NCBI GenBank assembly: GCA_035528035.1
Contig: DATKZI010000022.1
Coordinates: forward strand, 3,638 to 27,637
Reading direction: 5' to 3'
Source of the DNA: Candidatus Bathyarchaeia archaeon
GTDB taxonomy: Archaea; Asgardarchaeota; Heimdallarchaeia; JABLTI01
DNA: 24,000 nucleotides
Shown here: positions 1-24,000 of the stretch, one piece after another
Layout: every line of letters begins with the position of its first letter
Position numbering within the stretch: position 1 is the first letter of the stretch
Made by a program: the position numbers and the translations under genes
The notes under the pieces: model-generated
Seen by the model: only the letters and a program-made list of their open reading frames with translations
Database searches by the model: none
Told to the model about the DNA's origin: nothing

Positions 1-814
1 CTAACCCAGGATTAAGGGAAAGATAATTAGATAATGCACTATATCCAGCTGAATTTGCCTTAATATCCGAATTATCTTGTTTTGTATATTCAACCGTGTA
101 AGAAAGAGTTGTATTAGCTACTGTTGGAGTAAACTCACCACTAATGATTTTACAACCATACATATCTTGATCCATGCTAGTTGATATAACATCTCCTGAT
201 GGACTAAATTGATAATTTTCATATAATTTTTCCGAATTTATATAATGATAAGGTACAGGGAAATAACGAGAAAGTTCTCCTCCAAGATAAGTCATTTCCA
301 TTGATGTAACGGAAAATTCACCATCACCAGTAGAAGTACTATAACCTGGATAAGTAGTAGTTGAAAAATTCCTTTCCCAAGCATCCATAGTATAAGTATC
401 ATAAGCTTCCATACGCCAATAATATTGATTATTGGAATCATAAGGTGAAACACGATACAAAATAATATCTTGACTTTCTTCAGGTATACCTTCTGTAAAA
501 AGATCCATAAAATCATCACTATCGTTATTTAAGCTCGGATCAAGATTTTGACTGGGAGCATCTCCTAGACCTGGAAAGGGCCAATTATCATCGTATTCCT
601 TATTGATTATATCATCAATGCGTTCATGACGTACATTAAAAGCTTCAAAAAGTACCGGGGTCATAATTATAGCAATCAAAAACAATGAAGGAAGAATTAT
701 TTTTGATAAATTCTCTCGAGAGAAAATCTTTCTCTTACCTTTTGCTGATTGTTCTCTAACTTTCTTAGAAGCTATATCAGACTGAGGTTTTCGATTGCCT
801 TGTGACAAATACAT
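1..814 (-). CDS. Partial CDS (first 271 codons; continues past the left edge): N-terminally membrane-anchored extracytoplasmic protein, possibly the region preceding a transglutaminase-like core
   Basis: Absent from the ORF track because no stop lies inside the window. I checked the minus-strand frame triplet by triplet. ATG at 814 follows an in-frame TAA at 821-823, and 271 sense codons then run to base 2 without a stop, despite the AT-rich sequence. Protein: MYLSQGNRKPQSDIASKKVREQSAKGKRKIFSRENLSKIILPSLFLIAIIMTPVLFEAF... (basic tail plus one TM helix), then ...ILYRVSPYDSNNQYYWRMEAYDTYTMDAWE. The family assignment is weak recall only. Confidence 0.7.
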   Translation of the reverse strand, partial: MYLSQGNRKPQSDIASKKVREQSAKGKRKIFSRENLSKIILPSLFLIAIIMTPVLFEAFNVRHERIDDIINKEYDDNWPFPGLGDAPSQNLDPSLNNDSDDFMDLFTEGIPEESQDIILYRVSPYDSNNQYYWRMEAYDTYTMDAWERNFSTTTYPGYSTSTGDGEFSVTSMEMTYLGGELSRYFPVPYHYINSEKLYENYQFSPSGDVISTSMDQDMYGCKIISGEFTPTVANTTLSYTVEYTKQDNSDIKANSAGYSALSNYLSLNPGL

Positions 815-874
815 CACCAATTAGTATTATAAAATATCACATTTTAATATATCAATATACTCTTTGTAACAAAT

Positions 875-1387
875 TTAACCAATATCTTTTATTATAAGTT
901 CTATCATTTTTGTAAGTTGTTCAGGGGAATTATTCGTCGTATCGATTTCTGTAATAAGATTTGGAGGCAAATTTTCTTGGAGTTTTATAAGACATTCATC
1001 CATAATTTCAGCTTGTACGTTCTCTTCAATTTTGTGTGAAGGATAATCTCGAGATGATTGTAAACGAAGACGAAGAATATGAGGATTACAACGTAGAATA
1101 ATTGCATGTTTAATAAATTCTTTTGGAACGATTTCAGCCGTATGACCTTCAATAATTAACAAATGATTCAAACGGATAATTTCATCTGTAAGATAAGAAA
1201 TAAGAAATTCTTCATCAATTATAACACTCTCTCGAGAATGGTCATAACCATAATAAAATCCATTTTTAAGAACTAATTCATTTATATTTAAAACAGTATA
1301 TCCTTTACTCTCGAGTAATTTACTTATTGTAGTTTTGCCAACTCCAGGGGTACCAGAAAGGATAAGCACTCGAGATAAACTAGACAT
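875..1387 (-). CDS. Fap7/AK6-type nucleoside kinase (small-subunit ribosome maturation factor homolog)
   Basis: P-loop LILSGTPGVGKTTISKLL, EGH motif, ILRCNPHILRLRL...KIEENVQAEI...EIDTT. The layout is collinear with archaeal Fap7 / human AK6 as I recall them, and the size (170 aa) fits. Confidence 0.85.
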   Translation of the reverse strand: MSSLSRVLILSGTPGVGKTTISKLLESKGYTVLNINELVLKNGFYYGYDHSRESVIIDEEFLISYLTDEIIRLNHLLIIEGHTAEIVPKEFIKHAIILRCNPHILRLRLQSSRDYPSHKIEENVQAEIMDECLIKLQENLPPNLITEIDTTNNSPEQLTKMIELIIKDIG

Positions 1388-1456
1388 AAGGACAACCAGT
1401 AAAAGCTATAATGCGTACTGCTTTAGAATTCTTTGGTAAAAAGGAAAAAAAGAAGG

Positions 1457-1810
1457 TTAGGAACCAAGCTCAATTGACAAGAGATCATCACTGTTTTCAA
1501 TCACTTGTACTGCTTCAGATGGAGCAACAACAGTATATTGAGATTCATTAGCTAATGATGATTTTTTGAAAAATTTCTTTGATTCCGGTAATCCTCGATT
1601 CCATTTAAAGAATTCAAGTCCTATGAAATTATCAAAATCGATTACTAACATAGTTTGTTTAATTAATTCTGCTTCTTCTTCAGGAGTCAATCCATTTTCC
1701 AATATGAGGACCCTGTTTTGTCTAACTAATCGAATGATCATTTTGATTTTTTCAAAAGTGGTAAGCTTATTAGTAACATTCTTGGTAATAAAATCAATAT
1801 AGTACTTCAT
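1457..1810 (-). CDS. DUF2073-like small archaeal protein (uncharacterized partner of the upstream GTPase)
   Basis: 117 aa with ...VLILENGLTPEEEAELIKQTMLVIDFDNFIGLEF..., which matches my recollection of the DUF2073 signature (GLTPEEE..LI..TM..ID..F.GIE). It starts 10 nt after the GTPase stop and has GGTGAG 4 nt upstream of its ATG, so it is likely co-transcribed. Confidence 0.65.
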   Translation of the reverse strand: MKYYIDFITKNVTNKLTTFEKIKMIIRLVRQNRVLILENGLTPEEEAELIKQTMLVIDFDNFIGLEFFKWNRGLPESKKFFKKSSLANESQYTVVAPSEAVQVIENSDDLLSIELGS

Positions 1811-1820
1811 TTATCTCACC

Positions 1821-2429
1821 TCAAGAATTCGCTATAATAGCATCATATAATGCTTCAATATTATCCCCTGTTTTAGCAGAGACTGAAACAATAGTTTGAT
1901 CACTAAATGTTTGTCGAACTAACTCAGGTCGTGAATCAGGCAAATCAATTTTATTAGCAATAATTATTATTGGAATTTTTTGCAATTGTAAATTACCAAT
2001 AATAGTTAAATTAACTTGTTCAAAGGGTGTTTTAGTTGAATCAAGAATAACTAAAGCTACATCAACCTGATCAATCATTTTAATTGCCTCAAGGATCCCT
2101 TTAGTAGCCTCTTTTGCTCGTTGGATAGCTTCAGCTTCAGTAAGACCAAATTTAACAAAATTGCGATAATCAACAGTTGAAGCAATTCCAGGCATATCCA
2201 TTAATGTAAAATTTAATTCATAGCCATCACGTTTAAGGTTAGCATTTTCAAGCTTGATAACTTTACGGGTTTCATGAGGAATTTCAGAAACAGGTCCTAA
2301 ATCATCATAACCAAGATCATTAGCTATTCGATTTGCTAATGTAGTTTTACCGGCATTGACTTCACCATAGAAAGCAAGCCTAATATTTTTCTTCTTCTTC
2401 CGAGAAATGATTTTGGAAATCCAACTCAT
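1821..2429 (-). CDS. TRAFAC-class small GTPase (Era/EngB/HSR1-like)
   Basis: G1 GEVNAGKT, G3 DMPG, G4 NKID, G5 SAK. GGAGG lies about 14 nt upstream of the ATG, and a TATA-like TATATTTAAT sits just beyond it. Confidence 0.85.
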   Translation of the reverse strand: MSWISKIISRKKKKNIRLAFYGEVNAGKTTLANRIANDLGYDDLGPVSEIPHETRKVIKLENANLKRDGYELNFTLMDMPGIASTVDYRNFVKFGLTEAEAIQRAKEATKGILEAIKMIDQVDVALVILDSTKTPFEQVNLTIIGNLQLQKIPIIIIANKIDLPDSRPELVRQTFSDQTIVSVSAKTGDNIEALYDAIIANS

Positions 2430-2539
2430 AACTCACAACAATCCTCCATTAAATATAGATAAAATAAGAGCAGAAGTAAAAATAAGGAGTATTATTATCT
2501 ACATATTTCCCTAATAAGATTAGTAATCTAAATTCATAT

Positions 2540-2875
2540 ATTCACAAAAAAAATGTATACATATGAACACTGTATACACATTAAAACAAGAAATACATGT
2601 AATTTTGTGAATTAATCAGATAATTATTTTAAAAAAATAGGTTAATTTAGATAAAAAATTTATTTTATTTATAAATAGAAGGTAAAATATAGTCTGTTTT
2701 TAATATTAATTTTAAAACATATTCTATTCACAAAGTATAGTTCTATTTTTGTGAAATAAGAGTAAAATAGCACAATATTTGTGAATAAAGAAGGATTTTA
2801 AGACCTTATTTTTAAAAAATAAGGATTTTATTCAAATATTTTGTGAATTCACAACTTTTCTGTGAATATGTGAAT
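2540..2875. repeat. Cluster of TGTGAAT/ATTCACA heptamers (8 exact copies plus variants); candidate protein-binding array
   Basis: Exact copies at 2540-2546(-), 2606-2612(+), 2726-2732(-), 2780-2786(+), 2842-2848(+), 2847-2853(-), 2861-2867(+) and 2869-2875(+). Copies 2842-2848 and 2847-2853 together form the palindrome TGTGAATTCACA. One variant, TGTGAAA, lies at 2750-2756. Most copies extend to TTTGTGAAT. Two TGTATACA palindromes sit at 2554-2561 and 2571-2578. Confidence 0.6.
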
Positions 2876-2905
2876 AAAAAGACGATTTTAGAAGTTTATA
2901 ATGAT

Positions 2906-2926
2906 ATTCCAGTAGAAATAAAGGGG
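2906..2926 (+). repeat. ORB-like box 1
   Basis: ATTCCAGTAGAAATAAAGGGG. It matches box 3 at 19 of 21 positions and resembles the archaeal ORB consensus (TTCCAGTGGAAAC..GGGG) including the G-string. Confidence 0.65.
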
Positions 2927-3055
2927 TTTTTAAAAATGAAATTAACATTTTGTTAAAAAATACACTAGTTTTTATGTCAGTTTTATTATCTAATATTTTT
3001 TTAGATCACCTGTTCACAACTATACACAATATTGTATTTTAAGAAATGACTAACT

Positions 3056-3076
3056 CCCCTCTATTTCCAATGGAGA
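3056..3076 (-). repeat. ORB-like box 2 (inverted)
   Basis: The reverse complement reads TCTCCATTGGAAATAGAGGGG. This is close to the Aeropyrum-type ORB CTCCACAGGAAACGGAGGGGT as I recall it. Confidence 0.65.
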
Positions 3077-3211
3077 TGCTATGTTCATGTAACGTGTAAA
3101 CTCTTAGAATAATAATAATAATAAAAACTCTTGTTTGGTACTTAAGATACTATCTAATATATTAATATTTTGTCTATTTAAATAACAAATTTATAAAGTA
3201 AAAAAGTTAAT

Positions 3212-3232
3212 ATTCCAATAGAAATAAACGGG
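3212..3232 (+). repeat. ORB-like box 3
   Basis: ATTCCAATAGAAATAAACGGG. Its flanks also resemble those of box 1 (..AGTT..AAT upstream, ..GAA(A)TTAA.. downstream). Confidence 0.65.
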
Positions 3233-3358
3233 TCTTATATAGAATTAATTCAATCCCAGGATTAAATGAAAAAAAGCAATCAATAAGATCACAAAAAAGT
3301 AGGTTTTAAAATATTATCTGTATAATATCTAGATAATAAAATCAAATTTATATTAACT

Positions 3359-3379
3359 TACCTATATTTCTATTGGAGA
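3359..3379 (-). repeat. ORB-like box 4 (inverted, degenerate G-string)
   Basis: The reverse complement reads TCTCCAATAGAAATATAGGTA. It shares the exact 13-mer TCCAATAGAAATA with box 3 (3214-3226 vs 3365-3377). It overlaps the TTG at 3373 that opens the downstream ORF. Confidence 0.5.
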
Positions 3380-3414
3380 TAAAACAGTTGAGCAAAAGAA
3401 AAGTTAAGGTTGAA

Positions 3415-3825
3415 ATGAGTGATGACCAAGATAATAAAATCACAATTACTTTTGAAGGTAAATTAGATGAAAAAAGCCTCAAAACCTTAATTCTATCAGC
3501 TAATAATATTTTAGGAAAAGAAGTAGCAACGTTAGGAGATAGCCCTGATGTTTCAGTTGAAGAAGCGTTAGATATGTCCTTAATAGAAAGAGTAAAATTA
3601 CTTATATCAACAGCACATGGAATGGGATCTTGGTTTACAACAAATGATTTATGTGACTCATATCATGATGTATTTTCAGCTATACTAAAAATCACTACAG
3701 CAAGCACATATTTGGCAAGATTATCTGATGAAGGATTCTTGGAGCGAAGTGGGTCCAGGAATGAAAGAAAATTCCAGATTGTTCGAGAATATCGTGAAAA
3801 ATTACCTAAAATAATTACTCAGTAA
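3415..3825 (+). CDS. Small protein with a C-terminal winged-helix-like domain, function unknown
   Basis: The ORF track starts it at TTG 3373. I prefer the in-frame ATG at 3415, which is preceded by AAGGTTGA (MSDDQDNKITITFEG...). The C-terminus ...ITTASTYLARLSDEGFLERSGSRNERKFQIV looks like a wH recognition helix plus wing. Confidence 0.6.
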   Translation: MSDDQDNKITITFEGKLDEKSLKTLILSANNILGKEVATLGDSPDVSVEEALDMSLIERVKLLISTAHGMGSWFTTNDLCDSYHDVFSAILKITTASTYLARLSDEGFLERSGSRNERKFQIVREYREKLPKIITQ

Positions 3826-4135
3826 AATATTCAAAAGAAGCAATATCCTGAGCAATTGAAATTTCATTTTTAAATAATTCACCTAATAATTGGAAAATTT
3901 CTTTGCCAAGATCAGAAAGAAATACTATACCAGGAGCATTACCTATTAAACCTGATTTACTAAATTCTTGGAGATATCTCGAGATAGTTATATTAGAAAA
4001 ACGGGTCCAGTTGATTAATTCATTACGTGTGCAAAAATCATTATTCGAGATTAAAGTAAAAATAAGACGAGCACTATACGTACTAAAACAATTTCGAGTA
4101 ATATTTCCTAGTATTAAATCTTGAATCATGATCAT
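3815..4135 (-). CDS. Small winged-helix-turn-helix DNA-binding protein
   Basis: 106 aa. ...CTRNELINWTRFSNITISRYLQEFSKSGLIGNAPGIVFLSDLGKEIF... is a typical ArsR/MarR-like wHTH pattern. Its 3' end overlaps the convergent gene 3415-3825 by 11 nt. Confidence 0.6.
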   Translation of the reverse strand: MIMIQDLILGNITRNCFSTYSARLIFTLISNNDFCTRNELINWTRFSNITISRYLQEFSKSGLIGNAPGIVFLSDLGKEIFQLLGELFKNEISIAQDIASFEYFTE

Positions 4136-4180
4136 CTAAAAATTAATTCAAATTAAGAGATAAAAACACAACAAAAGAAA

Positions 4181-5788
4181 TCAAAAAACACTATTTAGAA
4201 TAAATTTGATTTTATCAAAATTCTTTTGTGAAACAGAAAAATTATAGGCTTTTATTTTCTCTTTATCAAAAGTGAAAAATGATTGATTTTGTAAAATGGT
4301 TAAAAATTCAGCTAATTCACCAAGAAAGATAATTTCTTTAAATTTTAACTTAGTAATGAAATCTAAAGTACTGTGAATTATATTCATTAGTTGATTTTCA
4401 GGTAATGTAGTAACTGAAACACTTTGACTTAAAGGATAGACATCACTGATTTCAAGAGGAATTATTCCAAAATAATCATTTAAAATCCAAAATTCATAAT
4501 TCCGATTTAATTTATCATTACTTTTCATTATATTTTTTAAATTTGTAAAAAGGTCATAAAGTTCAGTAATATCCTTATTTAAAATTGATAAAACAATAAG
4601 CTTCTTTCTCTTGTTTAATTTTAATTCGGATAAACGCTTTTTGTGCAAAAGTACTTCGGGCTTTTCAAGATCAGAATCTGAAACAAAAAATAATCCTTTC
4701 TTTTTAGTGGAAGAACTATTGGGAAGAAGTAAACTCGAGTGTTTTATCAAAACATTGAATCCTTTTCGTAAATTAGGATGGACTCTTGATCTACTCTCGA
4801 GAAGATTCCATAAAGTGCCGGAAGAAATGGCTCTTCTAATATTCATAATTTCTGTTTGACAGACATATAAATTATGGGTTGCTAAAAGTTTAACTCGTTC
4901 ATTTTTCTTTAATCCCTTCATTTCAGTTGGTGAAATGGTAGAACAAATAGGACAATTACATGGGAATTCATCTAATTCATCCAAAAGAAATGTTTGGGTG
5001 TTGGTCAGATATCTATTCTCTTGAGCATAAAGTGCATAAGCAGCGGAATCAAATGAATCACAACCTGCTGCAACAATGAAAGGAAAGATAGAAGGATGGC
5101 CTGCACCAAATAAATGAACTGGTTTTTTAGGATCTAAATATTGTTTAGCAGTTAAAATTATCTCGAGTAAGGTATCATACATATAATTGTTCATGATTTC
5201 TACAACACTACCAATAGCAAACATATCAAAAATTTCTATGTGGCCAAGTTCTTGGGCTGATTTTTTCACAAGATCAATAAACTTACCACCTTGAATAGGT
5301 GCAACCCATTTTGTATTAGTATTAGATATTAAAGATGAAATATCTCGAGACCGTTCAATAGTTTTCTCAACTTTCATTTTAGCTTCAGCATAGGAATCAT
5401 TAATCGAAATGGGAATATCTAAAGGAACACCAAAATCAGAACCAATGAACTCTTGAAACTCAATAACATTCTTGGGTGTCAATTCAATTTCCCCATAAAG
5501 AAGAGATTGATAAGCACCAGAATCAGTCATAATAGGACCAGGAAAACTAGTTAGATCATGCAAATTAGTAATTTTATTTTCAAAACGTTTTCTCAAAATA
5601 TAGGAACTTGTAATAATGAAATCAACCAAATATTTATCTTGAAAAGTTTGAACATCAATAAAATTTTTAGAAGGTTCGGGGTGAACTACTGGAACAAAAC
5701 AAGGAGTCCTAATATCACCTTTAGCTGTATGAATAATACCCTTACGTGCTAATAGGTCGGTATTAGTAATTTCAAACAAGTATTTCAC
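4181..5788 (-). CDS. tgtA: Archaeosine tRNA-guanine transglycosylase (ArcTGT)
   Basis: N-terminus FEITNTDLLARKGIIHTAKGDIRTPCFVPVV, catalytic IMTDSGAYQ, and Zn site CNCPIC...(22 aa)...H (ATHNLY). GTG start. At 535 aa it is shorter than full-length PUA-bearing ArcTGTs, and I cannot recognise a PUA domain by eye. Confidence 0.9.
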   Translation of the reverse strand: MKYLFEITNTDLLARKGIIHTAKGDIRTPCFVPVVHPEPSKNFIDVQTFQDKYLVDFIITSSYILRKRFENKITNLHDLTSFPGPIMTDSGAYQSLLYGEIELTPKNVIEFQEFIGSDFGVPLDIPISINDSYAEAKMKVEKTIERSRDISSLISNTNTKWVAPIQGGKFIDLVKKSAQELGHIEIFDMFAIGSVVEIMNNYMYDTLLEIILTAKQYLDPKKPVHLFGAGHPSIFPFIVAAGCDSFDSAAYALYAQENRYLTNTQTFLLDELDEFPCNCPICSTISPTEMKGLKKNERVKLLATHNLYVCQTEIMNIRRAISSGTLWNLLESRSRVHPNLRKGFNVLIKHSSLLLPNSSSTKKKGLFFVSDSDLEKPEVLLHKKRLSELKLNKRKKLIVLSILNKDITELYDLFTNLKNIMKSNDKLNRNYEFWILNDYFGIIPLEISDVYPLSQSVSVTTLPENQLMNIIHSTLDFITKLKFKEIIFLGELAEFLTILQNQSFFTFDKEKIKAYNFSVSQKNFDKIKFILNSVF

Positions 5789-5824
5789 CAGAGATGAAAA
5801 TAGTTAGGAAGAAGATGGATAAAA

Positions 5825-6274
5825 TTAATCCTTCTTTTCTTCTTCATTTAATGATTCCATAAATTGTTCAAAGACAGCTCTAACTCTTTCAGCAACAGGA
5901 CCTGTGCCATCAACGCCAGATTCGGATACTTTAACTTTATTCAAAACCTGAATGATACGAGCATCATCAAAAACTTTTACATCAGCATCTAAGAGATTTA
6001 ATCGATTACGTAAAACTGTTGCTAAAGCATGTAAATCAAAAGGTTGTTCATTAATTAAAATTTCAGCAATAATCGGTCCTCTAAGAAAAACTTGAAAATA
6101 ATTATTTTTTCCTTCATTTACATTAGTTAAACATAAATCAAAAGTATCAGGATTCCAAGCTCTAAGCATACCATTAAAGGTTTTTCCTGTAGTAGAGACT
6201 ACAGTAATATATTTGCCGTTCAAATCAGCAAGTTCTTTATTGAAAATCCATTTTGGGGTAGTGGTTGTAGACAA
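5825..6274 (-). CDS. Augmented Sm-like (LSm) protein: Sm fold plus a C-terminal extension of about 75 aa
   Basis: Sm1-like LADLNGKYITVVSTTGKTFNGMLRAWNPDTFDLCLTNVNE and Sm2-like VFLRGPIIAEILI, followed by an extra domain and an acidic tail. TTG start with GGAG about 11 nt upstream. Confidence 0.6.
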   Translation of the reverse strand: MSTTTTPKWIFNKELADLNGKYITVVSTTGKTFNGMLRAWNPDTFDLCLTNVNEGKNNYFQVFLRGPIIAEILINEQPFDLHALATVLRNRLNLLDADVKVFDDARIIQVLNKVKVSESGVDGTGPVAERVRAVFEQFMESLNEEEKKD

Positions 6275-6391
6275 CTGGTTTATCTCCTTCCATATTTTCT
6301 AATAGGATGGAAATTTTATGAGGTTAAAAAAAATTCGATTGCTTCCTTTTTGACCAAATAAAGGAGACAATCGCTCATAAACGCTCTTTTT

Positions 6392-7153
6392 TTAAAATAA
6401 ATAATCGGAATCAGTTTTTTGAGGGTTCTGTGAGATAATTCTTTGACCACATTTAGGGCAGGAATTCCAACTTAGATCAATATCAAAACCACAACGTTTG
6501 CAAAAATGTTGATTCATTTCACGTGGTTCAGGACGATAACCTTTAGATTCAAATTGGTCCTCTCGAGAGAGTTCACGCTCAGAATACTCATTTCTGTTAA
6601 AGAAGGAATTCTCAAAATAATCCTCATTGGATTCATCCTTGAAATCAGGTTCATCAAAAAGGCCTCTAACTTCTTCTTGAGGAGGTTCATCAAATAAACC
6701 TCTTGAGTTGGAAACATTGCCTTCAAAAAGATCATGGTTATTAGGTTTAATAAAGTCTCGAGATTGTTCATCTCGAGGAGAATCTCTCCTCAAATCCTGA
6801 TAATTATCACGAAAGTCCTCTTGATAGTCAAAATTATCTCGAGAAGAAACAGATGGTGAATCATAATTGGTTGGTTTATCATAGACTCTTTCTTGATTCA
6901 TAGGTTGAGATTTTTGTAATTTGAGAAACTCAACTAAAGCAACTCTTTTTTCGCAATTGCCAGCTAAAGGACATTTATTACCATCTAAATTCGAAACAGA
7001 GGAAATCTGTTCGCCATCAATAGAGAGACCATCCCTAGTAAGACGTATGCTAATACCATGACGACGCATGATATTAATTAAGTCATTAACAGAGAAAATT
7101 TGTCCATTAAGAACAAAAATACCATCAGGATTGTTATTATTGTTATTGATCAT
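6392..7153 (-). CDS. Acidic, largely disordered protein with a C-terminal zinc ribbon
   Basis: The track starts at 7195. I prefer the in-frame ATG at 7153 (MINNNNNNPDG...), preceded by GTGGTG about 6 nt upstream. The C-terminus is CKRCGFDIDLSWNSCPKCG (CxxC..CxxC). The middle is a D/E/R/S/N-rich low-complexity region with RGLFDEP occurring twice. Confidence 0.6.
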   Translation of the reverse strand: MINNNNNNPDGIFVLNGQIFSVNDLINIMRRHGISIRLTRDGLSIDGEQISSVSNLDGNKCPLAGNCEKRVALVEFLKLQKSQPMNQERVYDKPTNYDSPSVSSRDNFDYQEDFRDNYQDLRRDSPRDEQSRDFIKPNNHDLFEGNVSNSRGLFDEPPQEEVRGLFDEPDFKDESNEDYFENSFFNRNEYSERELSREDQFESKGYRPEPREMNQHFCKRCGFDIDLSWNSCPKCGQRIISQNPQKTDSDYLF

Positions 7154-7322
7154 GAGAGACACCACTACAAGAAAAGATAAACAAAATGAATACATAAAAA
7201 TGCGGTATTTCTAGATGTTATCGGAATATGGTCTCTAGTAATATAAAAAAAGTAATAATTTTGATTTCTTAACAAAACATTAAAAAGACCATTTTACTAG
7301 CAAAAATAGCAATGAATTCTTT

Positions 7323-7408
7323 GCGGGTGTAGCCCAGCGGTCAAAGGCGCAGGATTGAGGTTCCTGTCTCGCAGGAGTACGCGCGTTCAAATCGCGTCAC
7401 CCGCACCA
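7323..7408 (+). tRNA. tRNA-Leu (anticodon GAG), no intron, CCA encoded
   Basis: Hand-folded: GCGGGTG/CACCCGC acceptor, anticodon stem CAGGA/TCCTG with loop TTGAGGT, long variable arm TCTCGCAGGAGTAC, T arm GCGCG-TTCAAAT-CGCGT, then A-CCA. Confidence 0.9.
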
Positions 7409-7410
7409 AA

Positions 7411-8796
7411 TTATTTTTCTTCTCCATTGAGATTATTTTTAGAACCTTCAGGTATCTTTTTTCTTTTGCGAGCTAATGATAATCCTATGGTACCAAATAT
7501 TATATTGAATAATATGATTCCTGCACCAATATAGGTTATTATTTCTAAAGAAACCGCTTGAGAAATTAGAAGCGAACCTAAGGATCCACCAATTCCGAAT
7601 GAGATAATCCCAGCTATTTGGAATATTCCAAGAATCGTTTCCTTATTTAGTTCGTGATTATGGTTGTGAGTATGAATTCCAATCTCCATTCCTCTTCCAC
7701 GTATATAATTGAAATTTATATGTTTATGATTATGCTCTATAATAGTAATTTTCTCATCAATTTTCAAGCGACTTTCAATTGTTAATACTTCACAATTTCG
7801 AGCAGGTTCCATAAGTGCTTCAGCAACACCAACAATGATAAAAGCTCCTCCTAAAACATATATCCCTGGAGCAAGAGGGTACAAAATAACTCCTACCCCT
7901 TTTATTATTATACTTAGAATAATTGGTATCCAGTTACCTAATTTATCAGCTAATTTTCCTGTAAAGATTTGTGAAATTCCCCAAATAGCATCACCAAGGA
8001 AGAAAATAACACCAGTCGCTGCTTCAGTGAAGCCGTGATTTGTAAACATAACTATTAAATTTGGTGTGTATAAACCATGTGATAAATCATATAGACTGTA
8101 AAGTATAAGCAAAAAAACAAATGAAGGGATAAGAAACAGCTTCTTCAAATCTTTAAAATGAAAATGACTTAATGACATTTTATCCTTTTGTTCAAGTATT
8201 CTTCTTGTTTTAATTGATTGGTATAGACTAATGAGAATTGGAATAAATGAAACAATTATTGCAAATAAAAAACTCATTTGTAATGCTGTGAATTTTCCTG
8301 AAAAATTCCATACTTCGAACAAGTAGGTCTTCATTAAACCACCAATCCCTTGTCCTAAAGCTGTTCCTAAAAAAATTGCTCCTAATAAAGTTCCAATTCC
8401 TTCAGATATACATTCTTTTGCTTCTGTTGAGCAGAGAGTTAAAACAGCAATTGTTATAATTCCATATCCTAGTCCTTCAAAGAATTTCGAGAAAAACATT
8501 ATCGGATACCAGGGAATGACAGGTAATGCTATAGCAAATACCCATGAACTAACACCTATAAGGAATTCGAATCCCGTTTTATTTAGAAGTTTTGAAAGAA
8601 CAAAAATTCCCAGAAGTTGACCAATGGAAAAAGCTGCTGTTGCAAGAGAAACCAATGCTTCATTTCCACCTAATTCAAGAAACCGGAGAGGATATAAAAA
8701 TTGACCAATACCTAATCCAATGGAAGAAAAAAGGATAGCAAGGTAAGAAATTGCTATTTGTTTATTCCGGAATAAAAGTATATTTGGTTTCTTCAT
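7411..8796 (-). CDS. MFS-type transporter with a His-rich inserted loop
   Basis: 461 aa, about 12 predicted TM helices, and Gly-rich MFS-like helices. It has an insertion ...IEHNHKHINFNYIRGRGMEIGIHTHNHNHEL... Its stop lies 2 nt from the 3' end of tRNA-Leu(GAG). Confidence 0.8.
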   Translation of the reverse strand: MKKPNILLFRNKQIAISYLAILFSSIGLGIGQFLYPLRFLELGGNEALVSLATAAFSIGQLLGIFVLSKLLNKTGFEFLIGVSSWVFAIALPVIPWYPIMFFSKFFEGLGYGIITIAVLTLCSTEAKECISEGIGTLLGAIFLGTALGQGIGGLMKTYLFEVWNFSGKFTALQMSFLFAIIVSFIPILISLYQSIKTRRILEQKDKMSLSHFHFKDLKKLFLIPSFVFLLILYSLYDLSHGLYTPNLIVMFTNHGFTEAATGVIFFLGDAIWGISQIFTGKLADKLGNWIPIILSIIIKGVGVILYPLAPGIYVLGGAFIIVGVAEALMEPARNCEVLTIESRLKIDEKITIIEHNHKHINFNYIRGRGMEIGIHTHNHNHELNKETILGIFQIAGIISFGIGGSLGSLLISQAVSLEIITYIGAGIILFNIIFGTIGLSLARKRKKIPEGSKNNLNGEEK

Positions 8797-8962
8797 AGTG
8801 ATTCATACAATTAAGTGATATAATAAGACTATTACTTTAAATTTAAATAAATTAACTTTAAGTTTAGCGATTCTTTTTTTCACTTTCTTTCATAAATGGT
8901 TCTTTTTAAAAGAGAATGTTAATCCTATACAATTTATCTTTGTTAAAAAGAGGATTTTATTT

Positions 8963-8986
8963 GTTCAAATCGTGCCTCCCGCACCA
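8963..8986 (+). pseudogene. tRNA 3'-end fragment (T-loop, 3' T-stem strand, 3' acceptor strand and CCA only)
   Basis: GTTCAAATCGTGCCTCCCGCACCA. Over its last 23 nt (from TTCAAAT) it differs at 3 positions from the 3' end of tRNA-Leu(GAG) (TTCAAATCGCGTCACCCGCACCA). It also differs at 3 of 23 from tRNA-Leu(UAA). The upstream sequence (ATTTG) cannot form the 5' T-stem strand, so this is not a functional tRNA. Confidence 0.6.
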
Positions 8987-9052
8987 ATTTTAATCATTCT
9001 TTTTTTCTAAAAAAATCCAAAAAAAAGAAAATAATATTTTAGGAATATTTTT

Positions 9053-9406
9053 TCAATCAAAAGTTGTTAATGATAAAGTGATAAGAAACGTTACACTAAC
9101 AATTATTATAATTAGATTGAAAATAAATCCCAAAATATTAAAGACATTTTTTCCATATTTAAAAGCAATACAATTTAAAATTAAACCACTTAAACTAATA
9201 GCTAAAAAAATGGAAGATATTGTATACATTATCCATGGATCAGGTTGTACGAAAATGACTATCACTATAAATATTGTTAGTAGCAGTAAAACGGTAATTC
9301 CAATTATAAAAGAACTGCGAACTAATTTTGAGTTATCAGTAAATTTTATTTTTCCAGTATTAACCTTTTCTTTTTTTATCTCTGTAACATTATTCAACAT
9401 TTTCAC
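9053..9406 (-). CDS. Small integral membrane protein (about 3 TM helices), unknown function
   Basis: Hydrophobic helices (FIIGITVLLLLTIFIVIVIF, ISSIFLAISLSGLILNCIAF, ILGFIFNLIIIIVSVTFLITL). AGGAAGTGA lies 2 nt upstream of the ATG, and a TATA-like TTCTATATAAAT lies further upstream. The overlapping plus-strand ORF 9078-9413 is judged to be a shadow ORF. Confidence 0.5.
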   Translation of the reverse strand: MKMLNNVTEIKKEKVNTGKIKFTDNSKLVRSSFIIGITVLLLLTIFIVIVIFVQPDPWIMYTISSIFLAISLSGLILNCIAFKYGKNVFNILGFIFNLIIIIVSVTFLITLSLTTFD

Positions 9407-9662
9407 TTCCTAAATTTTAATATCCCCAATTTATATAGAAATAATAATTAGAATTCCAAGTTGATTGTAGATTCATTATTGTGTTGTATATTTTATATTT
9501 TTCTATTGTAAATTACTTTTGCTTCATGTCCAATTTCTGTTACTGTTTTTTCCCAGGTGATTTCTGCTGCACGAGTGAATAAGCAAGCTGTCACACTTTC
9601 AGAAACAACATCAATTACACTCAAAATTATATCGAAACGTACATTTACATTTATTTTAAACA

Positions 9663-9708
9663 AGAAAAGATTAAAAAAAAGAAAAAAAGCAAGGAAATTA
9701 TTTCCTTG
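9663..9708 (-). terminator. Hairpin plus U-tract terminator of the rpl3-rpl2 operon
   Basis: On the minus strand, CAAGGAAA-TAA-TTTCCTTG (9690-9708; the loop is the rpl2 stop codon) is followed directly by CTTTTTTTCTTTTTTTTAATCTTTTCTTG. Confidence 0.55.
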
Positions 9709-10426
9709 TTCTACTTCGGCTACGACCTGATTGTCGAGCAGCAATTAGTCCAACTTTAGCACCGGGAGGAGCATTTCTTGAGACAGTTTTAGTTCCACTG
9801 CCACCACCATGAGGATGGCTTGCAGCGTTCATATGATTACCACTTACTCGAGGATACTTATGTCCTTTCGCTTTATAGTGAAATCGTTTTTGGCCTGCTT
9901 TTAAGAATGGTTTTTCAATTCTTCCTCCACCTGCGACAACACCAACGGTTGCACGAGATCGAGGATTGAATTGTTTAAGTTCACCACTGGGTAATTGGCA
10001 AAAAACTTTCTTTTTGCTGTGGTTTACCACTGTAGCAAATGAACCAGATGAGCGAACCATTGCTCCACCATCACCGGGTCTTAATTCAATATTATGTATA
10101 TAAGTCCCGTCTGGTATATTCTTCAAAGGTTTAATTGTTCCAATTTGAATTGGTGCATTTGTTCCTTTGTAGATTGCTTTTCCTACTTGAATTCCTTCTG
10201 GAGCTAGCAATAAATGCTTGGTGCCATCTTGCTCTTTTATCACCATTACTGGTGCGCCTCTACCAGGATCATGTAACAATTCAATGATTTCATACTCAAG
10301 TATTTCCTTTGTATAGTCATTTTCCGCTAACTGAGGATATTTTACTGGTCCCTTTCGTTTGTGTGTGCTGGCTCTAAATTGTGAACCACCACGACCACGT
10401 CTTTGAACTAGAATACGTTTTCCCAT
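9698..10426 (-). CDS. rpl2: 50S ribosomal protein uL2
   Basis: MGKRILVQRRGRGGSQFRA...HPHGGG... is an unmistakable archaeal L2. GGTGG SD upstream. Confidence 0.97.
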   Translation of the reverse strand: MGKRILVQRRGRGGSQFRASTHKRKGPVKYPQLAENDYTKEILEYEIIELLHDPGRGAPVMVIKEQDGTKHLLLAPEGIQVGKAIYKGTNAPIQIGTIKPLKNIPDGTYIHNIELRPGDGGAMVRSSGSFATVVNHSKKKVFCQLPSGELKQFNPRSRATVGVVAGGGRIEKPFLKAGQKRFHYKAKGHKYPRVSGNHMNAASHPHGGGSGTKTVSRNAPPGAKVGLIAARQSGRSRSRTRK

Positions 10427-10437
10427 TGTTTTCCACC

Positions 10438-10710
10438 TTACATTAATCCTAGTGCAGTTGCAAGATCGACTGCATTATTTGTTGGGTGCAATTTGACAAT
10501 TGCTTTCTTCTTGCCTAAGGGAGTGATTGTTGTATTAATCTTCACAACCTTCACATTGTAGAGCTTCTCTATAGCTCGTTTTATTGTTGGTTTATTTGCT
10601 GTTCGTTTGACAATAAAAGCAAGCTTATTTTCTCTTTCAATTAATTCGAATATCCGTTCACTACTAAAGGGTGAAAGGATAATAGTATATAGATTTTCGT
10701 CAGTACTCAT
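10438..10710 (-). CDS. rpl23: 50S ribosomal protein uL23
   Basis: 90 aa, ...NKLAFIVKRTANKPTIKRAIEKLYNVKVVKINT.... AGGAG SD. Correct position between L4 and L2. Confidence 0.93.
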   Translation of the reverse strand: MSTDENLYTIILSPFSSERIFELIERENKLAFIVKRTANKPTIKRAIEKLYNVKVVKINTTITPLGKKKAIVKLHPTNNAVDLATALGLM

Positions 10711-10723
10711 TTCTTTTCAACTC

Positions 10724-11569
10724 CTATTTAGTAGCTGTAGGCCTTTTAGCACTGGCTGCTGTTACTACTGCAGGTGTTTTAACTTTGGTGGGATATTTTT
10801 TATCGATCTCTTCGATTGTTCTTTCCATCCAAATGGTTAAACGCCCGGCATGAGTACCAGGTGCGAGCATTTCAGCATTTAAATAATTGACATGAACGAC
10901 ATCAACACCAGGAAGGTTTTTCACTGCATTGCAAAAATTGGACGATCTGTCAACAATAAATAATGGTCCAACAGGGTTGCGATATTTACGACCACGACCT
11001 TTTCCTTGGCCTGCTCGAACTTTTCGTCCTTCTTTTGATCTATTGATGTCATTAATTAATCCAATTTTCGTAAGAAGTTCAACAGCATCTTTTGTTTTCA
11101 CTATCTTATCATGGATTTCATCTTCAAACACTAGGGGAAGTATTTCGAAATTTTCAGCTTGGTGACCTCTTTTAACAACAAGTTCTTTATTTGCTGTTGA
11201 AGCAATTGCACTTCTAATAGCTAATATTCGTTCCTTCTTGTTAATTCGTTCTATAATGATTTTTTCCGTCTTTGGTGGATGAGCAACACGACCACCAACA
11301 GTATAGTTAACTAGGGCACCTTTTTGACTTGAATGTGTGCGTTTCCCATGAGTTCTTGGCGTTCTGGCAGCACCTCTACCTGTACCCCAACTTGAAGAAA
11401 CAGTCCAACCAGCATGGTATTTTGTACCTTTTGGATGTCGTTTGGTACTTTGAACAGCTAATACTGCTCGTTTAATAAGGTCAGGTCGATATTCTGTATC
11501 AAAAACTCCTGGAAGATCTACTCGCGTCTTTTTAGCTAAACCAATAGCACCATAAATTTTTGCTTTCAT
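10724..11569 (-). CDS. rpl4: 50S ribosomal protein uL4
   Basis: 281 aa, ...GRGAARTPR...GGRVAHPPK... are archaeal L4 motifs. GGAGG SD. It has a Lys/Ala/Thr-rich C-terminal tail. Confidence 0.95.
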   Translation of the reverse strand: MKAKIYGAIGLAKKTRVDLPGVFDTEYRPDLIKRAVLAVQSTKRHPKGTKYHAGWTVSSSWGTGRGAARTPRTHGKRTHSSQKGALVNYTVGGRVAHPPKTEKIIIERINKKERILAIRSAIASTANKELVVKRGHQAENFEILPLVFEDEIHDKIVKTKDAVELLTKIGLINDINRSKEGRKVRAGQGKGRGRKYRNPVGPLFIVDRSSNFCNAVKNLPGVDVVHVNYLNAEMLAPGTHAGRLTIWMERTIEEIDKKYPTKVKTPAVVTAASAKRPTATK

Positions 11570-11583
11570 TACTCTTTGTCCTC

Positions 11584-12579
11584 CTACATCTTACTGCTCA
11601 ATGAAATTTCTAAAATTTCAGGGGCAGCTCCTTTCGCTCTATTTCTTATTGGATTCCTCATGGTAATGAGTCGTTTAGCTGGACCTTGTACACTACCTTT
11701 CATCAAAACAAAGTCATTGCGTACTATCCCGTACTTCTTAAAGCCACCTGCAGGAGTGATTTTTTCCTCTTTGGTACCAACTTTAAGAATTAATTTATTA
11801 TATTCTGTACGTTGATGGTAACCCATTTGACCTTGATGTGCTACTGTATACATGGTTCTTGCTGGACGCCATGGACCTAATGCACCTGGTTTACGTTTAA
11901 CACCTCGAGTCTTATGCTGAAGTATTCGAATACCAAACCGCTTTACAGGTCCTTGAATTCCTTTACCTTTAGTCACACCAATAGTGTCCACAAATTCACC
12001 TGGTTCAAAAACGGCATCAACTGTAACCGTTTTTCCCAGCAGGGATTTTGCATATTCAAACCCCTCGTTAATATCTTTAAAACCAATCTTTATCTCAAGG
12101 ATATCAGGTTTTTTTCGAGGAAGTTTTGCATCTGAAGGATTCGTTATGGTTATTGCTCTCAATTCATAAATTGACCCAAGACGCTCTTGTAGGGTTTTTA
12201 GGCGTGTTTTGGCATCATAATTTTTAGGGATAAGCATTTTCCTATCAAGATCTTGTGGAAGATCCTTAATCATTGCTTCTGCAGCAATTTTGAGACCTTT
12301 AGGAGTATAGTGATATCCTCTAATGCCAATCACTTTGAGAGGGGGGCATTCTATGATAGTTACAGGAACAATCCGTTCTTGATTGAACATAGGACTATTC
12401 TTGCGATTTTCTATGACAGTTATATGCGTCATGCCGGCTTTGAAACCTGCGAATCCTAATAGCTTTGGTTCTGCATTCCAGGATGGCCAGGAACGAATTT
12501 TTCCTTTTTGAGTTTTTACACGAACTCGTCGGAAGGAAAGGGAACCTTGGTGTGGGGCATTTCTTTTTCTATGTCCCAT
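11584..12579 (-). CDS. rpl3: 50S ribosomal protein uL3
   Basis: MGHRKRNAPHQGSLSFRRVR...FKAGMTHI...GKGIQGPVKRFG... is archaeal L3. GGAG lies 8 nt upstream of the ATG. Confidence 0.97.
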   Translation of the reverse strand: MGHRKRNAPHQGSLSFRRVRVKTQKGKIRSWPSWNAEPKLLGFAGFKAGMTHITVIENRKNSPMFNQERIVPVTIIECPPLKVIGIRGYHYTPKGLKIAAEAMIKDLPQDLDRKMLIPKNYDAKTRLKTLQERLGSIYELRAITITNPSDAKLPRKKPDILEIKIGFKDINEGFEYAKSLLGKTVTVDAVFEPGEFVDTIGVTKGKGIQGPVKRFGIRILQHKTRGVKRKPGALGPWRPARTMYTVAHQGQMGYHQRTEYNKLILKVGTKEEKITPAGGFKKYGIVRNDFVLMKGSVQGPAKRLITMRNPIRNRAKGAAPEILEISLSSKM

Positions 12580-12897
12580 TTTGTAATCTCCGTTAGATTA
12601 TTTTTTTCAAAGCCATCATTCCTTGCTACTTCAGAGCAAAAGAATGATTTACCTAGTATTGGAGGGATAGTAATCTCACTTCCAATTGCTAGTGACGTGG
12701 AAACGAATTCTTCTATTATTTTAATTTTGTTATTGCTAGCGACTATTTATAACGATAAAGATGATAAAATAGTCAAAAATTGGTATTTCCATTGAAAATA
12801 GACCATTTACCAAGAATGTTCATTAAAATTCAATGCAAAATTTTTTAAAAGCAAAAGAAGGGAGAGAAGAACACGTAAAAAACGGAAGAAAAAAAAT

Positions 12898-13212
12898 ATG
12901 TCAGCTCAAAGAGCACGAATAAGACTCAGTGGACAAAACACAGATTCCTTAGCAAAAATTTGTGTGCAAATTAGCAAAATCGCTGAAAGAACAGGCGTAA
13001 GAATGTCAGGACCAATCCCTCTTCCAACAAAAGTTCTTACCGTTCCAGTAAGAAAATCTCCTTGCGGAAACGGCACCCAAACTTTCGAACACTATGAAAT
13101 GAGGATTCATAAAAGACTCATTGATATAGATGCCGAAGAGAGAACTCTTAAGCAAATCATGAGAGTAAAAATGCCTGAGGACATTCATGTAGAAATTGAA
13201 CTTTCACGATAG
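12898..13212 (+). CDS. rps10: 30S ribosomal protein uS10
   Basis: 104 aa, [20 protein letters not shown]...GPIPLPTK...[15 protein letters not shown] is the archaeal S10 pattern. Confidence 0.95.
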
Positions 13213-13366
13213 CTTGTCTATTGTAGTTTTCATTTCATATCTCCCTAAAATAAAAACAAGTGGAACAAAGTTTGGAAAACTTCTGCTTGTAACACTTCTC
13301 CTTTTCTAGTTGACAATAGGGATAAAGTTTCATATTAAAAACAAACAAATTTTTCATTAGATAAAA

Positions 13367-13472
13367 TGGTGCTGGAGAGGGGATTCGAACCCCCGAGTGC
13401 GGAAACACAGTGGTTCCCTCGTTCCTACGAGAATTTCGAGACCACCGCCATACCAGGCTAGGCTACTCCAGC
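13367..13472 (-). tRNA. tRNA-Ser (anticodon CGA) with a 19-nt intron at 37/38 (13416-13434), CCA encoded
   Basis: Hand-folded on the minus strand: GCTGGAG/CTCCAGC acceptor, anticodon stem GTGGT/ACCAC, 15-nt variable arm, T arm GGGGG-TTCGAAT-CCCCT. The BHB is CTCG|AAA|TTC-TCGTAG-GAA|CGAG|GGA, i.e. two 3-nt bulges separated by the 4-bp helix CTCG/CGAG. Confidence 0.85.
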
Positions 13473-13704
13473 AAAATTTCTTTGGGATGTAATCATTGAA
13501 TAGTACCTTTAATTAGATTAAATTAAAACTATTTCATCACTTTTTACTTATAACAATAATTTTTATTGATTAACAAATAAATTTATGCTATTCTATTTTA
13601 AAAAATGTTATTTAGAAAAAAAAGCCCTCTAAAATCATAATGAAACACAAAACTTTAAAACAAAAGAGTACAGAAAAAGTAAATGCCAATGACCAATCAT
13701 TGAT

Positions 13705-13841
13705 GCGGAGGTAGCCCAGCCAGGTCAAAGGCGGAGGACTTAAGATCTCTGATCTTGTCGGTCAGAAACTCTCTAGGGCCAGTATAATAGGAAATCCTCT
13801 CCCGCAGGGGTTCGTGTGTTCAAATCGCGCCCTCCGCACCA
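13705..13841 (+). tRNA. tRNA-Leu (anticodon UAA) with a 49-nt intron at 37/38 (13745-13793), CCA encoded
   Basis: GCGGAGG/CCTCCGC acceptor, anticodon stem GAGGA/TCCTC with loop CTTAAG^A, variable arm TCCCGCAGGGGTTC, T arm GTGTG-TTCAAAT-CGCGC. A 4-bp CTTA/TAGG helix (one G-U) flanked by bulges AGA and AAA can be drawn. The inner helix is weak. Confidence 0.85.
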
Positions 13842-13878
13842 AATTTTTTATCAAATTTATTAGCTTGAAAAGGAAATT

Positions 13879-14085
13879 TTATTCTTTTAACATCCACCGA
13901 TATTTTTTATCTTCGCCCATAAAAAGCATGAAACCACATTCAGAACACTCTAAAATAATTACTTGATAATTTTTTTCTTTCTCAAAAAAAGTTTTTAGCT
14001 CACTTTTCTTTCCACATGCTTGGCATTTCTCTCCCCAGATTTTCTTAGCATTTTTTTCCAATTCTTGCTCTTTTTGTGATATCAC
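13879..14085 (-). CDS. Small zinc-ribbon protein
   Basis: 68 aa with CQACG...(25 aa)...CSECG, i.e. two CxxC knuckles, and no other recognisable domain. Confidence 0.55.
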   Translation of the reverse strand: MISQKEQELEKNAKKIWGEKCQACGKKSELKTFFEKEKNYQVIILECSECGFMLFMGEDKKYRWMLKE

Positions 14086-14232
14086 TACTTACTCATCCTA
14101 ATCTTGTATTTGCTTATTGATAGATATTTTTGTCTTAAAAAGCTTAATTTTCTGCTTTTTTTTCTTATTTTTTTTCTTTTAATAGTCTAATCAAAGTATC
14201 CCTTTGATAATTATATAATGGAGACTCAATAA

Positions 14233-14373
14233 ATGAAAAAACTATCCCCTAAAATCGTGACCTTGGCTATAATGATACTATCCTTCGTTGCCGCAGGCAG
14301 CATCGGAATTAGACATGCAATCGCCCCACCCGGTGGAGGCGTTGGAGAAGAGTTAACTCCTACAGGTGGATGA
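14233..14373 (+). CDS. 46-codon ORF: putative small membrane or secreted peptide
   Basis: Below the ORF-track size cutoff. ATG is preceded by GGAG 9 nt upstream and by TATA-like ATTATATAA. Product: MKKLSPKIVTLAIMILSFVAAGSIGIRHAIAPPGGGVGEELTPTGG (basic N-terminus, hydrophobic helix, Gly/Pro tail). It is clearly more GC-rich than the flanking spacer. Confidence 0.4.
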   Translation: MKKLSPKIVTLAIMILSFVAAGSIGIRHAIAPPGGGVGEELTPTGG

Positions 14374-14547
14374 ATTAGTCCCCTTACCCTTCTTCTTTTC
14401 TATATTTTTTCTTTTCAATTTCTAATAATTTAACTTTACCTTACATTGAAATGGTATATTTTAGGAAAATTTTATCTAATACAAAAATTATTGTAAGCTA
14501 ATTTTCTAATAAAAAAAGATTAGATCATTTATTTGTAGGTGTATAAA

Positions 14548-15873
14548 GTGTCTTCTAATGATAAATATTTAATAAACAAAATCATTGCCCGAGAGGTATT
14601 TGACTCGAGAGGAAATCCCACAATTGAAGTTGAAATACAGACAAAAACTGGGCAAAAAGCACGTGCTATCGTTCCTAGTGGTGCTAGTACAGGTGCTCAT
14701 GAAGCTCTTGAATTACGAGATGGTGATAAAACCCATTACTTAGGTAAAGGTGTTTTAAAAGCTGTTAGTAATGTCCGAGATAAAATTTTTCCTAAGATCA
14801 AAGGATATGATGTCCGAGATATTCCCACAATTGACAATATCATGTTTAATTTAGATGGTACAAAACGCAAACTAAATTTAGGTGCAAACGCTATTCTTAG
14901 TGTTTCGCTTGCCTGCACTAAATTAGCAGCTAAAATTGAAGGTATACCACTTTATGAAAAATTATACCAATTAGCCTATAATAAAAAGGCTAACAAATAT
15001 CAATTGCCTGTTCCTATGGCCAATGTTATAAATGGGGGAAAACATGCTGGTGGAAAACTTGCTCCCCAAGAATTTATGATTATGCCCTTAGGATTCAAAG
15101 ATTTGAGAGAAGCTTTACGTTCTGTTTCTGAAATATATTCTCATCTCAAATTAATCCTTAAAGAAAAATATGGCCCCTCAGTTACCAATGTTGGGGATGA
15201 AGGGGGATTTGGTTCTCCAGTTGATACAAGCAAAGAAGCATTGGATTTGTTAGTCAAAGCAACTGAACAAGCTCAATATGAAGTAGGGAAGGAGATTTGT
15301 TTTGCTCTTGATCCTGCTGCTTCAGAATTTTATAAAAATGAAAAATATCACATTGACGGGGAGACTCTTTCAGAAGGAGAATTAGTTGACTATTGGTATG
15401 ATCTTACACAAACCTATCCAATTGTTAGTATTGAAGATCCATTTAATGAGGAATCATTTGAAGGATTTGCTGAACTTCGTAAAAAAGTTGCTGATAAGGT
15501 ACAAATAGTTGGTGATGATTTGACAGTTACAAATACAGAACGACTTCAGATGGCAATCGATAAAAATTCAATCAATTCCCTACTACTTAAAATCAATCAA
15601 ATAGGTTCTATAACAGAATCGATTGCAGCAGCTAGATTGTGTTGGGAAAACAATTACTCAGTTGTTGTATCTCATCGAAGTGGTGAAACAGAGGATACAA
15701 GTATCGCTGATCTTTCTGTTGGGCTATGTAATGGTCAAATAAAAACAGGTGCAATAGCTCGAGGAGAACGAACTGCGAAATATAATCAGCTTCTACGAAT
15801 TTCTGAAGAATTAGGTAACAAAGCTATTTTTGCAGGAACTAAATTTAGATTAGGTTACAAAGAATTTATTTAG
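14548..15873 (+). CDS. eno: Enolase (phosphopyruvate hydratase)
   Basis: AREVFDSRGNPTIEVE, SGASTG.HEA.ELRDGD, DPAASEF, IVGDDL, KINQIGS.TE, SHRSGETED are canonical enolase motifs. The track starts at GTG 14539, but AGGTG at 14537-14541 favours the in-frame GTG at 14548. Confidence 0.95.
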   Translation: MSSNDKYLINKIIAREVFDSRGNPTIEVEIQTKTGQKARAIVPSGASTGAHEALELRDGDKTHYLGKGVLKAVSNVRDKIFPKIKGYDVRDIPTIDNIMFNLDGTKRKLNLGANAILSVSLACTKLAAKIEGIPLYEKLYQLAYNKKANKYQLPVPMANVINGGKHAGGKLAPQEFMIMPLGFKDLREALRSVSEIYSHLKLILKEKYGPSVTNVGDEGGFGSPVDTSKEALDLLVKATEQAQYEVGKEICFALDPAASEFYKNEKYHIDGETLSEGELVDYWYDLTQTYPIVSIEDPFNEESFEGFAELRKKVADKVQIVGDDLTVTNTERLQMAIDKNSINSLLLKINQIGSITESIAAARLCWENNYSVVVSHRSGETEDTSIADLSVGLCNGQIKTGAIARGERTAKYNQLLRISEELGNKAIFAGTKFRLGYKEFI

Positions 15874-15953
15874 AAAAATGCCTTTTGGGATAATTATCCC
15901 ATAAGAGCTCTTTTTTTTAATGTTAAAGAGTATAATAATAGTGGTGATAGGAA

Positions 15954-16583
15954 TTGCGTATTAAACGAAAGGATCTTGAGATTTTTCTTGAACAACTTGA
16001 GAAAGTCTCAGAACCAAAAATAAAATATGAACAATATGCAAGTCCACCACGAGTTGCTGCAAATCTTCTATGGATTGCTGGATTCGATCATGATGATATT
16101 TTCAACAAAAGTATACTCGATTTGGGATGTGGTTCAGGTATCTTAGCTATTGGAGCTGCTTTTTTCGGAGCGAGAAATGTTACAGGTATTGATATTGATT
16201 TTGATTCCCTTAAAGTAGCAAAAGAAAATTCCCAAACGTTTGATCTAGAAGATAAATGTAATTGGTTATGCATGACCGCAGAGGATTGTTATATAAAAGG
16301 GATTAATACTGTAATAATGAATCCTCCATTTGGTATGCGAAAAGAAAGTATCTCGAGAGACAGACTTTTTCTAAAAACAGCTTTATCTGTATCGTCAACA
16401 GTATATTCAATTAACCCTTATGCTGAAAAAACCCGCTCATTTTTCACAAAATATTGTAAAGAATTGGATGCAGAAATTATTACTATAACCCAAATGAATT
16501 TTGAAATAAAACGTCAATATGATTTTCATAAAAAAGACAAGCATATAATTCTTGTTGATCTCTATCATATAAGGAAAAAATAA
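15954..16583 (+). CDS. METTL5-like / COG2263-type N6-adenine RNA methyltransferase
   Basis: SAM motif I ILDLGCGSGILAIGA and motif IV VIMNPPFG (NPPF). Size is 209 aa. TTG start with GGTGAT 5 nt upstream. Confidence 0.8.
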   Translation: MRIKRKDLEIFLEQLEKVSEPKIKYEQYASPPRVAANLLWIAGFDHDDIFNKSILDLGCGSGILAIGAAFFGARNVTGIDIDFDSLKVAKENSQTFDLEDKCNWLCMTAEDCYIKGINTVIMNPPFGMRKESISRDRLFLKTALSVSSTVYSINPYAEKTRSFFTKYCKELDAEIITITQMNFEIKRQYDFHKKDKHIILVDLYHIRKK

Positions 16584-16602
16584 TCTTATATTGCCTTTTT
16601 CA

Positions 16603-16875
16603 TTAGAATTCATCAAATTGATTTTTTCTAAATTCTTGTATTAGATCGAGTTTCATCCCTCGAGAGAATTTCTTCAATTCAAGTTCTCGTTTAATAGCTT
16701 CTTTTTGACTCGAGAGAATTTCAACATATGAAAGCTTAACTGGACGACGTGTGCTAGTATATTTTGCACCAATTTTACTCGTGTTATGTTGTTCTATTCT
16801 TTTTAGTAAATCCTTGGTATATCCTGTATAAATTGTTCCATCAGCACAAGTGACCATATAGACAAAGAATTTCAT
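16603..16875 (-). CDS. GIY-YIG domain protein (UPF0213/YhbQ-like stand-alone nuclease domain)
   Basis: FVYMVTCADGTIYTGYTKDLLKRIEQHN...E..LK is the GIY-(10 aa)-YTG signature with the conserved R and E. 90 aa. Confidence 0.8.
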   Translation of the reverse strand: MKFFVYMVTCADGTIYTGYTKDLLKRIEQHNTSKIGAKYTSTRRPVKLSYVEILSSQKEAIKRELELKKFSRGMKLDLIQEFRKNQFDEF

Positions 16876-16999
16876 TTATTTTCACAATAAAAGCTTGTTT
16901 TCCTTCAAATAAATGCTTTGAATAGAGTTAAAAAATATTTATAGGAGTAATTAACTTAATGAACCTAGAAGTTCAATTTCAGTAAAAGTTGTGTAAATT

Positions 17000-17299
17000 A
17001 TGTCAAGAAGAAGATCAAGTCTAAGACGTTCAAAATATGAAATCCTAAACGAAATACTAAACATAATTTACTATCAATCTGACCTACCTTTAACAAGGAT
17101 TGCTCGAGCAGCAAACTTACCTGTTGATAGAGCAAAACCATTATTGATATTTTTACAAAATAGAAATTTAATTTATGATGACGAGGATGACGGATTGACT
17201 GTTTTTAGAATTTCTCCTGAAGGAGTAGAATTTCTTGAGTTATTTAAACGTCTTGCGAAACTAGTTCCCCCAGATGATGAAATAGATGAAATTAGCTAG
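17000..17299 (+). CDS. Small winged-helix DNA-binding protein (HTH_45-like)
   Basis: RSKYEILNEILNIIYY..LPLTRIARAANLPVDRAKPLLIFLQNRNLI....FRISPEGVEFLELFKRL matches the small archaeal wHTH family pattern as I recall it. Confidence 0.65.
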   Translation: MSRRRSSLRRSKYEILNEILNIIYYQSDLPLTRIARAANLPVDRAKPLLIFLQNRNLIYDDEDDGLTVFRISPEGVEFLELFKRLAKLVPPDDEIDEIS

Positions 17300-17677
17300 T
17301 TAAATTAATTCAGCTAACTGATTGCAAGATTTCTTTGAGAGTAGTAGAATTAATCCTAGGTTTGCATCTGTCTTGGCAAGAATTGTTAAAACAGCTCTCG
17401 AGGCAACATCAAGAAGGATAATATAGCCATGGTCGCCTAGAATTGAAATATTACTGATTTGGCCTTTCCCTAATTCATTAGTAACTCTTTCAGAAACAGA
17501 GGAAATTGAGGCTGTCATTGCTGAGATCAAATCTTCATCTGCTGAGCTATCTAAAGCGGAATCAATTGGTAAACCTTGTGCAGTAACAAGTAAGCACCCT
17601 TCAACTCCATCATGACCTGCTTTTAATTTGGTCAAGATATTATGAATTTGTTCTACTCGAGAGGACATGATTAACAC
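17300..17677 (-). CDS. Roadblock/LC7 (MglB-like) domain protein
   Basis: ...GVEGCLLVTAQGLPIDS....ISAMTASISSVSERVTNELGKGQISNISILGDHGYIILLDV..RAVLTILAKTDANLGLI is a typical Roadblock/LC7 pattern. Start is either GTG 17677 or ATG 17668. Its stop codon directly abuts the stop of the convergent wH gene. Confidence 0.8.
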   Translation of the reverse strand: MLIMSSRVEQIHNILTKLKAGHDGVEGCLLVTAQGLPIDSALDSSADEDLISAMTASISSVSERVTNELGKGQISNISILGDHGYIILLDVASRAVLTILAKTDANLGLILLLSKKSCNQLAELI

Positions 17678-17987
17678 ACACTTGTAGGAAACAGATTGTT
17701 AGATAAATATATTTTTGCTTAGTGACAAATATTGTTCACACAACTTAATAAATAATGAAATCTTATTGATTAAAACTTTATGTTTTCAGACAAAATGAAG
17801 GTAATAGATGGTTTTTTTAAAGCTAGATGCAATAAAAGTGAAATGACAATATCTCTATGTATAAAATCCATTAGAATTCAAATAACAGAAAAGATTTTAA
17901 TAAGGTAATTTTATGCACAAGGTATAATGTGTAAATTTCAATCTCAATGAATGACATTCGTACTCTCATATCACGAGGTGTAATGAT

Positions 17988-19766
17988 TTGCAAACTAAAA
18001 CGAAAAAAATACTTTGGGTAATAATGATTCTTTCAAGTATTATCCTTGGAGAAAGTTTAGCGGCAGGTGCAATGCCAACTTCAATTCCAAAAAATGAAGT
18101 AACACCAAATCTATTCCATATAGGGCAATTCAACATTAGTATAGTTGTTTCAAAAACAGCTTTTAGTCCTAATGAATTTACAGTCAAGGAAAGTGCTACT
18201 GTAAATGTAACCATCGAAAGCATAGATATTGATCATACATTTTATATTCCAGAGTACGAACTTAATGAAACCATCGCTGCAAATACAACCTATAGTTTTG
18301 TATTTGAGGCAGATATCTTAGGCGAATTTACCTTTACCTCAATGAACTCTACAGGTGAAGGGACAATGATTGTTACAGATCCCTATGTTCCTGATCTTCC
18401 TCGTCCTGAAGATATCAATATAATTCTTGATTATAGTCATCATGATAATTTAACATTGATGTATGAAAAATATGAGACTATCTTTAACTGGTCTAGAAAC
18501 GATAATGATTTTGACTTACTAATAAATGAAAATACCTTCCTAACAGATGAAATTATGAAAGATCTTGAGGTTTTGATACTTCTTGAACCAAATGAGAATT
18601 TAACAGTAAACGAAATCCCGGTGATTAAAAAATTCCTTAATAATGGTGGGAGCTTAATTATTGGTGGTTCACCGGAAACAGCTTTTACAAATGTCTATGA
18701 AATTACAGAGCAATTTGGTTTTACATTTACAAATAGTTCAGCTAGATATATTAATGCAACAATTGTTGGAAGTCCAGTTGGTGAAACAAATACTTTAGGA
18801 GAATTCACAGTATCTGATTTTGCTGATCATCCAATAATTTCTGAGAATCAATATGTGCCGTTAACTGATCAAATAATTTCAAAGATGAAATATACAGGTA
18901 CACTATTGACATTTAATGCTACTTGGGCTGCAGAACGACTTGTAAATAATAACTTAACAGATACCGGCAAAATCATTGATTGTTATACATTAGCAACCGG
19001 TAATGAAACAATATTCGCTGATGCAAATGGTGATACAATAGTTAGTGTAAATGAAACTATTGGTGCTGAAAATACTTTCATAGTTGCAGCTGAATCTGCT
19101 TATAATAGTAGAGTGTTTGCTATAGGTAGTGCTGATCTCTTTAACGAAACCATGATTGGACGAAATCCTGAGAATTTAATATTATATCAACGAGCATTAC
19201 AATGGGTAGCAAAAATGTATGCTATTCTTCAAAGTACTGAATATACTCTAGGTTCTTATGAAGTTTCCAGAAATGATATTATTAATACATCAATTATTAT
19301 AAAAGCTCAAAATAATACAGTTACTGATTCCATAACAGTTTCAATACGAGTATGGCGAAGTTCACGAATAGAGGCAGAATTTGTTTATACTCCAATAAAT
19401 GCTTCTTACTTTGAAGGACAAATCGATACAACAAATATTACTAAGGGAACAGTTTCAATAGATGCAGTGGCTCATAAACGAGGGTATGGATATAATGTTA
19501 CAACTCCCTATTATGTAGAAATTAATCCTCGAGAACCAGGAGAATATTATGTTGCTATACCATACATTATTACTTATGTAATAACCATCATCGTTGGTAT
19601 TGGAGCGATGTCATTATTCTTTATACGTGTTCTTAAGACTCCAAAAACTGTTCGTGAATCAGAAACAACATCTACTGCTGACGATGAAATTGAAGAAGAT
19701 GAAGATACTGTTGATTTAGATGAATATGAAAACGAAGAAGAATCAGAAACACCAGAAGAGGAATAA
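17988..19766 (+). CDS. Type I membrane surface protein: signal peptide, cupredoxin-like domain without Cu ligands, DUF4350/GldG-like domain, C-terminal TM and acidic tail
   Basis: TTG start with GAGGTG 7 nt upstream. Signal peptide MQTKTKKILWVIMILSSIILGESLAAGA. FSPNEFTVKESATVNVTIESIDIDHTFYIPE...GEFTFTS...GTMIV looks like a cupredoxin fold, but no Cys or Met ligands are visible. DLEVLILLEPNENLTVNEIPVIKKFLNNGGSLIIGG is GldG/DUF4350-like. I counted 20 N-x-S/T sequons. TM YYVAIPYIITYVITIIVGIGAMSLFFI is followed by a D/E-rich tail. Confidence 0.75.
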   Translation: MQTKTKKILWVIMILSSIILGESLAAGAMPTSIPKNEVTPNLFHIGQFNISIVVSKTAFSPNEFTVKESATVNVTIESIDIDHTFYIPEYELNETIAANTTYSFVFEADILGEFTFTSMNSTGEGTMIVTDPYVPDLPRPEDINIILDYSHHDNLTLMYEKYETIFNWSRNDNDFDLLINENTFLTDEIMKDLEVLILLEPNENLTVNEIPVIKKFLNNGGSLIIGGSPETAFTNVYEITEQFGFTFTNSSARYINATIVGSPVGETNTLGEFTVSDFADHPIISENQYVPLTDQIISKMKYTGTLLTFNATWAAERLVNNNLTDTGKIIDCYTLATGNETIFADANGDTIVSVNETIGAENTFIVAAESAYNSRVFAIGSADLFNETMIGRNPENLILYQRALQWVAKMYAILQSTEYTLGSYEVSRNDIINTSIIIKAQNNTVTDSITVSIRVWRSSRIEAEFVYTPINASYFEGQIDTTNITKGTVSIDAVAHKRGYGYNVTTPYYVEINPREPGEYYVAIPYIITYVITIIVGIGAMSLFFIRVLKTPKTVRESETTSTADDEIEEDEDTVDLDEYENEEESETPEEE

Positions 19767-19884
19767 ATAACTCTTCTTTTCTAATTTTTTCTCTTTCTTA
19801 TTATTTAAAGACGGATTTTTCAATCTTTGCTCAAGAATAAAGTTTTATAAATTTCATGAAATACTATTCTAACGTGACAGAAAG

Positions 19885-20667
19885 ATGAGTCAACAAGATA
19901 AGGGTATGATAGCACAGCTCAAATCAGAAGCTGAAGCAAATTATAGTGCAAGTAGATGGGAAGATTCAGCAAAAACCTATGAACATTTAGTTGGTCTCGC
20001 ACAAAACAATAATGACTTTGAGCAAGCTATTGATTTTGCTATCGCAGCAATTCGTGCTTGGAATAAAATGCCTGATATGATCCATAGAATAAACAGATTA
20101 TACCAAGCTGTTGGCTTAATTGGTTTAAGGAAAGCTGCTATTGGGTTTGAGGAAATTGCTATCAAAGAAGAAGCAGAAAAGAATCTTAAAGGTGCAGCAA
20201 ATAATTTTGAAGAAGCAGGTAATGGTTATAGTCTAATCCAAAGTTATGATCGAGCAAAACAATGTTACCAATATTCTGTTGAGCTTTTTCATAAACTAGT
20301 AAAAGAGTCTTCAGTAAAAGAGGATTTCGAATCATCAATCCATAATTTAGATCGGATATGTAGTGTTTATGTTAAAATGGCTACTCTATTAAGTAGAGTC
20401 TTAATAGAAAGAAAGGATATTGATAAAAACTTAAGGCAAGCAATAATTACTGAAAAGAATAAATTCGAGGAAGAAATAATCAAATCGAAAAAAGAAAAGG
20501 CTTTTGCTCATGAGAGATTAGCTCAATATTATCTTGATATGAAAAATCCTGATTGTAATCCAATTGCTGAAAAGGAGTATTTGAATGCAATAAAAATACT
20601 TGAGTCTATTGGAGATAATACAAACATTACTAAATTAAACGATAAAATTGAAAAGATACCTAAATAA
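19885..20667 (+). CDS. All-alpha, TPR-like helical repeat protein, unknown function
   Basis: 260 aa with repeated helix-hairpin segments carrying small/aromatic residue patterns (..WEDSAKTYEHLVGLAQ.., ..GAANNFEEAGNGYSLIQSYDRAKQCYQYSVELF.., ..AHERLAQYYLDMKN..AEKEYLNAIKILE..). TATA-like TTTTATAAAT upstream. Confidence 0.55.
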   Translation: MSQQDKGMIAQLKSEAEANYSASRWEDSAKTYEHLVGLAQNNNDFEQAIDFAIAAIRAWNKMPDMIHRINRLYQAVGLIGLRKAAIGFEEIAIKEEAEKNLKGAANNFEEAGNGYSLIQSYDRAKQCYQYSVELFHKLVKESSVKEDFESSIHNLDRICSVYVKMATLLSRVLIERKDIDKNLRQAIITEKNKFEEEIIKSKKEKAFAHERLAQYYLDMKNPDCNPIAEKEYLNAIKILESIGDNTNITKLNDKIEKIPK

Positions 20668-20679
20668 TTCCTAGATAAA

Positions 20680-21120
20680 CTAACATTCTTTATCTATTTT
20701 GTCTTTTTTCAATTTTTCATTTTCTTCCATTAGAAGGTTAATAAATTTTCTTAAATCAGAAGAAAAACTAACAATTAGCTTTTCAGATAATGAATCTTTT
20801 AGAGGACATTCATTATCACAAACTGATTTATTGTTATCCACATCAAAAATTATTGGATAAAATTTACAACCTTGAGGTCGGTTTGAATAAATTTTACATT
20901 GATTATTTTTCAGAAAAAAGCAAGAACCATTAATGTTTTGCAGTTTGTAGAAACCTTCGGAATCCAAAAAACAAAATTCATCTTTTGAAAAACCAAGAGC
21001 TTGAATTCTAGCTATATCTTCTCGAGATAATAACATATCAGTATCTTTACAACATTTAGCACAGGCGAAATTTGAACAGATACCACCAAGACTAATAGAT
21101 TTCAAACAAAACACCATCAC
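20680..21120 (-). CDS. YkgJ/UPF0153-type cysteine-cluster (CxxCxxCC) protein
   Basis: FACAKCCKDTDMLLSREDIARI followed by CFFL..NQCKIYSNRPQGCKFYP matches the putative zinc/iron-chelating CxxCxxCC family. Confidence 0.75.
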   Translation of the reverse strand: MMVFCLKSISLGGICSNFACAKCCKDTDMLLSREDIARIQALGFSKDEFCFLDSEGFYKLQNINGSCFFLKNNQCKIYSNRPQGCKFYPIIFDVDNNKSVCDNECPLKDSLSEKLIVSFSSDLRKFINLLMEENEKLKKDKIDKEC

Positions 21121-21204
21121 ATAGACTATTTAAAAGAAAAATAATATATTGATATATGTTTTCTTGTGAATAAGAAATGAAAAAGAAAATATTAGGTGAA
21201 TACT

Positions 21205-22776
21205 ATGACTCTACCAAAATTAGTGCCTTTAAAATTGAGTACCGCAAATCCTGGTTTCGTGCCTGACTATAAATTTACAATTGAGCTAGCTCAAAAAACT
21301 GGTACTAATGGTCCTAGGGATTTATTTTCTGCTTATACAGTTGATTTCTTTGAGAAATATGCAACCTCTTTTGCGAAAACAATAGAGCATGATGTTTTGA
21401 TTGGTTATGATGGGAGTAGGGTTCATGAATCAATATCAATAAGTGCAAGGGAATATCTCAGAAGAAGTGGGATATCGGTTATGGAATTGGATGGACCTGT
21501 AACGGTTCCTGAATTTATGTTTTCTTGTTACAAATTAGGTAAACCAGGATGCTTTTTCGGGAGAAGTCATAGCCCTCAACAATATATTGGATTGAAACTA
21601 GTTATTAATGGACAAAATGCTTTAGATCTTTTAAAGAAAGCAAAAGTTGAGTTGGATTATCCGAAAAACATTGATCCAAGTAAAATTTACGGATTCTTAC
21701 CAAGAACATTAGCACCAGAAATTGAACGAAATATTGGTGATGATAGAATGGTTCATCCTAAGGATATTGGACAAACAGAAAAAATATCCACTAAAGATAT
21801 GCGAGAAGAATTTTTCTCATCCTTAAAGAAAGTTACTCCAATGGATAAGATAGAAGGAGAATTCATAGTTGATTGTAGACATAGTATGGCTGGAGAAGTT
21901 TGGGAATTAATAAAATCAGAAGTAAATGCTGATATTACTTTACATAATAATAAATTAAATCCCATAGCACCGGACCGAGATCCTCGAGAGATATGGGAAG
22001 TTTTGATTGAAAAATATGCCAATCAACCAAAAGCAGTTTTTGATCATGATGCAGATGCAGATCGGACTTTCTTAGTAAAGATTCCCGGAAAAGGGAGAGA
22101 AACAATAGTTGATAATCAAGAAGAATCATTTACAACTGGATTAGTAGCAGAAGCAAAAATAAGAAAGCCAAATGCCTATGTGTTAGTTCAAGAAAGAGTT
22201 TCTCTAGTAATGCTAACCTCATTAGCCAAATTTACTGATATTGTATACACTACAGCACAAGGGGAACCAGCATTCTTTTTAGGAGTAACAGAATTATTAA
22301 GTAAAAATCCTGATTTTGAGAGAATTTCAGGAGCTGATTATACGAACATTTTCTTCAGTAAATCGCATCCAATTTGCATGAAATCTCCATATCAACAAGC
22401 ATTATGGTTGATGTATTGGTTCACTAACAATGAGAAACTACCAGCATTCCCTGATGTCAGTGTCGCTAAAACAGAGATAGATATGATCAATTTATCATAC
22501 CCACAAAGATTGGAAAAAGTTCTCAAAGCAAGTAAAGAAATAATTGACTATTTCCGAGGAAAATATGAGATAATATATCAAGCAACATTGGATGGACAAA
22601 ATTTGCTGATGAAAGATTCGAAAGAAAATCTGTTAATAATAAGTATAAGACCAAGTGGAACAGGAAGATATACCAAAGTGTACTCAGAAATAGGATTGGG
22701 TAAATCGTCTATTGAAGAACGAATAAAAATTGCACAACAAGTAAATAATGAGATTGAAAAGATAATCGCAAAATAA
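21205..22776 (+). CDS. Divergent alpha-D-phosphohexomutase superfamily protein (PGM/PMM-like)
   Basis: GRSHSPQQYIGLKL (cf. TASHNPxxxNGxK; SHSP replaces SHNP), metal loop DHDADADRT (cf. DGDGDR), and phosphate loop IRPSGTGRYTKVY (cf. RPSGTEP..R.Y). The track starts at GTG 21196, which lies inside the AGGTGA SD, so ATG 21205 is preferred. Confidence 0.7.
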   Translation: MTLPKLVPLKLSTANPGFVPDYKFTIELAQKTGTNGPRDLFSAYTVDFFEKYATSFAKTIEHDVLIGYDGSRVHESISISAREYLRRSGISVMELDGPVTVPEFMFSCYKLGKPGCFFGRSHSPQQYIGLKLVINGQNALDLLKKAKVELDYPKNIDPSKIYGFLPRTLAPEIERNIGDDRMVHPKDIGQTEKISTKDMREEFFSSLKKVTPMDKIEGEFIVDCRHSMAGEVWELIKSEVNADITLHNNKLNPIAPDRDPREIWEVLIEKYANQPKAVFDHDADADRTFLVKIPGKGRETIVDNQEESFTTGLVAEAKIRKPNAYVLVQERVSLVMLTSLAKFTDIVYTTAQGEPAFFLGVTELLSKNPDFERISGADYTNIFFSKSHPICMKSPYQQALWLMYWFTNNEKLPAFPDVSVAKTEIDMINLSYPQRLEKVLKASKEIIDYFRGKYEIIYQATLDGQNLLMKDSKENLLIISIRPSGTGRYTKVYSEIGLGKSSIEERIKIAQQVNNEIEKIIAK

Positions 22777-22787
22777 AATGAAAAAAT

Positions 22788-22808
22788 GCACCACCAAACC
22801 TGTGGTGC
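22788..22808 (+). terminator. Stem-loop 12 nt after the phosphohexomutase stop (possible terminator or RNA-stability element)
   Basis: GCACCAC-CAAACCT-GTGGTGC is a perfect GC-rich 7-bp stem in an AT-rich spacer, followed by TATGATTTAATTTT. Confidence 0.3.
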
Positions 22809-22853
22809 TATGATTTAATTTTGACTTGTATCAGTTAATTAGGTATAAATTAA

Positions 22854-22967
22854 TTATTGCCGTGACTCTGCAGTTGCTGCGAGATAAATCATATAGCCTA
22901 TAACTAATATGCCAATTAATCCAATAACGCTTCCGAGTACTATTAGTAAAATAGCCCACCATAACAT
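22854..22967 (-). CDS. 37-aa single-TM micro-ORF (tentative)
   Basis: ATG at 22967 gives MLWWAILLIVLGSVIGLIGILVIGYMIYLAATAESRQ*. It is a clean TM helix and the most GC-rich part of this spacer. It is in a different frame from the 98-aa track ORF 22831-23127, which looks like low-complexity noise. Confidence 0.3.
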   Translation of the reverse strand: MLWWAILLIVLGSVIGLIGILVIGYMIYLAATAESRQ

Positions 22968-23212
22968 AGTTAACACCAATTAGTATAATAGTATAATGTT
23001 GTTCGAAAGCAGTTATTAAGTTTTTAGTAATCATCACTAAGAATGAAAAATAATCATTAGTAAAAAATTGTGTCATATCTTTATCGGAAAAAAATAGCAA
23101 AAGAATAAAAAACTCAAGAAAAACCAATTAAAAGAAGATAACCATTGATGATAATCTTGCTACGATATTTAACGCAAAATTAAAAAACACAAAAAGAAAT
23201 GGTGACAATTAT

Positions 23213-23318
23213 AGGCCTGTAGTATAGTTAGGATAAAACGCTCGGCTTCGGAAGAGCTTTCAAGTGAAACTCTGAAGTAACCGAGAGACCGGCGGTTCGA
23301 ATCCGTCCAGGCCTGCCA
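23213..23318 (+). tRNA. tRNA-Arg (anticodon UCG) with a 28-nt intron at 37/38 (23252-23279), CCA encoded
   Basis: AGGCCTG/CAGGCCT acceptor, anticodon stem CTCGG/CCGAG, T arm GGCGG-TTCGAAT-CCGTC, G-CCA. Textbook BHB: CTTC|GGA|AGAG-(13 nt)-CTCT|GAAG|TAA. The D stem has one A:A mismatch. Confidence 0.8.
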
Positions 23319-23439
23319 ATTTTTACTAATAATCTGAATTATTTTAATCAGAAATTTGCCTTAATACTTTACTTTAAAGGTTAGTATGGTTAAATGAATG
23401 AAACCAGTTCAAAAAAAGGTTAGGTAATAGTGCAGGTAA

Positions 23440-23925
23440 ATGTCAGAACAATCATTTTGTATGGAATGCGGAAATACATTAGAAAATGGTTCCGTTTTTT
23501 GCAATAAATGTGGTACTAAAGCAGGTACATTTTCAAATCAAATAATTCCCCCTAAGGAAGAAGAAATCACAATAACACCAGATTACTCTATGCAACAACC
23601 TGAAAATCCACCAACTTTTGGTTATGATAATTCTGATGTATTTGCTACACCAGTAGCACTGGGTGATCAAACACAAGCCCCTAAAAAAATTAAAAATCCA
23701 GTTGCTTTAGCAGCTGTTATTATTGATGTCCTTGGTATGCTATTTTTCATTATGAATGACAGTGTTGGGCAATGGCTAGCATTTGGATTAGGTATTACGG
23801 GTATAGTTGTAGCGATAATATCCTTCTTCTTCAAAAAAGATAGACCTCTATCAGTCGTTGGAACAATATTAGGTGTGGTTGTAATAGTTGCCTGGGCTTC
23901 GATTGTCTATAATTGGCCTTTCTAA
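23440..23925 (+). CDS. Zinc-ribbon membrane protein (N-terminal CxxC..CxxC, Pro-rich linker, two C-terminal TM helices)
   Basis: FCMECGNTLENGSVFCNKCG, then a P/Q-rich linker, then VALAAVIIDVLGMLFFI and WLAFGLGITGIVVAIISFFF / VVGTILGVVVIVAWASIV. Confidence 0.65.
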   Translation: MSEQSFCMECGNTLENGSVFCNKCGTKAGTFSNQIIPPKEEEITITPDYSMQQPENPPTFGYDNSDVFATPVALGDQTQAPKKIKNPVALAAVIIDVLGMLFFIMNDSVGQWLAFGLGITGIVVAIISFFFKKDRPLSVVGTILGVVVIVAWASIVYNWPF

Positions 23926-23933
23926 AAGAAAAA

Positions 23934-24000
23934 CAGATGTGGGGAGAATCGAACTCCCAAACCTCCCGGTCCGGAGCCGGGTGCTCTATCCTTTTGAGCT
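23934..24000 (-). tRNA. tRNA-Arg (anticodon CCG), truncated at its 5' end by the window edge; CCA not encoded
   Basis: The reverse complement reads ..AGCTCAAAAGGATAGAGC-A-CCCGG-CTCCGGA-CCGGG-..-GGGAG-TTCGATT-CTCCC-CACATCT-G. The D arm, anticodon arm and T arm all fold. The 5' acceptor strand lies outside the window. Confidence 0.7.

Follow-up and report, generated by a model that had tools for sequence, protein, structure and literature searches.

The 958-nt gap at positions 2430-3387 of the window, the stretch of 24,000 nt that was analysed here, is likely to be a chromosomal replication origin of the oriC1 type in an Asgard archaeon labelled as Heimdallarchaeota, at which Orc1 binding and firing are predicted from the sequence. 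This candidate is put forward because its boxes match published origin recognition boxes (ORBs), are conserved in position and clustered, and are linked to orc1 elsewhere, and because they lie in an oapA/oapB context and in the longest A+T-rich gap. The original prediction of an ORB-type Orc1/Cdc6 origin is thus supported in its ORB match, by positional conservation and by the box pairs found beside orc1/cdc6 in other genomes, but its choice of spacers is probably wrong and the A/T purity it attributed to them was overstated. No known archaea are closer relatives of eukaryotes than the Heimdall-group Asgard archaea, and a literature search for replication origins in this group found no description. 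The locus offers a concrete candidate defined by sequence: its layout comprises four polar ORBs and, at their centre, a constrained zone of 135 nt, together with a second motif and a small, conserved, predicted DNA-binding neighbour.

The four ORB-like boxes

Direct reading of the sequence confirmed four boxes of 21 nt, with the coordinates and strands that had been predicted for them:

2906-2926, plus strand: ORB box 1, ATTCCAGTAGAAATAAAGGGG; mini-ORB core and G-string pointing right; weight matrix (PWM) score 32.0
3056-3076, minus strand: ORB box 2, reverse complement TCTCCATTGGAAATAGAGGGG; G-string to the left, TCCA (winged-helix) side towards spacer 2; PWM score 32.6
3212-3232, plus strand: ORB box 3, ATTCCAATAGAAATAAACGGG; CGGG G-string to the right, TCCA side towards spacer 2; PWM score 27.3
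3359-3379, minus strand: ORB box 4, reverse complement TCTCCAATAGAAATATAGGTA; mini-ORB lacking the G-string; PWM score 18.5

The predicted alternation of orientation (+ - + -), with start-to-start distances of 150, 156 and 147 nt, was equally borne out, as were the identity of boxes 1 and 3 at 19 of 21 positions and the 13-mer TCCAATAGAAATA common to boxes 3 and 4. The equation of their TCCA/GAAA/GGGG motif with the ORB holds for boxes 1-3, which consist of core plus G-string, but its G-string part fails for box 4, a core only, with GGTA where GGGG would be expected. When the pattern TCCANTRGAAATANAGGGG was searched with up to three mismatches, exactly four sites were obtained in the 24 kb, and these were boxes 1-4, within 474 nt; shuffled sequences gave a mean of 0.16 matches and none of 100 shuffles reached four. 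The four-box array is therefore real and not a product of chance. Boxes 1-4 scored 18.5-32.6 on a weight matrix derived from 97 related boxes, whereas the next-best site of the window reached 13.1. The consensus of those 97 boxes (TTyTCCAGTGGAAAT-nnA-GGGGT) has a 13-nt core identical to that of P. furiosus ORB1, published as TTCCAGTGGAAATGAAACTCTGGGGGG, and TTCCAGTGGAAAT, the consensus of the clade, reproduces the core of both published P. furiosus boxes, ORB1 and ORB2. We also observed a tandem periodicity of about 305 nt that ties the box 1/2 unit to the box 3/4 unit.

As had been claimed, the boxes lie in the longest stretch of the window that carries neither an ORF nor an RNA gene, the only rival gap (13213-14538) containing two intron-containing tRNA genes and a small ORF. 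In its general architecture the locus resembles Sulfolobus oriC1, Pyrococcus oriC and haloarchaeal oriC1, all of which have polar ORBs with a TTCCAGTGGAAA core plus G-string. Like other origins of this type, it presents inverted boxes around an A+T-rich core (about 135 nt here, 130 bp in S. islandicus) in a long intergenic site, with one box overlapping the promoter of a flanking gene. It differs from them in the absence of an adjacent orc1/cdc6, in the strict + - + - alternation of four boxes and in an additional array of TGTGAA hexamers, and from Pyrococcus in that the G-string follows GAAAT after 3 nt instead of 8 nt. The Aeropyrum origin carries pairs of boxes in the same direction on each side.

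Occurrence of the boxes in related genomes

Nine related genomes labelled as Heimdallarchaeota carry these four boxes at the corresponding intergenic site, with order and orientation unchanged, and their flanking proteins were 50-92% identical. In the clade genome GCA_019058195.1, the locus lies at about 784 kb of JAHLVY010000001.1 (2.26 Mb). Column identity was 0.83-0.95 in the boxes versus 0.68-0.71 in the spacers. Box 1 was invariant at 20 of 25 columns in six genomes, and box 4, invariant at 21 of 27 columns, ranked with the best-conserved elements. The box 1 orthologue of loci L004, L005 and L009 reads TTCCAGTGGAAATTAAGGGG and shares its entire 13-nt core with the published P. furiosus ORB1. 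Box 2 was present in all nine clade genomes and its distance to box 3 (157-161 nt) was the most constant spacing of the array; the distance from box 3 to box 4 ranged from 104 to 199 nt, with spacer 3 gapped at 41 of 84 columns.

A metagenome search made on DNA only, for the inverted box pair, yielded 30 loci, and in about 20 of them an Orc1/Cdc6 gene abutted the pair (five of these calls were confirmed by the Pfam domains Cdc6_C and Cdc6_lid, the remainder by tblastn). Over 41 loci, boxes with a PWM score of at least 18 numbered 132 in the origin zones and zero in 345 kb of outside flanks. These figures bear on the possibility, already raised with the original prediction, that the box is a dispersed MITE-like repeat, or else that a plasmid or virus has integrated here and the locus is its origin. 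Such an element would be in keeping with short inverted repeats in A+T-rich surroundings and with the tandem periodicity of the box 1/2 and 3/4 units, but no strong copy exists elsewhere in the window or in the related flanks, the synteny of the locus is fixed and of a housekeeping kind (TGT, Lsm, ribosomal proteins, enolase), genes for integrases or mobile elements are absent, and a box scan of viral contigs gave no matches. We consider this explanation exceedingly improbable, and discarded it on the absence of strong copies from the rest of the window and from the 345 kb of flanks and on the empty scan of viral contigs.

Skew is uninformative at the scale of the window and the locus. The GC skew of the window at 500-nt resolution tracked the coding strand; the third-codon-position skew was -0.08 to the left and +0.06 to the right of the locus in the window, and its comparison between left and right sides over 20 loci was inconsistent, with the expected sign in nine.

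The candidate unwinding zone

The intervals between the boxes, and an element conserved within one of them, are as follows:

2927-3055, no strand: spacer 1, flanked by boxes 1 and 2 with their G-strings turned inward; low conservation; one TTCACA at 3013-3018
3077-3211, no strand: spacer 2, 135 nt and 81.5% A+T; predicted duplex-unwinding and MCM-loading zone between the winged-helix sides of boxes 2 and 3
3130-3185, no strand: conserved block of 56 nt in spacer 2, TTTGGTACTTAAGAT...CTAATATATTAAT..., with the palindrome TTAATATATTAA
3233-3358, no strand: spacer 3, between boxes 3 and 4; variable in length, with a conserved, promoter-like 3' part (3321-3353)

It had been proposed that the two spacers bracketed by +/- pairs were almost pure A/T and served as unwinding elements. 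The first statement was exaggerated, as A+T amounts to 80.6%, 81.5% and 81.0% in spacers 1, 2 and 3, which is not outstanding within the gap (79%; window, 68%). Since no spacer is distinct in composition within the gap, the assignment of the unwinding zone (DUE) depends on relatives and on published geometry, and on both counts the second statement is probably wrong: box polarity, the A+T content of relatives and a gene insertion all favour the middle spacer. In published origins it is the winged-helix sides that are turned to the DUE, the G-string (AAA+ side) being directed outward, and here boxes 2(-) and 3(+), of opposite polarity, flank the A+T-rich spacer 2 with their winged-helix sides inward. 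Spacer 2 also contains the 60-mer of lowest stability (3151-3210) in the box region. Among the 30 related loci, the spacer with inward G-strings was less A+T-rich than its own flanks in 25-27, and the (-)...(+) spacer exceeded the adjacent (+)...(-) spacer in A+T in nine of ten loci. Moreover, the relative L048 has a whole gene, CorA, inserted within a G-inward spacer. Against the middle spacer, in some relatives (L017 and L023) the G-inward pair alone was detected at the PWM threshold applied. Taken with the constant spacing of boxes 2 and 3, the published polarity and the A+T content of relatives indicate that the DUE is probably spacer 2 (3077-3211) and not spacers 1 or 3.

The 56-nt block of spacer 2 was invariant at 32 of 56 columns in six genomes, the mean column identity of the other spacers being 0.68-0.71. 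An RNA gene in the gap was ruled out: RNAalifold on eight orthologues of the segment from box 2 to box 3 paired only the inverted boxes, with zero covariation, and a search of the gap against Rfam found no family, its sole match being mir-471 with 26 bits against a gathering score of 80 bits.

In the mechanism that we favour, an Orc1/Cdc6 initiator whose gene lies at another genomic site would bind the four polar ORBs as monomers, with its winged-helix domain on TCCA-N3-GGAAA and its AAA+ ISM on the G-string. The winged-helix sides of boxes 2(-) and 3(+) would be turned toward spacer 2, where two MCM hexamers would be loaded and the A+T-rich duplex would open. This core of box 2, spacer 2 and box 3 would have its counterpart in ORB3-DUE-ORB2, the 130-bp core of Sulfolobus oriC1; boxes 1 and 4, on the outside, point the opposite way.

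Neighbouring genes and putative accessory elements

The array is flanked on its left side by an oapA-oapB cluster and a group of hexamers, and on its right side by two small genes:

875-1387, minus strand: gene of AAA_18 nucleotide-kinase type, third of the oapA-oapB cluster
1457-1810, minus strand: OapB (DUF2073; PF09846, E = 1.6e-21)
1821-2429, minus strand: OapA/ArvA-like small GTPase, divergent from the box array; Pfam MMR_HSR1 and GTP_EFTU; 80-92% identical in the clade
2540-2876, both strands: hexamer array with nine TGTGAA(T/A)/TTCACA; clade consensus TTTGTGAATA
3388-3825, plus strand: p145 gene, 145 aa; N-terminal beta-beta-alpha unit and C-terminal winged helix
3815-4135, minus strand: p106 gene, 106 aa; convergent with the p145 gene and overlapping its 3' end

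In haloarchaea, a gene for a GTP-binding protein flanks oriC1, OapA being named for that position, and oapA is likewise found here on one side of the boxes. The succession of a GTPase and a DUF2073 (OapB) gene directly beside the origin is as in Haloferax oapABC/arvABC, a likeness that constitutes positional evidence only, and the third gene encodes an AAA_18 kinase here and the DUF2072 Zn-ribbon OapC there. The role of OapA/ArvA established by experiment is in vesicle formation, not in replication, and ArvA is found in only 8 of 183 Asgard genomes.

The oapA-oapB genes occupy the usual place of orc1 beside the boxes. Neither a Cdc6 domain nor a tblastn match to orc1/cdc6 was found from about -10 kb to +21 kb in the clade loci, and a homology search with an Orc1 of the Bathyarchaeia type (L035) as query returned only Bathyarchaeota-like proteins. 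ORB clusters lacking a neighbouring cdc6 are known from Thermococcus litoralis and T. sibiricus, with 453 and 349 kb, respectively, between oriC and cdc6; these belong to another phylum, whereas here the uncoupled state is common to the whole clade. The absence at this locus of an orc1 that abuts the array in most other lineages could also mean that the array is a relict, or a regulatory one, through which an Orc1-family protein controls the divergent promoters of p145 and oapA, the active origin having moved away with orc1. Transcription-regulating Orc1 paralogues exist, Sulfolobus Orc1-2 being an example (PMC9738581). Box 4 overlaps the p145 promoter region, the gene insertion in L048 parts the orc1-proximal (-,+) pair from the p145-proximal boxes and so shows that the halves are separable, and the L3-L4-L23-L2 ribosomal protein operon to the right, on the minus strand, would be head-on to a rightward fork from the locus. 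Nevertheless, we regard a relict as unlikely, as the complete (-)-spacer-(+) core of boxes 2 and 3 has been kept with intact G-strings, a spacing of 157-161 nt and the 56-nt block, a constraint greater than operators of one promoter 180-330 nt away would need, and the Thermococcus distances of 349-453 kb document origins remote from cdc6.

The TTG start of p145 at 3388 was set by homologues. Its structure model (pLDDT 77.5) found its best PDB folds among regulators of the RosR/ArsR/PadR/MecI type, with a weak E of 4e-3, and searches of Pfam and NCBIfam gave no family match for the window protein. A stand-alone Orc1 winged helix (Cdc6_C) was unsupported, with a probability of 0.05% when the p145 family was compared with an alignment of Orc1 in hhalign, and a weak match to ribosomal protein eS1 among PDB sequences (E about 0.02) was judged spurious. 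A gene of this family adjoins the ORB cluster in 17 of the 30 DNA-selected loci, usually divergent from orc1, and reciprocally ORB clusters adjoin all six family members that were chosen without regard to ORBs. The association extends to Heimdall, Bathyarchaeia and Nitrososphaerales genomes, and in the PolD-DP1/orc1/DP2 island of a complete Bathyarchaeota genome and of Nitrososphaerales-type contigs the p145-family gene is divergent from orc1 across a gap filled with ORBs. In that Bathyarchaeota genome, CP070649.1, the gap between the two genes is within 1,438,482-1,448,901. The linkage is not universal, since a homologue in Methanocellaceae (L011) has neither ORBs nor replication genes around it.

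Box 4 is placed between a TATA-like TTTATATT (3347-3354) and the p145 start. From this position, it would probably act as an operator that couples p145 expression to occupancy by the initiator. One could go further and take all boxes as operators by which p145 regulates itself, their ORB likeness being coincidental, as the family gene stands beside boxes in most loci, the fold has a winged helix of the regulator type and box 4 is at the p145 promoter. We judge this highly unlikely: in a group of loci (L012, L013, L016 and L031) that lack a p145-family gene in the vicinity, the same boxes stand beside orc1, the core matches without exception that of the Pyrococcus ORB for which binding was shown by experiment, and each box is polar with a G-string, which agrees with the winged-helix plus ISM mode of Orc1 and not with a dimeric regulator.

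Returning to the proposed origin, its hexamer array includes the palindrome GTGAATTCAC and the tandem TGTGAATATGTGAAT, concentrates 8 of the 12 TGTGAAT copies of the window and is kept in orthologues. With ORBs masked, no 6-mer was more enriched than TGTGAA (13.9-fold; Fisher 4e-75) in the origin zones of 23 loci and, judged from these sequences, the array is a second conserved motif of the putative origins. The array and the 56-nt block would be accessory protein-binding elements, for which p145 is the most obvious candidate binder. The link of TGTGAA with p145 is not strictly one-to-one: L024 has a p145-like gene without TGTGAA, and the L012 group has TGTGAA without a nearby p145 gene.

A comparable situation has been described for Sulfolobus UBP, a 111-aa saddle-shaped beta-hairpin protein confined to Sulfolobales and Desulfurococcales, and its ucm motif ATTATACAAAAG (Dhanaraju et al. 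2025, PMC12141716). Both there and here, a conserved non-ORB element is found midway between the ORBs that flank the known or predicted DUE and short accessory motifs recur at origins; yet the sequence of ucm is neither TGTGAA nor the 56-nt block, p145 is a winged-helix protein and the analogy is positional only. We suggest, tentatively and as the less probable view, that the p145 family and the TGTGAA array may form an undescribed oriC1 accessory module that is common to Heimdallarchaeia and Thermoproteota (Bathyarchaeia, Nitrososphaerales), is functionally analogous to UBP-ucm and was kept by the Heimdall clade while uncoupled from orc1. The association of the family and TGTGAA with ORB clusters, which spans lineages from Nitrososphaerales to Heimdallarchaeota, may prove of greater use than the assignment of the origin, and bears on the question, asked by Dhanaraju et al. 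2025 (PMC12141716), of whether lineages outside Sulfolobales possess analogous accessory origin proteins.

Finally, p106 gave no match in Pfam or PDB and is present in all clade loci with 58-74% identity. A small convergent gene also follows the p145-family gene in Nitrososphaerales-type loci, being TrmB-like in two cases.

The box array and its conservation

Direct reading of the sequence confirmed the positions, sequences, + - + - orientation and spacings (150, 156 and 147 nt) that the original prediction had claimed for the four boxes. A search with the box consensus, allowing up to three mismatches, found these four as the only matches in 24 kb; with the same pattern, shuffled sequence gave a mean of 0.16 matches, and none of 100 shuffles reached four. 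The boxes had also been correctly assigned to the longest non-coding stretch, as no feature-free stretch of the window exceeds the 958-nt gap at 2430-3387; the ORF-poor region at 13213-14538 is larger, but two intron-containing tRNA genes and a small ORF lie in it. On the other hand, the description of the spacers as almost pure A/T was overstated, since they are 81% A+T and not above the remaining gap (79%; whole window, 68%), and the motif stands with its G-string (the GGGG end) except in box 4, which lacks it.

Features of the gap and its flanks
Left of the gap, minus strand: kinase with a Pfam AAA_18 domain
Left of the gap, minus strand: OapB, matching the Pfam family 'origin-associated protein OapB' (E = 1.6e-21)
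1821-2429, minus strand: OapA/ArvA-like GTPase, left of the gap
2540-2876: array of nine TGTGAA/TTCACA copies, with one more at 3013-3018
2906-2926, plus strand: box 1
3056-3076, minus strand: box 2
3212-3232, plus strand: box 3
3359-3379, minus strand: box 4
3388-3825, plus strand: p145 gene (145-aa winged-helix protein), right of the gap; true start TTG at 3388
3815-4135, minus strand: p106 ORF (106 aa), convergent with the p145 gene, 11-nt overlap

Nine Heimdallarchaeota-labelled genomes (the clade) displayed an identical gene order around the gap, which measured 916-1031 nt in six of them, with flanking proteins 50-92% identical. All nine carried the four boxes in unchanged order and orientation. 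In a six-genome alignment, mean column identity was 0.83-0.95 for boxes 1-4 versus 0.68-0.71, with many gaps, for the spacers outside conserved blocks, a contrast that would be expected for protein-binding sites under selection.

Likeness to ORBs and linkage to orc1

Across all the loci collected, 97 distinct boxes gave the consensus TTyTCCAGTGGAAAT-nnA-GGGGT. The published gel-shift substrates bound by Pyrococcus Cdc6/Orc1 carry, on the strand of the origin recognition box (ORB), TTCCAGTGGAAATGAAACTCTGGGGGG; box 1 of several clade genomes is identical to it over a 13-nt core, the sole difference being the distance to the G-string. A DNA-only scan of JGI metagenome contigs for inverted box pairs spaced at 120-150 nt yielded 30 loci (G+C 30-55%). 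An Orc1/Cdc6 gene directly adjoined the pair in about 20 of these (Pfam Cdc6_C and Cdc6_lid confirmed in 5/5 tested, the others called by tblastn). A distant p145 homologue (28-40% identity) lay on the other side of the pair in 17 loci, the layout where both genes were present being orc1 <- boxes -> p145-family gene. We also chose six p145-family members on protein similarity only, ignoring ORBs: one each from a complete Bathyarchaeota genome, a Nitrososphaerales MAG and a 'Thermoproteota' MAG, and three from unlabelled contigs. All six had an Orc1/Cdc6 gene opposite across the gap (in L048 beyond an intervening CorA gene), with PolD subunit genes adjoining and boxes filling the gap. Origin zones held 132 boxes with a matrix score of at least 18 and the 345 kb outside them none, and the paired-box pattern had no match in viral contigs. 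This linkage to orc1 and restriction to origin zones mark the box as the Orc1/Cdc6-associated origin motif. At one of the related loci (L048, 2416-4000), ORB(+) 2612 and ORB(-) 3759 are separated by an inserted CorA transporter gene, which divides the origin region into one pair near orc1 and one near the p145-family gene.

No Orc1/Cdc6 gene was found in the window or, in the clade, over about 10 kb on the left and 21 kb on the right, and the p145 gene remains beside the ORBs despite this absence. The locus represents, in the Heimdall clade, a module of which orc1 is normally a part, and an origin candidate uncoupled from that gene is unusual. The missing orc1 counts against an origin, as does the ribosomal protein operon at the right, which would meet a rightward fork head-on; skew was uninformative at window scale. 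The main alternative, that the array persists as a regulatory or relict site only, is improbable. The central reading holds, and judging from sequence we consider the locus quite likely to be an oriC1-type origin of a Heimdall-group Asgard archaeon. In haloarchaea, the conserved oriC1 is flanked by a gene for a GTP-binding protein; OapA was named from this position, its demonstrated role being in vesicle formation.

The putative unwinding zone

Unwinding elements had been proposed in the two spacers within the +/- pairs, where they are probably misplaced; in these spacers the G-strings face inward. According to published work, the AAA+ domain recognises the G-string, and at ORBs that flank a duplex-unwinding element (DUE) Orc1 turns its winged-helix and lid sides inward, toward the DUE. 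As we read the figure legend for the experimentally defined minimal oriC1 of Haloarcula, CCCCCC ends the left ORB and GGGGGGGG the right one, which would place the G-strings on the outside. With the published polarity (winged-helix sides toward the DUE), the canonical core becomes box 2(-) - spacer 2 - box 3(+), and we moderately favor spacer 2 (3077-3211) as the putative unwinding zone. In agreement with this core, the distance between boxes 2 and 3 is 157-161 nt in the nine genomes (148-184 and 104-199 nt for the other two distances), and spacer 2 contains the least stable 60-mer of the box region and a 56-nt block (3130-3185) with 32 invariant columns, near-invariant across the clade (TGGTAYYTAAGAT ... 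TTAATATATTAATCTTT). The A+T comparisons also agree: the G-inward spacer was less A+T-rich than its own flanks in 25-27 of 30 related loci, and the (-)...(+) spacer was more A+T-rich than the neighboring (+)...(-) spacer in 9/10. So does L048, whose G-inward spacer holds the whole CorA gene and whose orc1-adjoining (-,+) pair is intact. At 135 nt, spacer 2 matches in size the 130-bp ORB3-DUE-ORB2 core of S. islandicus oriC1. The 56-nt block showed no RNA structure or Rfam match and contains a perfect 12-nt palindrome resembling a TATA element.

The p145 family, the TGTGAA hexamer and the contig

A small conserved winged-helix neighbor is another unusual trait of this origin candidate. The p145 model (pLDDT 77.5) depicts a beta-beta-alpha unit at the N-terminus and a winged helix at the C-terminus, the best structural neighbors being RosR/ArsR/PadR/MecI-type regulators (weak E, about 4e-3). 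No Pfam or NCBIfam family was matched and no homology to the Orc1 winged helix was detected. A profile search disclosed 498 relatives in an uncharacterised family of ~130-150 aa, the few labelled ones being named Heimdall/Asgard, Bathyarchaeia, Nitrososphaerales or 'Thermoproteota'. In Bathyarchaeia and Nitrososphaerales-type loci, the gene is the divergent neighbor of orc1/cdc6 within a PolD-DP1 / orc1 / DP2 island. For the p106 protein (58-74% identity within the clade), neither Pfam nor PDB gave a match; Nitrososphaerales-type loci have a small gene in a comparable position after the p145-family gene, and in two cases it is TrmB-like.

p145-family genes in related loci
L042: 5001-5420
L043: 5001-5408
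L046: 2578-2964
L047: 4001-4456
L048: 4001-4408
L049: 4001-4390

With the ORBs masked, TGTGAA/TTCACA far exceeded every other hexamer in enrichment across the origin zones of 23 loci, drawn from different lineages (125 copies in 19.8 kb versus 106 in 204 kb of flanks; 13.9-fold; Fisher p = 4e-75), being present in 21/23, and this second motif, shared with Thermoproteota, is also unusual. Copies are often tandem, 8 nt apart, and clusters also occur in the origin zones of L005, L007, L008, L010, L012, L013, L015, L017, L023, L042, L046, L048 and L049; in Nitrososphaerales-type loci they lie just upstream of the p145-family gene. We found no description of such clustering at ORB-type origins in the literature searched. 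On a rough split, p145 is a tentative candidate for the binder, something else is an equally tentative one, and an Orc1 paralogue is only slightly less likely than either; the link with p145 is imperfect, the exceptions being L024 and the L012 group. The latter (L012 9483-9848, L013 13076-13456 and relatives; G+C about 0.5) is a third group of ORB pairs, with the origin flanked by orc1 on one side and, on the other, by the gene for a Zn-ribbon protein (Pfam family 'autoantigen p27') and then a 479-aa gene; it lacks a p145-family gene and TGTGAA motifs are still there. In Sulfolobus, the small protein UBP binds a conserved motif in the middle of the DUE (ucm) and makes contact with MCM; the authors of that work raise the question of analogues in other lineages (Dhanaraju et al. 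2025, PMC12141716). Since sequences and folds differ from those of TGTGAA and p145, the comparison is by analogy only and does not imply membership.

The window, part of a 90-kb metagenome contig, is archaeal (ribosomal proteins L3, L4, L23, L2 and S10, archaeosine TGT, Lsm, enolase), and its nearest genomes are MAGs that carry the label Heimdallarchaeota or Promethearchaeati (Asgard). A Roadblock/LC7 protein at 17300-17677(-) and a 592-aa membrane protein at 17988-19766(+), with weak IFT52-GIFT and OST48-like matches, carry eukaryote-like signature domains that fit an Asgard origin. Rfam tRNA matches of 103-134 nt missed by ARAGORN, at 13370-13472(-), 13705-13838(+) and 23213-23315(+), are probably intron-containing archaeal tRNA genes. 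Near-identical clade proteins appear under conflicting source labels (Bathyarchaeia, Zixibacteria, Thorarchaeota, Heimdallarchaeota, 'Asgard group'), and the taxonomic labels of several public MAGs are probably wrong.
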